Positions 1 to 64,000 of a DNA stretch of 64,000 nucleotides are shown one piece after another. Made by a program: the position numbers and the translations under genes. The first letter of the stretch is position 1; every line of letters begins with the position of its first letter. This DNA is from an uncultured Glaciecola sp. GTDB taxonomy: Bacteria > Pseudomonadota > Gammaproteobacteria > Enterobacterales > Alteromonadaceae. The stretch spans positions 6,122-70,121 of the forward strand of contig CAJQOP010000047.1 of NCBI GenBank assembly GCA_905479945.1, in the 5' to 3' direction. A model generated the notes under the pieces. That model saw only the letters and a list, made by a program, of their open reading frames with translations. It did not search any database and was not told where the DNA came from.

Positions 1-1716
1 TCCTTTGAGGATCCACTTAAACGGCAAGCCCACGTACCAAAATACACGTTTAATTTTACCTGTTGGTTTGACGCTTTGAGACCTTTCACCTAAATCAAGC
101 TCGACGACATCCGTTTCTACAATGACATTACTTTTATCACGTGCGGCTAACATTGGAATAAGCGTCAACGCGACCACAAGAGACACTAATAAAGCAAAGG
201 TAACAGTCAGTGCTTGGTCACTAAACAACTGCCCAGCGATCCCTTCAACAAATACCAATGGAAAGAACACTGCCATAGTAGTTAATGTAGAGGCAACTAT
301 TGCCATCGACACTTCTGACGTTCCTTTCACCGCTGCATCTTGCGCATTCATCTTATTCTTTTTATGGCGGTCAATATTTTCCAGAACCACAATACTGTTA
401 TCAACCAATAAGCCAATTGCTAATGCAATACCGCCTAAACTCATGATATTTAAACTGATATCATAGCTATTCATTAGGTTGAAGGTAGCAATGATTGAAA
501 CCGGAATGGAAATTGAGATAATTAGTGTTGGCCAAATATTCTTTAGGAAAAAATACAGAATGAACATAGCAAGCACACCACCAATAATGGCAGCGGATTT
601 CACTTCGTCTATTGCGCTTGAGATAAACTCAGATTGGTCGTACACTTTTTGTAATTCATAATTGTCAGGCAAGCTTTCACGAATTCGTTCTAGCTGCGCT
701 GACACAGCCTGGGCAACGTTAACAGTATTTGCATCGCCTTCCTTGTAGATGGCGATCTCAACGCCTTCGAAGCCGTTAAAACGCGTAATAGAATCGCGCT
801 CTTTATACGAATCTACGACTTCGGCAACATCATTGAGCTTAATAAAGCGGCCTTCACGTGTCGCAATATATACATTGCGCATATCATCTAGCGATTCAAA
901 CTGATTAATAGTCCGAACCAAATACTCCTGTGAACCATCTTCTACACGGCCACCTGACGCGTTCACGTTTTCATCTTTCAATCGTTGAATTATTTCACTT
1001 AAGGGAATATTAAGTTGACTGGTGCGTTCTTGATTAATTAATACTTGAACTTCATTTTCAAGGCCACCACCAATGCGCACCGAGGCAACACCTTCTATTG
1101 ATTCGAGCTTGCGCTTTATTTCTTCTTCGGCATAAGTTCTAATGCGTTTAGTGGTATTTATATCCATGGCAACAGCGGTTCTTTCTTGCGTTCCCTGATT
1201 AGCGTTGCCTTGCTCGGCTATGCTTGCCTTGTTGGCCTGGCTGTCATTGACTGGATTGCTCACCACTGATGTTTTGGAAGGTGAAACTGCGCCCAAACCT
1301 AAACGCATAACAGGATCCAAACTAGGATTAAAACGAAGTAATAAGGGGCGTTTAACGTCTAGCGGGAGGAAAAGAACATCTAGTTTTTCGCGAACTTCCA
1401 AGCTCGCTAAATCCATTTCGGTGCCCCATTCAAACTCTAGTACAACGTCAGACTGCTCTGCTTTTGAAGCTGATGAGACTTTACGAACCCCCTTTACAAC
1501 GCCAACCACTTCCTCAATTGGTTTGGTGACTAGTTGTTCTACTTCAGCCGGTGCAGCGCCTACATAATCGGTTCGAATGGTTAAAGTAGGATATGACAGC
1601 TCTGGTAACAAATTAATAGATAAGCGTGATAGTGAAACAAAGCCAAATAGCAACACAGCTAAAGTAAACATCCACACAGTAACCGGCCGTTTAACGGCCA
1701 CGTTAATCAAGTTCAT
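1..1716 (-). CDS. Efflux RND transporter permease subunit (AcrB/AcrD/AcrF family), 5' part; runs off the left edge
   Basis: Not in the ORF track. Manual translation from ATG at 1716 gives MNLINVAVKRPVTVWMFTLAVLLFGFVSLSRLSINLLPELSYPTLTIRT and later GGIALAIGLLVDNSIVVLENI, both AcrB-family motifs. It lies directly downstream of the adaptor gene. Confidence 0.93.
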   Translation of the reverse strand, partial: MNLINVAVKRPVTVWMFTLAVLLFGFVSLSRLSINLLPELSYPTLTIRTDYVGAAPAEVEQLVTKPIEEVVGVVKGVRKVSSASKAEQSDVVLEFEWGTEMDLASLEVREKLDVLFLPLDVKRPLLLRFNPSLDPVMRLGLGAVSPSKTSVVSNPVNDSQANKASIAEQGNANQGTQERTAVAMDINTTKRIRTYAEEEIKRKLESIEGVASVRIGGGLENEVQVLINQERTSQLNIPLSEIIQRLKDENVNASGGRVEDGSQEYLVRTINQFESLDDMRNVYIATREGRFIKLNDVAEVVDSYKERDSITRFNGFEGVEIAIYKEGDANTVNVAQAVSAQLERIRESLPDNYELQKVYDQSEFISSAIDEVKSAAIIGGVLAMFILYFFLKNIWPTLIISISIPVSIIATFNLMNSYDISLNIMSLGGIALAIGLLVDNSIVVLENIDRHKKNKMNAQDAAVKGTSEVSMAIVASTLTTMAVFFPLVFVEGIAGQLFSDQALTVTFALLVSLVVALTLIPMLAARDKSNVIVETDVVELDLGERSQSVKPTGKIKRVFWYVGLPFKWILKG

Positions 1717-1730
1717 AATATTGTCCTCAA

Positions 1731-2861
1731 TTAACCGTTAACTATATCAACAGTGGCGTTGTTCTTAAGATTCTGATGGCCTGTAATCACGACTGTTTCG
1801 TTGCCTACAAGACCATCTATTACCTCGATAAAGTTACCTTCTTGGTAGCCCGTTTTAATCGCTACTTTCTTTGCAATACCATTGTCGTCAACAACAAATA
1901 CATTCACGATATCATCCATAGCGAGCATCGCTTTTCTAGGCAATAACGCAACATTGTCGCGGGTATCGTAATTAAGACTAACTTGAGTGAACATACCTGA
2001 CATTAACTTGTTGTCTTCATTTGGTACTCGTAAAGTGACTTTAAATGTACCTGTTTTCGAATCAATTACAGGGCTAATTCTTTCAACAAATGCGTTTACT
2101 ACAGCGTCATCTAATGCAGTTATAACTAAACGTGCCTTTTGGTCTTTATGAACTTTGGATAGCTCTTTTTCAGGCAAGTGAACGATACCGTACAGCTCTT
2201 TTTGCTGCACAATATGAAACATTCTTTCACGTTGGAATGACTCTGTAAGGTTACCAACTTTTGCATTTCGCTCTGCTATATAACCGCTGATAGGCGCAAC
2301 TATTGTGGCCTCTTTTAAATCTAATTGGGCCAGCGCAAGCGTTGCCTTAGCAGATTCATGTTGCGCTGTAATTTTGTCATAAACGTCAACACTAACCAGC
2401 TTTTTAGTAAATACCTTATTGATTTTTGCTAACTCTTTCTCAAGACCATCCATATCCGCTTGAGCGCGCCTTAAATTAAGCTCATATCTTTCTGGCGCTA
2501 GCTTGGCTAAAATTTGGCCCTTCTCAACGTAGTCACCCTCTTCAACCATAATTTCTTCGATAATACCTGATGCCCGTCCGACCACGAATGCCTCTTCTTT
2601 CGCTTCTAAAACGGCAGTGGTTGTATAGTTCGATGAAATACTGCCATTTTCAACTAAGCTTACTTCAACAGGTATAGGGATTACCTTTTCTTCTTCCTTC
2701 TGCACAATTTCTTCATCCACTTTACTTGCCCCTGCTTGGCCGCAACCATTGAGCAATAGTACAGTGCTTAACAAAGTTATTAGCGCACTCATCTTGATTT
2801 TGCTATTCATACGATTAGATGTAAGTGCAGTAGATGCAGTTTGAGTATGTTGAGTAGTCAT
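1731..2861 (-). CDS. Efflux RND transporter periplasmic adaptor subunit (MFP), probable lipoprotein
   Basis: Lipoyl-like motifs (VEEGDYVEKGQILAKL, IVAPISGYI), coiled hairpin, lipobox-like LLNGC; adjacent to the RND permease. Confidence 0.92.
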   Translation of the reverse strand: MTTQHTQTASTALTSNRMNSKIKMSALITLLSTVLLLNGCGQAGASKVDEEIVQKEEEKVIPIPVEVSLVENGSISSNYTTTAVLEAKEEAFVVGRASGIIEEIMVEEGDYVEKGQILAKLAPERYELNLRRAQADMDGLEKELAKINKVFTKKLVSVDVYDKITAQHESAKATLALAQLDLKEATIVAPISGYIAERNAKVGNLTESFQRERMFHIVQQKELYGIVHLPEKELSKVHKDQKARLVITALDDAVVNAFVERISPVIDSKTGTFKVTLRVPNEDNKLMSGMFTQVSLNYDTRDNVALLPRKAMLAMDDIVNVFVVDDNGIAKKVAIKTGYQEGNFIEVIDGLVGNETVVITGHQNLKNNATVDIVNG

Positions 2862-3213
2862 AGTCAGTTCCTTGATTGAACTTGTTGTTTTAATTTATCT
2901 ACCATTAGGATTGCATCGAATGTGCCACCTCATTAATAAGTCATAAAAACAGCAACTTAACGATAAAAAAGGAAAGTAATGTTACGTTTTAACCAGTGTA
3001 ATTGGTGAGTTATGCTAATAATTAGTGAAATTCTTAGCTGTGAGTGGTTTGACCTGATCATGACAAGCAAGAGAATATTGATGTGCTGGCGTTCATATAG
3101 GAAGCGTTTAAATGCCATCAAGCCAACAAAATCGATGCTTGTTGCGCAGATCATGGTCCTGGTTTATTCTCTTCGTAATCTTATCCTATTGCTATTTTAT
3201 GTAAAAAATCATC

Positions 3214-4233
3214 ATGAAAAAAACATTATTAATTCTATCTATTTCCCTAATAATCAGTGCTTGTGGATCTTCTAAAAATATTGATTTGAAGAGTCCAGTT
3301 TTAAATAACGCAGGACAAAACACGGCAATTGAAATGCCAAATGCCAGTTCTGTTCAAATAGCACTTGATGTTGAGTATCTGGCAAGTGACGAGTTAAAAG
3401 GCCGCGATACTGGATCTGAAGGAATAGAAAAAGCTGCGATTTATCTTTCAGAACGATTTTCTGATCTCGGTATTCTGCCTTATCAAGGTTCTTATATGGA
3501 CCATTTTAAAGTTGAAGAAATAGAAGCGTTTAACGTCGTTGCCATGATCCCCGGAACAGACAAGGATTTAATGAATGAAATAGTGGTTATTGGTGCACAT
3601 TATGATCATATAGGTATGGCTCCAGAAGCGAATGTTGATGCTGATGTTGCTGTCGACAGTATAGCAAACGGCGCTAACGATAATGCAACCGGGACAGCAA
3701 CTGTACTGGCTATTGCAGCAAATCTTAAAAAACTCAATTTTAATAAAAGAACTATTGTTTTTGCACTTTTTTCTGCTGAAGAAAAAGGCTTATTAGGTTC
3801 CAAACACCTTGCGCAAGTTATGAAGAAGGAAGGAGCTGACGTTGTAGCAATGATTAATTTTGAAATGACTGGCATACCTATGCTAAACCGTCCTTATATT
3901 ACTTACATAACAGGCCATGACCGCTCTAACATGGCCACTGTTTTCAATACAGAAAACAAAGATCTAGTAGTTACCGGAAAATTAGATCAAGCAGCGGCGT
4001 TTAAATTATTTATGAGATCAGATAATTACCCGTTCTATCAAGAATTCAATGTGCCTTCTCACACATTCAGTACTTTCGATTTTACCAATTTTGCTCACTA
4101 TCATAAAGTGGGGGACGAAGTCTCACTGGTGAATATAAATCATATGACACAAGTTATAGATGCGCTGATGCCTGGCGTCTTCAAAGTAGTAAATGGTGAT
4201 AAATTGAAATTAACCGCGCTTATTACTGAATAA
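3214..4233 (+). CDS. M28 family metallopeptidase, lipoprotein
   Basis: Lipobox LIISAC; M28 motifs GAHYDH, GANDNATG, FSAEEKGLLGS, RSDNYPF, YHKVGD. Confidence 0.9.
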   Translation: MKKTLLILSISLIISACGSSKNIDLKSPVLNNAGQNTAIEMPNASSVQIALDVEYLASDELKGRDTGSEGIEKAAIYLSERFSDLGILPYQGSYMDHFKVEEIEAFNVVAMIPGTDKDLMNEIVVIGAHYDHIGMAPEANVDADVAVDSIANGANDNATGTATVLAIAANLKKLNFNKRTIVFALFSAEEKGLLGSKHLAQVMKKEGADVVAMINFEMTGIPMLNRPYITYITGHDRSNMATVFNTENKDLVVTGKLDQAAAFKLFMRSDNYPFYQEFNVPSHTFSTFDFTNFAHYHKVGDEVSLVNINHMTQVIDALMPGVFKVVNGDKLKLTALITE

Positions 4234-4236
4234 CAA

Positions 4237-4377
4237 AATATAGAACTATTCGGACATCGTGACTCAAGCCACGCGCTGAAAGTTAAGGTTTGCCACAGTG
4301 CTGCAGGGATTGAGCATGAATACCAAGTGGTAGATATTTTTTCGGATAGAGAAACTAGAGATTTGGAGTGGCTTTAG
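4237..4377 (+). pseudogene. Remnant of a glutathione S-transferase N-terminal domain
   Basis: Translation NIELFGHRDSSHALKVKVCHSAAGIEHEYQVVDIFSDRETRDLEWL* resembles GST N-termini (LFGHxDSGHxxKV...GIxHEYxVVDI). No start codon; stops follow. Confidence 0.5.
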
Positions 4378-4527
4378 CTCGATGTTTAAATGATGTCAAT
4401 GTACTTGATCAACAGTTGAGTGATGGCCGCAAATTCATGCTTGTAGAGCAGCTAACGTTTCTCATGCTGTTACAGGTGAATGTCATGTCAAAGTGAATGC
4501 TGTAATTAAAGTATTGAAAGCTAGTGC

Positions 4528-5088
4528 TTAATCACAATCTTTAATATAAACAGCTGGCACGCCTGCTACTACGGTATTCTCTGCAACCGATTTATTGACT
4601 ACTGCACCAGCACCAACAACGGCATTTTCACCAATAGTGACGCCGGGTAAAATCTTTGCTCCCATGCCAATCCAAACCCCATTTCCAATTGTAATGGCGT
4701 GCGCTGTTTCAATCCCCTTTTTGCGTTTTAAGGCATTTGTGGGATGCGTGGCGGTTGAAATTAAAACTCCCGGCGCCAACATCACATCATCACCAATTGT
4801 GACAGGCGCTGCGTCAAGAATAACGCAGCCATGGTTGGCATAAAACTGCTTGCCAATGTGAATGTTATAGCCATAATCACAGTGAAATTGATGCTCTATC
4901 CAAAAAGAATGACTACTGCCAAACAATCCTTTCAGCAACTTCATTCTCTGTTTATATTCGGCTGGAGGCAAATAATTAGCTTGATGGCAGACTGCCTTAG
5001 CTTTCATTCTATCGGCATGTAGTTGTTTGTTGCTCGGAAAGTACTCCTGCCCAGAAAGCATTTTTAGTTTTTCTGTTGCTTCTGTCAT
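4528..5088 (-). CDS. maa: Sugar O-acetyltransferase (maltose O-acetyltransferase family)
   Basis: EKLKMLSGQEY start, CDYGYNIHIG, hexapeptide repeats, VVAGVPA. Confidence 0.85.
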   Translation of the reverse strand: MTEATEKLKMLSGQEYFPSNKQLHADRMKAKAVCHQANYLPPAEYKQRMKLLKGLFGSSHSFWIEHQFHCDYGYNIHIGKQFYANHGCVILDAAPVTIGDDVMLAPGVLISTATHPTNALKRKKGIETAHAITIGNGVWIGMGAKILPGVTIGENAVVGAGAVVNKSVAENTVVAGVPAVYIKDCD

Positions 5089-5570
5089 GCAGAACTCTCA
5101 GTGATGCTCACCAATTGTTTAAACTTACTAATACTTTCCTCTGGATTTGAAACATCAATATTAGCATTCAATATGGCTAACACTCGGCGCTTTATCTCGG
5201 TAATTGTATCGAGGAATGCGGCTGCTATTTCATCTTCACTTCCCGTTAATTTTGAAGGATCAGCTAAACCCCAATGCACTTTTATGCTATTTCCAAACCA
5301 CAGTGGACAAGCCTCTCCTGCCGCTGAATCACAAACTGTGACTACAATGTCGGGGGCAAATTCTTCAAAATCATCCCAAGACTGGCTTCTTAAACCATTG
5401 ATATCAATACCACTTTTTTCAAGATATTTCAAAGACAAAGGATGCACTTCACCTACCGGTTGGCTGCCCGCACTTCGCGCCTCAATTTTACCGCAAGCAA
5501 CATGATTGCTTATCGCTTCAGACAAAATACTGCGGCACCGATTATGTGTACAAATATATAATATTTTCAT
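5085..5570 (-). CDS. arsC: Arsenate reductase ArsC / LMW-PTP family
   Basis: P-loop CTHNRCRS, SAGS, TVCDSAAGEACP, HWGLADP. Confidence 0.85.
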   Translation of the reverse strand: MKILYICTHNRCRSILSEAISNHVACGKIEARSAGSQPVGEVHPLSLKYLEKSGIDINGLRSQSWDDFEEFAPDIVVTVCDSAAGEACPLWFGNSIKVHWGLADPSKLTGSEDEIAAAFLDTITEIKRRVLAILNANIDVSNPEESISKFKQLVSITESSA

Positions 5571-6127
5571 TAAAAATTCGGCTTATAGTCATACGACTCG
5601 ACTGTCCCAGATTGATGAAAGTTGTCGAGCTTATGCTTCTTAGCAAAAATTTTATTAACGATATTGTACGGCACCATTTCAATTGAATTATTAAAGTGTT
5701 CAACACTTCGATTATAAATTGTAATTGCCGCAGCCACATTTTCATTCTTATCGCTAATTTCATCCATCAATTCCTGCACAATCTTGGTCGAACCCAACTC
5801 TGGATAATTCTCAGCAGTCGCTTTGAATGAGGAAAAAAGTGCGTTTGATTTAGTTTCTGCATTAGCCAGTGCTTTAACGTCTATTTCGTCTTTGTCCAAA
5901 ACGGAAATTGACTCTCTCAAAGCGGTAACTTTTTCAATAAAATCACTCTCAAATTCTTTAAAATTTTCGGTTAAGGAGGTTAATTGAGGAATTACGTCCT
6001 GTTTGAGTTTTTCATATGTAATAACATCAGACCAAGCACGCTTTGCTCTGTTTAAATTACCCACGATAGTGTTGTAAAGTACAATAATGCCAATGAAGAC
6101 AATGGTTAAAACTGCTAATGTAATCAT
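5570..6127 (-). CDS. lemA: LemA family protein
   Basis: N-terminal TM, YNTIV, AENYPEL, YNRSVEHFN. Confidence 0.85.
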   Translation of the reverse strand: MITLAVLTIVFIGIIVLYNTIVGNLNRAKRAWSDVITYEKLKQDVIPQLTSLTENFKEFESDFIEKVTALRESISVLDKDEIDVKALANAETKSNALFSSFKATAENYPELGSTKIVQELMDEISDKNENVAAAITIYNRSVEHFNNSIEMVPYNIVNKIFAKKHKLDNFHQSGTVESYDYKPNF

Positions 6128-6139
6128 TATGTTTCCTAA

Positions 6140-7117
6140 TTATTTGTTTTCGTTAATAAACTGAACGAGCTCTTTGCTGCTTTCAAGTAAGGGGATTTTT
6201 ACAGGCGCTTTTAAGCACTGCACAAAATCGTTTATGCGTCGTAATGAAGGTTTTTTGACCTCACTAGGGAAAACCCCTTTGGGTAACTCAAAACAAGCAA
6301 TAGAGTTAGAGTTAACGTCCATTGACTCAATAAAGTGGTATTTATCTGCAAATGCTAACACAACCTTTGGGTCGAAGAATTTAGCCGCTTGTATTTCACT
6401 TGCACATCTAACCTTAAATAACTTATTAAACGTCCTGCTTGCTGAATCCCACTTCATTGAAAACCGACCCGCATTGAGAGTGAGATAATTGAAGTTGTCA
6501 AACTGCACTAACATACCGTATTTGTAGATCGTACTTTTAGTTGTTGTCGTGCGCGAGTTGCCATTACTGTCGGTAGATGAACTCCTAGTAACATTTACAT
6601 ATTTGAATTCAAACAAGGTGAACGGAGTCGTGTCAACACCGCCTAGGTATCGTTTAGTAATACTCTGTCCCTCATTACCACAATTGAACAAGGGAAATAT
6701 GTCTTTAAGTTCACTCCAATATGCTTTGCCATTAAACTCATAATCGCGCTCAATGCCTGCATTAATAGCTACCGCTCTAACGTATAACTGATCGCCTACA
6801 CTTTTTATCGATGCATAGCGCAGCCAGATAGTAACTATAGAAACAAGCGCAGCAACAAAGCTAAAAACACGCATACCAATGCGCTGGTCATACGATAAGT
6901 TCATTTGCCCCCAATAGGATAGCGAAAGTGAAAGTACCGCTAAGGCCAAAGCAATAAACGCAAAGCTATTATTGAACTTGTATTGCCCACCTTTAGAATA
7001 TTCTCTTATATGCTGCGCCGCCTTATCAATATCATTTTTTGATTTAGCTGTAATTGCGTAGGCTTTGAGTCTTTCTAGGTGACTTTTTAAGTGTTTGTTT
7101 CTGGATGTCTGCTGCAT
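6140..7117 (-). CDS. Two-TM membrane protein of the type that accompanies LemA (DUF3137-like)
   Basis: Two hydrophobic helices followed by a soluble domain with an S/T-rich turn; directly upstream of lemA. Confidence 0.55.
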   Translation of the reverse strand: MQQTSRNKHLKSHLERLKAYAITAKSKNDIDKAAQHIREYSKGGQYKFNNSFAFIALALAVLSLSLSYWGQMNLSYDQRIGMRVFSFVAALVSIVTIWLRYASIKSVGDQLYVRAVAINAGIERDYEFNGKAYWSELKDIFPLFNCGNEGQSITKRYLGGVDTTPFTLFEFKYVNVTRSSSTDSNGNSRTTTTKSTIYKYGMLVQFDNFNYLTLNAGRFSMKWDSASRTFNKLFKVRCASEIQAAKFFDPKVVLAFADKYHFIESMDVNSNSIACFELPKGVFPSEVKKPSLRRINDFVQCLKAPVKIPLLESSKELVQFINENK

Positions 7118-7457
7118 GCGCCCTCTAGTTAAAGCTACGAATCGAGATTAATATATCACAGACCTTAATTGAGTATATAGATTGCGTGAACAGTTTGAAA
7201 AACAAAACAATGGACTTGTGTTTGGGCCACTTTCACAATTTAATCAAACACTTGTTAAAGTTGTGTTAATAAATTATATTAGCCGCAACTTTTTCGTAAC
7301 ACATTGGCAGTTATAGAAGTTGATATTACTTTTGAGCATGCAATATGAGCATGACGAAGCCCAATGCTGTAAGAGTAAACTTGGTATGCGTTCATATTTC
7401 AAGCCCAACGATACCAAGCTCATTAATAATAATTAGAACTACCTAGCAGGAGTCACA

Positions 7458-8063
7458 ATGATCTTAAATCACTTATGGGGTATCTATACCCATCCAAAAG
7501 AAGAATGGCATACAATAGATAAGCGCCATGAGTCTTATTTTTATTCCTTGAGCCATATTATGCTAATCGCTCTAATCCCTGCAGGAATGGCTTATTATGC
7601 CTCGGCTCACTTGGGTTGGGATATTGGTGCCGGTGCAACCGCTGATACCGTTAAGCTAACGCAACAAAGCGCTATGCAAATGGCTATTGCTATGTATTTT
7701 GGTTTAATTATTGGTGTGATTGCGCTCGCAGTATTAATTCATGAACTTGCAAAATCGTTTGATGCTTTTCCTAATTATACACAATCACTAGAACTGGCCG
7801 CCTATACTGCCACCCCAATATTTATGACAGGTTTCAGCGCATTTTATCCGGAGCTTTGGTTTATAATGTGCATCGGTCTTGTGGGCTTGTCCTATTCAGT
7901 TTACTTACTTTACTCTGGTGTCCCTATCATGCTGCATATCCCAGAAGAAAAAGGGTTTATTTACAGCAGTTCAGTCGTTACATGCGGATTAGTCCTACTG
8001 GTCATATTAATGGCGTCATCAGTCATTCTTTGGAGTATTGGTATAGGACCGCAGTATATGTAA
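7458..8063 (+). CDS. Yip1 family inner membrane protein (YohC-like)
   Basis: HLWGIYTHPKEEW start, AAYTATP, YSVYLLYSGVP; five TM segments. Confidence 0.85.
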   Translation: MILNHLWGIYTHPKEEWHTIDKRHESYFYSLSHIMLIALIPAGMAYYASAHLGWDIGAGATADTVKLTQQSAMQMAIAMYFGLIIGVIALAVLIHELAKSFDAFPNYTQSLELAAYTATPIFMTGFSAFYPELWFIMCIGLVGLSYSVYLLYSGVPIMLHIPEEKGFIYSSSVVTCGLVLLVILMASSVILWSIGIGPQYM

Positions 8064-8086
8064 GGAGTTTATAAAGCATAGCCTTT

Positions 8087-8127
8087 GCATACAAAAAAGC
8101 CCGCTACATGCGGGCTTTTTTGTATGC
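8087..8127. terminator. Bidirectional rho-independent terminator
   Basis: gcatacaaaaaagcccgc-(loop)-gcgggcttttttgtatgc between the convergent yip1 and purF genes. Confidence 0.85.
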
Positions 8128-8171
8128 TTGTCTAAATTTAAGGGCTCTTGGGCTATAAGGCAATCGAGCCC

Positions 8172-9692
8172 CTATTGATTTGAGTCCATATTATGCATTT
8201 CAAGATTGCTTAACTCTTCTTGAACAACGGGCGAATTTTCCTTTTCACTTCTCGATTTATCAATACTTTCTAAATAATCCTGATCAACATCACCAGTAAT
8301 ATAATTACCATCAAATACGGAGGTTTCAAACTGAGTTAAGCTTGGATTCTCTGATCTGACCGCATCAACTAAGTCAGAAATATCTTGGAAAATAAGCCCA
8401 TCAGCTTTTATACACTCTGCAATTTGCTCAATCTCTCTGCCATAGGCAATTAACTCATTGGCTGAAGGCATGTCAATTCCATATACATTTGGAAAACGAA
8501 TTTCCGGCGCTGCTGACGCGAAATAAACTTTATTGGCACCTGATTCACGTGCCATCTCAATAATTTGCTCAGAAGTGGTCCCACGAACAATCGAGTCGTC
8601 TACCAAAAGTACATTTTTACCTTTAAATTCAGATTTAATTGCATTGAGCTTTCGTCGCACTGATTTTCTGCGCTGAGTTTGTCCAGGCATAATAAATGTT
8701 CTGCCAATATAGCGGTTTTTAACAAAGCCTTGGCGATAAGGTTTTTTCAGTGTATTTGCAATTTGCAGCGCAACATCCATGGATGTTTCTGGAATAGGTA
8801 TCACTACGTCAATATCAAGGTGGCTCCACTCTTTCGCAATTTTTTCGCCTAACTTAGTGCCCATATTCACGCGAGAAGCATAAACACTAATACCGTCAAT
8901 GAAGGAATCTGGACGAGCAAAGTACACAAACTCAAAGATACAAGGCGTGCATACTGGGTTTTTAGCACATTGCTTAGTGAACAGTTCACCCTCTTGATTA
9001 ACATAAATCGCTTCACCTGGCGCTACGTCTCTAACAAAGGTAAAACCAACCGAATCTAGCGCAACACTCTCTGATGCGACCATGTACTCATCGCCATGCT
9101 CGGATTGACGTTTACCTAACACTAATGGACGAATGCCAAAAGGGTCTCTAAAAGCAACCATGCCGTTACCAATAATGGCAGCAACTACCGCGTAAGCACC
9201 TCTAATTTTAGTATGCACAGTTTCAACAGCTGAAAATATTTCCTCTGGTTTTACTTCAAAACCAGCTGCATTTTGCAAGGCATGAGCGAAGATATTAAGC
9301 AATAATTCGGAATCAGAAGTAGTGTTGATGTGACGTCGAGCAATGCTAAATACTTCAGCTTGGAGGTCATGAGCGTTTGTTAAGTTACCATTATGAGCAA
9401 AAGCGATACCAAACGGTGAGTTCACATAAAAAGGCTGAGCCTCAGCGGAACTTGAAGAACCCGCTGTAGGATAGCGACAATGACCAATACCAACATTACC
9501 AGTTAAGCGTTTCATGTGGCGAGTGCGGAATACATCGCGCACTAAGCCATTCTCTTTGCGTAAGTGAAACATGCCATCATCAATGGTCATTATGCCAGCG
9601 GCATCTTGACCGCGATGTTGAAGCACAGTAAGCGCGTCATATATATCTTGATTTACAGGGCCTTTGCCAGCGATGCCTACGATACCACACAT
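8172..9692 (-). CDS. purF: Amidophosphoribosyltransferase
   Basis: MCGIVG N-terminal nucleophile, [13 protein letters not shown] motif [12 protein letters not shown]. Confidence 0.98.
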
Positions 9693-9703
9693 AAGAAAAC
9701 CTT

Positions 9704-10195
9704 TTATTCGGTAGGGGAAAGGAAGCTAGAGCTTTCTTTAACGTATTCAAAAAACCATTCGATAATGACTGTAAATTCAGGCACTAATATAGATTGTAGC
9801 CACCATTCACTATCAGCAAATGGTGTAAATGTGTCCATAAAGAAAAGCAAGGCACTTATAATCAATACGCCTCTGATACCGCCAAAAACAGCGCCTAAGG
9901 CTCTATCAGTCCCGCTTAACCCAGTCGCTTTGACTAACTGAGAAAATACATAGTTGACCAGTGCCCCAATAATTAATGTGGAAATAAATAAGATGGCTAT
10001 TGCAACACCATTTCTGAATAGTTCGTCTGAAATACGAGTCAGAAATTTGGCAAGTTGAGGATATAATTGACTAGAGACTATGAAAGCTGAAAACCAAACA
10101 ACAAGTGAAATAGCTTCTTTTATAAAGCCACGAATAACGCTGATGATCGCAGATAAGGCTATGATGCCTAGTAGGGTGAAGTCAAACCAATTCAT
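9704..10195 (-). CDS. cvpA: Colicin V production protein CvpA
   Basis: [20 protein letters not shown]; immediately upstream of purF. Confidence 0.95.
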
Positions 10196-10292
10196 ATTAA
10201 AAATACGTCATAAGTTGAAGTGCAGTTATAAGCCTGTTCAAGATGTTTAGCAAAGAAAAAAACATCTAGGAGAGCCTTCTAATTTGCGCCGC

Positions 10293-10321
10293 ATTCTATC
10301 AGATGACAACACTCAGTCCAA
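10293..10321 (-). promoter_or_regulatory. Sigma70 promoter of cvpA-purF with GC-rich discriminator
   Basis: Minus strand TTGGAC-N17-TAGAAT followed by GCGGCGC. Confidence 0.6.
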
Positions 10322-10416
10322 CAATAAAATAAGTTTAAAAGCCCATTTCTAGTTTATCAAGCTAGGTCTTTTTCATCTCAGACCGACTGCTGCGACCTTT
10401 CAGCCTAATTAATTGA

Positions 10417-11187
10417 TTAATTTGAAACAACGTCGAATGTCGTCACTTTACCGGTCAATCCTGTCGTCTCTTTCAAATGAGGCAATGCTAGATCGAGTTT
10501 TTCTTTGTCTAGCTCTGGGCCTACAAATACTTTAGTTAGCTGCCCTGCGCTAGTTCTAACCTTTCGGCTAAACGAACGGTATCCGGCTTTTTCTAGTTTG
10601 CGCAGCAAATCATTCACGTTTTTTTGATTACCAAAACTGCCTAACTGAACGACCCAACCCGAGTTGTCCTGGGCATTGTTTGATACATCTTTAACGACAG
10701 TTTGTTCCTCTAAAGAATTGCCCTGAGTTTCTTGCGATGAATTGGCGCTAGACTGGCCATCTGTTGTATTTTCATCTGACGCTGCAGCTTGAATATTATT
10801 AACCATTCGCTTAGCAATGCGCAATTGTTCGGAAGTTTGAGAACTTTCTGGGGCATTACCTTCGACTGGCCCTTGATTATCATTATCTGTATTAGAATTA
10901 GAGGGCTCTGTCGTGTTTGCGTCGATGCCGCTTGGGCTTGATTCCAACACGGCATCTAAAGCTTGTTCATCCACGATGACAACTTCTCTGCGAGTAGCAT
11001 TAGCTACTTCATCTGCTGGAAACGTTTCAGGAGCAATTGCGGTTAGATTTGATGTTGAACGCGGGAAATCGACAAATGTCTCAGTGTTGGTTTGTTTTTT
11101 CCCGTCCAAATAATCAGGTAAAAAGATAACCGTCACGGCTACGAGAATAACCGTTCCCACAAGCCTATTTTGCAACGCATTTGACAC
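10417..11187 (-). CDS. dedD: Cell division protein DedD (SPOR domain)
   Basis: LQNRLVGTVILVA N-terminus, low-complexity linker, SPOR motif WVVQLGSF; lies between folC and cvpA. Confidence 0.9.
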   Translation of the reverse strand: MSNALQNRLVGTVILVAVTVIFLPDYLDGKKQTNTETFVDFPRSTSNLTAIAPETFPADEVANATRREVVIVDEQALDAVLESSPSGIDANTTEPSNSNTDNDNQGPVEGNAPESSQTSEQLRIAKRMVNNIQAAASDENTTDGQSSANSSQETQGNSLEEQTVVKDVSNNAQDNSGWVVQLGSFGNQKNVNDLLRKLEKAGYRSFSRKVRTSAGQLTKVFVGPELDKEKLDLALPHLKETTGLTGKVTTFDVVSN

Positions 11188-11250
11188 TGATGATTCCTCA
11201 AAAAATTAAAAAATAAAATTCACTATGCATTATTATGCACTAGCAACTGA

Positions 11251-12564
11251 CTATGCACTAGTATGATATTCGAGAACAGCTGCAACCGTCAAAAAAGAAC
11301 CCATAACTAAAATAATATCGTCAGCTTGAGCATCTTTCAATGCCTGTATGTATGCACTTTTTACGTCACTGAAAGCAAGTATGGCAGAGCTTTCTTTCCT
11401 GGCACTATCCCCCGTTTCATCGGCAGGAGTATGCAATGCATTAACCAAGCGTGCTGCATTCTCGCCGCGCTGTGTGGGTAAACTGGCGCAATACCAATGT
11501 ACATTAAGCTTTTCGAAAGCTCGCAAGCTTATTTCAATATTCTTGTCTTTAAGCATGCCCACTACAATGTGACAGGTATTGAAACGATAAGTTCGAATTA
11601 AACGACTTAGCTGCAGCGCGCTATCTTCGTTGTGCGCGACGTCTAATATGATGGCGCAATGTTTGTTGTCTTTGTGTTCTCGTATTACATGATGACGACC
11701 TGCCACTTGCGTTCTATCGATAAGCACCTGAACATCAGTTTCAGGTATCAAAAAAGCAAATTCATTACTCAAGTGATTGCTTATTGCGTTTATAGTAGCC
11801 AGCGCTGTGCTTACATTTTGTTTTGGGAGCTTAGTGTCTTTCACTGAAAACATATGCCCTTGGATTTCGACGCGGTTTTGTTTTTCGTCAAAAATAAAGT
11901 GCTGCCCTCTTAAAATAAGTTGTGCACCTATTTTAATAGCATGGTCTAACATTGACTTTTGTGCTTGTGGCTCACCAATAATTGCGGGTTTATTAGCCCT
12001 AAAAATCCCAGCCTTTTCGTAAGCAATTTCTTCTTTAGTGTCACCCAACCAATCTTGATGATCTAGGCCAATACTGGTAACTACTGCAATGTCGGTATCA
12101 ATAGCATTGACCGCGTCAAGGCGACCGCCTAAGCCAACTTCAAGTATGACAAGGTCGAAATTATGGTCACTAAAGGCTTTCAAAGCGGCTAAGGTGGCAA
12201 ATTCGAAATATGTGAGCGGTGTATTTTGCCGTGCTATATCAATTTTTTCAAAAATAGCACAAAGCTCAAATTCATCAATCAAATCGCCATTCAAGCGGAT
12301 ACGCTCACAAAAACTGACTAAATGAGGAGAGCTATAAACGCCGACGCTCAAACCTGCTTTTAAGCATACTTGTTCAATAAGAGCGCATGTCGTCCCTTTG
12401 CCGTTTGTGCCACCAACTGTAACCACCGTTTGACTTGAAAAATCAATACTTAGGCGTTTTATAAGGTCTTTAGTACGCGACAAGCCCATATCAATTTCCT
12501 TGGTATGGGCTTGTTCTATGTAAATCAACCAGTCTGATAGACTCGATTTATTTTTCATTAACAC
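11251..12564 (-). CDS. folC: Bifunctional folylpolyglutamate synthase/dihydrofolate synthase
   Basis: VGGTNGKGTT, LEVGLGGRLDA, ILDVAHN. Confidence 0.97.
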   Translation of the reverse strand: MLMKNKSSLSDWLIYIEQAHTKEIDMGLSRTKDLIKRLSIDFSSQTVVTVGGTNGKGTTCALIEQVCLKAGLSVGVYSSPHLVSFCERIRLNGDLIDEFELCAIFEKIDIARQNTPLTYFEFATLAALKAFSDHNFDLVILEVGLGGRLDAVNAIDTDIAVVTSIGLDHQDWLGDTKEEIAYEKAGIFRANKPAIIGEPQAQKSMLDHAIKIGAQLILRGQHFIFDEKQNRVEIQGHMFSVKDTKLPKQNVSTALATINAISNHLSNEFAFLIPETDVQVLIDRTQVAGRHHVIREHKDNKHCAIILDVAHNEDSALQLSRLIRTYRFNTCHIVVGMLKDKNIEISLRAFEKLNVHWYCASLPTQRGENAARLVNALHTPADETGDSARKESSAILAFSDVKSAYIQALKDAQADDIILVMGSFLTVAAVLEYHTSA

Positions 12565-12629
12565 TGCTTATATACTTAATATTGTCGGTGACATTGCTAT
12601 TATACTTTGCCACCCACAAAAAGTGATAA

Positions 12630-13487
12630 CTAATCCGTTGGCTGATGGTGATGATGTAATTTTGACAGTATAGAAAAAAGCTTATCTCTCATTTGACGAC
12701 GATCGACAATCATGTCTACGGCACCTTTTTCAATTAAAAACTCACTGCGTTGGAAGCCTTCTGGAAGAGTCTCTCTAACTGTTTGTTCAATTACACGTGG
12801 ACCAGCAAAACCAATTAGCGCTTTCGGCTCAGCTACATTTACATCACCTAACATTGCCAAACTTGCAGACACACCGCCCATTGTAGGGTCGGTTAGTACA
12901 GAAATGTAAGGGAGTCCTTTTTTACTCATTTTAGCAAGTGCAGCACTGGTTTTAGCCATTTGCATTAGTGACAATAATGCTTCTTGCATTCGTGCACCGC
13001 CACTTGTAGAAAAACAAACTAAGGGGGTGTTATTTTCCAAACAAGCATTTACCGCTGCTACAAATTTTGCACCAACAACCGATGCCATTGAACCGCCCAT
13101 GAAGGCAAATTCAAAACTTGCAACAACAATAGGCATGCCGTTGAGTTTACCTTTCATAACTACCAATGCGTCTTTTTCATTAGTGGTTTTTTGAGCCGCT
13201 GTAATGCGGTCTTTATACTTTTTACTATCTTTAAACTTAAGCATATCTTGCGGCTCAAGGTCAGCAGCAATTTCTTCACGATCTGTTGCATCCAAAAATG
13301 CATTGATTCGAGCGCGCGCAGTGATGCGCATATGGTGATCGCATTTTGGACACACTTCTAGTAACTTTTCTAATTCAGTCTTGTAAAGCACAGCATTACA
13401 AGAACCACACTTTGTCCAAATACCTTCTGGCACATTACTTTTAATAGAAGACTGTGTACGTGGAAGTATCTTTTCAATCCAGCTCAT
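12630..13487 (-). CDS. accD: Acetyl-CoA carboxylase carboxyltransferase beta subunit
   Basis: Zinc finger WTKCGSC...[24 protein letters not shown]. Confidence 0.98.
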
Positions 13488-13729
13488 GAAACATCCCTTT
13501 TTTAAATTCTTTTTTGCCGAAGCGCTTTATTAGCTTCGTACTTTCATTGCGCATTCATTACGCTTCTCGCTATGCGGTATTACGCGTTTCGCGACCTTTA
13601 TCCATGTATTAAATCACACTATTGACTAATGACGAAAGTAAAACTGGTCTAAGAAGTAGTAAATCCTGCATAAAGCTCAGATACTTCTCAGTTGCTATTT
13701 TCAATTATGTTTAAAACAACTCAGAAAAT

Positions 13730-14509
13730 TTACAGACATATTGGGCCAAAAGGGATTTTGGGCATATCAAATTCAGGCGGGTAAACTACATTCACTAAGT
13801 AGAGACCATTAGGCTTAGATGTCATTCCGGCTTTCCTTCTATCCTTAGCTTCTAGGGTAGTTCGCATCCAATCAACCGTTTCTTCTAATGTACCTACTCT
13901 GATCAGCGAGCCAACAATATTCCTGACCATATGATGTAAAAAGGCATTTGCCGCTACCTCAACCACAATATAATTATCTTTGCGAGTGACTGTTATTTCT
14001 TCCATATTTCTGACGGGAGAGTTTGATTGGCAGTTAGCTGCGCGAAACGAAGAGAAGTCATGTTTACCCACCATGCATTGTGCAGCTTCATGCATTTTTT
14101 CGGCATCCAAGGGATAATAAACATGTGTAATTCCGGCATGCAAAATAGCCGGACGTAAGGGATGATTATAAATAATATAACGATAACGTCTTGATCTTGC
14201 TGAAAAGCGGGCATGAAAATCGTTGCTAGTTATTTTTGCCCATTTTATTCCTATATCGTTCGGTAAATGTGTACTAACCCCTCTCGTCCAAGCCTTTATT
14301 GGGCGCTGAACTTCAGTGTCAAAGTGCACGACTTGTTGAGTAGCATGAACCCCTGCATCGGTTCTCCCTGCGCAGGTTACAGCGATCGGTTCCTGTGCAA
14401 TTTGTTGCAAAGCAAGTTCAACGCACTCTTGCACACTAATAAAGCTATTTTGACGCTGCCAACCATAATACTTCGACCCGTCGTACTCTATACCTAACGC
14501 TATCCGCAT
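13730..14509 (-). CDS. truA: tRNA pseudouridine(38-40) synthase
   Basis: [33 protein letters not shown]. Confidence 0.98.
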
Positions 14510-14533
14510 GGCTATAAATTCACTATCATGATG

Positions 14534-15445
14534 TTACTTTTTAGTTCGTGCTTTCGCTGTGTTTCTTCTACCCTGTCCGACTTTGTTAAGCTTATGCTTC
14601 TTAACTGAGCGTCGCATTCTGCTTAATCTAGTATGATCGAGTTTGTCATCTTCTAGTTTAAGCACTGTTTCAGTTTCGTTAGGTAATTGCACCATTTTTC
14701 GAAGTTGATTGAGTCGGCTTAAATCAAGTTCGATCCATGCTCCTTGTGGTAAGCGTTTCTGCAAGTCTAAATTGCCGTAACGAACGCGCATCAATCGGCT
14801 AACTTGGACACCTTGTGATTCCCACAAACGTCTTACTTCTCGATTTCTTCCTTCAGACAAGGTTACATTAAACCATTGATTCTGACTTTCATCATCGGAA
14901 GGACGTACGTGAATATGAGTGAATTTTGCCGGCCCGTCTTCAAGCTCAACACCCTTTTGCAATACTCTCAACATTTGTGGAGTAACTTCGCCAAAAATCC
15001 TTACCGCATACTCTCGCTCAATTTCATGGCGAGGATGCATAAGTCGATTAGCCAACTCACCATCATTGGTGAACAGTAACAAACCGCTGGTATTGATATC
15101 TAGTCGGCCTACTGCGATCCATCGATCAGAAACAATTTTTGGCAAACGTTCGAACACTGTCGCTCGTCCTTCAGGATCATTCCTCGAGCAGAGTTCACCC
15201 TCAGGTTTGTTATACATTAGTACTCTGCACGTAGATTTTTCAACGCTTCGAGCAACCACGTGGCCATCAACTCGAATTTGGTCGCTCAGCGCAACTCGGT
15301 CACCTAGAGTTGCTTTTTGGCCATTAACTGACACCCTTCCTTCCTGAATCCAACGCTCCATCTCGCGTCGGGAGCCTATGCCATTATTGGCAAGTGCTTT
15401 TTGTAGCTTTTCCGTATCTTGACTTTCAGACATGTTTTCATTCAC
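14534..15445 (-). CDS. rluB: 23S rRNA pseudouridine(2605) synthase
   Basis: S4 domain EKLQKALA...[29 protein letters not shown]. Confidence 0.95.
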
Positions 15446-15487
15446 TTAATTTATTGTTTAGCAACATTGCAATGGTAACTAAAACCT

Positions 15488-16159
15488 TTAATGCAGTTGT
15501 TCGTTGTCTAGTGCGCTGCCTTTAGGGTTTCCCGCGGGCTGTAATTCTTGTATTTCATCATCATCGTTCTCTTTGGTATTCACATCCGCTGCGACCATTG
15601 CTTGTTCCAAATTTTCAGCAAAGGCTTCAGCGGAAGGCAATTCCGCTAATGTAGATAATGAAAAATAATCTAAAAATATTTTTGTTGTTGCCAGCAGTGC
15701 TGGTCTTCCAGGCACTTCTTTATGCCCAATTACTTTTACCCAATTTCGTTCAGTAAGCGATTTAACTATGTGACTGCTTACTGATACGCCTCTAATTTCT
15801 TCAATTTCACCGCGCGTTATCGGTTGTCTGTAGGCAATTAAGGCCAAAGTTTCGAGCATTGCTCGACTATATTTTGGCGCATTTTCCTGCCAAAGCTTAC
15901 TAAGTAACAGACCCAAGCCATCAGCCGATTGAAAGCGATAACCGCTGGCAACCTCTACTAAATGTATACCTCGAGGAGCATAGTCTAATTCAAGTTCAGC
16001 TAAAACCTTCTTTATTTGTTTTATGGACACTGAAAAGTCACTTAAAAACGTGGCTTTCATCATCTCAATACTTAGTGGCCCATCAGCAACAAAAACACCA
16101 GCTTCAATCAGCTGCTTTAATTGGTCTTTGTTGATTTTCTGCATTCGCATGTTCCACAT
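15488..16159 (-). CDS. scpB: SMC-Scp complex subunit ScpB (start may be a few codons downstream)
   Basis: VEVASGYRFQ, ETLALIAYRQPITRGEIEEIRGV, GHKEVPGRP. Confidence 0.95.
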   Translation of the reverse strand: MWNMRMQKINKDQLKQLIEAGVFVADGPLSIEMMKATFLSDFSVSIKQIKKVLAELELDYAPRGIHLVEVASGYRFQSADGLGLLLSKLWQENAPKYSRAMLETLALIAYRQPITRGEIEEIRGVSVSSHIVKSLTERNWVKVIGHKEVPGRPALLATTKIFLDYFSLSTLAELPSAEAFAENLEQAMVAADVNTKENDDDEIQELQPAGNPKGSALDNEQLH

Positions 16160-16340
16160 TATCGTATTAAGTTAATGATACACTTAGGTAAATTTTGCCT
16201 TCGACTCGATTTAGCGTCCCTCTACTAAAGTTGGGACCTTGATAAATCTGCGGTCTTTCTAAATAGTATGTTGTTCATTAATGGCTATTTTAGCTTATTT
16301 TGATGCAAAGGACTTCTGTTATTAATGCTTGATTGCAAGA

Positions 16341-17261
16341 CTAATAGCCAAACTCGCCCAACTTCACATGTATATTAGAATATGCGCCCTCTTGTGAGCA
16401 TAAAATTAAGCCGCTTTTAACCAATTCGAGGATGGCGACGAAGGTCACTACGATCCCGGCTTTACCTTCTGATAAACTAATAAGGCTTGATAACTCGGTA
16501 TACGTGTCATGATTCAAACCTTGCAATAATTGGGACATTCGCTCACGCGTTGACAGCACTTCGCGATCAATTTGATGATGTTCAAACGCATCAGCTCTCT
16601 GCATAGCAGAGTGAAACGCAAAAGCAATTTCTTGTAAGGAAACCTTAGAGAGATGCTTAATAGGCGCAACATTATCACTGGGTTGGGCGACAGCTGAAAA
16701 CGTGTCCCTTTCCATTCGAGGTGCTAAGTCTAATTCTTCAGCCGCTCTTTTTATTTTTTCATACTCTTTCAGACGCCGAATAAGTTCAGCTCGCGGGTCA
16801 TCTTCATCAATTGGCGCATCATCCCGCTTTGGCAGTAACAATCTTGACTTTATTTCAGCCAACATAGCAGCCATTAACAGGTATTCCCCTGCCAACTCAA
16901 GCTTCAAGTCAGTCATGACTTCTACATACTTCATGTATTGCTTGGTAATTTGTAAAACTGGCAGTTCTACGATATCAAATTTTTGACGACGGATAAGATA
17001 GAGCAACAAATCTAATGGTCCTTCAAAGCTATCTAAAATAACTTCGAGCGCGTCGGGTGGTATGTATAGATCTTCAGGCTTTTCAATGACGGCTTCACCA
17101 TGCACAAAAGCTAAGGCAAGCGGCTGCTGCTGTTCAATTTGTTCAAGCTTCGCTGGATTTTTTGACTTGCCTGATTTTGGACTGGCGGGTATTACATCCT
17201 CGGAAAATGCCGCTGCTGATAATGAGTCTGACGAGCTCACTGACTCATCGTCCGCACTCAT
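16341..17261 (-). CDS. scpA: Segregation/condensation protein ScpA
   Basis: FEGPLDLLLYLI, EYLLMAAMLAEIKSRLLLP. Confidence 0.95.
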   Translation of the reverse strand: MSADDESVSSSDSLSAAAFSEDVIPASPKSGKSKNPAKLEQIEQQQPLALAFVHGEAVIEKPEDLYIPPDALEVILDSFEGPLDLLLYLIRRQKFDIVELPVLQITKQYMKYVEVMTDLKLELAGEYLLMAAMLAEIKSRLLLPKRDDAPIDEDDPRAELIRRLKEYEKIKRAAEELDLAPRMERDTFSAVAQPSDNVAPIKHLSKVSLQEIAFAFHSAMQRADAFEHHQIDREVLSTRERMSQLLQGLNHDTYTELSSLISLSEGKAGIVVTFVAILELVKSGLILCSQEGAYSNIHVKLGEFGY

Positions 17262-17878
17262 TCAAAAGGCGAAGGATCGCCATTTCCTAATCGGATGATG
17301 TCTGTTGCACCTTCAGACATGTCAACAACAGTAGTCGGCTCTTCACCCAAATAACCGCCGTGAATAATCAGGCCAACCAACTTTTCTAACTTATCTCTTA
17401 TTTCCTCAGGGTCTGTTTCAGCCATCGATTCATTAGGTAATATTAAGGTTGTCGACATTAATGGCTCACCCAGTTCCTCAAGCAGCGCCAATGCAATTGG
17501 ATTGTTCGGAACTCGAATACCAATCGTTTTTCGCTTTGGGTTCTGCAGCCGTTTAGGAACTTCTTTAGTAGCTTTCAGAATAAAGGTGTATGGTCCTGGT
17601 GTATTATTTTTTATTTGTCTAAACGCCGCATTATCCACTCGAGCGTAAACCGAGAGCTCTGACATATCTCGGCACATCAAAGTGAAGTTATGATCTTTGC
17701 CAATATCGCGAATTCGACAAATTTGATCCAACGCTTTCTTATTTTCCATCTGACAACCGATCGCATAACCAGAATCAGTCGGGTAGACAATTACCTCACC
17801 CGCTTTGATAATTTCGCACGCTTGTTTTACTAAACGAACTTGAGGATTGTCAGGATGAACATAGAAAAACTGACTCAT
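17258..17878 (-). CDS. yciO: Sua5/YciO/YrdC family protein
   Basis: MSQFFYVHPDNPQ (ATG at 17878 overlaps the yciV stop), YPTDSGYAIGC, TPGPYTFIL. Confidence 0.92.
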   Translation of the reverse strand: MSQFFYVHPDNPQVRLVKQACEIIKAGEVIVYPTDSGYAIGCQMENKKALDQICRIRDIGKDHNFTLMCRDMSELSVYARVDNAAFRQIKNNTPGPYTFILKATKEVPKRLQNPKRKTIGIRVPNNPIALALLEELGEPLMSTTLILPNESMAETDPEEIRDKLEKLVGLIIHGGYLGEEPTTVVDMSEGATDIIRLGNGDPSPFE

Positions 17879-18771
17879 TGGGTGCTCTCTGGTTGAAGAC
17901 TCTCTGGTTGAAGACTCTCTTTCTGAAGTCTGTCTTGTAAAATAGGCCAATTCTGCCAAACGGGAGCTATTGATTCCGGAATATCTAAGCGTCGTCCTAA
18001 TTCAGTAAAGCGACTAGGGAAATGAAAGTCAGACCCCGCCGATGCCAATAAGTTATTGTCCGCCATTACGCCCTGTAGAAGTTTCTTTTTATCTGCGGCC
18101 ATATTTGGATGGGTTATTTCCATTGCATCACCACCCGACGCTGCAAATTCAGCAACTAATCTGCGAAGCCATTTTGTTGTCATATCGTAGTGACCTGGAT
18201 GCGCTAATACTGCTTGACCACCAGCCTCGTGAATCCACTGTACTGCCTCTTGCATACTGATCCAATTTGGTGTGACATGAGCCTTTTTGTTTTTCCCCAG
18301 ATATTTGGTGAATGCTTGTTGTGGGTGCGTGCAAATCGACCTTTGAACTAGAGCTCTAGCGATGTGATTCCTCGAAATTTGTGCCCCATCGGCAATTTCT
18401 AATGCGAGGTCGTAAATACCGCTATGACCACACTTTTCAAGCTTGTCGCATATTTTTACAGCTCTTCTATCACGCTCAAGCAATTGATGCTCAAGTCGCT
18501 GCAAGAATTTTGAATTTGTAACATCAACTTGTAAGCCAACAATATGAATATCAAAGCCATGCCAAGAGGTCGATAATTCAACGCCAGCAATAACATCCAA
18601 TTTAATATTGCTATTTTTAACGTACTCGGTAGCTACTTCAATACCGGATATTGTGTCGTGGTCGGTTATAGCAAGCACGTCCACTTGCATCTGTTGCGCA
18701 CGCTGCACTAACTCGACAGGAGTTAAGGCGCCGTCTGAGCAAGTTGTGTGGCTATGTAAATCAATTTTCAA
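17875..18771 (-). CDS. yciV: PHP domain protein (5'-3' exoribonuclease YciV/TrpH)
   Basis: DLHSHTTCSDG, AITDHD, AHP, GSDFH; divergent from the trp operon. Confidence 0.93.
   Translation of the reverse strand: MKIDLHSHTTCSDGALTPVELVQRAQQMQVDVLAITDHDTISGIEVATEYVKNSNIKLDVIAGVELSTSWHGFDIHIVGLQVDVTNSKFLQRLEHQLLERDRRAVKICDKLEKCGHSGIYDLALEIADGAQISRNHIARALVQRSICTHPQQAFTKYLGKNKKAHVTPNWISMQEAVQWIHEAGGQAVLAHPGHYDMTTKWLRRLVAEFAASGGDAMEITHPNMAADKKKLLQGVMADNNLLASAGSDFHFPSRFTELGRRLDIPESIAPVWQNWPILQDRLQKESLQPESLQPESTQ
17885..17929. repeat. 15-bp tandem repeat x3 in the 3' end of yciV
   Basis: ctctctggttgaaga twice plus degenerate ctctctttctgaagt; encodes the repeated ESLQP in the tail. Confidence 0.85.
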
Positions 18772-18898
18772 GGCGTTTTCTTCTTAAATATATCAACTAA
18801 AACAATCAATATGCTTGACATAAAGACCGTTTTGTTTTCTTCTATGCAGTATACATGAAAGCAAAACGTATAAATACGAAATAACAGAATAAGAGAAC

Positions 18899-19015
18899 AT
18901 GTTAAATACCTTGAATTTACAGTTTATAGCAGAGCTAAACGTCACACTAGGAAAACTAGTAGTCGATAATATGCCTGCACAGAAAAATGTATGGTGGTGG
19001 CACAACCTCAACTAG
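18899..19015 (+). CDS. trpL: trp operon leader peptide, 38 aa with three tandem Trp codons
   Basis: Manual translation MLNTLNLQFIAELNVTLGKLVVDNMPAQKNVWWWHNLN*; an alternative start at 18971 gives 14 aa. Confidence 0.85.
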   Translation: MLNTLNLQFIAELNVTLGKLVVDNMPAQKNVWWWHNLN

Positions 19016-19074
19016 GGGCTGTGTGAACGTGTTCGTTTCGCAATATTAAAGCCCGTTTGACGGGCTTTTTTTTT
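19001..19074 (+). promoter_or_regulatory. trp transcription attenuator (1:2, 2:3 and 3:4 hairpins; terminator 19048-19074)
   Basis: Terminator aaagcccg-tttga-cgggc followed by a T run; gggct (to 19020) can pair with agccc as antiterminator; follows the WWW codons. Confidence 0.9.
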
Positions 19075-19209
19075 GATTCGTTTTTACCCGAAAATAAATA
19101 AGAAAAGTCAGTAAGATAAAAATGTAATTATGAATTCGATGGTCGTTAAATTAGTTTCAATAAGTATCGACATTAATAGCCATCATAAAGTGATAAAACG
19201 AGAGTAAAA

Positions 19210-20802
19210 ATGAGTTTAGCAGAGTTAGGACAAATTCCAGGACAGGTCGAAAGCATTATTGTTGATGGTCCTTATGTGGCCGATCCATTATTAGCTTATC
19301 AGGCATTGGGAAAACAAAATAGTTTGCTGCTGGAGTCTGCGGAAATTGACAGTAAAGCGAACCTCAAAAGCTTATTGCTCATAGACGCGGCAATTCGAAT
19401 TGAGTGCAATGATCAAAGCGTAACGATTACAGCACTTACTGCGAATGGCTTATCGGTATTTCCGGTATTAACCCAAACACTAAAATCTTTCCACTCGGAT
19501 CAAGAAGTTGCTGATAACACTATTCGCTTTGAATTCCCGCCCGTTGATCAAAACCTAGATGAAGATTCACGTCTTAAACAAGCCAGTGTTTTTGACGTGT
19601 TGCGCGCATTAACTGAGGAAATACAAACCTTAAGAGATCATCCCAACGCACTATTTTTAGGCGGTGTTTTTTCATATGATTTATTGGGCACTTTTGAAAA
19701 GCTACCAGAAGCCATCTTTGGCAACAATAATTGTCCTGAGTATGTTTTCTACTTAGCTGAAACACTCTTACTCATAGATCATCAAAATGCGCATACACAA
19801 ATTATTGGTTCAGTGTTTAGTGGCGCACATGTCGCCCAGCACTATTTTAGTATTCATCAGCGCTTAGAACAAATTAAGCATGAGCTGGCAACTTTGCCGA
19901 ACAAAATAGCAAAAGCGACAATGTTAAAAGACATTTCTCTTGATGTGGATAAATCAGATGCAGAATACTGCGCTGATGTAATCGCATTGAAGGAACATAT
20001 TCTGGACGGTGATATATTTCAGGTTGTACCTTCTCGCTCTTTCAGCTTGCCCTGCCCTTCGCCGCTTGCCGCCTATCAACAATTGAAATTGCAGAACCCT
20101 TCCCCTTATATGTTTTACTTGAACGACCAAGACTTCACCATGTTTGGTGCATCACCTGAGTCGGCATTGAAATATGACAAGCAAAGTAACGTTGTTGAGG
20201 TATATCCTATTGCTGGCACACGGCCGCGAGGCAAACGAGCCGATGGCAAGATTGATCACGATTTGGACAGTCGCCTTGAGCTTAATTTGCGTCAAGACGA
20301 AAAAGAGAAAGCTGAACATATCATGTTAGTCGACTTAGCTCGAAACGATGTCGCAAAGGTTAGCAAAGCAGGCACGCGACATGTAAAAGATTTATTGAAA
20401 GTTGATCGCTATTCGCACGTGATGCATTTGGTATCTCGGGTGGTTGGTGAATTAAAAGAAGATCTCGATGCGCTGCACGCTTATCAAGCTTGCATGAATA
20501 TGGGTACCCTTGTTGGCGCGCCAAAAGTCAGCGCAGCATCCTTAATTCGCGATACAGAAAAGCAGAAACGAGGTAGCTACGGAGGTGCAGTTGGCTACAT
20601 AAATGGCAATGGTGACATGGATACTTGTATTGTTATTCGATCTGCATTTGTACGTTTGAAAGTTGCTCATATACAAGCCGGTGCTGGGGTTGTAAATGAT
20701 TCTATTCCGCAAGCAGAGGCCGATGAAACAAGAGCAAAAGCTCAGGCTGTGATTTCAGCTATTATTGCTGCACATACATCAGCAGGAGGAGAATCAGAGT
20801 GA
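19210..20802 (+). CDS. trpE: Anthranilate synthase component I
   Basis: LLESA, GDIFQVVPS, NPSPYMF, YPIAGTRPRG, EHIMLVDLARND. Confidence 0.97.
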   Translation: MSLAELGQIPGQVESIIVDGPYVADPLLAYQALGKQNSLLLESAEIDSKANLKSLLLIDAAIRIECNDQSVTITALTANGLSVFPVLTQTLKSFHSDQEVADNTIRFEFPPVDQNLDEDSRLKQASVFDVLRALTEEIQTLRDHPNALFLGGVFSYDLLGTFEKLPEAIFGNNNCPEYVFYLAETLLLIDHQNAHTQIIGSVFSGAHVAQHYFSIHQRLEQIKHELATLPNKIAKATMLKDISLDVDKSDAEYCADVIALKEHILDGDIFQVVPSRSFSLPCPSPLAAYQQLKLQNPSPYMFYLNDQDFTMFGASPESALKYDKQSNVVEVYPIAGTRPRGKRADGKIDHDLDSRLELNLRQDEKEKAEHIMLVDLARNDVAKVSKAGTRHVKDLLKVDRYSHVMHLVSRVVGELKEDLDALHAYQACMNMGTLVGAPKVSAASLIRDTEKQKRGSYGGAVGYINGNGDMDTCIVIRSAFVRLKVAHIQAGAGVVNDSIPQAEADETRAKAQAVISAIIAAHTSAGGESE

Positions 20803-21419
20803 GCACACAAATTAAATTAGTTCTTATTGATAACATTGATTCTTTTACCTACAACCTCGTTGATGAAATTAGAAGCTTAGGTATTGAAATGACCATTTAT
20901 CGCAATACTGTAGCAACACAGACTGTGCTAGATAAGCTTGCCCAATACAAACAAAGTGGTCCGACGCTCCTAATGTTGTCGCCAGGACCTGGCGCACCAT
21001 CAGATGCAGGTTGTATGCCTGAACTTCTGCAAAAAGTGAGAGGCAAATACCCTGTTCTTGGTATTTGTTTAGGTCATCAAGCTATTGTTGAGGCTTATGG
21101 CGGAACGGTTGCCAGAGCACCTAAAGTGATGCATGGCAAAGCATCTCACATGACGTTTATTGAGAGCGCAGAAACCGATGGTATATTTAAAGATTTAAGC
21201 AATCCACTATCGATTGCTCGTTATCACTCTTTGGTGGCCATTAAAGTACCTGACAGCTTAAAAGTTATTGCTAACATAGATGGTTTGGTTATGGCAGTTT
21301 TACATGCAAATGATAGAATGCTGGGCTTTCAGTTTCACCCTGAATCTATACTCACGTGCGATGGCAGTGTCTTACTAATGCAGAGCATCCAATTTTTAGC
21401 TAGTAGTAACGCTGACTAA
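20799..21419 (+). CDS. trpG: Anthranilate synthase component II (glutamine amidotransferase)
   Basis: IDNIDSFTYNL, LSPGPG, GICLGHQ, QFHPES. Confidence 0.96.
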   Translation: MSTQIKLVLIDNIDSFTYNLVDEIRSLGIEMTIYRNTVATQTVLDKLAQYKQSGPTLLMLSPGPGAPSDAGCMPELLQKVRGKYPVLGICLGHQAIVEAYGGTVARAPKVMHGKASHMTFIESAETDGIFKDLSNPLSIARYHSLVAIKVPDSLKVIANIDGLVMAVLHANDRMLGFQFHPESILTCDGSVLLMQSIQFLASSNAD

Positions 21420-21472
21420 AATACGAAAGACCCATGATGGATTATGAAAGATAAACTCAAGAGTGAATTTGC

Positions 21473-22552
21473 ATGACGAAAGTAACACCAAATAGCAGCG
21501 CCAATGCGCAAGTAAACACAGCTGAACTGAGTCAGTCCGATGTTTTGAACTTACTTGAAAAATTATATGCACAACAGTCACTGAGCTTTATTGAAGCTGA
21601 TGCTGTATTTAACAAGGTAATGCGTGGCGAAGTTAGTGAAATAGTTTTGTCTGCACTATTGATAGCGCTAAAAATCAAAACTGAAAGTACCGACGAAATC
21701 GCAGGCGCAGCTTCAGCAATGGTAAACAATGCCAAATTTTTTCCGCGACCAGATTACGCATTTAGCGATATTGTAGGAACCGGTGGCGATGGCCACAACA
21801 CAATCAATATATCTAGTGCTGCAGCTGTAGTTGCAGCAAGCTGCGGTGTAAAGGTTGCAAAGCACGGTAACCGAAGCGTCTCAAGCAAATCTGGGTCTTC
21901 AGACCTATTTGCTGCATTCGGGCTCAGGCTGGACATGGATCCTGACACCGCTCGCACCTGTCTTGATGAAGCAAATTTGTGCTTTTTAGCCGCTCCTGCG
22001 TATCACTCTGGTGTGAAGTATGCGATGCCAGTGCGCTTGGCCCTTAAAACTAGAACCTTATTCAATATTTTAGGCCCGCTCGCTAACCCGGCAAAACCGA
22101 CCCACAGTATGTTAGGTGTATATACGCCTAAATTGCTCGATACTTACGCGCAAACCTTGGTGAAGCTCGGGCATAACAATGCATATGTTATTCATGGTAG
22201 TGGTTTAGACGAACTTGCCCTGCATGGCAGTAGCCAAATAGTGGAAGTTAACAACGGTGTTATATCACAAAGTGAGGTATCTCCAGCTGATTTTGGGCTA
22301 ACACATTACCCACTGCAGGCAATTGAAGGTGGTGAGCCAGAACAAAACAGAGCGCTCATTGCCAACGTTTTTAATGGCGAAGGTAAACCGGCTCATACTG
22401 CCGCGATAGCGATGAATGCTGCAGCGCTCATGAAACTAAATAACGTGGCTGATAGCTATTCTGAAGCCTGTGATATGGCAATGGCATCGATTTCATCAGG
22501 TGCGCCGATGAGAACAATTGAAAAAGCGGCTGTTTTAAGCCAAAAAAATTAA
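21473..22552 (+). CDS. trpD: Anthranilate phosphoribosyltransferase
   Basis: DIVGTGGDG, KHGNRSVSSKSGS, RTLFNILGPL. Confidence 0.97.
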   Translation: MTKVTPNSSANAQVNTAELSQSDVLNLLEKLYAQQSLSFIEADAVFNKVMRGEVSEIVLSALLIALKIKTESTDEIAGAASAMVNNAKFFPRPDYAFSDIVGTGGDGHNTINISSAAAVVAASCGVKVAKHGNRSVSSKSGSSDLFAAFGLRLDMDPDTARTCLDEANLCFLAAPAYHSGVKYAMPVRLALKTRTLFNILGPLANPAKPTHSMLGVYTPKLLDTYAQTLVKLGHNNAYVIHGSGLDELALHGSSQIVEVNNGVISQSEVSPADFGLTHYPLQAIEGGEPEQNRALIANVFNGEGKPAHTAAIAMNAAALMKLNNVADSYSEACDMAMASISSGAPMRTIEKAAVLSQKN

Positions 22553-22579
22553 CTCAATTTTAAGATGTAAGAGAATATT

Positions 22580-24007
22580 GTGGCTAAAAACATATTAGAA
22601 AAAATTGTTGATGATAAAAAACTGGAAATTTCCCAGCGCAAAATTGATTTTCCCTTAAGTGAATTTAAAGACAAATTACAGCCTTGTAAAAAAGACTTTT
22701 TCGCAGCACTCGCTGCACCTAACGCTAGCTTTATTTTGGAGTGTAAAAAGGCATCTCCATCTAAAGGACTAATTAGAGCTAATTTTGATTTGGACGAAAT
22801 TATTGAAGCCTATGCGCCGCATGCTTCATGCTTTTCTGTGCTTACTGACGAAAAATATTTTCAAGGAAAATTTGAATACCTCGATTACATTACTTCAAGG
22901 GTTAAGCAGCCTGTAATTAATAAAGACTTTTTTGTAGAAGAGTATCAAATATACTTAGCTCGTTATCATAACGCAGACGCTGTATTGCTTATGCTCTCGG
23001 TATTGAATGATGCAGAATTTAAAACGCTGAGTGCTCTTACGCATAAATTGGGTATGCACGTGTTAACCGAAGTGAGCAATGAAGAAGAAGTAACTAGAGC
23101 ACTAAACCTTGATGCCAATATAATTGGCATTAACAACCGCAATTTACGAGATTTAAGCACCGATCTTGCAACCACTGAGCGATTGGTCCCGTTGATAAAA
23201 GAAAGCGGGTTTAAAGGTGTGATTTTATCTGAATCTGGTATCTATCAACATTCAGAAGTGCAGCGTTTAAGCCCACTAGTAGACGGTTTCTTAGTTGGCA
23301 GTGCATTGATGGCAGAAGCAAACCTGATAAACGCTGTAGAGAAGCTTATATTCGGCGAAGTGAAAGTGTGCGGTATTAATTCAGTAGCAAATGCTGAAAA
23401 AATAATAGTCACACCCGCAAGTTATATTGGCTTGATATTCGCGACCAAATCGCTTCGCTATGTGTCATTAGAAATAGCAACTGAGATAGCAGACTACGTC
23501 CTAAAAAACAGTACTAAACGTCTGGTCGGCGTATTTTTAGATAACCCAATACAAGTGGTTGCCGACTATGCAAGAAAGTTATCACTTAGCGCAGTGCAAC
23601 TGCATGGCAATGAATCAATTGAATATATGCAAACGTTGCGTAAAGTATTGCCAGAAACATGCGAAATATGGTCGGTAGAATCGGTTCATCAAAAGCAGAC
23701 AGATTTACATGATTTTGTAAGTACTAGACTAAATGAGAGTTTAACTGTAGCGCAAAAAGTACTGCTCGACTGCAAAGTAGGCGAACAAGTGGGTGGCACT
23801 GGAGCTTCATTCGACTGGCAATTGTTAGAGAATGTGCCTCACAAACACAAACTAATATTGGCTGGCGGATTGAGGCCTGACAATATTAAAGCGGCCCGAA
23901 TAACGGGTGTCGCTATCCTAGATGTAAATTCAGGAGTTGAAGACGCTCCTGCAGAAAAATCAGAATCCAAACTGAGCAGTTTATTTAGTTTATTGAGAAG
24001 CTATTAG
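22580..24007 (+). CDS. trpCF: Bifunctional indole-3-glycerol-phosphate synthase / PRA isomerase
   Basis: ECKKASPSKG, GINNRNL, then KVCGI, VQLHGNE, LAGGL, DVNSGVE. Confidence 0.96.
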   Translation: MAKNILEKIVDDKKLEISQRKIDFPLSEFKDKLQPCKKDFFAALAAPNASFILECKKASPSKGLIRANFDLDEIIEAYAPHASCFSVLTDEKYFQGKFEYLDYITSRVKQPVINKDFFVEEYQIYLARYHNADAVLLMLSVLNDAEFKTLSALTHKLGMHVLTEVSNEEEVTRALNLDANIIGINNRNLRDLSTDLATTERLVPLIKESGFKGVILSESGIYQHSEVQRLSPLVDGFLVGSALMAEANLINAVEKLIFGEVKVCGINSVANAEKIIVTPASYIGLIFATKSLRYVSLEIATEIADYVLKNSTKRLVGVFLDNPIQVVADYARKLSLSAVQLHGNESIEYMQTLRKVLPETCEIWSVESVHQKQTDLHDFVSTRLNESLTVAQKVLLDCKVGEQVGGTGASFDWQLLENVPHKHKLILAGGLRPDNIKAARITGVAILDVNSGVEDAPAEKSESKLSSLFSLLRSY

Positions 24008-24115
24008 ATTAAATGCGTCAAAGGCATCAGAATTTGAAGCATTAATACCTTCTAACAATGAAGTATCTAAACAAGACTGCATAGTTATAAATGACTGCTT
24101 AGTTAAAATAAACAA

Positions 24116-25309
24116 GTGAGTAATACAATGAATAAGTTAGATAGCAAGTTCGGTGATTTTGGTGGCATGTATGTCCCAGAGTTACTCATTCCAGCCTTAG
24201 ATCAGTTAGAGCAGGCTTTTTTAGAAGCCAAGGATGATCCTAGTTTCCAAAAAGAATTCATGGGCCTTTTAAAAGACTATGCTGGGCGTCCAACCGCAAT
24301 GACCTTGACTAGAAACCTAGTTTCTAACCCCTTGGTTAAGCTTTATTTAAAGCGTGAAGATTTATTGCATGGCGGTGCGCACAAAACCAATCAAGTTTTG
24401 GGCCAAGCGCTTTTAACCAAGCGTATGGGTAAAACCGAGGTAATTGCGGAAACCGGTGCTGGCCAGCATGGCGTAGCAACAGCTCTCGCGTGTGCATTAT
24501 TAGGCCTTAAAGCTCGTATTTATATGGGTGCAAAAGACGTTGAAAGACAATCTCCTAACGTATTTAGAATGAAGTTAATGGGCGCTGAAGTAATTCCAGT
24601 AGATTCAGGCTCTGGCACGCTGAAAGACGCCGTTAACGAAGCCATGCGCGACTGGTCAGCAAATTATGACAAAGCACACTATTTACTTGGCACTGCTGCA
24701 GGTCCTCACCCTTTCCCGACCATAGTGCGTGAATATCATCGCATGATCGGTGAAGAAACTAGAGCTCAAATAATGGAAAAAGAAGGTCGTTTACCTGACG
24801 CGGTTGTCGCTTGTGTTGGCGGTGGTTCTAACGCCATCGGTATGTTCGCCGACTTTATTGACGAACCATCGGTAAAGCTTGTTGGCGTTGAGCCAGCTGG
24901 TAAAGGAGTTCACACAAAAGAACACGGTGCGACCATTGTTACCGGCACGAAAGGTATTTTACACGGTGCTTATACCTTTATTATGCAAGACGAAGACGGC
25001 CAAATTGAAGAGTCTTATTCCGTTTCAGCTGGTTTGGATTACCCTGCTGTTGGTCCACAACACGCATTTTTAGCTGAAACTGGTCGCGCTGAGTATCATG
25101 CAGTTACTGATGATGAAGCCCTAAATGCATTTCAATTACTATGTAAAAAAGAGGGTATTATACCTGCATTGGAATCATCTCACGCCATAGCGCATGCCTT
25201 AAACATGGCGGATGACGCAACCGAAGAGACGATTATTGTTGTTAATTTATCAGGCCGCGGCGATAAAGATCTTGAGCATGTTGTTAAAATTTTAGGAGAC
25301 AAAATATGA
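24116..25309 (+). CDS. trpB: Tryptophan synthase beta chain
   Basis: [32 protein letters not shown]. Confidence 0.98.
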
Positions 25310-26118
25310 GCACCACTCGCTATGCAGACATGTTTGCCGATCTAAAAAGTAAGAAGCAAGGTGCATTCGTGCCATTCGTTATGATTGGCGATCCAAATAA
25401 AGAAACGTCGTTAGCAATTATTGATCATCTGGTAAAAAGCGGAGCCGATGCCTTAGAATTAGGTATCCCTTATTCCGACCCAATTGCCGACGGACCAACG
25501 ATACAGAAAGCCAGTATTCGAGCTTTAGGTAGTGGTGTAAGACCACAAGATTGTTTTGACATACTTACCGAAATTCGTAAAAAGCACCCTACTATTCCTA
25601 TAGGATTATTACTTTACAGTAACTTGGTTTTGGTCAACGGTATTGACCATTTTTATAAACTCGCATCAGCTGCTGGTGTCGACTCTATCCTAATTGCCGA
25701 TGTACCATTGCGTGAAGCTGATCGTTTTATAACTATTGCTAAGGCAAATGATATCCAGCAAATCCTTATTGCGCCGCCTAATGCTAGCAATGAAACCCTA
25801 AAAGCGATTGGTGAAAAATCCGATGGTTACACTTACTTGCTTGGAAGAGCTGGCGTTACTGGAACCGAAACCGCGGTTGAGATCCCTGCCGCAGCATTAG
25901 TTGAAAAACTGCGGAAATTTGAAGTTGCACCTCCTTTACTTGGTTTCGGTATTAGTACGCCAGAGCAAGTTCAGAACGCCATTCAATCTGGCGCTGCAGG
26001 GGCAATATCAGGTTCAGCGACGGTAAATATTATCGAAGCAAACCTATCGGATGAACCCAAAATGCTCGCAGAGTTAGGCGAATTTGTAAGCATCATGAAA
26101 AGTGCTACAGCTAAATAA
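25306..26118 (+). CDS. trpA: Tryptophan synthase alpha chain
   Basis: [27 protein letters not shown]. Confidence 0.98.
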
Positions 26119-26240
26119 GAGCCGTAGCCTTATTATTGCTGCTGCTTTTAAATAACTTTGATATTTGGTTTACAAAGGCGAGCATCATTTAAGATAGAAC
26201 ATGATAAAATATCGCTTATTAAAATTGAAAAGGAAATAAA

Positions 26241-26540
26241 ATGTGGTACATGATTTATGCCGAAGATATTGAAAATAGCTTAGCTATCAGAATGGAAGCT
26301 AGGCCAGCACACATAGAAAGAATTAGCGCATTGGTAGACCAAGGCCGAATTTTAGTTGCTGGCCCAACGCCAGCAATTGATAGTGAAGATCCGGCAGAAG
26401 CTGGTTTTACGGGCTCTCTTATTATTGCTCAATTTGAGTCTTTGCAAGAAGCTAAGGCTTGGGCTGACGCTGACCCATATGTAACAGCTGGCGTATTCAA
26501 ATCAGTTATAGTTAAACCGTATAAGAAGGTATTACCGTAG
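26241..26540 (+). CDS. yciI: YciI family protein
   Basis: [32 protein letters not shown]. Confidence 0.93.
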
Positions 26541-26541
26541 T

Positions 26542-26958
26542 TTGGACATCTTCATTACCGGCACAATAAGCATCGATGAGAGCGAGTTCAGTTTATCTGC
26601 AACTCGTGCTCAGGGTGCTGGCGGCCAGCATGTTAATAAAGTAGCCACGGCTATTTATCTGCGTTTTGATATTAAACAATCCTCTTTGACTGACAAACTC
26701 AAATCGAAGCTACTGAACAGTAGTGATTCAAGAATTACTTCAGAAGGTGTTTTGGTTATTCGAGCTCAAAATCACCGGACACAAGAACAGAACAAACGAG
26801 ATGCAATTAAGCGTTTAGTGGAGGTTTTAAGAGAGTATTCTTATGAAAAACCAATTCGCAGAGCCACTAAACCAAGCCGCTCATCACAACGCAAAAGAAT
26901 GGACAGCAAGACTAAGAGTGGACAACAAAAGCAGCTTAGGAAAAAAATAGACCATTAG
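26542..26958 (+). CDS. arfB: Alternative ribosome rescue aminoacyl-tRNA hydrolase ArfB
   Basis: GAGGQHVNK (GGQ motif), basic tail RRATKPSRSSQRKR. Confidence 0.94.
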   Translation: MDIFITGTISIDESEFSLSATRAQGAGGQHVNKVATAIYLRFDIKQSSLTDKLKSKLLNSSDSRITSEGVLVIRAQNHRTQEQNKRDAIKRLVEVLREYSYEKPIRRATKPSRSSQRKRMDSKTKSGQQKQLRKKIDH

Positions 26959-27063
26959 GTAACTTGCTTAACCATCATTTGGCCATCTTTATATTTAAAT
27001 CACGCTGCTATTTTATAAATGTCACATTTTGGCATGCTTGCTAGACGCTTTATAACGATGCGC

Positions 27064-28068
27064 CTAATTACGCATATTCACCACATAACGACCCACCACC
27101 TTACTTTGAAAGAAACGATCCAAATATTCAGGTGTTTGTGCCAAGGTAATTTCTTCGCAATATTGTTCTAGTTGAGGGAGTTTCATATCTGTCGCCACGC
27201 GATGCCAAATATGCTGTTTGTCGGTCAATGGTATGTAAACAGAATCTACACCAAGCAAGGAAACACCGCGTGTAATAAAAGGGATCACGGTCAAAGATAA
27301 GTTTGGTGATGAAGCCAATCCACAAGAAGCGACCGCGCCACCTGCTTTAAGTTGTTTCAGCATATTTGCTAAGTAATCACCCCCTAGGGTATCTATTCCG
27401 TTAGCCCACAACTCTTTGCCTACAGGCTTATCATTGACTAGATTGATGGTATCGCGATGCAGCACCTCTCGCGCACCTAATGCCTTTAAATAGTCACTTT
27501 TTTCTGGCTTACCAGAGAACGCCACAACGTCATAAGATAATTGTTTAAGCATTGCCACACTCATACTACCAACGCCCCCAGTAGCGCCTGTTACCGCTAT
27601 TGGTCCGTCACTAGGTTTCGCACCCATTTTTTCCAACTTTTGAATGCATAGCGCCGCGGTCAAGCCGCCTGTTCCATAAATCATGGCTTCTTTAAGGCTA
27701 AGAGTAGCAGGGCATGACACCGCCCAATTGGCTGGGATTGAGATCATTTGACCAAGACCACCAGCAGTATTCATACCCAAATCATATCCAAAAACTAAGA
27801 CCTGTTCGCCTACTTTAAAAGTGCCTGATTTGTCACTGACAACAAGGCCAGCTGCATCTATGCCTGGAGTATGAGGGAAATTCTGGGTAATGCGTTTATT
27901 ACCGCTGGCAGACATGGCATCTTTGAAATTGAGTGAAGAGTAATGCACTTCAATTAGCAGTTCATTATCTGGTAGCTCGTCGACATCACGCTCACAGATA
28001 CTTTTAGTGAAGGTATTGTCCGCATTTTCTTGAACGACTAAAGCTTTAAAACGATTTGTTTCGGTCAT
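27064..28068 (-). CDS. acuI: YhdH/AcuI family quinone oxidoreductase (acryloyl-CoA reductase-like)
   Basis: YSSLNFKD, PGIDAAG, GTGGLTAAL, VTGATGGVGS, PFITRGVSLLGVDSV. Confidence 0.8.
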   Translation of the reverse strand: MTETNRFKALVVQENADNTFTKSICERDVDELPDNELLIEVHYSSLNFKDAMSASGNKRITQNFPHTPGIDAAGLVVSDKSGTFKVGEQVLVFGYDLGMNTAGGLGQMISIPANWAVSCPATLSLKEAMIYGTGGLTAALCIQKLEKMGAKPSDGPIAVTGATGGVGSMSVAMLKQLSYDVVAFSGKPEKSDYLKALGAREVLHRDTINLVNDKPVGKELWANGIDTLGGDYLANMLKQLKAGGAVASCGLASSPNLSLTVIPFITRGVSLLGVDSVYIPLTDKQHIWHRVATDMKLPQLEQYCEEITLAQTPEYLDRFFQSKVVGRYVVNMRN

Positions 28069-28184
28069 GATTAATATCCTAATTTATTAAGGGTGTTAGC
28101 AAGGAATGCTAATACATTCCCTCATAAAGTAACCAATTTAGATCAATAAAATAAAAAGAAACTAAACTTCGACTAGCGACGATT

Positions 28185-29744
28185 TTAAGATATCTGACGC
28201 TCTTGCCCTTCCCAGTAAGGTTTGCGCAATTCAGTCTTAAGCACTTTATTCGCCCCCGATAGTGGGAAGGGCTCGGTTCTGAATTCAATGCTTCGCGGAC
28301 TCTTATATCCAGCAATTAGGGTATGACAGTGTTTTTGCAATTCTTCGGCAGTCACTTCGGCACCCGGATTCAGGATAACAAGCGCATGCACGCTTTCACC
28401 CCATTGTTCGCTTGGAATACCAATCACAGCGCTTGTCGCCACGGCAGGGTGTTGCCCAATTGCATTTTCAACCTCGGCGGAATACACGTTTTCACCGCCC
28501 GATACGATCATATCTTTGACTCGGTCCATAAGGAAGATAAAACCATCCTCATCCATATAGCCTGCATCGCCTGTCATTACCCAACCATCTCGTATAGTCT
28601 CAGCAGTCACTTCGGGATTATTCCAATAACCCAGCATAGTGGTCGGCCCTTTTACTATTATCTGCCCGACATCGCCACGCGGCACCTCATGCATGTCCTC
28701 ATCCACTACCCGTATTTCACAGACCATTGTTGCGCGTCCCGCTGAGCGCAGCTTGCCAGCTTTTGCCCCTTCGAGAACGTGATAGCCTTCGGGAAGAACT
28801 GTCGCTACAGGGCTCAGCTCTGTTTGACCAAAAGCCTGCAGGAAAGACGCGTTAGGAAACCTTGCAAACGCATCGATAAGAACCGACTGCGTAATTGGCG
28901 AAGCCCCATAGGCAATCTGTTTCAAGGACGAAACATCCGTCTGCGCGAGCTTGTCGCTTTGCAAGATCATTTGCAGCATAACGGGCACCAACAATATCTG
29001 ATTAGGTCGATGCTTCTCGATGGCATCCAATGTGCCGTCTACAGTGAACATCGGAACTACTACATGAGTTCCCGCCATGAAACTCACACCAGCAAACCAA
29101 ACCAAATCAGCAATATGAAACATCGGGGCAGCGTGCAAATAGACGGTACCTTCAGCCATATTTATCTCGTGGGCATTTGAAACACCACCCACATAAAAAT
29201 TGGTATGTGAGAGCATCACGCCTTTAGGAAACCCAGTCGTACCACCGGTATAAAAGATACCAGCCAAATCATCTCCGCTGCGACCAGCATCCTCTGTAGG
29301 AGCATTTGATGCCACAATATCTTCGTAATTCTCCATTCCCTCAGGCGTTTCACCATCTCCGCAATAGATTAAGGTCTGCAAACCTGGAATTTGCGATTTC
29401 GCCTCAATTGCGACGTCTTTAAAAGCCTCATCCACGATCAAGATTTCAGCGCCAGCATCTTGCAAGGCATATACACATTCTGCAGCGGCCCAACGGATAT
29501 TCATTGGCATCATGGCCCCACCACCCCAAACACTAGCAAAGTAGTATTCGATGAAGCGATCAGAGTTCAGCGACAATAGAGCGACTCGATCCCCGGGCTT
29601 CATGCCAAGAGCCTGCAAGCCCCCAGCTAATCGTGCCACTCGGTCGAGCATCTGAGCCCAAGTTTGTTTTCTGTCCTGATAGATAGTTGCAATACCCTTG
29701 GGATTGATCTGAGCTGCGCGTCTGAGAATAGATGTAATCTGCAT
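28185..29744 (-). CDS. Long-chain-fatty-acid--CoA ligase (AMP-binding family)
   Basis: YTGGTTGFPKGV, FGQTE, TGDAG, DRVKDMIVSGGENVYSAEVE. Confidence 0.92.
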   Translation of the reverse strand: MQITSILRRAAQINPKGIATIYQDRKQTWAQMLDRVARLAGGLQALGMKPGDRVALLSLNSDRFIEYYFASVWGGGAMMPMNIRWAAAECVYALQDAGAEILIVDEAFKDVAIEAKSQIPGLQTLIYCGDGETPEGMENYEDIVASNAPTEDAGRSGDDLAGIFYTGGTTGFPKGVMLSHTNFYVGGVSNAHEINMAEGTVYLHAAPMFHIADLVWFAGVSFMAGTHVVVPMFTVDGTLDAIEKHRPNQILLVPVMLQMILQSDKLAQTDVSSLKQIAYGASPITQSVLIDAFARFPNASFLQAFGQTELSPVATVLPEGYHVLEGAKAGKLRSAGRATMVCEIRVVDEDMHEVPRGDVGQIIVKGPTTMLGYWNNPEVTAETIRDGWVMTGDAGYMDEDGFIFLMDRVKDMIVSGGENVYSAEVENAIGQHPAVATSAVIGIPSEQWGESVHALVILNPGAEVTAEELQKHCHTLIAGYKSPRSIEFRTEPFPLSGANKVLKTELRKPYWEGQERQIS

Positions 29745-29970
29745 TGGGTGATTCCTTCTTAGCGTGGATTTGAAATTTCTTTTTATAAACCTTAATCTCT
29801 TTCTGTCAAATATGGTAGAAAATAGTTTAAGATAAGTGCTGATCCAACATATATTTAGTTTATTTGGCCGCGAAAGTCTTTTCTTTTGAGCACATTATTC
29901 AGCTAAGGTTCAGTAATCCACTGCATAATAGATAATGTAAAATTACACAATAAAGTCAATCATCACTGAG

Positions 29971-30252
29971 GTGAGTATTATTAAACTGATTACCCTACGT
30001 TCTTTCTGTTTAGTCACTATGCTTATTTTCTCCAGCCAAGTAATCTGGGTCTCGGACGCTGCGGCAAAACAAAAGCAAGAACAGCAAAAAGTAAGTAAGT
30101 CACAAGCAGCGCAATTAGCTCAGCGAGCTGTCGCGGGTAAAGTACTTAAAGTAGAAAAGCGTGGAAATTCTTATCGGGTTAAAATTCATCAGAAATCTGG
30201 TCGTGTTGTTTATGTAACAGTTGATGCGACAACGGGTAAAGTTCGTAAATAA
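29971..30252 (+). CDS. PepSY domain small exported protein
   Basis: Signal-like N-terminus; QAAQLAQ...GKVLKV...YRVKI...VDATTG; upstream of a two-component pair. Confidence 0.8.
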   Translation: MSIIKLITLRSFCLVTMLIFSSQVIWVSDAAAKQKQEQQKVSKSQAAQLAQRAVAGKVLKVEKRGNSYRVKIHQKSGRVVYVTVDATTGKVRK

Positions 30253-30334
30253 ATTTATACGGCAATAATCTAATCATTTCACTAAACATAACGTTATCCA
30301 ATTGGTTTAAATCAGCAAAGAACGGAGTTTATAC

Positions 30335-31012
30335 ATGCGAATTTTGATAGTCGAAGATGACAGTAGGCTCCTGCTCCAACTTGACCAATACATGCAGTCA
30401 CAAGGATTCAGTGTCGATTTAGCGGATGATGGCAACAAGGCCCTATATCAACTGCAGGAATACGATTACGATTTAGCTATTGTTGATGTCGGTTTACCAG
30501 GCATTGACGGTTTTGAAGTGGTAAAACAAGCCAGAGCAAAAGACATCACCTGCCCCATTATTATTCTTACTGCTCGTGATCGCTGGCAAGAAAAAGTCAA
30601 AGGTTTGGAATGTGGTGCTGATGATTACTTAACTAAGCCTTTTGTGCATGAAGAATTACTTGCTCGCGTAAAAGCGTTAATTCGACGCAGTGCTGGCCAA
30701 GCTAACCCTCTTTTGCAAAAAGGGCCGCTTTCATTGGACACCAGCGCCAATCAATTATATGTAAATGAGCAAGCGATTGAGCTTACGGCTTATGAATATA
30801 AAGTAATTGAATATTTGATGATGAACCCAAATAAAGTGGTATCTAAAACAGAGATGGTCGAACACATTTACGATCAAGATTTTGATTTAGATAGCAACGT
30901 TATAGAGGTTTTTGTTGGCAGACTGCGACGTAAAATTGATAAAGCTAACGAAATTAAGCCTATTGAAACCTTGCGCGGCCGAGGTTATAGACTCAATGCA
31001 AACTTGCAATGA
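30335..31012 (+). CDS. OmpR/PhoP-like response regulator
   Basis: ILIVEDD, DVGLPG, LTARDRWQEKV, DDYLTKPF, winged helix SNVIEVFVGRLR. Confidence 0.93.
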   Translation: MRILIVEDDSRLLLQLDQYMQSQGFSVDLADDGNKALYQLQEYDYDLAIVDVGLPGIDGFEVVKQARAKDITCPIIILTARDRWQEKVKGLECGADDYLTKPFVHEELLARVKALIRRSAGQANPLLQKGPLSLDTSANQLYVNEQAIELTAYEYKVIEYLMMNPNKVVSKTEMVEHIYDQDFDLDSNVIEVFVGRLRRKIDKANEIKPIETLRGRGYRLNANLQ

Positions 31013-31094
31013 TGAAAATATAACCATGCCACTAAAACACCCAATATAATTTACCCTAACCAGCAGACCGAGAACTAGCGCTAATGGAAAGAAA

Positions 31095-32498
31095 ATGAAA
31101 ACTTGGTCAATTACCCGCCGAATATTTTTCGCTTGCTTCTTGTTTGTGGCTATCTTTTTTCCAGCGGTCATTTTTTCTATGCAAAATGCCTATGAGCGAA
31201 GCTTACTTTTAGCCAAACAAGAAGAATTATCGACAACCGCATTTGCCATGATTTCGGAGTTCGAATTTGAAAACGGTAACGCCGTTATGCCTTCTCGGCT
31301 TTTTGTCGAAGACTTAAATCTTCCAGGCTCAGATCTCGTGGCGACGATCATATGGAGAAAGCAACAAATATGGCAGTCTCAGTCATCTATTGATAACTCT
31401 ATTGATGCTAGCTTGTTCAATCTATTTCTAGGCGAAACTCAAGGACAAGTGACTGGCGAAACTTTATTCTTACCCAATTTCAGCGAAGAAAACCCACATT
31501 TTGCACTTTCAAAAAAGGCAGAGTTTTTTATAGATGGCGACTTTGAAGAAGTGAGTTTTTTAGTCATCAATAACAAGAACAATTATACCCGTGAGTTAAG
31601 CACATTTATTAATCGTTTATGGGGCTGGATTGCAGTTTTAGGTATCATATTGCTTGGCCTTATAGCCATGTCCTTGCGCAGTGTTTTTATGCCAATGCAG
31701 AAGATTATCAAAAGAATAGAGCAAATCGAACGAGGCGAAATTGATCAGATCAATGATGACTATCCACCCGAAATACAACCCCTACAAAAAAGTATTAACA
31801 AACTTCTTGATAGTGAAAAGCAGCAGCGAGAGCGGTATAAAAAGAGCCTTGATGATTTAGCGCACAGCATAAAAACACCTCTGAGTGTTATTTTGGGCCA
31901 GACTGACCTTAGTCACGAAATTAAGCAGCCGATATTGCATATCGACGATATAGTAAAACGACAGCTAAAACGCGCCACCATTAACGTAATTGGCTTTTTG
32001 CCAAGTATTGATATAGGTCCTTCTACTCAATCATTAGTAGATGCAATGAGTAAGATTCATCACCAAAAATCACTTTCACTCCAATCAAAAATACCGAGCC
32101 CAGCCCCTTTATCTATCGATCAAACCGACTATATGGAAATACTAGGAAACTTGCTTGATAACGCATGCAAGGCAGCCCAGAGCGAGGTGTCTATTGAGTA
32201 CAAGCGCAGGGCTACACATACTGAGATAATAATAAAGGATGATGGCAAAGGAATTTCCCAATCGGCCATAAATGCGATAACTGAGCGTGGTCGACGCTTG
32301 GATACTTACACCGAAGGTCAGGGATTAGGACTGGCCTTGGTTGTGGATATGCTAGAAAGCTATGGTGGCGAACTGAAAATTCAAAGTGAACAAGCCCTCG
32401 GGAGTACATTTAGTATAGTTTTGCCACATCATCGCAGCAATATAGTCAGCACAATAAACACCGAAACAGGCACCTTAAAAAACGAAGATTCAGCCTAA
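31095..32498 (+). CDS. PhoQ-like sensor histidine kinase
   Basis: Two TM segments, HAMP, H-box DLAHSIKTPL, GNLLDNA, DDGKGI, GQGLGL. Confidence 0.92.
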   Translation: MKTWSITRRIFFACFLFVAIFFPAVIFSMQNAYERSLLLAKQEELSTTAFAMISEFEFENGNAVMPSRLFVEDLNLPGSDLVATIIWRKQQIWQSQSSIDNSIDASLFNLFLGETQGQVTGETLFLPNFSEENPHFALSKKAEFFIDGDFEEVSFLVINNKNNYTRELSTFINRLWGWIAVLGIILLGLIAMSLRSVFMPMQKIIKRIEQIERGEIDQINDDYPPEIQPLQKSINKLLDSEKQQRERYKKSLDDLAHSIKTPLSVILGQTDLSHEIKQPILHIDDIVKRQLKRATINVIGFLPSIDIGPSTQSLVDAMSKIHHQKSLSLQSKIPSPAPLSIDQTDYMEILGNLLDNACKAAQSEVSIEYKRRATHTEIIIKDDGKGISQSAINAITERGRRLDTYTEGQGLGLALVVDMLESYGGELKIQSEQALGSTFSIVLPHHRSNIVSTINTETGTLKNEDSA

Positions 32499-32523
32499 TT
32501 GTTTAGTGATGCTTTCTTTTCGA

Positions 32524-32581
32524 CATAAACTATATTTTGAACGACGCTATAGGCATAAACTATATTTTGAGCGACGCTATA
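32524..32581. repeat. 30-bp-period direct repeat duplicating the 3' end of eda
   Basis: cataaactatattttga(a/g)cgacgctata at 32524 and 32554. Confidence 0.85.
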
Positions 32582-33222
32582 AATGCTTGAACAAACTTCA
32601 TATGCGTGTGCATTTCAGCATCACTAGTTATTTCTTTGGCTAACTCACCGCCAACACCAATACCTTGAATTCCGGACGATAACCAGTGAGCTGCATTGCC
32701 TTGATTAATTCCGCCTACGGCAAACATTGGAATTTGGCTGAAAGGACCTCTTAGTGCGCTAAAATAGTCTAGGCCCATAGGCACAGCAGGAAAAAGCTTC
32801 ACTATGTCAGCGCCATAACTCACCGCCTGAGAAACCTCTGTAGGCGTTAATGCGCCCATTAGCACGGGAATATTGTATTTATGTGCAAGTTTCACAACAG
32901 CTTCATTTACGTTTGGAGTAACTAAAAATTGTGAACCCGCTTCAATTGCTTGCTTTGCTAATTGCTCATTAACAATAGTACCAGCGCCTATCAACTGATT
33001 TGGATACTTATTGCGAGAGAACCCAATATGATCACAAAAATCCATTGTATTAGAGGTTATTTCAAGAACTTTAACACCTCCACTGATTAAACACTCAATG
33101 GACTTTTGAACGTGCTTGCTGTTAGGTAATCGCACAATAGCCAAAAGTTTTGCTGACACAATAACTTGCGCAATTTGATCGCGAGTGGCTCGTTTAAATT
33201 CACCTGCTAATTCGTATTTCAC
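32560..33222 (-). CDS. eda: KDPG/KHG aldolase
   Basis: LEIT, IGAGT, FLVTP, TPTE, VKLFPA, GGI. Confidence 0.85.
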   Translation of the reverse strand: MKYELAGEFKRATRDQIAQVIVSAKLLAIVRLPNSKHVQKSIECLISGGVKVLEITSNTMDFCDHIGFSRNKYPNQLIGAGTIVNEQLAKQAIEAGSQFLVTPNVNEAVVKLAHKYNIPVLMGALTPTEVSQAVSYGADIVKLFPAVPMGLDYFSALRGPFSQIPMFAVGGINQGNAAHWLSSGIQGIGVGGELAKEITSDAEMHTHMKFVQAFIASLKI

Positions 33223-33232
33223 TACAATCCGT

Positions 33233-34360
33233 TTACTTTAGTTCTGCCGATTCAAGCCCGTCTTCAGGTTCTTTTGTTTCCATGTCATCACTCGACAGTA
33301 AGACAGCTAACCATCTGCTCTCTTCGCGCGATTCAAGTGCTATTTTAACAACCATGGTTAAGGGAACTGAAAGTAACATTCCAACGCTACCTAACATCCA
33401 TCCCCAAAATATCAACGACAAGAATACAACTAATGTTGATAGCCCTAGTCCACGGCCCATGAAACGGGGTTCAATAACATTCCCCATCACCATATTAACG
33501 ATAACGAAGCCAAGTCCTGCCAAACCGGCTTTTGCGAAACCGAACTCTACAAACGCCATTAAAACTGCTGGCACAGCCGCAATAATGGAACCAATGTTTG
33601 GAATGAAATTAAACAGAAAAGCTAATACAGCCCAAAGTAAAAAGTGGTCAACACCCAAAAAGTATAACCAAACAGCAATAAATAAACCTGTGGCTAAACT
33701 AACCAATGTTTTAATAGCAAGATAGCTATTCACTGACTTCAAAAATCGATCGATGTGAGTCATTTTCATATTTGGATCAGACAAAGCAACGTGAATACGT
33801 TTAGGCATACTTTCCGCTTCAAAGAGCATAAAAATAACAGTCAATAGAATCAAAATAAGATTCGAGAGCACGCTACCCATGCCGCTCAAAAATCCGGTCG
33901 CAACTGACATTGCCGAACTTGGGTCGAGGTAAGACAACAATAAATCCTTGTCGATAATAATATTCAATACCGCAAGTTTACTAATGATCCAAGCGAACTC
34001 ACCCGTGAGTTGTTCGCGGTAAATAGGCATATTTTCTCTGAACTCGGTCAGTGACTGTGTAATTAACCCAGCCAACATAAAACCAATCACCACAATTATG
34101 AGTATAACTAAAGTAACAGAAGCCCAACGCGGAACTTTGTATTTGCTAGCCCAATTAATAAGAGGACTACATGCAATTGCAATAAAAGCAGATAAGAGAA
34201 ATGGCACCATTATAACACTCGCCGCTTTAACACCTGCGAGAACAATAATAATGCAAGCCATGACTAACATGGCCTTTGCAATAGGTGATTTGATATCCAT
34301 ACAACCTCTTCTGCTAAAATAATTGACGCCAGCGCCGTGAATTTGGCTATAGTTAACCAA
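33233..34360 (-). CDS. AI-2E family transporter (start may be ~33 codons... downstream at MDIKSP)
   Basis: NFIPNIGS, GNVIEPRFMG, GLSTLVVFLSLIFWG. Confidence 0.88.
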   Translation of the reverse strand: MVNYSQIHGAGVNYFSRRGCMDIKSPIAKAMLVMACIIIVLAGVKAASVIMVPFLLSAFIAIACSPLINWASKYKVPRWASVTLVILIIVVIGFMLAGLITQSLTEFRENMPIYREQLTGEFAWIISKLAVLNIIIDKDLLLSYLDPSSAMSVATGFLSGMGSVLSNLILILLTVIFMLFEAESMPKRIHVALSDPNMKMTHIDRFLKSVNSYLAIKTLVSLATGLFIAVWLYFLGVDHFLLWAVLAFLFNFIPNIGSIIAAVPAVLMAFVEFGFAKAGLAGLGFVIVNMVMGNVIEPRFMGRGLGLSTLVVFLSLIFWGWMLGSVGMLLSVPLTMVVKIALESREESRWLAVLLSSDDMETKEPEDGLESAELK

Positions 34361-34503
34361 ATGTAGCTACCGTTTAATAATGGAAATGACTTTGCCGCCT
34401 ATTGATTAGATGACATTAGTACTATTTGTAGTATGACAATTTTTTAAAAACAATCACATATAAAGTTTTAAACGATCTCAAAACAACGGGAAATTTTGAA
34501 TTA

Positions 34504-34869
34504 ATGAATTTAAATCAAGCCACCATAAGAATAAAGAATCTAAGACTACGCACTTATATTGGAATCAATGATGATGAAATTAAAAACCAGCAAGATGTGG
34601 TTATTAACGTCAAAATTCACTATGACGCAAAAAAGGCAACCGACTCGGATCTCATGGACCACGCCTTAAATTATAAGATAATTACCAAGGCCATTATCAG
34701 GCTTGTTGAAGATAACCGTTTCTATTTATTAGAAAAGCTTACGCATGATGTATTGAAAATCGCCGCCGATCATCCATGGGTTACCTTTGCAGAGGCCGAA
34801 GTAGATAAACCTCACGCTCTGCGTTTTTCAGATTCAGTGTCGTTGTCACTTTCTTGCACCAAGGAGTAA
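34504..34869 (+). CDS. folX: Dihydroneopterin triphosphate 2'-epimerase
   Basis: [32 protein letters not shown]. Confidence 0.93.
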
Positions 34870-34875
34870 TTTAGT

Positions 34876-35766
34876 ATGAGTAAGCGTATGTTGATCACTG
34901 GTGGGACTGGTCTAATTGGCCGTTCGTTAATTAAAAGCTTATCTAGTAAATATGCGATTACCGTTGTCACAAGAGACCCTGCCAGAGCGAAAAGGTTACT
35001 TGGTGATAACACCAGTTATATCACGGCAGAGGCATTGAAATCGGTAGATGAGTTTGACGCAGTAGTCAATTTAGCGGGTGAGCCCATTGCAGACAAGCGC
35101 TGGACTGATGCTCAAAAAGACCGAATTTGCAAAAGCAGATGGGATATTACGCAGCAACTTGTCGACATAATAAATGCATCAGCGAAGCCGCCCAGCGCTT
35201 TTATTAGTGGATCAGCGATTGGCGTGTATGGCCGACAAGGTGACAAAGTAGTCACTGAAGACTTTACAGATTTTAACGATGAGTTTAGTCGAGAAGTGTG
35301 TAAAAAATGGGAAGAGATTGCCCTGCAAGCAACTACGCGAACATGTGTAATGCGCACTGGCGTTGTGCTCTCAGATAAAGGCGGTGCCTTAGCCAAGATG
35401 CTCATGCCTTTCAGATTAGGCTTAGGCGGTCCTATAAGCACTGGCAAGCAATTTATGGCCTGGATACATATAGAAGATATGGTAAAGGGAATTGAATATT
35501 TGCTTGATAGCAATGAAGCGAAAGGCGTTTACAACTTGACCTCTCCAAACCCAAACACAAATCACTTTTTCTCGCTTGCACTTGCTCGCCGATTAGAGCG
35601 ACCTTGTATTTTTAGAGTGCCCGCATTTGTAATCAAAACTTTAATGGGTGAGTCATCAGACTTAGTGCTGTTTGGCCAAAAAGTAGTTCCGCAGCGTTTG
35701 CTGGATGAAGGGTTTACATTTTCTTACCCTACATTAAAGGAAGCATTAGCTGAGTTAGATTTATAG
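34876..35766 (+). CDS. TIGR01777 family NAD-dependent oxidoreductase (YfcH-like)
   Basis: ITGGTGLIG, VVNLAGEPIADKRW, SGSAIGVYG. Confidence 0.9.
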   Translation: MSKRMLITGGTGLIGRSLIKSLSSKYAITVVTRDPARAKRLLGDNTSYITAEALKSVDEFDAVVNLAGEPIADKRWTDAQKDRICKSRWDITQQLVDIINASAKPPSAFISGSAIGVYGRQGDKVVTEDFTDFNDEFSREVCKKWEEIALQATTRTCVMRTGVVLSDKGGALAKMLMPFRLGLGGPISTGKQFMAWIHIEDMVKGIEYLLDSNEAKGVYNLTSPNPNTNHFFSLALARRLERPCIFRVPAFVIKTLMGESSDLVLFGQKVVPQRLLDEGFTFSYPTLKEALAELDL

Positions 35767-35833
35767 CTAGCTTGCGGTGACAGTGCGCTATCATGTAAGA
35801 TTTTGTACAACAAAAAATTCTTAGGTATATAAC

Positions 35834-36445
35834 TTGAATATTGATTTATCCAGCATGTCTAGCACCAGCGTTTATCATTTAATGACGCAAACTATTATTC
35901 CTCGCCCCATTGCGTGGGTGTTGTCTGAAAACAATGATGCTAGTCTGAATTTAGCTCCTTTTTCATACTTCAATGCAGTGTGCAGCGATCCCCCGTTGCT
36001 TATGCTTTCAATGGGTAAGAAACCAAATGGCAACACCAAAGATACTTCTGCCAATCTTGTCGAAGGTAAATTTTGCGTTATTCATATTGCACATGCTCAG
36101 CAGTCTGATCAGGTAACCGGAACTGCTGCGACCTTGGAGTACGGTGAAAGTGAGATAGAAGCAAATCAAATTGAGCTTATTAGCCATGACAACTGGCCGA
36201 TTAAACGCATTAAAGAAAGCCCTATTGCCTACTTATGCAAAGTTCACAGTACTCAGGAAATTGGAAATACACCGCAGCAATTAGTATTTGCTGAAGCAAT
36301 TGAAGTTTACATCGATGATGCGGCCGTAAACCAAGAAAATAATCGCATAAAAGTAGATGCTTTAAAGGTTAATCCATTGGCTCGACTCGGTGCAAGTCAA
36401 TATGCGAATTTGGGCGAAGTATTTAGCAAATCTCGCCCTATGTAA
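35834..36445 (+). CDS. Flavin reductase family protein (start TTG)
   Basis: PRPIAWV, NLAPFSYFN, KDT, PLARLG. Confidence 0.88.
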   Translation: MNIDLSSMSSTSVYHLMTQTIIPRPIAWVLSENNDASLNLAPFSYFNAVCSDPPLLMLSMGKKPNGNTKDTSANLVEGKFCVIHIAHAQQSDQVTGTAATLEYGESEIEANQIELISHDNWPIKRIKESPIAYLCKVHSTQEIGNTPQQLVFAEAIEVYIDDAAVNQENNRIKVDALKVNPLARLGASQYANLGEVFSKSRPM

Positions 36446-36490
36446 GCGCATGTAAAGTTGTCCCGAAGTAGGAGAAATAGTATTCCCGAA

Positions 36491-36535
36491 AGCTATCAAT
36501 AACAGCTATCAATAACAGCTCTCAATAACAGCTCA
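36491..36535. repeat. 13-bp intergenic tandem repeat x3.5
   Basis: agctatcaataac, agctatcaataac, agctctcaataac, agctc(a). Confidence 0.85.
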
Positions 36536-36559
36536 CAAGAATACTTCGGTTTTTCGTAT

Positions 36560-37558
36560 TTACAGCTTGACGATCAACTTGCCATTGTTACCGCCAGTTA
36601 GCAGTAAATTTAGACCGTCAATTGCAGACTCTAAACCATCTAATGTATGTGCCCGATGCTTAATTTTACCTTGCATCACATATGGTGTCAGTTTGGCAAT
36701 TAATCCCGGTATTTCTGCGTAATGATCTGGCATTGTGAAACCTTGTATAGTCAAACGCTTTTTGATAATAGGGATCCAATTCGGTCCAGCACTTGGGGTT
36801 TCAGAACCATAATCTGCAATCATCCCACAAACGGCTATTCGACCATGTGCATTCATCGCTTCAAAAATATGGTTCTGTATTGCTCCACCAGTATTTTCAA
36901 AGTAAATATCAACGCCATTTGGTGCAAGTTCTGCCAACTTTGCAGCAATATCATCTGTCTTATAATTGATTGCGCCATCAAAGCCTAACTCATCGACAAT
37001 CCAGTTGCATTTTTCATCATTACCCGCCACGCCCACTACAGTTAAACCATCAGCTTTTGCTAATTGACCAACAATGGAGCCTACAGAACCCGCCGCACCA
37101 CTTACCACTATGGTTTCACCGGCTTTAGGTTTAGCTACACCATACAAGCCTTGCATTGCAGTTATGCCGGGAAGCGCAAATACTGATAGGACCATAGACG
37201 GATCTAAGCCTTCTTGCACTTTATTCAAGCCTGGCCCGGCGCTCAAAAAATATTCTGTCCAGCCCATCATGCCCATTACTCGATCACCTACATTAAAATC
37301 GGGGTGATTACTTTGCACAACCTCGCCTATGCCTGAGGAGCGCATAACGTCCCCTAAAGCGACTGGAGGAATATAGCTTTTAGTGTCTGAGCTCATCCAC
37401 CCGACCATCGCCGGATCAAGCGACATATGAGTTTGTTTTACTAGAAATTGACCTGCCCCAACTTCTGGCATATCTTTTTTAATCACTTCAAAGGTATCAG
37501 AGCCAATAGGGCCTGGAACCGGACGCTTTTTGAGGTTAATTGCGGTGTAGGTACTCAT
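36560..37558 (-). CDS. NADP-dependent oxidoreductase (CurA/prostaglandin reductase family)
   Basis: SLDPAM, SGAAGSVGS, YFENTGG, GKLIVKL. Confidence 0.9.
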   Translation of the reverse strand: MSTYTAINLKKRPVPGPIGSDTFEVIKKDMPEVGAGQFLVKQTHMSLDPAMVGWMSSDTKSYIPPVALGDVMRSSGIGEVVQSNHPDFNVGDRVMGMMGWTEYFLSAGPGLNKVQEGLDPSMVLSVFALPGITAMQGLYGVAKPKAGETIVVSGAAGSVGSIVGQLAKADGLTVVGVAGNDEKCNWIVDELGFDGAINYKTDDIAAKLAELAPNGVDIYFENTGGAIQNHIFEAMNAHGRIAVCGMIADYGSETPSAGPNWIPIIKKRLTIQGFTMPDHYAEIPGLIAKLTPYVMQGKIKHRAHTLDGLESAIDGLNLLLTGGNNGKLIVKL

Positions 37559-37707
37559 ATTGGACTCTCCGTTAATGTTATAGGTACTTTAGATATCGAA
37601 ATGCTAAATACAGATTAGGCATTTTCATCGATTTTTACTATCGAAATTAAAGAAGCACCATTATTACTGTATAAAGTGTTAAGATATATAGTCAATAATG
37701 CGAATGT

Positions 37708-37728
37708 TTATTGTTATAAAAGCAATAA
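37708..37728. promoter_or_regulatory. Probable LysR operator (T-N11-A palindrome)
   Basis: ttattg-N9-caataa between the divergent oxidoreductase and LysR genes. Confidence 0.55.
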
Positions 37729-37754
37729 TAAAGTAAAAATCAATGGATACTTAG

Positions 37755-38660
37755 ATGGATCAATTACGAGCCCTACGTTATTTCAGTAAAGTCGCGGAAA
37801 CTGGCAGTTTTACGAAGGCAGCAAAGGCATTTGATGTGCCGCCCTCTTCGCTTTCTCGCCGAGTGGCCGATCTAGAAAAGAGTCTTGGCGCTACCTTGCT
37901 AAAACGCTCAACTCGAGTTGTAAAACTGACGGAAATTGGTCAGACCTACTACAAGCAGATACGTGACATTCTTAATCAATTAGAACAAAGTAATGAAGTG
38001 GTTAGTAATTATCAGGCTAAACCCATGGGCCATCTGCATATCAGTTCGATGGTCGGTTTTGGGGAGCCTATTTTACTGCCTCTTTTGGATGAGTTTAGTA
38101 AATTGTATCCAGAAATAGTTTTAGATGTCAGCCTGACTGACGAGCTATCGACTTTGAGTCGTGATGATGTGGACATCGCCATTCGTGGCGGTTATGCCCC
38201 TAATGAAAGAGTCGTTGCGATTAAATTGATGAGCAATCATTTTATTCCGGTAGCTGCACCCAGTTACCTTGCCGATATGGGCAGACCTAAAAGTGCTTTG
38301 CAGTTAGCTCAGCATAAGGGTATATATTTTCGCACTCCAAATGGGCCGACACCTTGGTTATGTAAACTTGATGGGCAATGGCAAGATGTCTCTGCGCCAC
38401 AAGTTGCTGTATCAAATAATGGTAGTTGGCTAGCGAAAAAAGCCTTAAATGGCGACGGTATAATGATGGCTCCCTGGTGGGCATTAGCTCGGCATATTGA
38501 AAGCGGAAAACTACAAGAGTTGGTATTTGAACCGCCATTGTCTATAAGTCAAAATGATGACCTAGCCGTATACTTGCTGTATCAAAAACACCGATACCTA
38601 GTGCCTAAAGTTAAAGCGGCTGTAGACTTTTTGGTTGCAAGAATAAAAGGTAAATATTGA
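37755..38660 (+). CDS. LysR family transcriptional regulator (DmlR/CrgA-like)
   Basis: GSFTKAA HTH, LLKRSTR, DIAIRGG. Confidence 0.93.
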   Translation: MDQLRALRYFSKVAETGSFTKAAKAFDVPPSSLSRRVADLEKSLGATLLKRSTRVVKLTEIGQTYYKQIRDILNQLEQSNEVVSNYQAKPMGHLHISSMVGFGEPILLPLLDEFSKLYPEIVLDVSLTDELSTLSRDDVDIAIRGGYAPNERVVAIKLMSNHFIPVAAPSYLADMGRPKSALQLAQHKGIYFRTPNGPTPWLCKLDGQWQDVSAPQVAVSNNGSWLAKKALNGDGIMMAPWWALARHIESGKLQELVFEPPLSISQNDDLAVYLLYQKHRYLVPKVKAAVDFLVARIKGKY

Positions 38661-38820
38661 TCACATGCATGCGCTCTGCAAACAAAGCAAAAGACGATAC
38701 TCGATTCCGCAAGCATACGCAGTATTTAGAGCATCGCTAATGCCAGGGCTTTCCCATGTCAATATCTACTTAGCTGTCAGCTTAGTGCCAATTTTAAGCT
38801 TAGTTTCTTAGTCCATCAGT

Positions 38821-39333
38821 TTATGGCAACGTGCCAGTCTGTTGCAATCGAGCTGCTCTTTTCTTGAGCCAGATGAACTGCGCTATGTAACCTACAAAGA
38901 AAATCACAAAAAATAACAGATAAAATTGCTTCAATAACGGGTCATGAAAAGTCTTCAAATAGGGGTCATCAACTGGAAGGCGGAGCAATCCATCTGTAAT
39001 AGCAGGCACCATGTGGAACAACAATGTGCCTGAAAAGCAAAACGCCTGAAAATAATCTGCTATTTTAGAAAACATTGATATTTTGGTGACAAAAAAACCA
39101 GCGATCAAGGCTAAAATGGTAAGCACCGCAAGCACATGCGCCGGCCCAAAGCCTCCTTGGTTATAAATCATTAGTGCAGTCACTGCGGCAATGAGTGTGC
39201 AAGCCAAATAAATCTGCCCTGATTTGTGCTCCAGTGTAATTATTTTATAAATTACTAGTGTGTAAAAACCTGCAATTAAAGCAACGATCGCAATAATTGT
39301 GTGAAACCAACCCAATATCGTTATTTCTGGCAC
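38821..39333 (-). CDS. Small multi-pass membrane protein (DUF2306-like)
   Basis: Five TM helices, GWFHT, GFGPAH; start GTG. Confidence 0.6.
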   Translation of the reverse strand: MPEITILGWFHTIIAIVALIAGFYTLVIYKIITLEHKSGQIYLACTLIAAVTALMIYNQGGFGPAHVLAVLTILALIAGFFVTKISMFSKIADYFQAFCFSGTLLFHMVPAITDGLLRLPVDDPYLKTFHDPLLKQFYLLFFVIFFVGYIAQFIWLKKRAARLQQTGTLP

Positions 39334-40044
39334 AGTAATTTCCTTATTTTGTTTGATGCTTTAACATAATTGCGTAAAGCGTATTTTGACACCTAAAGAG
39401 TAGGTGCCAGAACCAATCTATAAAAAAGTGATAGACAAGGCCAAAAATATTCGCCAATCCAGCTCGTCTAGTCGTTTTCGAATCAACACTTTGTTCCTAT
39501 TTTTTACCCAATAGAGTGGGTTTCCCGAAAGTCACAGTAAAGTAATAGACTGCCATTTTTAGCGCTCCAAAGCACCACTTTATATTAAATAAAATTTCAA
39601 TGGTTCAGCAGTGTTTGATATATTCATCAGCCTCTTTTCACTTTTCATTATAATAAAGTCTGATAATTTTCGGTTCTTTTTCAATTATCCGAATCTCCGC
39701 AATGCCCAATAACTAGCGCTCATATTGAATCTTCTAACTTCACTTCCATCAAGCCTCCATTCAACGTTAACGCGTGACTGTCGACTGCTAGCCATTGCAG
39801 CCGCTTTAATACGGCAATAACGGCCATACGCCGTCCAGAATTGTGTGAGAAGTTCGTGTTATCAGCACTCGTGAGGTTAACTAAAGTGACAGGCTGTTGC
39901 GAGCTATAAGCGGATCTTGAAATTCCTGAAGATCCGCTCCTTACAGCGGTCATTGAAGAGGTTTAGTATTTTAAAGCGACCTAATCGCGATCTAAGAAGC
40001 TTTCAGGGTATTGCTCTGCAATATGGTAGGCCCCTTAAGCTCAT

Positions 40045-41148
40045 TTAGTTTGGCTGGGTATTCTCAGAAACAATACAGACACGGTTGCGACCACTTCGCT
40101 TGGCCGCATATAGATTCGTATCGGCTTTGTTCATTGCAGATTCAAGTTCTTTGACTTGTTCGGCCATGGCAATACCAAAGCTCGCAGTTATTTTAAGCGG
40201 CGTCTCTTCAGTTGCATAAAAAGACGTTTTTTCTATTTTTTCGCGTATCGCATTGGTGATTTTTTCTGCCTCATCAAGTTGCGTATTAGGGAAAACAATT
40301 AAGAACTCTTCGCCGCCCATACGCGCCACTAAATCTGAGTTTCGGATACTTTGCTGTAAAATATTTGCAAACAATATAAGAACTCTATCCCCCGCGTCAT
40401 GCCCATGAGTGTCGTTTACTTTTTTAAAGTGATCAATGTCGATCATAATGATGCTAATTGGTAATAGCGAGCTATTTTTAGTATTCACTTGGTCTAAGAA
40501 AAATGAGGTAATATATCTGCGATTAGGCAGATTCGTCAGCGAGTCAGTGTTAGCTTGAATTTCTTTTTCGGAGTTTAGCAGCATCATTGCTTGGTGACTT
40601 TTATAACGAGTAAATTCGCTGGTAAAAATGAAGATGTCGATTACTGCTAAAGATGCTAAAAATCGGCTACTTTCTACAAAAGAATATTTGGCAATGGTGT
40701 ATTGGGGATTAAATAGCAAAACGGCAGACAGTAAAAACACAATAATACTGCTTATCATTCCCCAACGATATCCCAGTAGAATAAACATGGCAAATTGAAA
40801 CGGAAATATCCAATACAGACCAGTGTTTTCATAACCTCCGGTATATACTTGTCCTAGCATCAAACAGCCTACGGTGAAGCCCGTGAACTGAATAAAGTAA
40901 ATTTTGTTCTTAAATTTTTGGGCGAGCAATACGCTACCAATAATCAATGCACTGCCAATTGAGTAGAGAAGTTGTAGCCCGACGTATTCGGTGTTGAAAT
41001 ATTTATAGGCGAAATAAAAAAGAATCATTGAGCCCAAATAGCTAGTCACATAAAATATGAAAAGACGTCTGGTGGACTCAACATCAGATAAGTCAACAAG
41101 TGTAGTGCTTGTTTTTAAGATTTTTTGATTTTTATTACTATTTTGCAT
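40045..41148 (-). CDS. Membrane-bound diguanylate cyclase (GGEEF)
   Basis: About six TM segments, DSLTNLPNRR, DIDHFKKVNDTHGH, RMGGEEF. Confidence 0.93.
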   Translation of the reverse strand: MQNSNKNQKILKTSTTLVDLSDVESTRRLFIFYVTSYLGSMILFYFAYKYFNTEYVGLQLLYSIGSALIIGSVLLAQKFKNKIYFIQFTGFTVGCLMLGQVYTGGYENTGLYWIFPFQFAMFILLGYRWGMISSIIVFLLSAVLLFNPQYTIAKYSFVESSRFLASLAVIDIFIFTSEFTRYKSHQAMMLLNSEKEIQANTDSLTNLPNRRYITSFFLDQVNTKNSSLLPISIIMIDIDHFKKVNDTHGHDAGDRVLILFANILQQSIRNSDLVARMGGEEFLIVFPNTQLDEAEKITNAIREKIEKTSFYATEETPLKITASFGIAMAEQVKELESAMNKADTNLYAAKRSGRNRVCIVSENTQPN

Positions 41149-41791
41149 GCACTAATGTATCGTCAAAACAACGCCATCACAAATATCATTATTACATATC
41201 GGCTGAATAGGCAATTGATTGACAATTATCATCGCTATTCCATCGATGGTTAAGTCAAGTTGCGAGACAACTAAACGAAAGGCTAAGAGAAACGTTAGAC
41301 TATGAGACACTAGCAGAGAAATTTAGCCAATGTGTTAAGTCGATCGATTGATCTCACAGCCCATTATTGCCATTCTATGATAATTTTGAAACATCTGCTT
41401 TTTTAAAATAAGTAATACTACGTATATCTTAACTGTTTACAGAAGGATACTTTGATGGGTGGCGAAGACGAAAATCAGTTTGTTCAGCTCAATGCCTGTT
41501 TGGTATTCTTCTATAATTCATAGCTGGCAAGAGAGTTGATTAAACCAAATAAAAACCCGAGATTCTGGCGCAAAAAAAGGCAACTTTCCGCGGTTTCCAT
41601 AGCTATATTTTGGCTTTCAATATTGAGATAGTTAAGTGCCTCAATCCTTTAGTGCATTACGAACAGTCGGGCAGTATTAATACTGTCTGTACTTAAACCA
41701 AAGCTTAGCTTTAGTAAGAAATAATTAATGTTGTCTTGCTGGAATTTTAGCAAGATTCAGTAACATTTAGTTACAGATTCATAAGGGTGTT

Positions 41792-44086
41792 ATGTCAGTT
41801 TACCTATTTTATTCCGTCGCAGTTTTGCTGTCGCTTAGTTTATTATATGGCCTTATTGCTCATTACTTTTACACAAGCAATATTACTCAGAAAGTATTGT
41901 CGGGCTTATTGTTTGGCGGTATTTGTGTCATTGGTATGATGTTGCATATAGACTTAGGCCCTGGTGTCATTTTCGATACCCGCTCCGTCGTGCTTAGCAT
42001 AGCGAGTCTCTTCGGTGGCCTAATCGGAGCCCTCATTGCAGGAATCATTGCACTAAGCTACCGCATTTTTCTCGGTGGTGCAGGTGTATATGTAGGCATT
42101 GGTATTATTATAACGTCAATCTGTTTGGGTTTAGCATATAGATACTGCGTTCAAAAAGGCTGGGCAAAAATTAATGTTGCGCAGTTGCTGCTATTTGGTT
42201 TATTCCTCCATCTAGTTCAAATAATATTATTCAGTCCTCTTCTGCCACCCTTTATTGGGCAAGTAATGGCGACGATTGTCATCCCGACGCTTCTAATTTT
42301 TACCCCCGCGACGGCACTATTAGGTCTACTATTAAAAACTTTTGACGATCGCATAAAGACAGATTTTGCGCTGAGAGCAAGTGAATCACAGCTATCCGAT
42401 CACCTGCACAATACACCATTAGCTGCTATATCATGGGATATAAACTTCCAAGTCACCCAGTGGAACAAAGCTGCCGAAGAAATGTTTGGCTACACCGCCG
42501 ATGAAGCGATGGGGCTGCACCCAACAGGCTTTATTGTGAGCAATGTATTGAGAAAAGAGATGGATGAGGTTTATACGGCTTTAATGGCAAACAAAGGTGG
42601 TGGGCGCAGCCGTAACGATAATGTCACTAAAGATGGCAGAACCATTAACTGTGAGTGGCACAATACAACGCTCTTGGATGGCGCGGGCAAGATTATTGGT
42701 GTGGCCTCTCTTTGCGAAGATGTTACTGCACGCAAACAATCGGACCTAATGATTTGGAAGCAGGCAAATTACGATTCCCTCACTGGTTTAGCCAATCGAA
42801 AAATGGTGCATGACCTCCTCAAAGAAGAAATAGAAATAAGCGATCGCTCGGACATAAGCATCGCTTTTTTGTTTCTTGATCTCGACGGCTTCAAGGACAT
42901 TAATGACACTCTGGATCACAATATTGGCGACAAGCTGCTAATCGAAGCAGCAAAACGGCTAGGTAGTCTGATTCGAGAAGACGATACTATTGCACGAATT
43001 GGAGGAGACGAATTCGTTATCATAATGAGTGGGCTTGATAGTCCTCACCATGTGGACCGAATCGCGAGTAAACTAGTTGAAAAAATGGCCGAGCCTTTTT
43101 ATTTGGAGCAAGACACGGGCAAAGAGACAGTGTTTATTTCAACTAGCATGGGCATCACCATGTATCCACAAGACGCTTCTAATTCAATCGAAATACTAAG
43201 GAATGCTGATCAGGCAATGTATGCCGCGAAGCATAAAGGAGGTAATGGTTTCCAATACTTCACTCCATTGATGCAACAGAACGCCTTGTCCCGCATGTCT
43301 ATGATTAGTGATTTACGCGAAGCCTTGCCCAACAAACAGTTTCAATTATATTATCAGCCTATTGTTAATTTAATGAACGGTAAGATCCATAAAGCTGAAG
43401 CACTGATACGCTGGCAGCATCCTGAAAAAGGCTTGGTTGGACCGTTTGAGTTTATTCCGATTGCAGAAGAGACGAAATTGATCGAGGACATCGGTAACTG
43501 GGTGTTCCTTGAGGCCAGCCGGCAGTCAGCTCTTTGGCGCGCCTCATTGCAGCCAAACTTCCAAATAAGTATTAATACTTCACCAGTACAATATCAAAAA
43601 GACTCTTTTTGCGCCAAAGCTTGGCTCGAACATTTGAATGCGCTTGGTTTGTCAGGAGATGCCATTGCGGTAGAGATCACTGAAGGAACACTAATGGAAT
43701 CTGGAACCAATATCGACCAGATACTATTAGATTTTCGGGATGCCAATATACAAGTTTCTCTCGATGATTTTGGTACTGGATATTCATCGTTATCGGCCCT
43801 GAAAAGACTAGATATAGACTACTTAAAGATCGATAAGCTATTTGTTGATAACTTAGCGTCCAACTCTAATGATCTGGCTTTATGTGAGGCCATTATAGTC
43901 ATGGCTCACAAGCTTGACCTAAAAGTAATCGCGGAAGGGATAGAAACAGAGGCACAAAGAGACTTATTAATAGCAGCTGGCTGTGACTATGGGCAAGGGT
44001 ATCTCTTCGCGAAGCCATTACCGGTGAACGAATTTGAGGCGTATCTAAAGTCTCAATTAGATAAAGCGTCGGAGAGTGTTTGCTGA
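41792..44086 (+). CDS. 5TM-LytS-like + PAS + GGDEF + EAL c-di-GMP enzyme
   Basis: IFDTRSV (LytS-type TM sensor), PAS, RIGGDEF, EAL, DDFGTGYSS. Confidence 0.92.
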   Translation: MSVYLFYSVAVLLSLSLLYGLIAHYFYTSNITQKVLSGLLFGGICVIGMMLHIDLGPGVIFDTRSVVLSIASLFGGLIGALIAGIIALSYRIFLGGAGVYVGIGIIITSICLGLAYRYCVQKGWAKINVAQLLLFGLFLHLVQIILFSPLLPPFIGQVMATIVIPTLLIFTPATALLGLLLKTFDDRIKTDFALRASESQLSDHLHNTPLAAISWDINFQVTQWNKAAEEMFGYTADEAMGLHPTGFIVSNVLRKEMDEVYTALMANKGGGRSRNDNVTKDGRTINCEWHNTTLLDGAGKIIGVASLCEDVTARKQSDLMIWKQANYDSLTGLANRKMVHDLLKEEIEISDRSDISIAFLFLDLDGFKDINDTLDHNIGDKLLIEAAKRLGSLIREDDTIARIGGDEFVIIMSGLDSPHHVDRIASKLVEKMAEPFYLEQDTGKETVFISTSMGITMYPQDASNSIEILRNADQAMYAAKHKGGNGFQYFTPLMQQNALSRMSMISDLREALPNKQFQLYYQPIVNLMNGKIHKAEALIRWQHPEKGLVGPFEFIPIAEETKLIEDIGNWVFLEASRQSALWRASLQPNFQISINTSPVQYQKDSFCAKAWLEHLNALGLSGDAIAVEITEGTLMESGTNIDQILLDFRDANIQVSLDDFGTGYSSLSALKRLDIDYLKIDKLFVDNLASNSNDLALCEAIIVMAHKLDLKVIAEGIETEAQRDLLIAAGCDYGQGYLFAKPLPVNEFEAYLKSQLDKASESVC

Positions 44087-44112
44087 TCAGACGCTCGACC
44101 TTTGGCAATTGC

Positions 44113-46629
44113 TCAGACCATCTTTCTGAGCAGTTCCCCTGTATTCAAACTCAACAGTCGCCAACAGCCAAGAGCGCCTAGAATACCAACCGTGAGAGCG
44201 CCAACAATAGGTGCTATTAACCAGTACTCAAAGTGCAAACTTGCTTCCATTTGAAATACCTTTGTTTGTAGCATATATAAACTAAATTCATTGGAAATAG
44301 CCGCCATCAGGCCTGCCACTAGTCCAATAATAATGAATTCATTAATTACACTAAAACGAATCATCCAACCTTTCGCGCCCAAGGTTCGAAGTATCGCGAG
44401 CTCTTGCAAACGTTCATCCATACTTGCCTGCACCTGCGCTATCAGCACCAACGCACCGGCAATAAGAACTAAAATGAGAATAAACTCTACCGCCATTGAT
44501 ACTTGATCGATGATATCGCGTAGCTGATTGATCCTAGCATCAACATCAAACAAGGTAACGCTAGCAAACGGTGCCATCAGTTTGGTTATTTCTGCTTTGC
44601 GCGACTCATCTAAACTAAAGCTAGTAATGTAAGTCGGTGCAAAATTTTCAACCGCCTTGGGATGTAATACGAAAAAGAAGTTCGGCTGCATTGTTTGCCA
44701 ATTGACTTCACGTAAACTGGTTACCGTGGCCTTGATTACCTCACTACCTATATTAAAGGTAAGTTCATCCCCCAGTTTAATATCTAAGCGCCCTGCTATT
44801 TCCGACTCGAGCGACAATGGATAAGGGTCGCCCTCTTGCCATGTATCCAACCACTCCCCTTCGAGGATTCTATTACCCGTTTGAAGTTGAGTGCTCCACG
44901 TCAAGTTTGCCTCTCGACCCAGCCCTTGACGGCCGTCATCAGCAACCTCTTGGTCTTCTTTGGTGACTTCTGTACGAATTTTCTCTTCATTAATAGCAAC
45001 AAAGCGTCCACGAGCGACTGGATAGAAACCACCAGAATCAATGTCGTTTTGTGCAAATTGTTCTTCTAAGCCACCTCGTTGATCTTCGGTCACATTAGAA
45101 AGGAAGTAGTTAGGCGTGCCCTCTGGCAACTGGTCTCGCCATTGTTTAACCATGTCATTGCGCATAACCAAAACAACTAATAGCAGCATGATGGTAATAG
45201 CAAAGCTGATCAATTGAACGCTATTACCCATAGCACGACGTCGAATTCTTGCCCATGCTAAAGTCCACGAGCCCATGCTGCCGCTGCCCAGTTTTCTTCC
45301 TACCATAATAAGTACATTTGTTACTCCGAGTAAAAGAGCAACAAGAATAATACCAGAGGCAAAAAGAATGGTGCTGATCATCAAGTTTTGACTATAAACC
45401 CACATCAAGAGAAACACAGCGATGCCTGATGTAGCAAACTGCAGTGCTTTAGACGAGAGCGTGGTGTTGATGTCTCGTCGCAACACACGAAGTGGTGGCA
45501 CTGAAAATAACTGTAGCAAAGGATACAATGAAAATAGAACAGAACAAATAACGCCAGTAAATATTGCGATGGCTAATGGCCGCCAATGCCAAACGTTTAG
45601 CGATACCTCAACCGTGCCGGCAAGCATAGCTACAACGCCCTGTTGTAGCATAAACCCGACAACGACCCCCAGTAAAATACCTAAGGAAGTAATAAAACAA
45701 ATTTGCAGTAGATAGATGCGTTGAACCATGGTTTTCCCTGCGCCTAGCGTTTTCATAATCGCGACAGGGTCAAAATGGCGCTGACTATAGCGCTGTGCGG
45801 CAACGGCAATAGAAACAGCAGCCAACACGATAGCCAATAAACTAGCCAGTAAGAAGTATTGCTCGGCTCTTGCTATAGAGCGACCGATTGCTGAATCGTC
45901 ATCTTCAATAGATGTCCAGCGATGTATCTCTCGATTAAGCTGTGGTCTCAACCATTCATAATAATCATCTAAGTCGGCTGTTTCACCGGTAAAGTAGTAT
46001 TTATAACTGACTCTTGAACCAGGTCCAGTGACATTAGTTTTGGCTAAGTCCGTCGTTGACATCAAAACAATAGGGTCAGTGTTAAATACACTAAACCCCG
46101 CGTCAGGAATTTCGCTTAGTACTTTTGAAACTTTGAAACTAGCATCACCAATATCTATAGTATCGCCCAATTCAACTTTCACTAATTGGAACAAACGAGA
46201 ATCTATCCATACTTCACCGGGAGCGACCGATTCGTTTGTAGGTTCCGACACGCCAAAAGCTTGCGTGGTAACTTTCACTTTGCCTTTAAGCGGATAATTT
46301 TCATCAACGGCACGTAAATCTGAAAGTGCCAGTTCTTCTTGGCCGAACACCATAGATCTTGTGCTGACTTGATATGCACTGTTGAGCTTGAAATCGGAGG
46401 CTTTGCTTATCCACTGCTCATCAACGGGTGTTCGGGAGCGCAATTGCCTATCTGCGGCAATAAATTCAGCTGAGCGATCGGTAAGTGCCCCTTGTAGCCT
46501 TTCACTAAACAAGGACAACGACAGCACGGAAGCAACCGACAACACGATAGCTAGCAATATAATCGTAAGCTCACCGCGCTTTGCTTCATGTTTAAATAAG
46601 CGCCATGCTAATTGGAATACGATGGGCAT
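44113..46629 (-). CDS. ybbP: ABC transporter permease YbbP
   Basis: Start taken at MPIVFQLAWRLF; AIMKTLGA, PNYFLSN, ELAILRTLGA. Confidence 0.85.
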   Translation of the reverse strand: MPIVFQLAWRLFKHEAKRGELTIILLAIVLSVASVLSLSLFSERLQGALTDRSAEFIAADRQLRSRTPVDEQWISKASDFKLNSAYQVSTRSMVFGQEELALSDLRAVDENYPLKGKVKVTTQAFGVSEPTNESVAPGEVWIDSRLFQLVKVELGDTIDIGDASFKVSKVLSEIPDAGFSVFNTDPIVLMSTTDLAKTNVTGPGSRVSYKYYFTGETADLDDYYEWLRPQLNREIHRWTSIEDDDSAIGRSIARAEQYFLLASLLAIVLAAVSIAVAAQRYSQRHFDPVAIMKTLGAGKTMVQRIYLLQICFITSLGILLGVVVGFMLQQGVVAMLAGTVEVSLNVWHWRPLAIAIFTGVICSVLFSLYPLLQLFSVPPLRVLRRDINTTLSSKALQFATSGIAVFLLMWVYSQNLMISTILFASGIILVALLLGVTNVLIMVGRKLGSGSMGSWTLAWARIRRRAMGNSVQLISFAITIMLLLVVLVMRNDMVKQWRDQLPEGTPNYFLSNVTEDQRGGLEEQFAQNDIDSGGFYPVARGRFVAINEEKIRTEVTKEDQEVADDGRQGLGREANLTWSTQLQTGNRILEGEWLDTWQEGDPYPLSLESEIAGRLDIKLGDELTFNIGSEVIKATVTSLREVNWQTMQPNFFFVLHPKAVENFAPTYITSFSLDESRKAEITKLMAPFASVTLFDVDARINQLRDIIDQVSMAVEFILILVLIAGALVLIAQVQASMDERLQELAILRTLGAKGWMIRFSVINEFIIIGLVAGLMAAISNEFSLYMLQTKVFQMEASLHFEYWLIAPIVGALTVGILGALGCWRLLSLNTGELLRKMV

Positions 46630-46630
46630 C

Positions 46631-47341
46631 TTATTCTCCTGATACGACTTTGAGTATTGGCGTTTGTTCACTTAGCTCACCAGCATGCATGCGAAGTTGA
46701 CGTTGGCAGCGTTGAGCTAACTCATTATCATGAGTAACTAAAATCAATGTCGTGTTTGATTCTTTATTTAAGTCGAATAAAAGGTTTTCAACCTTGCTTG
46801 AATTAGTAGAGTCCAGATTGCCCGTTGGTTCATCCGCGAAAAGAATTTTAGGATTGGTAATGAAAGCTCGAGCAATAGCTACACGCTGCTGTTCGCCACC
46901 CGATAATTGATTTGGGAAATGGTTTGCTCGGTGATCCAAACCTACTTGCTCAAGTATTTTTTGTGCGCGCTTTTTAGGGTCTGATAAACCGGCTATTTCG
47001 GCGGGTAACATAATATTCTCAAGTGCTGTTAAACTTTGCACTAGCATAAAGCTTTGAAATATAAAGCCTACTTTTTCACCACGTAAACGGGCACGTTGTT
47101 CTTCATTCATTGAATGCAGAGGCTCGCCATCTATCATTATATGCCCACCAGACACTTCGTCTAAACCTGCTAAAAGACCAAGAAGAGTTGACTTACCTGA
47201 ACCTGATGCGCCTATAATGGCAACCGATTCACCTGGTTTAACGGTAAAACTAATGGGATGAAGGATCTGTAACTCACCTTCACTCGTATTTACCTTCTTT
47301 ATAACGCTTTTAGTCTCAATCATTGCAGGAGCTGTTGTCAT
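46631..47341 (-). CDS. ybbA: ABC transporter ATP-binding protein YbbA
   Basis: GASGSGKST, LSGGEQQRV, ADEPTGNLD; start taken at MTTAP. Confidence 0.88.
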   Translation of the reverse strand: MTTAPAMIETKSVIKKVNTSEGELQILHPISFTVKPGESVAIIGASGSGKSTLLGLLAGLDEVSGGHIMIDGEPLHSMNEEQRARLRGEKVGFIFQSFMLVQSLTALENIMLPAEIAGLSDPKKRAQKILEQVGLDHRANHFPNQLSGGEQQRVAIARAFITNPKILFADEPTGNLDSTNSSKVENLLFDLNKESNTTLILVTHDNELAQRCQRQLRMHAGELSEQTPILKVVSGE

Positions 47342-47459
47342 AGTGTTTTCTTTTTCAAAATCCGTAAAAATAAATAGGGAAAAATTAGTGCAAGTCCCAT
47401 CTTTCATGAACACTTGCCTTACTTTTATCGTGCGTAAACGTAAAATTATACTTAACTTT

Positions 47460-48080
47460 ATGCGCTCTAGTTTACTGCTATGTGTTTTATTCCCGTTTTA
47501 TAGCCATTCAGATCAGCAATTAGTTGAAGATCATAAATTATTAGTATTAGGCGATAGCTTAAGTGCTGCCTATGGGTTAACGCAACAGCAAGGTTGGGTT
47601 TATTTGTTACAAATTGAGTGGCAAAAGGAAGACAAGCCTATAACCGTTATAAATGGGGCGATCAGCGGCGATACAACTGATGGCGGTTTATCACGTCTTC
47701 CCCGTTTACTTGATTTGCATAAACCAACACATTTACTCATAGAGCTTGGTGGTAATGATGCGCTACAAGGCCACAACCCAAAGAAAATAAGAGCCAATAT
47801 TGAGAAGATGGTTCAACTAGCTAAACAAAAAGATGTTGAAGTGATGATTCAAGCAATGCAAATTCCGACCAATTATGGCAGGCGTTACAAACAGATGTTT
47901 ACGCAAGTATTCAAAGATGTAGCTGCAAAAAACGACCTCCCATTAATTCCTTTTTTCTTAGAAGAAATTGCACTTAACAAAGAATTAATGCAAAACGACG
48001 GCATACACCCTACTGCTGAAGCGCAACCAATGATAACTGAGTTGTTAAAACCGCAATTAGAAAGTTATATTCTGAACTAG
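47460..48080 (+). CDS. tesA: Arylesterase / acyl-CoA thioesterase I (SGNH)
   Basis: GDSLSAAYG, ISGDTT, ELGGND, DGIHP; divergent from ybbA. Confidence 0.92.
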   Translation: MRSSLLLCVLFPFYSHSDQQLVEDHKLLVLGDSLSAAYGLTQQQGWVYLLQIEWQKEDKPITVINGAISGDTTDGGLSRLPRLLDLHKPTHLLIELGGNDALQGHNPKKIRANIEKMVQLAKQKDVEVMIQAMQIPTNYGRRYKQMFTQVFKDVAAKNDLPLIPFFLEEIALNKELMQNDGIHPTAEAQPMITELLKPQLESYILN

Positions 48081-48176
48081 CAACAAAGCACACTGCGCCA
48101 TCGGGTTTAGTGTGCTTGCTTGCTTGCTTAATTTACTTAATACTTATCAAATAATAGTCCTAAAATCGTTAGCAAA

Positions 48177-48401
48177 TCAATCGGCCGCTGGCTGATAACT
48201 GAATACCTCTTCGAGAGACTTACCAAAAACCAGAGCTATCTTAAATGCGACCTCTAAGGAAGGACTGTACTTCCCCTTTTCAATTGCCATGATAGTTTGC
48301 CTTGTAACGCCCACCAATTCAGCTAAGTCCTGTTGAGTCATTTCATTTGCAAAAAAACGACCCTCTCGCACTTTATTATGGATCTTATTTATCGTAGTCA
48401 T
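48177..48401 (-). CDS. XRE family helix-turn-helix regulator
   Basis: MTQQDLAELVGVTRQTIMAIEKGKYSPSLEVAFKIA. Confidence 0.9.
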   Translation of the reverse strand: MTTINKIHNKVREGRFFANEMTQQDLAELVGVTRQTIMAIEKGKYSPSLEVAFKIALVFGKSLEEVFSYQPAAD

Positions 48402-48403
48402 AC

Positions 48404-48883
48404 TTACATCGCATCTTTTCTGTAAAGGCAAACTTGATGGGAGAAACGTACAATTTCCGCCAATATTAAACTGAATAGCAATAGGTGTATTTCAAATAAT
48501 GGAATAGTAATGCGTTCCTCCACCAGAGATTCAATACCAAGAACATGAGGCAGTATTAATTGGCCGATACTAAGAATTACACCAATTGATAAAACCCAAT
48601 AACCTGAATTATTGGCAAGCAATGTAATAAGCCTGTCTCGTTCATCACCTTCTAAATCCATTTTATTGCGACTCGATGCGGCAATAAGTGATTGAAAAAT
48701 TACTTCTATGATAATGATATACAAGATAGCTGAACCTAAATAGCTCAGAGCCATGTCAACCATATCTTCGTTACTCAAAACCGATGCATCCATACTGAAT
48801 AGAGAAATAGCGTAATCGCCAAAAATCACTAATGTTGCAAATAAAGAGAGCCACGTACTTTTTTCTTTAAACGTCATATTCAT
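48404..48883 (-). CDS. Four-TM membrane protein paired with the XRE gene
   Basis: DERD motif between TM segments; typical partner of this XRE class. Confidence 0.7.
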   Translation of the reverse strand: MNMTFKEKSTWLSLFATLVIFGDYAISLFSMDASVLSNEDMVDMALSYLGSAILYIIIIEVIFQSLIAASSRNKMDLEGDERDRLITLLANNSGYWVLSIGVILSIGQLILPHVLGIESLVEERITIPLFEIHLLLFSLILAEIVRFSHQVCLYRKDAM

Positions 48884-49000
48884 TATTTTTACTCTTTGTT
48901 ATTTTATTCATTGAGTGTAATGTACACAAAAAGAAACCAAAAGTATATTATTTTTAACATTAAGTTAAATTTAACAATCAAAAAGTGAAGTTTAGAATAC

Positions 49001-49060
49001 AAAAAAACCGCTAAATGAAGTGACCTATTTAAGTTGGACACTTTAATTAAGCGGCTTTTT
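49001..49060 (-). terminator. Terminator of the amidohydrolase operon with an IS-end-like insert in the loop
   Basis: aaaaaaaccgctaa ... ttaagcggcttttt arms separated by TGAAGTGACCTATTTAAGTTGGACACTT. Confidence 0.55.
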
Positions 49061-49081
49061 ATCAGTTTGAAATATTAATAT

Positions 49082-50374
49082 CTAAGGTCTCGTGTAACCA
49101 ACGGGTTTATCCGAGTTGCGATTCAGATAACGATCTCTTAGTTTTGATTGACGCGACGTCATTTCAACTTGTTCACCTTGAATAAACACCTGTTCTGCAT
49201 TTTGCGTGACCTCTAGTGGGTCTCCACTCCAAATCACCACGTCGGCTATTTTTCCTGGTTCAATGCTTCCTAACTGACTATCCATACCAAATATTCTGGC
49301 CACGTTAATAGTCAAAGCAGCAATACCCGCAGAATGTGGTAGGCCATTAGCGACAGCATTACCAGCATGCTGTGTGGCTAAGCGAATATTGTGAGTTTCC
49401 ATGCCAATAACAACAGTTACGCCCGCCTTGTGCAATCTAGCCGCATTCTTTAGCGTTGCGCCAAGTTGATCAAAGCCTCCAGGCAAATTACTTTCAGGAT
49501 CTAACATAACAGGGATGTTATGTTTGGCTAACTCGTCGGCTATTCTCCAAGCTTCTTTGCCACTTGTAATTACTATATTCAACCCCGAATAGCGCTTTTT
49601 CAAGTTAAGTACCTGAACAATATCAGCGCTTCTGTCGGCCCGCACAAGCAAAGGTATATCACCTGAAAGAACGGGTATCAAAGCTTTAGCATCTGCCATT
49701 GTAGTAAGGCCTAACCAATCTTTACTTGGATTCATATCGTGCGACTTGGCAAATATTGCTTCATCAAATACTTGGTTAATCGCAACCCACATAGCGGCGC
49801 GACTGCCACCGTTATCGTCAGCGCCTGAATGAGCAACGTCAATTTGCATAAAAGCATTTGCTTTCATTACTGAGTCATAGGTAGTTGCGAGAGTAATAAA
49901 CGCGCCTTGGCCTAAAAATAACTGACCACTACTGCGCAAGCCTGTTGCCGCAGATGTGAAGCCTTCAAGCCGTGTAATGGGAATTAAGCTTGAATCATTA
50001 TTTACTGCATACTGAACGTCAAGTGCCGCCCCAACCTTGGATATAGGATGAATAATAGTAGTCGCATCGACAACCCCTGCTGACATCCCAACTTCGAGCA
50101 AACCTAATGAAGTATGAGCGCCAATAAGACCCGGAGTTACCACTTTACCTGTAGCATCAATTTCGCGGTAACCGCTAGGAACATCTGTACCCTTGATAAC
50201 TTGCTGAATAAGACCATCTTTAATCAGTACAGTGCCTTTATCAATAATGCCAGCAGCTGAAACTGTGTGTATTTTAGCGCCAACTATTGCGATATTTTCG
50301 GCGAACACACTAGTAGTAACATTCAAGCCTAGAGCAATGCTCGAAACTAAGGCCAATTTTTTAAAGAAACTCAT
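49082..50374 (-). CDS. Amidohydrolase family protein, exported, degenerate metal site
   Basis: Signal peptide; PGLIGAHTSLG (HxH broken); GSIEPGKIADVVIWSGDP. Confidence 0.85.
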   Translation of the reverse strand: MSFFKKLALVSSIALGLNVTTSVFAENIAIVGAKIHTVSAAGIIDKGTVLIKDGLIQQVIKGTDVPSGYREIDATGKVVTPGLIGAHTSLGLLEVGMSAGVVDATTIIHPISKVGAALDVQYAVNNDSSLIPITRLEGFTSAATGLRSSGQLFLGQGAFITLATTYDSVMKANAFMQIDVAHSGADDNGGSRAAMWVAINQVFDEAIFAKSHDMNPSKDWLGLTTMADAKALIPVLSGDIPLLVRADRSADIVQVLNLKKRYSGLNIVITSGKEAWRIADELAKHNIPVMLDPESNLPGGFDQLGATLKNAARLHKAGVTVVIGMETHNIRLATQHAGNAVANGLPHSAGIAALTINVARIFGMDSQLGSIEPGKIADVVIWSGDPLEVTQNAEQVFIQGEQVEMTSRQSKLRDRYLNRNSDKPVGYTRP

Positions 50375-51783
50375 TTCGCATCTCCTTCTGCAATTTGTCC
50401 AAGTTCAAAATCACTCACAGGCCATGATGCAGGATTACTGCGGTCATAAACCATTGCACCGTCAATGAATACTTTATCTGCTTGTGCATAAGTCGAAAAC
50501 GGATCCGCACTCCACAGCACGACATCTGCATTTTTACCTTCTTCTAACGAGCCTGTTTTATCAAAAATGCCGAGTGATTTCGCAGGGTTAGCAGATAACC
50601 ATTGCCAAGCATCAGCCTGACTGATGTCGATACCAGCGCGTTTTCCGTCAGCCCATGCTTTAGCTGCTTCTTGATTGAGACGTTGAACACCTAAACTACT
50701 ATCAGAGTGCACAATTGCGCAGGCATTTGCTGCATGAACCATTGGAATATTCTCCTTAATGGCATCATACGCTTCCATTTTGAAGCCCCACCAATCCGCC
50801 CACATCGCTGAACAAACATTATTTTCAGCTAACTTGTCGGCAATTTTATATGCTTCGACAGCATGATGAAATGTGCCAATTTGATAATCAAATTCTTTCA
50901 TTACATCTAGCATCGTGCCCATGTCATCAGCACGATAGCAATGCATATGCACGATAATGTCGCCATCAAGAACACCTGCGAGGGTATCTAAGTTTAAATC
51001 TCTTTTTGGCGCTTTTGGTGAACCACCATCTGCTACTTCAGCTTCAAATTCAGCCCATTTTGTTTGGTATGCCTTGGCATCAGCCCAAGCTTGGCGATAA
51101 CCAGCAACGTTGCCCATTCTTGTCATAGGCCCGCCTTTAGAGCCATATACGCGTTTAGGGTTTTCACCACAAGCCATTTTGATGCCATACGGCGCTTCAG
51201 GAAACTTCATATCCTGAACCGTTCTGTTGGGTAAATTTTTCACTGTGACGCTTCTACCACCAAACAAATTAGCTGAACCGGGTAAAATTTGTAATGAAGT
51301 AACACCGCCTGCTAATGCTCGTTGAAAACCAGGGTCTTGTGGCCAGATAGAATGTTCAGCCCATACTTCAGCTGTCACTGGCGCTGTCATTTCATTACCA
51401 TCAGAGTGTGAGCGCGTAGAAGGTGAAGGATAAACACCTAAATGGCTGTGGTTGTCGATAATGCCTGGTGTGACCCATTTGCCTTCACCATCTATTTCGA
51501 TAGCGCCTGAAGGAGAACTTACACTTCTGCCAATTTCTTCAATTAGGCCATCTCTTATTAGAATCTCTCCATCTTCGATTTTTCCACCAATACCGTCAAG
51601 TATTGTTACATTCGAAATAACAATCGGTTTGCTATCCACTTTTTTATAAGTGCTTGGAAAAGGATTTTTATCGATACCGGTTATATTTTTTTGTTTATCT
51701 GCTTGGTCTTCGCTGGTGCACGCGGTTGCCAATGCAACCGAAACGGCCAGTGCTAAGCCTAATTTTAGCCTTGAATTGAACAT
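50371..51783 (-). CDS. Amidohydrolase family lipoprotein
   Basis: Start taken at MFNSR; lipobox LATAC; PGIIDNHSHLG; KMACGENP; GSLEEGKNAD. Confidence 0.88.
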   Translation of the reverse strand: MFNSRLKLGLALAVSVALATACTSEDQADKQKNITGIDKNPFPSTYKKVDSKPIVISNVTILDGIGGKIEDGEILIRDGLIEEIGRSVSSPSGAIEIDGEGKWVTPGIIDNHSHLGVYPSPSTRSHSDGNEMTAPVTAEVWAEHSIWPQDPGFQRALAGGVTSLQILPGSANLFGGRSVTVKNLPNRTVQDMKFPEAPYGIKMACGENPKRVYGSKGGPMTRMGNVAGYRQAWADAKAYQTKWAEFEAEVADGGSPKAPKRDLNLDTLAGVLDGDIIVHMHCYRADDMGTMLDVMKEFDYQIGTFHHAVEAYKIADKLAENNVCSAMWADWWGFKMEAYDAIKENIPMVHAANACAIVHSDSSLGVQRLNQEAAKAWADGKRAGIDISQADAWQWLSANPAKSLGIFDKTGSLEEGKNADVVLWSADPFSTYAQADKVFIDGAMVYDRSNPASWPVSDFELGQIAEGDAK

Positions 51784-51974
51784 ATCTATCCTTGTCGTTG
51801 GAAAACGTTTATTTATTTTTATTCGATTGGTAACACTACATTTTGGAATTATAATCTTCACATGCCCTAAGCTAATAAATTAAGCGTTAAACTGCAAATG
51901 GCTTTGCTTTAAAATATCGTATTTTTTATTGCCTGAGCAAGCCATAAATTTAGACTATTTGGAACTGTTAGTAA

Positions 51975-52901
51975 TCAAGAAGCTAGTACTTTAACGATTT
52001 CGTCAGCATTTTTAAGCCTACGCAACTCCATGAACATTTCTTCTGCTTCGGGATATTGTCTTTTTAAATAGTTAAACCATTGTTTGATTCTATTAGGGTA
52101 ATAAAGCCCTTTTTCTGAATATATTTCATAACCAGAGTATGAAACTAGTAGTTCTTTTGTTTGTTCCCATGACATAGGTACGTGAGCATTTTTAATGGTT
52201 TGTGCTAAATTTGGCAAAGCTAGCGCCCCCCTACCCAACATTAAATCAATACAACCACTTCGTTGTTGGCATAAAAGTGCATCTTCTGCGCTCCAAATCT
52301 CACCATTAGCAATAATTGGAATGTCGGTAACTTGCTTTATTTTTGCAATCCAATCCCAATAAGCTGGCGGCTTGTAGCCTTCGACTTTGGTTCTTGCATG
52401 AACGGTCAGAAAATCAGCACCTGCTTGCGTTACAGCATCCGCATTTTCTAAGGCGAGTGACTTGTCATCAAAACCTAACCTTATTTTTGCACTAACAGGT
52501 TGGTCACTTGGCACTGCGTCACGCACCGCTTTTATGATTTGATAAAGAGTTTCAGGATCTTTGAGTAAAACAGCGCCGCCTCTGCTCTTATTTACCGTTT
52601 TCGCAGGGCAACCAAAATTTAGATCAACGCCTGGTGAGCCTAGCTCGACTGCCTTAACGGCGTTTTCCGCTAACCACTGAGGATGCTGACCAAGCAGTTG
52701 CACTCTTACTGGGACACCAGAGGGGGTTACTGAACCGTGATGTAGTTCAGGACAAAAGCGATAAAAAACCTTAGGTGGGAGCAATTGGTCCACTACGCGC
52801 ACAAATTCAGTGATACACAAATCAAAGCCACCAACGCGAGTCAGCATATCTCTCATTAGGTGATCAACAACACCTTGCATTGGGGCTAAAACTATTTTCA
52901 T
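51975..52901 (-). CDS. dusC: tRNA-dihydrouridine synthase C
   Basis: LAPMQGVVD, PVRVQLLGQ, NFGCP, VHART, YPNRIKQW. Confidence 0.93.
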   Translation of the reverse strand: MKIVLAPMQGVVDHLMRDMLTRVGGFDLCITEFVRVVDQLLPPKVFYRFCPELHHGSVTPSGVPVRVQLLGQHPQWLAENAVKAVELGSPGVDLNFGCPAKTVNKSRGGAVLLKDPETLYQIIKAVRDAVPSDQPVSAKIRLGFDDKSLALENADAVTQAGADFLTVHARTKVEGYKPPAYWDWIAKIKQVTDIPIIANGEIWSAEDALLCQQRSGCIDLMLGRGALALPNLAQTIKNAHVPMSWEQTKELLVSYSGYEIYSEKGLYYPNRIKQWFNYLKRQYPEAEEMFMELRRLKNADEIVKVLAS

Positions 52902-52920
52902 ACTGACAATTATGACACTC

Positions 52921-52993
52921 TTTATAGGTGAACCGTTTATAGGTGAACCGTCTCTAGGTGAACCGTCTCTTGGTGATCCGTTTAACTGATCCG
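52921..52993. repeat. 15-bp degenerating tandem repeat upstream of dusC (about 5 units)
   Basis: tttataggtgaaccg x2, tctctaggtgaaccg, tctcttggtgatccg, tttaactgatccg. Confidence 0.88.
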
Positions 52994-53116
52994 AATAATA
53001 ATATTGGTTCTAAATTTACAAATGCGTTTATTGGCTCGGTGCAACGCATCCATTTGATATTTATAGCGCACTAGCATACTAATTCAAATGCATTCATGTT
53101 TACAAAAAGCAGACAT

Positions 53117-53142
53117 AAAAAAACCACCCATACAGGTGGTTT
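53117..53142 (-). terminator. Terminator of the Ala-Glu-Glu tRNA operon
   Basis: aaaccacc-N6-ggtggttt with an A run on the plus strand, 8 nt from the tRNA end. Confidence 0.7.
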
Positions 53143-53149
53143 CATTAAT

Positions 53150-53225
53150 TGGCGTCCCCTAGGGGATTCGAACCCCTGTTACCGCCGTGAAAGGGCGGTG
53201 TCCTAGGCCTCTAGACGAAGGGGAC
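53150..53225 (-). tRNA. tRNA-Glu (TTC)
   Basis: GTCCCCTTCGTCTAGAGGCCTAGGACACCGCCCTTTCACGGCGGTAACAGGGGTTCGAATCCCCTAGGGGACGCCA. Confidence 0.98.
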
Positions 53226-53262
53226 AAAAAACTTTTCATCAAAGCAACGCTTTGATAGTTTT

Positions 53263-53643
53263 TTGTTAGGAGAACTGCGCACTGCTAAGTGAACAACAAT
53301 TTCCTAACCTAGACCAAGCCACAACAGCTTGGATTTGATGCTACGCTTTGTTAGAAGAACCGAGCGCTATAAAGTGAACAGTAAGTCTCTAACTAAGACC
53401 AAGCCGCTACAGCTTGGATTTTTTCTTTCTTTTTCTCATATTTACCACTGAGAAAATGGCGTCCCCTAGGGGATTCGAACCCCTGTTACCGCCGTGAAAG
53501 GGCGGTGTCCTAGGCCTCTAGACGAAGGGGACAAAAAACTTTTCATCAAAGCAATGCTTTAATAGTTTTTTGTTAGGAAAACTGCACACTGCAAAGTGAA
53601 CTACGTTTTCCCAACCTAGACCAAACCGCTACAGTTTGGATTT
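53263..53643 (-). repeat. Three copies of a ~74-bp structured repeat in tRNA spacers (53263-53336, 53348-53421, 53570-53643)
   Basis: Shared ttgttag..aa..(c/g)ct..aagtgaac..aac..agaccaa(g/a)c..ag(c/t)ttggattt. Confidence 0.8.
53457..53532 (-). tRNA. tRNA-Glu (TTC)
   Basis: Identical to the copy at 53150. Confidence 0.98.
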
Positions 53644-53665
53644 TTAACTTACTCTCACAAAAGCT

Positions 53666-53741
<76 letters not shown>

Positions 53742-53798
53742 GTGTCCAATTAGACCTGCGAGCTATTTCTTTGCTACAGTTCCGTGACAGCGGGGCGC

Positions 53799-53827
53799 AT
53801 TCTAGGCATCTGACTTAATTATGTCAA
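53799..53827 (-). promoter_or_regulatory. Sigma70 promoter of the Ala-Glu-Glu tRNA operon
   Basis: TTGACA-N17-TAGAAT followed by GCGCCCC discriminator. Confidence 0.85.
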
Positions 53828-53835
53828 CGATTTTT

Positions 53836-55245
53836 TTAAGAATTTTCTCTATTTGCTATGTAAATCAGCGCCATGTCGATTCTTTGAGCAATTTTGTCTT
53901 TTTCCATCAAATTCAAGGTGACATCTAAGGATGGTGAATTACCCGATCCGGTTGCCGCTACTCGCAACGGCATGCCAATTTTGCCCATTCCTATGCCAAG
54001 CGTTTCTGCAGTATTATTAATAGCCGCTTGAATTTTATCAGGGTTCCAGTCTTGAACCGCTAAAAGCGCATCTTTGACTGCCAATAATGGCTCTTTTGCT
54101 ACAACACGCAGATGCTTTTTAGCTGCTTTTTCATCAAAGGATTCAAAATCAGCATAAAAATAGTGACTCATCGCAGCTAAGTCTTTTAATGTTGTCGCAC
54201 GCTCAGCTTGTACTTCAATCACACTTTCAACGCTTGGACCTTTGCTATAATCAATACCCTGTTGGTCAAAATGCCACTTTGCGTGCTGGGCAACCTCACT
54301 TGCTGGAAGCGTCTTTATATAGTGTTCGTTAAGCCAGTTCAATTTTTCGGTATTAAATGCACTAGCCGACTTACTGATTGAGTCTAAATTAAAGTGTTCA
54401 ATCATTTCGTCTAAACTAAATATTTCTTGGTCGCCATGAGACCAACCTAAACGCACTAAATAATTCAGTACAGCTTGAGGCAAGTAACCGTCATCTCGGT
54501 ATTGCATAACGCTAACCGCACCATGACGTTTTGAGAGTTTTTTACCATCATCACCTAAAATCATCGACACATGAGCATATTCAGGAATAGGCGCACCTAA
54601 GGCATTCAGAATATTAATTTGGCGGGGTGTATTGTTAATATGGTCTTCACCTCTCACTACATGAGTGATACCCATATCCCAATCGTCAACAACCACACAA
54701 AAATTGTAGGTTGGAGCTCCATCCGTTCTTTTAATAATTAAGTCATCTAATTCTGTATTTGAAATCCGAATCTCGCCACGGACATGGTCCTTAATGACTA
54801 CCTCGCCTTCCAGCGGGTTTTTAAAACGAATAACAAAAGTTTGCCCTTCAGGATGGTCTGTTCTATCGCGCCAGGTTCCCGGGTAGCGAGGTTTCTCGCC
54901 CTTCTTTTCCTGTTCGTCACGAATAGCATCTAATTCTTCTACTGACATGAAGCATTTATAAGCTAGACCCTTATCAAGTAACTCATCGATAATTTGGTTA
55001 TAACGCTCAAAACGTTCAGTTTGATAGTAAGGCCCTTTGTCATGATGCAAACCCAACCAGGTCATACCATCCAAAATGGCTTGTTTGGCTTCGTCTGTTG
55101 AGCGCACTAAATCAGTATCTTCTATTCTCAACACAAATTCACCGCCTTGGCTTTTTGCATATAACCAAGAATACAGAGCCGTTCTAGCGCCACCAACGTG
55201 AAGATACCCAGTAGGGCTTGGAGCAAAACGAGTTACGACTGACAT
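53836..55245 (-). CDS. gltX: Glutamate--tRNA ligase
   Basis: [13 protein letters not shown] (HIGH), KLSKR (KMSKS); start taken at MSVVTRF. Confidence 0.98.
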
Positions 55246-55375
55246 TATATTAATTTTCCTAAACATGAATTGGGCGTAGTTTACCGTTTAATGCCCTGAG
55301 TAAAAAGCGATCACTGGGTTTTTACGTCTTTTTGCCCGAATTTTGAGCTAATAGTATTATTTTTTTAAAATGATG

Positions 55376-55403
55376 TTGACAGATTCGGTCTCAACTCTAT
55401 AAT
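55376..55403 (+). promoter_or_regulatory. Consensus sigma70 promoter of the tRNA-Val pair
   Basis: TTGACA-N16-TATAAT followed by acgcctcc. Confidence 0.85.
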
Positions 55404-55452
55404 ACGCCTCCTCTTACTTGAGGAACACTCTAGTAAGTTTGTTAGACAAGAT

Positions 55453-55528
55453 GGACGCTTAGCTCAGTTGGGAGAGCATCGCCCTTACAAGGCGAGGGTC
55501 ACTGGTTCAGGCCCAGTAGCGCCCACCA
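55453..55528 (+). tRNA. tRNA-Val (TAC), variant copy
   Basis: Cloverleaf with TAC anticodon; differs from the next copy at two positions. Confidence 0.93.
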
Positions 55529-55557
55529 CTTATTTTTGCAGTAAAATCAGATAGATT

Positions 55558-55633
55558 GGACGCTTAGCTCAGTTGGGAGAGCATCGCCCTTACAAGGCGA
55601 GGGTCACTGGTTCAAGCCCAGTAGCGTCCACCA
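55558..55633 (+). tRNA. tRNA-Val (TAC)
   Basis: Perfect acceptor stem GGACGCT/AGCGTCC, TTCAAGC T-loop, CCA end. Confidence 0.97.
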
Positions 55634-55716
55634 CTCCCTACCCTCTTGTTTTTGAACATCTTTTTAATCTAACATAGTTTTCGCGCTATTGCTTTGGCCT
55701 ATGAATTTACAAAAAA

Positions 55717-55760
55717 TGTGGCGAATCCGTGCCGAATCCGTGCCGAAAATGTGGCAAATC
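55717..55760. repeat. Four 11-bp tandem units (tgtggcgaatc, cgtgccgaatc, cgtgccgaaaa, tgtggcaaatc)
   Basis: Direct reading; ~85 bp downstream of tRNA-Val. Confidence 0.8.
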
Positions 55761-56274
55761 CGTAACTCGGTTTCTTTCTAGCCTTTTATTTACAGGGCCT
55801 ACAGCGAAATTAGATTTGTTCGCTATTTTACACGCGAATTTGATTTAAAAGCGCATACTGCGGTTTTTTACTCTTGATATGAGTTAGGCAATCTGAGCAG
55901 TCACAAACCAATTGATTTGTTCTTTTTCTTCTGATTATCAAATTAAGAATTCTGTTATTCGGATGATTGTTGCCAGTTTTTAGTTGTGGCTTTTTCTTGA
56001 TTTTACCCCTGTTTTTAGAAGTAGACGCTATTAAAACATCTTTATTTGACTGGCTGTTCCACGGCAAAACCGGCCGTACTCGGTTCAAAATTGTTAGGGA
56101 AGTTTTTGTCAATTAATGTCGCTTACTGTTGTTTCCATATTTAACCCTTAAACGACAAAGCAGACAGTCGCGACGGTTGTTTTGCAATAGCTTTTAAACC
56201 GAACATTTTTAGTTGCCTAACCGTGAGAGTTTATTTAGACTCAAACTTTGAACGTGCATTTATAAGGATAAATA

Positions 56275-57321
56275 ATGCTAAGTATTCCACATCTTTCACT
56301 CATTTCTCTTCTTTTTCTTTTTTCGTTTTCAACAAATTCAAAATCTAATATAGAGCCCTTTTTTGCCTCTGAAGCTAATATTTACGACCAAGCTACATGT
56401 TTTCGTAAACCTTTCGACACTTATGATTCATGGCTGGACATGATGCAAAAAAGCATGAATAAACGCGCCAAAACTGAGGTAGAGTCAAACGAGCGTCTTG
56501 CTAGATTCAAATCGACTTTTCCATCCAGTAGCTTTAACAACTTTAAAGCTACGCTTGACTGCATTACTTTTAAATACAAAGTGGGTGAAGAAGAAGTTAG
56601 TGGGTATTTAATTCGGCCAAAAGGAAACGAAGAATTACCTATCATTGTTTATAACCGTGGGGGTAACGGGAACTACGGCGCAATGGTTTTTGGTGGACTT
56701 ATGAATCGATTGATGCCCCTAGCTGAAAAAGGCTTTGTTATTGTTGGTAGTCAATACAGAGGCACTTTCCAGAGAGGTGGTTTGCTCAAAGATGAGTTTG
56801 GTGGAGCAGATGTTGAAGATGTTGTCTCTTTAGTAAAAAAGCTTAAATACCTTAACTATGCTGATATTAACTCAATAGGGATGTATGGCTCTAGTCGTGG
56901 AGGCATGCAAAGCCTTTTAGCACTCAAACAACTAGACGATATTATAAAAAGTGTTGCATTAAGGGCAGGCAATTATGATTTAAAGAGAGACTTAAGCACA
57001 CGCCCAGAAATGGAAATAGTATATAAAAAGCGTATTCCAAACTACGCAACTCAAAAAGACGAGCAATTGCGGAACCGCTCTGCATTGTATTGGGCTAGTG
57101 AAATTAACGATGCAATACCCGTCTTACTGCAACACGGTGACAACGATGAAAAAGTCAATGTATACAATTCCAAAGCGCTAGGTGAACAATTTTCAGAGAC
57201 AAAGCGCCCATATAAACTGACTATATACGACGGTGATAATCATGGGCTATCAAACCATAGAGACGAAGCGTTTAATGAGTTAGTGCATTGGTTTACGAAG
57301 CAGTTGAAGCAAAATAAATGA
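56275..57321 (+). CDS. S9 family peptidase / alpha-beta hydrolase, exported
   Basis: Signal peptide, YNRGGNG, nucleophile YGSSRGG, LQHGDNDEKV, DGDNHG. Confidence 0.85.
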   Translation: MLSIPHLSLISLLFLFSFSTNSKSNIEPFFASEANIYDQATCFRKPFDTYDSWLDMMQKSMNKRAKTEVESNERLARFKSTFPSSSFNNFKATLDCITFKYKVGEEEVSGYLIRPKGNEELPIIVYNRGGNGNYGAMVFGGLMNRLMPLAEKGFVIVGSQYRGTFQRGGLLKDEFGGADVEDVVSLVKKLKYLNYADINSIGMYGSSRGGMQSLLALKQLDDIIKSVALRAGNYDLKRDLSTRPEMEIVYKKRIPNYATQKDEQLRNRSALYWASEINDAIPVLLQHGDNDEKVNVYNSKALGEQFSETKRPYKLTIYDGDNHGLSNHRDEAFNELVHWFTKQLKQNK

Positions 57322-57621
57322 TTTTTGCTTATGAAGCCAGAGTTACGGGAAGTGACCATAATAGTTCTATCTTCGACTTTACTGAGAGAGTTAAAGAAAT
57401 CCGTTAAGATTACATACTTCGTCTTTTTTCCTACGACAGTACCACGGCAATTGCGGACGTACGTCGTTCAAATTTGTGTGAGAAGTTCGTGCTTTTGTGG
57501 ACGAATCTGTGGCTTGAAAAAAACTGGCTGTAGCACTGTTGTTTGCCACCATAGCGATGTATGGACTCCACCACTCTAATTAGTTAGCGTGGTAGTCGTC
57601 TAAACCAAAGGAGTCCATACA

Positions 57622-58665
57622 ATGCAAAAGAGTAACGTAATAGGTATCGATTTAGCAAAAAATGTTATCCAAGTATGTGTAATTAGTGCTGACGGTGAAT
57701 TAGTTTCTAATAAAGCAGTATCGCCAAAAAAACTGAAAGAAATATTAGCCAAAACCAAACCCTCTATTGTCGCTTTTGAGGGTTGTAGTGCTTGTCATTT
57801 TTGGGGCAGGTTTGCCCAGCAATTTGCACATGAAGTTAGAATTATTGGCCCTCGAAAAGTAAAAGCATTTCTTCAAGGCCAAAAGACCGATGCAAACGAT
57901 GCTTTAGCGATTGCAATAGCCGTTTCGCAAGTCGGCATGGTATTTAGCCAGCTCAAGTCTAAAGACCAGCAAATATTACAAAGTATCGAAACTAGTCGTA
58001 AGTTTATAGACAAACAGTTGGTTGCTTTGATGAATCACATGCGTGCCTACTTGTATGAATATGGAATTACCACAGCGAGGGGCAAAAAGAGCTTCTCGCA
58101 GTTAGTGGCCAATATACTAGGCGGCAGTGTTGATGGATACTCTGAACTACCGGTCAGTTTAATCCCACCATTACGTACAATGTGGGAGCGCTACGAGCAA
58201 ACACTTGAGCAACGCTAGGATATTGAAAAGCAACGTAATATATTAATGAAACAATCCCAGCCATGTCAGCGACTAATTGAGTTAGAAGGGGTTGGTGAAG
58301 TATGCGCTGCTATGTTGTTTTGCAGTTTAGGGGATGGTAAAGGATTCAAAAATGGTCGGCAAGCCTTTGCATATGTTGGCGTGACACCTAAGCAATTTAG
58401 TTCTGGTGGCAAGGTATCCATGAAGGGCATTGATAAAGTGGGCGGTAATAAAGAGCTGCGAGCCGCTTTATATCTAGGCGCATTATCATTTGTTATAAGT
58501 CTACCCGACAAGCCAAAAACAACGAAACAAGCGTGGTTGATATCACTTGTTCAACGGGTTGGTATCAAACGAGCATGTATTGCCATGGCAAATAAAACAG
58601 TGCGAACGGCGTGGGCTTTAATAGCCACAGAAAAGCAATATCAAAAAACACTGTTACCTTGCTAA
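57622..58665 (+). pseudogene. IS110 recombinase interrupted by an in-frame TAG at 58216-58218
   Basis: DEDD RuvC motifs IGIDLAK, AFEG, KTDANDA; the same frame resumes after TAG and contains the Tnp serine motif FSSGGK. Confidence 0.9.
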
Positions 58666-58924
58666 TGATGATAATTACAGTTACATGTAAAAACTAAAAA
58701 AAAGAAACTACGATCTTAAAAGCGTTCTGCAACATGAAAGCGATAATACTTGGTTAAACCAAACTGTTGAAAACCTGTACTGTCCGGAAGCTGTAATAAG
58801 CTACCAAAGCGAAGAGGACAGCAGTGGCTAATACATCGAAGGCTAGAGACATGCAATCTCAATAAGAAGCCGAATATACGCTCGCGACTTAACTCAAAAA
58901 ATCATCAAAAATATGTTGTGAAAC
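58666..58924 (+). ncRNA. Predicted bridge RNA / seekRNA region of the IS
   Basis: Contains four segments matching the reconstructed target and donor junction sites (see findings); exact transcript ends unknown. Confidence 0.7.
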
Positions 58925-59252
58925 TGGTGGAGTCCATATACGGACAGTCGAGTACTCATAATGTCAGCAGCTTAGTCTTACTCCATTTTCGTGGACACAC
59001 TATAATTGTTGTATGGGGTTTCGGTGGTGGAAAATTCATCACTAATTGACGAAGAATCAATCTTAGTGAAATGAAATGTTTTCTAAACTCTACACAAACG
59101 ACTGTGTTTTTCATGGCGTTTTTGCTGATTTCTCAAAAAGCATGAAACGATAGAAATAAAACACTTGCATTGTCCAATCTATTGTCATAGCATAGTGAGA
59201 TGCATTGGGTGCATCAACATTTTATTCTATTTTGTTGTTAGATAGTTGATAT

Positions 59253-60500
59253 ATGGAAAAGGGATTATTCCGACCTGAAGCTGTCAAGCATCAGGCTGCT
59301 AAATTGGATGGCAATGTTATTATTGCTAGGCCACTTGCCTCAAAAGTTTTGATGATATCGTTACTATGCGTTGTAGCAATCGGACTTACGTTTTTAATAT
59401 CTTCCTCGTTTCACCGTAAAGAAACTGTCGTTGGTTACTTGCAACCTGATGGTGGGTTAGCCAAAGTTAATGTTCCTCGCACGGGATATATTGCAAAATT
59501 GTTTGTTGTTGATGGACAATCAGTAACTGCTGGCCAACCGCTTGCCCTCATTAAAATTCCAGAATACCTTTCTCAAGGTGAATCTATATTCGCAGTCATG
59601 TCCGCTTCTATTGCGCAACAATCAGAATCGATTGAAATGCGCAAAGAACAAATAGAAATTCAATACGCTCAAGATGAAAGCGATATCAAAAATCGCGTGG
59701 TTTATGCTCAGCAATCCTTGAAGGATGCACGCAACCAGCAGCAACTATTAACGAACCGGTTAAAAATTCAAAAAGAAAGATTCAAGAGCTTATCGACGCT
59801 GTCAAGCAACGGCGCGATATCAGTGAACGATTTGCAGCAAAATGAAGAACAGTTACTAATCACTCAACAGCAAGTAGCTGAGCTAAAAGCACGATATCAA
59901 AATGAGTTAGGACAATTTGAACAATTATCCAGTCAACTAATTCGTATGCCATCTGAACGCACAAACCAAATTGCACTAATTGATGCAGAGCAATCTCGAC
60001 TGAACCAACAACAAGCTGAATTGGATGCGCGAGGACATGTGTTATTAAGAGCACCAATAGACGGAAAAGTCACTAATTTAACCGCCAAATTAGGCACAAC
60101 AGTCAAGCAATTAATGCCCTTAGCAACGATTGTGCCTGAAGATTCAGTGCTGAGAGCCGTGTTATTGGTGCCCACCCGAGCATTCGGGTTCGTAGAGCTA
60201 GGTCAACAAACACGCATTCGCTTCGATGCCTTCCCTTATCAACGATTTGGGTTATTTAAAGGGGAGGTAATCAGTGTGGCAAAAGCAATTTTGTTGCCTG
60301 GCGAAGTGGAGATGCCATTTGCACTGCAGGAACCAGTATACCGTGTTGAGGTATCTTTAGGTGACCAAGAGATCCGCGCTTATGGTAATCATGTCCCGCT
60401 ACAACCGGGGATGACATTAAGCGCTGATATAGTGCTTGAAGAACGAAGCTTAATTAGCTGGTTGTTCGAGCCTATTTTTAGTTTGAAAGGACAAATTTAA
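59253..60500 (+). CDS. HlyD family secretion protein (CvaA/MchE-like, type I secretion)
   Basis: LFRPEA N-terminus, single TM, long coiled coil, RFDAFPYQRFG, LQPGMTLSADI, WLFEP. Confidence 0.93.
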   Translation: MEKGLFRPEAVKHQAAKLDGNVIIARPLASKVLMISLLCVVAIGLTFLISSSFHRKETVVGYLQPDGGLAKVNVPRTGYIAKLFVVDGQSVTAGQPLALIKIPEYLSQGESIFAVMSASIAQQSESIEMRKEQIEIQYAQDESDIKNRVVYAQQSLKDARNQQQLLTNRLKIQKERFKSLSTLSSNGAISVNDLQQNEEQLLITQQQVAELKARYQNELGQFEQLSSQLIRMPSERTNQIALIDAEQSRLNQQQAELDARGHVLLRAPIDGKVTNLTAKLGTTVKQLMPLATIVPEDSVLRAVLLVPTRAFGFVELGQQTRIRFDAFPYQRFGLFKGEVISVAKAILLPGEVEMPFALQEPVYRVEVSLGDQEIRAYGNHVPLQPGMTLSADIVLEERSLISWLFEPIFSLKGQI

Positions 60501-60516
60501 CCAAAAGGAAATGAAA

Positions 60517-60729
60517 ATGAAAAATGAAAATAAGCAATTGAGTCAATTATCGAAAAATGAACTAATAGAGTCTGCTCTTTTAAGCGCTGTTTCTGGCGCT
60601 GGTTGTGAAGTATGGACAGAGTCGTGCGGTTGTGCGAAAGAGCCAGGTGAAGGTAATTGTTGTGATTATTGTGGTAGTTGGGGACCAGGAACTGTTATTT
60701 TACCCGAACCCGCATTAGACGAACTTTAG
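60517..60729 (+). CDS. Double-glycine-type leader precursor with a 6-Cys acidic core
   Basis: Leader ends IESALLSAVSGA (I-12, L-7, V-4, GA); core GCEVWTESCGCAKEPGEGNCCDYCGSWGPGTVILPEPALDEL. AAGGA spacing favours the ATG at 60517 over 60511. Confidence 0.8.
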   Translation: MKNENKQLSQLSKNELIESALLSAVSGAGCEVWTESCGCAKEPGEGNCCDYCGSWGPGTVILPEPALDEL

Positions 60730-60772
60730 CATTCCGTCAAGATTGATATAGCCTCAACCTCAAAGGATTGAT

Positions 60773-61315
60773 ATGTCACTGTTATCTTTAAATTTAAAAT
60801 CTTTAGCTAGTGAAGCCTTTTGTCTCGACAGTATAATTCAAGATAAAAGCAAATTGCTTCAACCTTCATTAGATAGTGTTTTAACATATAAAAATCAACA
60901 TATAGTTGATGGTTTGATGTCTGGACTTGATATAGATTTGAAGATCGCAGAACAATTGTTTGAGGATGGGCTTATCTGGCTCTGGTATTGCAATAATCAT
61001 CGCTCAGAGGGGTGTCGTACTATTGATGATCCGATTCTGATTTTGGATGAGGTTTGGCATACGTTTATTTTGTATACACCGTTTTATGTCAAGTTTTGCC
61101 AGACTTATTTTGGGGATTACTTGCATCATATGCCGACATTACTAGATCACGACAACTCTCTGCCAAAACATGATCAAGCCCATTATTTAAAGCGAAAAAA
61201 AGTGCAGTTGGAGACCATCTTCGAACTTTTAGGAAGAGACGTTTTTATCCGATGGTATCATGAATACCCAGTGATATTTGATCGTAAAAAAATTCTCAAA
61301 TTACGAAAAAAATAA
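60773..61315 (+). CDS. Protein of unknown function with DExWH...FC...LHHxP motifs (glycine-rich-domain-protein / DUF1399-like)
   Basis: ILDEVWHTFILYTPFYVKFCQTYFGDYLHHMP; family assignment recalled from motif, not searched. Confidence 0.6.
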   Translation: MSLLSLNLKSLASEAFCLDSIIQDKSKLLQPSLDSVLTYKNQHIVDGLMSGLDIDLKIAEQLFEDGLIWLWYCNNHRSEGCRTIDDPILILDEVWHTFILYTPFYVKFCQTYFGDYLHHMPTLLDHDNSLPKHDQAHYLKRKKVQLETIFELLGRDVFIRWYHEYPVIFDRKKILKLRKK

Positions 61316-61339
61316 TGAATTGTTAAAAGGATAGATTTA

Positions 61340-61816
61340 GTGAATAGATACTTATTATTAATGCTATTAATGTTGGGTTTTCAAACTAAGGCAAGCGAAC
61401 AAAATAATTCGAGCAGAACTCTTGATTCAGCGACTGCTATTATGTGGTACGAGTGCAGTAACGGTGAGGCTATTTTCTATGCGGATTTTGAGGCGTTCTT
61501 TAAATTAAAAGAGACCTTGGTGAAGATAGTATCTTCCGATCCTGTTGGAAAGTTCGATAAAGTAGACCCGAATTCAGATTACAATTTTATGTATTTTAAG
61601 ATTGAGGAACCCGAACCTCGTTGGGCTGTTGGCGTATTGCTAGAGGATACGTTCATAGCTGGCGGTAAAATTTATCAGTTTGATCCAAAAATCATGGACC
61701 GTTGGCATTATCACAATGAAATGCGAGTTTTGAATAATGAAGCCGTAAAGCATATCCGGAAAGAAAGAACAGACGATACATTGAATTATTGTGGTGTAGC
61801 CAAATCAGTCCCGTAA
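61340..61816 (+). CDS. Hypothetical exported protein
   Basis: GTG start with GGATAG RBS, signal-like N-terminus, two Cys; no family recognised. Confidence 0.65.
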   Translation: MNRYLLLMLLMLGFQTKASEQNNSSRTLDSATAIMWYECSNGEAIFYADFEAFFKLKETLVKIVSSDPVGKFDKVDPNSDYNFMYFKIEEPEPRWAVGVLLEDTFIAGGKIYQFDPKIMDRWHYHNEMRVLNNEAVKHIRKERTDDTLNYCGVAKSVP

Positions 61817-62019
61817 TGCGTGCGTCAAATATAAATATTGAACTTTACAAACATCGTTAAACGCTGGATTTACCCCCCAAATTAACGATAGTAAAAAAGC
61901 TCTTTGTTTAAGTGAAAACCATACTGAAAAGACACTCATAAAAGCTCATTAAAAGTATAGTGACTAATAGAAGCAAAAATCTAACAACCGTTGGTAGCTT
62001 TACATAATAGCTAACTAAA

Positions 62020-62151
62020 GAAATCCGCGCTTATGGCAACCATGTTCCGCTTCAACCGGGCATGACCTTAAGCGCAGATATCGTGCTTGAAGAGCTCAGC
62101 TTAATAAGCTGGCTGTTTGAGCCGATTTTAAGCCTGAGAGGGCGTTTTTAA
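62020..62151 (+). pseudogene. Orphan 3' fragment (last 43 codons + stop) of an hlyD homolog
   Basis: Translates EIRAYGNHVPLQPGMTLSADIVLEELSLISWLFEPILSLRGRF*, 38/43 identical to 60369-60500. Confidence 0.92.
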
Positions 62152-62189
62152 ACCTAAATATAACTTATAAAGTCTCAAGGAGAGATAAT

Positions 62190-62417
62190 ATGCAAGAACT
62201 TAACTATAATCAAATTGAAAATGTAAGCGGTGGCGTTGATGATTCGGTAGTGGTTGCTGGATTGGCGATTACGGGGATTTCAGCCGGACTGACATTGCTT
62301 GCGGTAGGAGCTGCTTTAGTAACAGTCGGTGGAGCTGCCTACACGACAGCTACTGCACTGGGAGCTGATGACTTGGGTGAAGCGATCGGCGGTGCCATTT
62401 ACGATGCACTAAACTAA
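62190..62417 (+). CDS. Double-glycine bacteriocin/microcin-like precursor
   Basis: AAGGAG RBS; 15-aa leader MQELNYNQIENVSGG; 60-aa Gly/Ala-rich hydrophobic core. Confidence 0.85.
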   Translation: MQELNYNQIENVSGGVDDSVVVAGLAITGISAGLTLLAVGAALVTVGGAAYTTATALGADDLGEAIGGAIYDALN

Positions 62418-62495
62418 TTTGATGTAAATTACCATGCTTCAAATACTATATTTTTGGGGCATGGTTACAATATTATTATAAATGTAGGTATAAAT

Positions 62496-62687
62496 ATGAA
62501 AAAGAAAAATGGGTTGTTTTGGTTGTCATACATATTAATACTAGTGGCTTTTGTATATTTGATTCAATTAGACGGCATAATTAGTAGGTATTCTTCGACT
62601 GGAGAAATCGTAATAATAACAATTTGTTTACTAGCAGTTGGTATATTTTTTAAAAAATGGTTTGATCATTGGTATAAGTCCAAATGA
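62496..62687 (+). CDS. Small two-TM protein, candidate immunity protein
   Basis: MKKKNGLFWLSYILILVAFVYLIQ...IVIITICLLAVGIFFKKW; directly after the precursor. Confidence 0.65.
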   Translation: MKKKNGLFWLSYILILVAFVYLIQLDGIISRYSSTGEIVIITICLLAVGIFFKKWFDHWYKSK

Positions 62688-63294
62688 AGATTTTTAAAGT
62701 TGGTTAATATGTCTACCTTTCTTTTACAGTGGAACCGATAACGTATTTTAAGATTATGTTTAGAGTGATTCCTCAACCCGAAGCCTCCGGTTGTTGCGAC
62801 AATTGTAGACATAATGCTCTTGATGTCTACTGATTTATCTTTTGTTGCCATTGGTACCTTTGGTTTGTTTTATATTTTATGTGTGCAATTATTGCTGCGT
62901 TTTTTTCAGATTAAGGAAGGCCCTAGAAAGCAGTAATGACGACTACTTTAGTCGCAGGTCTATATAACTATATTGATGAGGCATATACCATTACAATATA
63001 ACTTACACCTAATATAACTGAAATCATGAGACACAACTCGATTGGGTAATACTAGAAGTTTTGCATGAAATTAGATGTTGGCATTTTACTTGGCGAGATA
63101 TCTGGCGCTTTTGTTTAGATTGCAAACAATGCTGACAAAGTAATTATAAGGGCGCAGGTTTAGGGCACCATATCTATTATTTTGTTTTTCTTTCTGATGA
63201 TTTTTTTAGCAATTTAGTTAGTAAGCAAGAAGAATTAAATGAATATTTATAAATTTGCATCGCTCTATTTAAGTGCAATTTCTCATAAGGAACC

Positions 63295-64000
63295 ATGCCA
63301 TTGATTTACCAATCAGAAGCTGCCGAATGCGGCCTAGCTTGCATGGCTATGGTTGCAAACCATCACGGTCACAAACTCGACCTAACCATCCTTAGAAATC
63401 AATATAGCGTATCATTTAAAGGCGCTAACATGCAGCAGCTCATGCGCTTGGCTGAGCAGTTAGATATGGTGGGGCGTGCCTTAAAGCTAGATTTAGATGA
63501 CTTAAAAAATCTCAAAACGCCCTGCGTGCTGCATTGGGATATGAAACACTTTGTTGTGTTAAAAAAGGTATCTGGCAATAGCATCACGATTCTCGACCCT
63601 GCCTTAGGTGAGCGTAAAGTACCAATGAGCGATGTGGGCAAATCCTTTACGGGCATTGCGCTTGAACTCACCCCCACCTCAGAATTCAAAAAAAAAGACG
63701 AGCGCGTTAAGTTAGGCATAACAGCATTTTGGACTCGCATAGATGGCTTAGCATCTTCTTTAACCAAATTATTTATTTTGTCACTTTTACTACAATTATT
63801 TCTACTCGCCTCTCCTTATTACACTCAATTAGTGGTGGATGAGGTCTTGATTAGTCAAGATCAGCCGTTGTTAGTCGTTCTGGCTATTGGTTTTGGTTTA
63901 TTGGTCCTAATTCGAATATTGACACAAACCTTTCGTAGTTGGGTGGTATTGCACTTATCCTCAATGATGAGTGTGCAGATGGCCACCAATTTGATGCGCC
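63295..64000 (+). CDS. Peptidase-domain-containing ABC transporter (C39; CvaB/MchF-like), runs off the right edge
   Basis: Not in the ORF track. Manual translation MPLIYQSEAAECGLACMAMVA...PCVLHWDMKHFVVLKK...DPALG...FTGIALELTP, then TM segments; AAGGA RBS. Confidence 0.95.
   Translation, partial: MPLIYQSEAAECGLACMAMVANHHGHKLDLTILRNQYSVSFKGANMQQLMRLAEQLDMVGRALKLDLDDLKNLKTPCVLHWDMKHFVVLKKVSGNSITILDPALGERKVPMSDVGKSFTGIALELTPTSEFKKKDERVKLGITAFWTRIDGLASSLTKLFILSLLLQLFLLASPYYTQLVVDEVLISQDQPLLVVLAIGFGLLVLIRILTQTFRSWVVLHLSSMMSVQMATNLMR

What the first reader, a model, noticed from the sequence alone, without database searches (positions are those of the whole stretch)
58666..58942. All four bridge-RNA guides of the IS110/IS1111 element are readable and explain its insertion site
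Seen: the element is bounded by a duplicated CG core (57555-56, 58941-42). The reconstructed target is ccaccatag-CG-gacagtcg and the circle junction (donor) is tccatata-CG-atgtatgg. The right non-coding end contains, in order: actgtcCG (58779-86, exact reverse complement of target-right), accaaagCG (58803-11, target-left with 1 mismatch), atacatCG (58831-38, exact reverse complement of donor-right) and atataCG (58874-80, donor-left). Knowledge: IS110-family recombinases use a bispecific bridge/seek RNA with such left/right target and donor guides, located downstream of the ORF in IS1111-type elements. Inference: this element is programmed for ACCAAAG-CG-GACAGT and is a new, decodable programmable recombinase system with a CG core. 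Caveat: ctgtcc can also pair with ggacag at 58816-21, so loop versus stem status is unproven.
Basis: partly seen in the sequence, partly recalled or inferred. Interest (0 to 1): 0.72.

Follow-up and report, generated by a model that had tools for sequence, protein, structure and literature searches.

The report
Bridge RNA of a decayed IS1111 element
The four short matches are real: they are the target and donor guides of a bridge (seek) RNA encoded in an IS1111-type insertion sequence, a mechanism described in 2024, and this copy is an old one with a broken recombinase gene.

Summary
The novelty is overstated.

- **Element:** window 57557-58940 is a 1384-bp IS110-family, IS1111-group element. 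It has 14-bp subterminal inverted repeats, CG on both sides, and a 347-codon DEDD recombinase gene broken by an in-frame TAG at 58216-18.
- **RNA:** the 3' non-coding end (58740-58900) folds into two stem/internal-loop/hairpin modules. In 48 relatives 95% of cells pair and 23 of 26 pairs show compensatory changes.
- **Guides:** the four segments sit in the two internal loops at exactly the stated coordinates.
- **Covariation:** the first-loop segments covary with the flanks of each relative. The right guide (n=44) and the left guide (n=20) were each matched by 0 of 20,000 permutations. The core dinucleotide also covaries (CG, TG, AG, TA).
- **Caveat resolved:** the alternative CTGTCC:GGACAG pairing has no family support.
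- **Target:** the site lies in a ~145-bp dispersed repeat, and uninterrupted copies carry a single CG.
- **Age:** the same insertion occurs in two other lineages, each with a different lesion, so this copy is a fossil.

This matches published IS1111 seekRNA/bridge RNA biology, so it is a new member of a known kind.

The parts
57442..57556 (+). Left part of a ~145-bp dispersed intergenic repeat that contains the target. It ends in target-left CATAG plus core CG (57555-56).
   Evidence: The joined flanks, positions 86-228, recur uninterrupted in G007, G022:C90, G015:C26 and in own-genome contig C30; partial copies lie in C83 and C122.
57557..58940 (+). IS1111-group (IS110 family) insertion sequence, 1384 bp. 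It is 1386 bp if one CG is assigned to the IS, following the no-duplication convention of PMC11187229.
   Evidence: The ends are conserved in all relatives as CG|ATGTATGGACTCC ... GGAGTCCATATA|CG. It is the only copy of this IS in its own genome.
57560..57573 (+). Left subterminal inverted repeat, TATGGACTCCACCA.
   Evidence: It is 14 nt and 100% complementary to 58925-58938 (pair I5).
57622..58665 (+). DEDD recombinase gene of 347 codons, interrupted by an in-frame TAG at 58216-58218 (pseudogene).
   Evidence: PF01548 on residues 7-147 and PF02371 on the C-terminal part. Intact 347-aa relatives at 97/94/89% identity carry a sense codon at that position. The C-terminal domain is homologous to the ISCro4 and IS621 chains in the PDB.
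58740..58900 (+). Bridge/seek RNA gene. This is the extent of the covariance-model match; the true 5' and 3' ends of the RNA are unknown.
   Evidence: Model R1 scores 179.6 bits here and finds the RNA in 15/37 genomes of the genus and 41/401 of the order.
58763..58825 (+). Target-binding module. Helix 1 is 58763-69/58819-25, helix 2 is 58774-76/58815-17, and the inner hairpin is 58789-92/58799-802. The internal loop lies between them.
   Evidence: RNAalifold consensus. Helices 1-3 are 95-97% paired, and all 14 pairs show compensatory changes.
58779..58786 (+). Right target guide, ACTGTC-CG, on the 5' side of loop 1. [quoted passage not shown]
   Evidence: Exact 8/8 match. The aligned segment covaries with the right flank in 44 relatives: own 4.0/6 against cross 1.6/6, and 0/20000 permutations reached the observed sum. 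The footprint is +1 to +8.
58805..58811 (+). Left target guide, CAAAG-CG, on the 3' side of loop 1.
   Evidence: Own 3.9/6 against cross 1.9/6, n=20, 0/20000 permutations. The footprint is -1 to -7.
58827..58885 (+). Donor-binding module. Helix 4 is 58827-29/58883-85, helix 5 is 58841-44/58868-71, and helix 6 is 58846-50/58856-60. The pair 58829 T : 58883 C is broken in this copy only.
   Evidence: Most relatives, including L092, L032, L028 and L030, have G at the position of 58829.
58831..58838 (+). Right donor guide, ATACAT-CG. It is the reverse complement of CG-ATGTAT, the left end of the IS.
   Evidence: Exact 8/8 match. A sub-lineage with left end ATGGGATGG has GCCCAT in this segment.
58874..58880 (+). 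Left donor guide, ATATA-CG, equal to the right end of the IS plus the core.
   Evidence: Exact 7/7 match. Its last two bases follow the right-junction core in relatives (CG, TG, AG, TA) with a few exceptions.
58925..58938 (+). Right subterminal inverted repeat, TGGTGGAGTCCATA.
   Evidence: pair I5.
58941..58970 (+). Second CG copy (58941-42) followed by target-right GACAGT and the rest of the dispersed repeat.

Best explanation
Window 57557-58940 is an IS1111-group insertion sequence. Its long 3' non-coding end encodes a bispecific bridge (seek) RNA with two modules, each a stem, an internal loop and a hairpin.

[quoted passage not shown] The two overlap at the core CG.

In the second loop, AUACAU-CG and AUAUA-CG read the joined IS ends (TCCATATA-CG-ATGTATGG) of the excised circle in the same way.

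A DEDD/serine recombinase bound to this RNA would recombine circle and target at the core. That places the IS in one orientation inside CAAAG-CG-GACAGT.

Shown here: the anatomy, the conserved fold, the loop position of the guides, and covariation of guides and core with the flanks across relatives.

Inferred from published IS1111/IS621 work: the RNA is made, it binds the recombinase, and it directs strand exchange.

This copy is a fossil. Its recombinase gene carries a stop codon, one helix pair is broken, and the same insertion is decaying differently in two other lineages.
For: - **Protein:** PF01548 plus PF02371. Invariant D10/E53/D90/D93 and the motif GVTPKQFSSG. Homology to the IS621 and ISCro4 chains.
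- **Ends:** a 14-bp perfect subterminal inverted repeat.
- **Matches:** four unique matches at the stated coordinates; all four together arose in 0 of 20,000 shuffles.
- **Fold:** a consensus of six helices, 95.3% paired against about 40% for slid controls, with compensatory changes in 23 of 26 pairs.
- **Right guide:** window ACTGTCCG/CGGACAGT, L028 AATGTCCG/CGGACATT, L030 and L093 AACGGCCG/CGGCCGTT, L063 CTAAGTCG/CGACTTAG, L068 CTATCTCG/CGAGATAG, L069 CCATTGCG/CGCAATGG, L073 CTAACTCG/CGAGTTAG. No permutation of 20,000 reached the observed score.
- **Left guide:** L064 TAAGGCG against L066 TAAGTCG, L067 CATAGCG, L070 and L073 CAAAGCG, L090 ATAACCTG, and three or more independent sites ending CAGAACCG for guide ACAGAACCG. 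No permutation of 20,000 reached the observed score.
- **Empty sites:** uninterrupted copies carry a single CG.
- **Segment order:** it matches the published IS1111 order (PMC11187229).
Against:
- No sigma-70-like promoter was found on the + strand upstream of the RNA.
- The single-sequence fold is not more stable than shuffles (z = -0.49).
- The window's own left guide has one mismatch to its site.
- Right donor guides of many relatives match the left end only partly.
- The recombinase gene is interrupted, so nothing can work in cis in this copy.
Confidence: 0.9

Rival explanations
1. The conserved 3' region is a structured RNA, or a tnp 3' UTR, with a role unrelated to target choice, such as transposase regulation or a host-directed small RNA. 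On this view the flank matches are incidental.
For: Many solo copies of the RNA plus right end persist without any recombinase remnant. ISPpu9 has a comparable downstream small RNA, Ssr9, with solo copies (PMC12288879 abstract).
Against: The loop segments, not only the stems, change together with the flanks of each element, and so does the core. An unrelated function does not predict that.
Confidence: 0.04
2. The matches are DNA-level features: internal copies of end and target sequences that the protein recognises as DNA, or that were captured during past recombination. No RNA guide is involved.
For: The donor-matching segments are nearly invariant across the family, as protein binding sites would be.
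Against: The segments lie in the loops of helices maintained by compensatory substitutions, which is selection on an RNA fold. Top-strand and bottom-strand matches alternate as in experimentally proven seekRNAs.
Confidence: 0.04
3. The four matches arose by chance.
For: The segments are short (7-9 nt) and the region is A+T-rich.
Against: All four together arose in 0 of 20,000 shuffles. The family covariation is independent evidence.
Confidence: 0.01

Closest known systems
IS1111-family seekRNA elements: ISEc11, ISPa11, ISKpn4, ISPst6 (Siddiquee et al. 2024, PMC11187229)
   Same: The DEDD recombinase is 330-350 aa. Subterminal inverted repeats are present. The long non-coding region lies downstream of tnp. 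The top-strand-complementary segment is 5' of the bottom-strand-complementary one, and the two overlap in the target. The target is a repeated sequence. No duplication occurs beyond the shared core.
   Different: The target (CAAAG-CG-GACAGT in a ~145-bp repeat) and the sequence differ. The closest annotated plasmid-borne relatives reach only 57% protein identity (Vibrio). No experimental data exist, and this copy carries a nonsense codon.
IS621 bridge RNA (Durrant et al. 2024, PMC11208160; Hiraizumi et al. 2024, PMC11208158)
   Same: A target-binding loop is followed by a donor-binding loop. Each loop has one guide per DNA strand, and both guides include the core. The recombinase C-terminal domain is homologous.
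   Different: [quoted passage not shown] Here the RNA lies in the right end and the 5' side reads the top strand. The core is CG rather than CT. The inverted repeats are long and subterminal.
Predicted IS1111-group bridge RNAs, e.g. ISPa11 in Fig. 6 and Extended Data Fig. 10 of PMC11208160
   Same: The RNA is predicted in the right end, with loops complementary to target, donor and core.
   Different: That survey covered ISfinder entries. Whether this element is among them could not be checked, because no ISfinder copy was available. No Rfam 15 family matches the RNA.
ISPpu9 / Ssr9 of Pseudomonas putida (PMC12288879)
   Same: A small-RNA gene lies downstream of the transposase gene of an IS110-family element inserted in repeats. 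Solo RNA copies occur elsewhere in the genome.
   Different: Only the abstract was read, so no sequence or structure comparison was made.

Membership tests
IS110 family, IS1111 group | N-terminal DEDD (RuvC-like) transposase domain | tested here: met
   PF01548, E = 1.5e-13, residues 7-147. D10, E53, D90 and D93 are invariant among six homologues.
IS110 family, IS1111 group | C-terminal PF02371 domain with the motif G(L)-P----S(T)G | tested here: met
   PF02371, E = 1.5e-17. GVTPKQFSSG at residues 253-262. The region aligns to the ISCro4 and IS621 chains.
IS110 family, IS1111 group | Subterminal inverted repeats of about 7-17 bp with short terminal extensions | tested here: met
   A 14-bp perfect repeat at 57560-73 / 58925-38. 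It is inset 3 nt from the left end and 2 nt from the right end, or 5 and 2 if CG is counted in the IS.
IS110 family, IS1111 group | The longer non-coding region lies downstream of tnp | tested here: met
   275 nt downstream (58666-58940) against 65 nt upstream (57557-57621).
IS110 family, IS1111 group | An intact transposase of 330-350 aa | tested here: not met
   The frame has 347 codons but is interrupted by TAG at 58216-18. Intact 347-aa relatives exist. This makes the copy a pseudogene; it does not remove it from the family.
IS110 family, IS1111 group | Site- and orientation-specific insertion with no duplication beyond the shared core | tested here: met
   Empty repeat copies carry one CG where the occupied site has CG on both sides. 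A 99%-identical IS in G015 sits at GATAG-CG, TAAAG-CG and CG-GACTGT.
Bridge RNA / seekRNA | Two stem / internal-loop / hairpin modules conserved by covariation | tested here: met
   Six helices, 95.3% of cells paired, 23/26 pairs with compensatory changes, and 0/500 shuffles as high.
Bridge RNA / seekRNA | Each loop holds one segment complementary to the top strand and one to the bottom strand, overlapping at the core | tested here: met
   58779-86 and 58805-11 for the target; 58831-38 and 58874-80 for the donor.
Bridge RNA / seekRNA | Guide segments covary with the flanks of each element | tested here: met
   Right guide n=44 and left guide n=20, each with 0/20000 permutations reaching the observed score.
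Bridge RNA / seekRNA | The RNA is transcribed and co-purifies with the recombinase | not testable with these tools
No + strand promoter was predicted.
Bridge RNA / seekRNA | Reprogramming the guides retargets insertion | not testable with these tools
   This needs a bench assay.
Integron attC site (considered for the ~145-bp target repeat, since some IS1111 elements target attC) | Imperfect palindrome that folds as a hairpin, with R''/R' core sites | tested here: not met
   The single-strand DNA fold is -10.6 kcal/mol, z = +1.3 against shuffles. No RYYYAAC/GTTRRRY pair was seen by eye.

The most novel reading that the evidence does not exclude
In this IS1111 clade, donor and target may need to share only the first 'core' base. 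The second base (G of CG here) would belong to the IS left end on the donor side. On the target side it would be read independently by the right target guide.

Three sub-lineages show junctions that differ at that base in a fixed way. The left junction keeps the donor base and the right junction keeps the target base.

- **Own genome, multi-copy relative:** an empty site reads TTCG-CA-AGG, the one left junction seen has CG, and 7 of 7 right junctions have CA.
- **G018 copies:** left junctions have CA and right junctions have CG.
- **L080 and L086:** left junctions have TA and right junctions have TG.

A 2-nt staggered exchange with a mismatched core, resolved at random, would give mixed outcomes.
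Probability: 0.3. Interest if true: 0.5.

Novelty: new member of a known kind. Interest (0 to 1): 0.3.

Why it matters
The finding adds a well-supported natural family of IS1111-type bridge RNAs from marine-type gammaproteobacterial genomes. The RNA was found in 41 of 401 sampled genomes of the order. Guides, footprints (5+2+6 bp) and four different cores are readable directly from sequence, and intact recombinase orthologues exist in metagenomes. That is useful raw material for surveys of bridge recombinases. It does not change the picture set out in 2024. For annotation, the window's element should be called an IS1111-group pseudo-element with an associated bridge RNA, inserted in a dispersed repeat between an S9-peptidase gene and an hlyD-type gene.

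Tried and rejected
- **Rfam:** scanning the element found no family, only two sub-threshold snoRNA chance hits.
- **Single-sequence fold:** the MFE of 58666-58942 was uninformative (z = -0.49) and paired the two target guides partly with each other. The family consensus replaced it.
CTGTCC:GGACAG is 51.6% paired against 50.0% for shuffles, so it was rejected.
- **5' hairpin:** a candidate at 58750-62 is a conserved GGU..ACC motif, but its pairing lacks covariation support.
- **The search for related loci:** the genome-contig scan returned only one relative. The genome search with DNA and with the covariance model was far more productive.
- **Other copies in the genome:** there are none of this IS. 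A second, different IS1111-type element is multi-copy.
- **attC hypothesis for the target repeat:** rejected. The repeat also has no Rfam match.
- **Promoter:** no sigma-70-like site on the + strand upstream of the RNA.
- **Left ends:** they could not be found for about half of the relatives, which are truncated, solo modules or at contig ends. The left-guide sample is therefore smaller than the right-guide sample.
- **Exceptions:** some relatives fit poorly. Examples are L076, which has a 10-nt deletion of its left guide, and L075, L088 and L089.

Full report
**Observation.**
- CG lies at 57555-56 and at 58941-42.
- The element begins ATGTATGGACTCCACCA and ends TGGTGGAGTCCATATA.
- The four segments are at the stated coordinates: ACTGTCCG (58779-86), ACCAAAGCG (58803-11), ATACATCG (58831-38) and ATATACG (58874-80).
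- Each is the only match of its kind in 58666-58924.
- In 20,000 dinucleotide-preserving shuffles of that region, the single matches arose in 0.2-1.9% of trials, two or more in 0.025%, and all four never.

**The element.**
- The frame 57622-58665 has a DEDD_Tnp_IS110 domain (PF01548) and a Transposase_20 domain (PF02371).
- An in-frame TAG at 58216-18 interrupts it.
- Intact 347-aa relatives at 97, 94 and 89% identity exist in metagenomes and carry a sense codon at that position.
- The C-terminal domain aligns with the solved bridge recombinases ISCro4 and IS621.
- A perfect 14-bp inverted repeat lies subterminally at 57560-73 and 58925-38.
- The non-coding region is 65 nt upstream of the gene and 275 nt downstream.
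- These are the defining features of the IS1111 group of the IS110 family (PMC11187229; PMC11208160).
- The genome holds only this one copy of this IS.

**The RNA.**
- DNA searches in related genomes gave homologous right ends.
- An alignment of eight of them gave an RNAalifold consensus of two consecutive stem/internal-loop/hairpin modules.
- A covariance model built from it found the RNA in 15 of 37 genomes of the genus and 41 of 401 genomes of the order.
- On the 48-sequence model alignment, 95.3% of cells form standard pairs. Controls with the 3' partner slid by 1-3 columns gave 32-42%.
- Of 26 pairs, 23 have compensatory changes, and no shuffle of 500 reached any observed measure.
- In window coordinates the helices are 58763-69/58819-25, 58774-76/58815-17, 58789-92/58799-802, 58827-29/58883-85, 58841-44/58868-71 and 58846-50/58856-60.
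- The four segments therefore lie in the two internal loops.
GGACAG instead forms the 3' strands of helices 2 and 1.

**Covariation of the guides.** For each relative I took the loop segments from the model alignment and the flanks beyond the conserved ends.

Right guide against right flank, exact pairs:

| Locus | Guide | Right flank |
|---|---|---|
| window | ACTGTCCG | CGGACAGT |
| L028 | AATGTCCG | CGGACATT |
| L030, L093 | AACGGCCG | CGGCCGTT |
| L063 | CTAAGTCG | CGACTTAG |
| L068 | CTATCTCG | CGAGATAG |
| L069 | CCATTGCG | CGCAATGG |
| L073 | CTAACTCG | CGAGTTAG |

- Over the six bases beyond the core, own pairs match 4.0 of 6 and cross pairs 1.6 of 6 (n=44). None of 20,000 permutations reached the observed sum.
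- The left guide matches the left flank at 3.9 of 6 against 1.9 of 6 (n=20), again with 0 of 20,000.
- Clean left-guide contrasts are L064 TAAGGCG against L066 TAAGTCG, and L090 ATAACCTG.
- Three or more independent insertion sites end in CAGAACCG for a guide ACAGAACCG.
- Per-position rates place the right guide footprint at +1 to +8 and the left guide footprint at -1 to -7.
- The window's own site, CATAG-CG-GACAGT, has one mismatch to the left guide.
- The core is also encoded. The last two bases of the left donor guide are CG, TG, AG or TA, and the right junction follows them, with a few exceptions.
- The donor guides are nearly invariant because the ends are. A sub-lineage with left end ATGGGATGG has GCCCAT in the corresponding segment.

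**Target and history.**
- The joined flanks are part of a ~145-bp dispersed repeat (window 57442-57556 plus 58943-58970).
- Uninterrupted copies in other genomes read ...ACCATAG-CG-GACAGTCGAG... or ...ACCTAAG-CG-GAC[A/C]GTC..., each with a single CG.
- The own genome has a few further copies or partial copies of the repeat.
- One diverged copy lies upstream of the S9-peptidase gene. It reads CAAAG-CA-GACAGT, a perfect match to both guides except for the second core base.
- The same insertion, next to the same hlyD-type gene, is present in a metagenome contig (L092). There the recombinase gene is intact, but the right end and 90 nt of flank are deleted and helix 2 is damaged.
- In genome G022 only the last 198 bp remain at the same site.
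- The window copy has the nonsense codon and a T at 58829 (G in most relatives) that breaks a helix-4 pair.
- The insertion is therefore old and is decaying independently in each lineage.

**Mechanism.** By analogy with ISEc11, ISPa11 and ISKpn4 (PMC11187229) and IS621 (PMC11208160), the steps would be as follows.
1. The RNA binds the recombinase.
2. Loop 1 pairs with both strands of the target around the core.
3. Loop 2 pairs with both strands of the joined ends of the excised circle.
4. The recombinase exchanges strands at the core.

[quoted passage not shown] It is the reverse of IS621, where the 5' side reads the bottom strand. The anatomy, fold and covariation are shown here. Transcription, binding and catalysis are inferred.

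**Comparison and novelty.** Bridge RNAs were predicted in the right end of 93% of IS1111 elements, and seekRNAs were demonstrated for four of them in 2024. This element meets every sequence-level criterion of that class. It is a new member, not a new kind. The closest annotated plasmid-borne relatives are 57% identical at the protein level, in Vibrio. No Rfam family covers the RNA.

**Side observations.**
- The own genome also holds a different, multi-copy IS1111-type element. All seven of its right ends are followed by CAAGGATGACGG, its right guide is UCAUUCUUG, and one empty site reads CCTTCGCAAGGATGACGG.
- In that element and in two other sub-lineages, the two junctions differ at the second core base in a fixed way. 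This is the basis of the novel case.
- Solo copies of the RNA plus right end, with no recombinase remnant, are common.

Noticed in passing
window 57442-57556 + 58943-58970; diverged copy about 56049-56175: A ~145-bp dispersed intergenic repeat brackets the S9-peptidase gene and carries the IS target. Copies occur in the own genome and in several genomes of the genus (8 matching places in G020, 7 in G026, some only partial). It is not palindromic, has no Rfam match, and lies next to toxin-antitoxin pairs in two other genomes. Its nature is unknown.
   Followed up: partly
own genome contigs C13, C17, C28, C43, C50, C59, C97 (right ends), C110:24455 (left end), C3:147 (empty site); locus L043: A second, multi-copy IS1111-type element with its own bridge RNA breaks the assembly at seven or more places. 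All right flanks read CAAGGATGACGG. This matches its right guide UCAUUCUUG apart from one G·U pair.
   Followed up: partly
L043-type copies (own genome); L037/L049/L052 (G018); L080/L086: The left and right junctions differ at the second core base in a fixed way. The left junction keeps the donor base and the right junction keeps the target base. The pairs are CG/CA, CA/CG and TA/TG. In these elements donor and target share only one identical base at the crossover.
   Followed up: partly
L030, L031, L032, L038, L040, L042, L044, L045, L051, L078, L085, L089: These are solo modules of bridge RNA plus right end, with no detectable recombinase remnant. They are reminiscent of the solo ssr9 copies reported for ISPpu9.
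   Followed up: no
L076 (= L010, G046:C12): A relative has a 10-nt deletion that removes its left target guide and the 3' strand of helix 2. Its right flank (CGTATATG) is the reverse complement of an IS right end rather than a match to its right guide.
   Followed up: no
L093 (JGI metagenome contig): A complete 1387-bp relative has an intact 347-aa recombinase gene. Its right guide matches the flank 8/8, but its left guide matches only 4/7. This may be a half-matched insertion.
   Followed up: no
window 55453-55528 and 55558-55633: Two tandem tRNA-Val(TAC) genes lie about 0.4 kb upstream of the first repeat copy. The S9-peptidase, IS and hlyD region may be an island next to tRNA genes.
   Followed up: no

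Follow-up and report, generated by a model that had tools for sequence, protein, structure and literature searches.

Organization of the locus

The window analyzed here, a 64,000-nucleotide stretch from an uncultured Glaciecola sp. (GCA_905479945.1, CAJQOP010000047.1:6122-70121), contains a class II microcin-like type I secretion system (T1SS) locus in which hlyD is followed by peptide cassettes and these by a C39-peptidase ABC exporter (Table 1). HlyD matched the Pfam families HlyD_D23 (PF16576; E = 3.2e-16) and HlyD_3 (PF13437; E = 7.4e-14), in both cases exceeding the cut-off, and the NCBIfam model TIGR01843 (type_I_hlyD) at E = 3.3e-46, under its curated cut-off. At the amino acid level it is 73% and 72% identical to the hlyD products of two other Glaciecola species. 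The exporter carries an N-terminal Peptidase_C39 domain (PF03412; E = 1.4e-35 over residues 2 to 129) and shows 87% amino acid identity to the corresponding genes of Glaciecola sp. XM2 (G016) and of the metagenome-assembled genome (MAG) G023. The ABC gene is a mosaic. The 607-nt gap that precedes it (62688-63294) contained no ABC 5' fragments, and its sequence is unique.

Table 1. Features of the Glaciecola T1SS locus (positions in the window)
Feature	Position	Strand	Description
hlyD	59253-60500	+	415-aa HlyD-family membrane fusion protein (MFP) of type I secretion system, intact
Tail block, copy 1	60369-60500	+	Last 43 codons and stop of intact hlyD; repeat D1
Predicted hairpins, copy 1	H1 60372-60428; H2 60429-60475		Fold of -43.5 kcal/mol, z -4.84
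pep1	60511-60729	+	72-aa Cys-rich precursor; leader ending in LSKNELIESALLSAVSGAG, core with 7 Cys
acc180	60773-61315	+	180 aa; accessory protein in pep1 module, PF27765 family, UCP032817-like
acc158	61340-61816	+	158-aa ORF, N-terminus hydrophobic; last of the three pep1-module genes
Spacer between pep1 module and orphan tail	61817-62019	+	No hlyD homology in alignments
Orphan hlyD tail (block copy 2)	62020-62151	+	82% identical to copy 1
Predicted hairpins, copy 2	H1 62023-62079; H2 62080-62126; small hairpin 62132-62143		Fold of -51.6 kcal/mol, z -4.79
Conserved intergenic region	62152-62189	+	Shine-Dalgarno AAGGA in loop of small hairpin TCTC/GAGA (62173-62185)
pep2	62190-62417	+	75-aa double-glycine precursor; leader MQELNYNQIENVSGG (62190-62234), Gly/Ala-rich hydrophobic core
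Candidate immunity gene	62454-62687	+	77 aa (TTG start) or 63 aa (ATG start, 62496), with two hydrophobic segments
C39-peptidase ABC exporter	63295-64000	+	Runs past window end; full gene of 695 aa, contig C47 69416-71503

Homologues of pep1 with the same leader and a CxxWxExCGC core were found in four loci (L133, L135, L137, and L138). The leader ends in AVSGAG in the window and in AVSGG in homologues, both endings falling within the Gly-Gly or Gly-Ala/Ser pairs of such leaders. The pep2 leader, MQELNYNQIENVSGG, is of the double-glycine type, and leaders of the form MQELxFEQVExVSGG in more than 30 loci can be aligned to it. The pep2 precursor gave only weak, sub-threshold matches to MccV (PF17508; E = 0.0025) and to the class IIb bacteriocin model TIGR03949 (E = 0.0036); its assignment to the Microcin V family was rejected, since the PF17508 match reached 18.8 bits against a cut-off of 27 and lay mostly over the leader.

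The acc180, acc158, and candidate immunity ORFs had no family match in the local Pfam and NCBIfam copies. The assignment of acc180 to PF27765 comes from the precomputed Pfam annotation of an identical gene in L123 and of 12 homologues, while acc158 is 52% identical in amino acids to its homologue in G023 and approximately 50% identical to those in L137 and L138. After each precursor the relatives encode a small hydrophobic ORF, which the candidate immunity ORF matches in size and position. Both pep1 and pep2 are complete genes, presumably co-transcribed and exported through the single exporter, and we infer that their peptides are expressed and active.

A second hlyD tail of different origin

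Segments 60369-60500 and 62020-62151 form direct repeats of 132 nt that differ at 24 positions. A repeat search returned a single 134-nt family (60367-60500 versus 62018-62151) with 82% identity and a spacing of 1651, and a MAFFT alignment placed a sharp start of the homology at ..AAG|A(A/G)ATCCGCGC and its end at the stop codon. Among the 43 codons, 22 differ, 17 synonymously and 5 non-synonymously (R26L, F37L, K40R, Q42R, and I43F), which is exactly the count given in an earlier note on this DNA. As that note had also described, each tail is followed by a different precursor with accessory genes: pep1 after 10 nt, with two further ORFs, and pep2 after 38 nt, with a small membrane ORF. In-frame stops lie directly upstream of the second copy, which is therefore a fragment without the rest of hlyD; it appeared in the genome search as a 43-residue match to HlyD residues 372 to 414 (E = 2.2e-18). 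When either tail was compared by blastn with the whole 4.03-Mb assembly, the sole match was the other tail (E ~ 1e-31), so that a chance origin of the repeat was rejected. The junction upstream of the orphan tail is covered at 99.8 to 100% identity by four metagenome contigs (L123, L126, L127, and L128), and the fact that these come from four different ENA sample accessions excludes an assembly artefact.

The orphan tail was identical at 125 of 132 positions to the 3' end of the intact hlyD of Glaciecola sp. XM2 and at 124 of 132 to the intact tail of G023, compared with 108 of 132 for the resident tail. As previously proposed, it derives from another hlyD allele rather than from a recent local duplication. 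Between these Glaciecola species the housekeeping gene gltX is 70 to 72% identical (third positions, 44 to 47%). Two of the changes in the orphan, R398L and K412R, hit residues that are invariant in seven intact HlyDs.

G023 bears a pair of orphan tails, one 43 and the other ~85 codons long. The order of modules and the point at which the tail begins coincide in the window and G023, from which we conclude that the two-module arrangement was probably formed once. The spacer upstream of the orphan tail, unique by blastn against 80 loci and the genome, is weakly similar to the matching junction in G023. The predicted intact hlyD ending in ILSLRGRF and followed directly by pep2 was not found in any genome or contig. 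pep2 is restricted to this population, plus one 87% variant on a 1.5-kb contig that lacks upstream sequence; all the contigs extending upstream of its tail show the orphan context, and two others start inside the tail. No deletion joint between the two tails (60369 to 62020) was present in the assembled contigs covering the region. The locus is not syntenic across Glaciecola species (gltX, the S9 peptidase gene, and the CoiA-like gene do not adjoin it in the relatives), and for this reason an argument on loss versus gain of the pep1 module was dropped.

Orphan tails and cassette replacement in related loci

Of 81 related loci, 9, belonging to six genera, bore one or two orphan hlyD 3' fragments beyond the end of an intact hlyD. 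Similarly, in an even sample of 401 genomes of the family, 5 of the 23 block-bearing genomes contained two blocks, 0.7 to 3.1 kb apart. The recurrence of hlyD tails, on which the proposal had been staked beforehand, was thus borne out. Besides the window and G023, orphan tails occur in L049, L053, L055, L058, L065, L069, and L116 (Arsukibacterium, Alishewanella, Rheinheimera, and Colwellia). The junctions upstream of orphan tails share no common motif and lie within ~10 nt of ATCCGCGC in five loci, a clustering that counts against random illegitimate joining unless selection keeps the complete block; other orphans start at codon 245, 329 to 344, or 385. In loci other than the window the orphan and resident tails are 93 to 99% identical, a similarity that import explains no better than local duplication or gene conversion would. 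Two stand-alone pep1 modules located far from any T1SS (L133 and L135) retain a decayed hlyD tail (residues 381 to 415) just upstream, indicating that modules travel with a piece of hlyD. The hlyD of G010, considered as a chimera, turned out to be a frameshifted pseudogene; an MQEL cassette lies behind it, and there is no ABC gene.

In most MQEL-type loci the repeat unit comprises the tail, the intergenic region, and the leader up to the Gly-Gly site; in L049, L058, and L065 it runs 96 nt beyond the hlyD stop, to the Gly-Gly codons. The intergenic region and its hairpin (helix 5) are kept in 33 sequences from several genera. Past the leader, MQEL(T/K)FEQVE(E/D)VSGG, cores and immunity genes are unrelated. 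Pairwise comparison of loci showed homology across hlyD, the intergenic region, and the leader, a break at Gly-Gly, and a return of homology at the ABC gene. Six pairs displayed this pattern: L067/L084 (93.6%, then 80%), L058/L064, L046/L060, L045/L047, L050/L051, and L069/L074. They bear out the suggestion that modules are exchanged at the conserved 3' end of hlyD, with the refinement that the anchor is longer than the tail, spanning tail, intergenic region, and leader (~230 nt). Displaced modules are themselves complete genes that carry a ribosome-binding site, a start codon, and a leader.

Nucleotide constraint and predicted hairpins

Across 34 genes, the fraction of identical codons among same-residue pairs was 0.38 to 0.53 in the body of hlyD and 0.74 to 0.76 in codons 376 to 415. 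Pairwise profiles agreed, with synonymous conservation confined to the hlyD 3' end across genera. This conservation could reflect selection on a nucleic acid element rather than recombination.

Two hairpins, H1 and H2, were predicted in both tails of the window (Table 1), and none of 200 shuffles was as stable as the window tail folds. The same fold was predicted in blocks from Rheinheimera, Alishewanella, and Idiomarina (z, -2.3 to -2.8), it was absent from the MKEL-type loci L092, L095, and L100, and distant hlyD genes without the block gave z values of ~0. Pairing was possible in 98% of the cells of the block, compared with 31 to 42% when the pairing was slid, a comparison made on the same sequences from which the structure had been derived. 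Three pairs were changed on both sides, a number equalled in 8 of 500 shuffles; support from covariation is thin because most stem positions are invariant. Orphan blocks retain the fold (z, -2.1 to -4.3), and that of L069 keeps H1 despite a broken reading frame. As both strands fold about equally well, RNA and DNA elements are indistinguishable here. No Rfam match was obtained in the block at E values up to 1, no sigma-70 promoter or intrinsic terminator signal in or around the tails rose above shuffled expectation, and inspection of the consensus by eye gave no convincing sigma-54 site. Since the tail is a discrete, synonymously conserved block with two predicted hairpins, it may have been kept for a function as well as being a scar, and the hairpins themselves may have a role.

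Proposed mechanism

The data support exchange and stacking of peptide modules anchored at the hlyD 3' end, and we consider it likely that this is a polymorphic microcin-like T1SS locus whose cassettes are swapped and stacked between conserved arms, with hlyD tails as leftovers. The left arm, of ~230 nt, consists of the last ~43 hlyD codons, the intergenic region with its ribosome-binding site, and the 15-codon double-glycine leader, and the right arm of the start of the ABC gene. Crossovers in both arms would yield a clean replacement of core and immunity gene. If instead the far end of the incoming DNA joined illegitimately upstream of the resident block, the resident cassette would be left behind with a leftover hlyD 3' fragment in front; duplication of a block-plus-cassette unit would be an alternative route to stacking. 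Recombination would thereby be homologous on the left and illegitimate on the right, with the incoming module possibly placed first. Applied to the window, the resident MQEL-type cassette (pep2 and the small membrane ORF) would have kept the tail of an XM2-like hlyD allele, and the three-gene module (pep1, the PF27765 protein, and the 158-aa protein) now stands directly behind the intact hlyD.

Alternative explanations

The last ~130 nt of hlyD might instead be a structured cis-element kept mainly for its function and not as a scar, acting in the mRNA as a processing site, 5' stabilizer, or translational control for an abundant peptide message, or else at the DNA level. Every MQEL-type cassette would need such an element, any duplication or import would stack it, and selection would trim the remnant to the complete element. 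This possibility, to which we give real weight while holding it to be the less probable one, is favored by the recurrence of H1 and H2 in both window copies and in the blocks of other genera, by the pairing and two-sided changes described above, by the persistence of the fold in orphans, and by the cross-genus synonymous conservation. Furthermore, five orphan 5' ends lie at the foot of H1, no MQEL-type orphan starts inside the block, and the tails ahead of the stand-alone pep1 modules have decayed. On the other hand, covariation is thin over mostly invariant stems of a structure tested on its own source sequences, both strands fold alike, Rfam, promoter, and terminator searches gave nothing above chance, and MKEL-type loci lack the fold. 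The cis-element overlaps with cassette exchange between conserved arms, as a conserved element also supplies recombination homology. A further reading, rather doubtful in our view, holds that the hlyD end is dual-use, encoding the HlyD C-terminus and a two-hairpin module, and that the units of head, core, and immunity gene are autonomous, transferable cassettes. Block, ribosome-binding hairpin, and leader would then serve whatever core follows as a portable "expression and export head." If true, this would explain the 93 to 98% identity of non-coding orphan tails between species saturated at housekeeping silent sites, the cutting back of remnants precisely to the base of H1, and the presence of the same head across at least seven genera of Alteromonadaceae.

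The repeated arrays of a structured ~130-nt block plus genes also recall integrons, in which short gene cassettes are bounded by imperfect inverted-repeat attC elements of ~60 to 140 nt, and a recombinase could use the hairpin block as a boundary to insert or excise block-plus-cassette circles. The clustering of orphan 5' ends at the foot of H1 and the stable folding of both DNA strands agree with such site-specific capture. However, it is very unlikely: contig C47 (74 kb) carries none of the genome's 22 PF00589 matches, leaving no tyrosine recombinase or integrase nearby; the junctions are imprecise, varying by up to ~10 nt without a core motif; and other orphans begin at the codon positions given above, in some cases far upstream. 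attC sites are conserved in structure rather than sequence, whereas the block here is conserved in sequence, overlaps a coding sequence, and precedes its cassette. Finally, the pep1 module could have landed by chance in the end of hlyD, duplicating a stretch of it in a one-off illegitimate insertion with no general mechanism. A single event would suffice for the window and G023, given their shared module order and tail start, but the account is contradicted by the recurrence of orphan tails: four other genera supply at least seven further loci in which they appear with varied length and unrelated cassettes, and they occur in the sampled genomes as well. Nor is the window orphan a copy of the resident tail, and we regard this last account as extremely improbable.

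Comparison with known systems

CDI (cdiA-CT/cdiI) and Rhs loci place variable toxin/immunity cassettes behind a conserved sequence, and each extra cassette downstream is headed by a fragment of that sequence, a possible homology arm for switching or deletion. There the conserved sequence belongs to the toxin gene, the variable toxin forming the C-terminal end of a large, conserved protein for delivery, so that orphans lack a start codon and the delivery domain and are silent until re-fused. The parallel with these systems drawn in the earlier note holds in that extra cassettes each stand behind a conserved-sequence fragment (in the window, twice in G023, and in seven further loci), but not as regards the orphans, which are complete genes here. 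What is conserved ahead of each cassette is 3' sequence of another gene, hlyD, together with the intergenic region and leader. The precursors are encoded independently, each having a Shine-Dalgarno sequence, an ATG, and a leader, and need no re-fusion.

With class II microcins such as MccV (cvaA, MFP; cvaB, C39-ABC; cvaC/cvi), the locus shares an HlyD-type MFP, a C39-ABC exporter, and small double-glycine precursors, and small adjoining ORFs are candidates for immunity genes. It differs in the order of genes (hlyD, peptides, and ABC gene in one direction) and in a leader that is near-identical across genera while the cores are unrelated. The pneumococcal blp bacteriocin-immunity region, which is reshuffled by recombination, likewise combines a shared exporter with a hypervariable, strain-dependent set of genes for double-glycine bacteriocins and immunity; it is, however, Gram-positive and lacks an MFP gene, and we know of no export-gene remnant marking each of its cassettes. 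Its diversity has been described (PMC3171984, accessible portion). Surveys of class II microcins report genomes with multiple microcins and voice a suspicion of horizontal transfer (PMC9746304 and PMC12219008, accessible portions); in the same portions, orphan modules, pseudogenes, partial export genes, and cassette recombination go unmentioned.

Significance

Class II microcins are now regarded as widespread weapons of Gram-negative bacteria. To our knowledge, how their repertoires diversify has not been described. A literature search that included the accessible portions of the two surveys (PMC9746304 and PMC12219008) yielded no account of export-gene remnants flanking cassettes. The present locus family would provide a readable record of such diversification, with a fixed head and a fixed right arm (the ABC start) enclosing hypervariable cores and immunity genes, and with stacked cassettes tagged by hlyD tails in approximately one in five block-bearing genomes. 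It would thereby extend the orphan-module logic of CDI and Rhs loci to type I-secreted peptides. The hlyD tails and the conserved head offer a simple search key for new peptide/immunity pairs in marine Alteromonadaceae, and the synonymous constraint and predicted hairpins within a coding sequence make a testable case of overlapping protein and nucleic acid function.

Organization of the locus

All features of the locus lie on the plus strand, downstream of two tRNA-Val genes. To judge from its sequence, the gene set is that of a type I secretion (T1SS) locus for double-glycine peptides of the class II microcin type, whose sequence-level features it displays; pep2, the precursor gene behind the second hlyD tail, falls below the MccV and class IIb bacteriocin profile cut-offs. 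No terminator-like site was found in the window between hlyD and the ABC gene.

Features of the peptide secretion locus in their order along the window
Feature	Position	Strand	Length	Remarks
tRNA-Val(TAC)	55453-55528			first of tandem pair
tRNA-Val(TAC)	55558-55633			second of tandem pair
S9 peptidase gene		+
IS110-family element	57622-58665			transposase split in two ORFs (198 aa, DEDD_Tnp_IS110; 139 aa, Transposase_20)
hlyD	59253-60500	+		Pfam HlyD_D23 and HlyD_3; resident tail, 60369-60500
pep1	60511-60729	+	72 aa	7 Cys
PF27765 protein gene		+	180 aa	third gene counting from hlyD
158-aa protein gene		+	158 aa	after PF27765 protein
Spacer			203 nt	between 158-aa protein and orphan tail
Orphan tail	62020-62151	+
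pep2	62190-62417	+		leader MQELNYNQIENVSGG; core rich in Gly/Ala
Hydrophobic ORF		+	63-77 aa	candidate immunity gene (62454-62687)
Gap	62688-63294		607 nt	before ABC gene
C39-peptidase ABC exporter gene		+	695 aa	last gene of locus

The tRNA-Val genes are 97% identical and lie just upstream of the S9 peptidase/T1SS region; the T1SS locus is not syntenic among the Glaciecola species compared, which suggests an island adjoining tRNA genes. In a distant relative (L139), a single unbroken operon comprises the S9 peptidase, HlyD and C39-ABC genes, so that the IS110-family element, which separates the S9 peptidase gene from hlyD in the window, may have cut an S9-hlyD transcription unit there. The gap before the ABC gene contains no long ORF and resembles no fetched locus, and the same interval measures about 18 nt in G023, a MAG of another Glaciecola species.

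A second hlyD tail from a different allele

The 55- to 64-kb region contains one long direct repeat, found by a repeat search (60367-60500 versus 62018-62151; 82% identical, 1651 nt apart). In a pairwise alignment, no similarity was present upstream of ..AAGA(A/G)ATCCGCGC or past the stop codon, and in-frame stops immediately upstream of the second copy identify it as a gene fragment. The two tails (60369-60500 and 62020-62151) showed 24 nucleotide differences, affecting 22 of 43 codons, silently in 17 and with a change of residue in 5. In the whole 4.03-Mb assembly each tail matched just the other (E about 1e-31), the sole other HlyD gene being 31% identical. Four metagenome contigs, each from a different ENA sample accession, span the upstream junction of the orphan tail at 99.8 to 100% identity; this junction is thus not an assembly artefact.

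In comparison with intact hlyD 3' ends, the orphan tail was identical at 125 of 132 positions to that of Glaciecola sp. XM2 and at 124 of 132 to that of G023, whereas the resident tail matched it at 108 of 132. As a yardstick, gltX of the same species showed 70 to 72% DNA identity, with third positions saturated (44 to 47%). Three of the seven changes relative to the XM2 allele alter residues, two of which (R398 and K412) do not vary among seven intact HlyDs. By these comparisons, the orphan tail is the end of a different hlyD allele, far closer to the alleles of other species than would be compatible with the genome background, and is released from protein-level constraint. The earlier note had described a recurrence of the last 132 bp of hlyD without the rest of the gene, differing at about 22 of 43 codons with five amino acid changes, and had attributed it to a different allele and not to a recent local duplication; all of this agrees with the present data.

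Recurrence of orphan tails

In G023, an intact hlyD is followed by a pep1-type module, two orphan tails (43 and about 85 codons) and the ABC gene, each tail preceding a different precursor with an MQEL leader and a small hydrophobic ORF; its accessory proteins share 66% and 52% amino acid identity with those in the window. Among 80 related loci taken from species genomes, orphan hlyD 3' fragments were found after an intact hlyD in Arsukibacterium (L049 and L053), Alishewanella (L055 and L058), Rheinheimera (L065 and L069) and a Colwellia MAG (L116), while L093 and L109 contain an hlyD fragment alone. Cultured relatives with a stack include Alishewanella aestuarii B11 and Rheinheimera muenzenbergensis E-49. 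When 401 species genomes were sampled evenly from the family, at least 23 gave a strong match to the block (the last ~130 nt of hlyD), and at least 5 of these contained two blocks on one strand, 0.7 to 3.1 kb apart; these are lower bounds, since at most two candidates were scored per genome.

Other arrangements were also encountered. Alkalimonas amylolytica (L044, 5639-7786) has a partial second locus upstream of the intact one. It begins with a piece of hlyD that covers residues 227-415 and has a frame defect inside, continues with a peptide and a membrane ORF, and closes with 153 aa from the N-terminus of the ABC exporter; right-arm remnants thus exist besides left-arm ones. In Alishewanella sp. 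d11 (L058, 12498-16100) and Rheinheimera soli (L069, 12830-13200), an orphan tail and cassette lie downstream of the ABC gene; out-of-frame ORFs recurring downstream in L058 suggest a possible second ABC gene, in which case entire tail-cassette-ABC units could stack. L039 (9187-10955, in genome G010) is a decaying locus that has retained its cassette: a frameshift breaks hlyD into two ORFs (304 and 112 aa), followed by an intact-looking MQEL precursor (85 aa, Gly-rich), a 93-aa membrane ORF and then carA and carB, with no ABC exporter gene.

Cassette replacement between two conserved arms

The repeat in L049, L058 and L065 starts inside hlyD, passes the stop codon and runs 96 nt beyond it to the Gly-Gly codons of the leader; those of L055 and L069 likewise reach past the stop. 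When 33 blocks from several genera were aligned, the sequence was near-invariant from ATCCGCGCTTATGG (hlyD codon ~373) to these codons and unrelated right after them. In more than 30 loci hlyD is followed after about 50 nt by the leader MQEL(T/K)FEQVE(E/D)VSGG and then by differing cores. Six locus pairs, two of them within single genomes (L067/L084, L058/L064, L046/L060, L045/L047, L050/L051 and L069/L074), showed 88 to 94% homology over hlyD, the intergenic region and the leader, which stopped at the leader end and returned at the ABC start codon or shortly ahead of it. Such a pattern is the signature of replacement of a cassette (core plus candidate immunity gene) between two conserved arms.

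These pairs and the recurrent stacks support the earlier proposal that modules are exchanged or stacked via the conserved hlyD 3' end, and the presence of orphan tails in G023 and in seven loci of four other genera argues against a one-off insertion. The predicted intact hlyD followed directly by pep2 was not found in the related loci and contigs, nor was a deletion joint between the two tails in the assembled contigs covering the region.

Conservation and predicted folding of the hlyD 3' end

Third-position identity of hlyD between Glaciecola species was 17 to 50% over most of the gene and 67 to 87% in the last ~70 codons. Among same-residue pairs in 34 genes, the fraction of identical codons was 0.38 to 0.53 in the body, 0.57 to 0.64 in codons 316-375 and 0.74 to 0.76 in codons 376-415. 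In the ABC gene, a mosaic between XM2 and G023, the first ~120 codons showed a less marked rise. Such a pattern would arise if the block and its cassette were frequently recombined or transferred together, and also under direct selection on nucleotides.

The block is predicted to fold into two long hairpins, H1 (ATCCGCGCTTA...TAAGCGCAGAT, enclosing CCCG...CGGG) and H2 (GCTnGAAnAnCGCAG...CTGGnTGTTnGAGC). Despite their 24 differences, both window copies share this predicted fold (-43.5 and -51.6 kcal/mol; z scores of -4.84 and -4.79), and none of 200 shuffles was as stable. The z scores ranged from -1.5 to -2.8 in other genera and were about 0 for distant hlyD genes lacking the block. In the 33-sequence alignment, 98% of cells can pair, compared with 31 to 42% with slid pairing, and three pairs change on both sides, a number reached by 8 of 500 shuffles. 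Since most stem columns are invariant and the structure was derived from the same 33 sequences, this covariation is suggestive, not proof. A further hairpin, of 5 bp and conserved, has the Shine-Dalgarno sequence AAGGA in its loop. No Rfam family matched the block, and no promoter or terminator signal was found in or around it. Both strands are predicted to fold, so that the fold does not distinguish an RNA role from a DNA role. The hlyD end carries an unexpected conserved and probably structured element.

Orphan blocks retain the predicted fold (z scores of -2.1 to -4.3), the one in L069 keeping H1 despite a broken frame. Five orphan 5' ends (the window, G023-A, L053, L065 and L069) fall within about 10 nt of the H1 foot and the others further upstream (codons 245 and 329-344); none of the MQEL-type orphans compared starts inside the block, and no motif shared by the sequences upstream of the orphan tails was found. 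After the hlyD stop (alignment columns 143-160), Rheinheimera, Arsukibacterium, Alkalimonas and Alishewanella have a short stem-loop (GCTC-N5-6-GAGC, CTCT..AGAG or CCCT..AGG) whose sequence varies while its pairing appears kept; it is deleted in Glaciecola.

The pep1 module

Homologues of the 180-aa protein occur mostly in stand-alone modules of two or three genes (a Cys-rich precursor and the PF27765 protein, sometimes with the 158-aa protein); the surroundings of these modules are unrelated and contain no T1SS genes. On one contig, the PF27765 gene is divergent from an S9 peptidase-HlyD-ABC operon. Two such modules far from T1SS genes, L133 (5608-5712) and L135 (5614-5712), have a precursor that is immediately preceded by the decayed remains of an hlyD tail (residues 381-415), with the predicted fold lost. 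The pep1-type module, too, has therefore travelled together with part of hlyD. In the window and in G023 the modules come in the same order and the orphan tail starts at the same point, with weakly similar junction sequences, and from the sequences we infer that the arrangement with pep1 in front arose once. The pep1 homologue of G023 (L032, 11505-11723) shifts frame in a stretch of seven G that comes just behind the leader, its core being matched in another frame by tblastn; this could reflect a frameshifted pseudogene, a MAG sequencing error or a slippery homopolymer.

Discussion

In these loci, cassettes are replaced between conserved arms, and stacks recur that are tagged by hlyD fragments of variable length; the tail in the window is of foreign allelic origin. 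Incoming DNA would pair within hlyD or the block, and the outcome would depend on its right end: pairing in the ABC gene as well would replace the cassette, whereas illegitimate joining ahead of the resident block would leave the resident cassette in place behind a tail. Homology-facilitated illegitimate recombination is an established process in transformable bacteria, and the proposed stacking step, homologous on the left and illegitimate on the right, resembles it. Tandem duplication followed by core divergence probably contributes too, as the Colwellia repeat is 98.8% identical and its cores are related. Site-specific insertion of cassettes is unlikely, given that the contig contains no tyrosine recombinase and the junctions are imprecise. 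The block itself may be retained, and cut back to a whole unit, owing to a requirement for it in cis.

The earlier note had likened the locus to the orphan arrays of CDI/Rhs systems. The array logic is indeed alike, but one defining feature of those systems is absent, since the toxins are not C-terminal parts of the conserved protein and the "orphans" are complete precursors with an export signal; "stacked cassettes" is therefore the better name. The interpretation is supported, and extended. Full-text literature searches and term searches inside recent microcin surveys returned no description of hlyD (MFP) remnants flanking cassettes, which may exist elsewhere. Polymorphic toxins with orphan cassettes are a known theme; what is new here is that it occurs in marine Alteromonadaceae, at loci for type I-secreted peptides.
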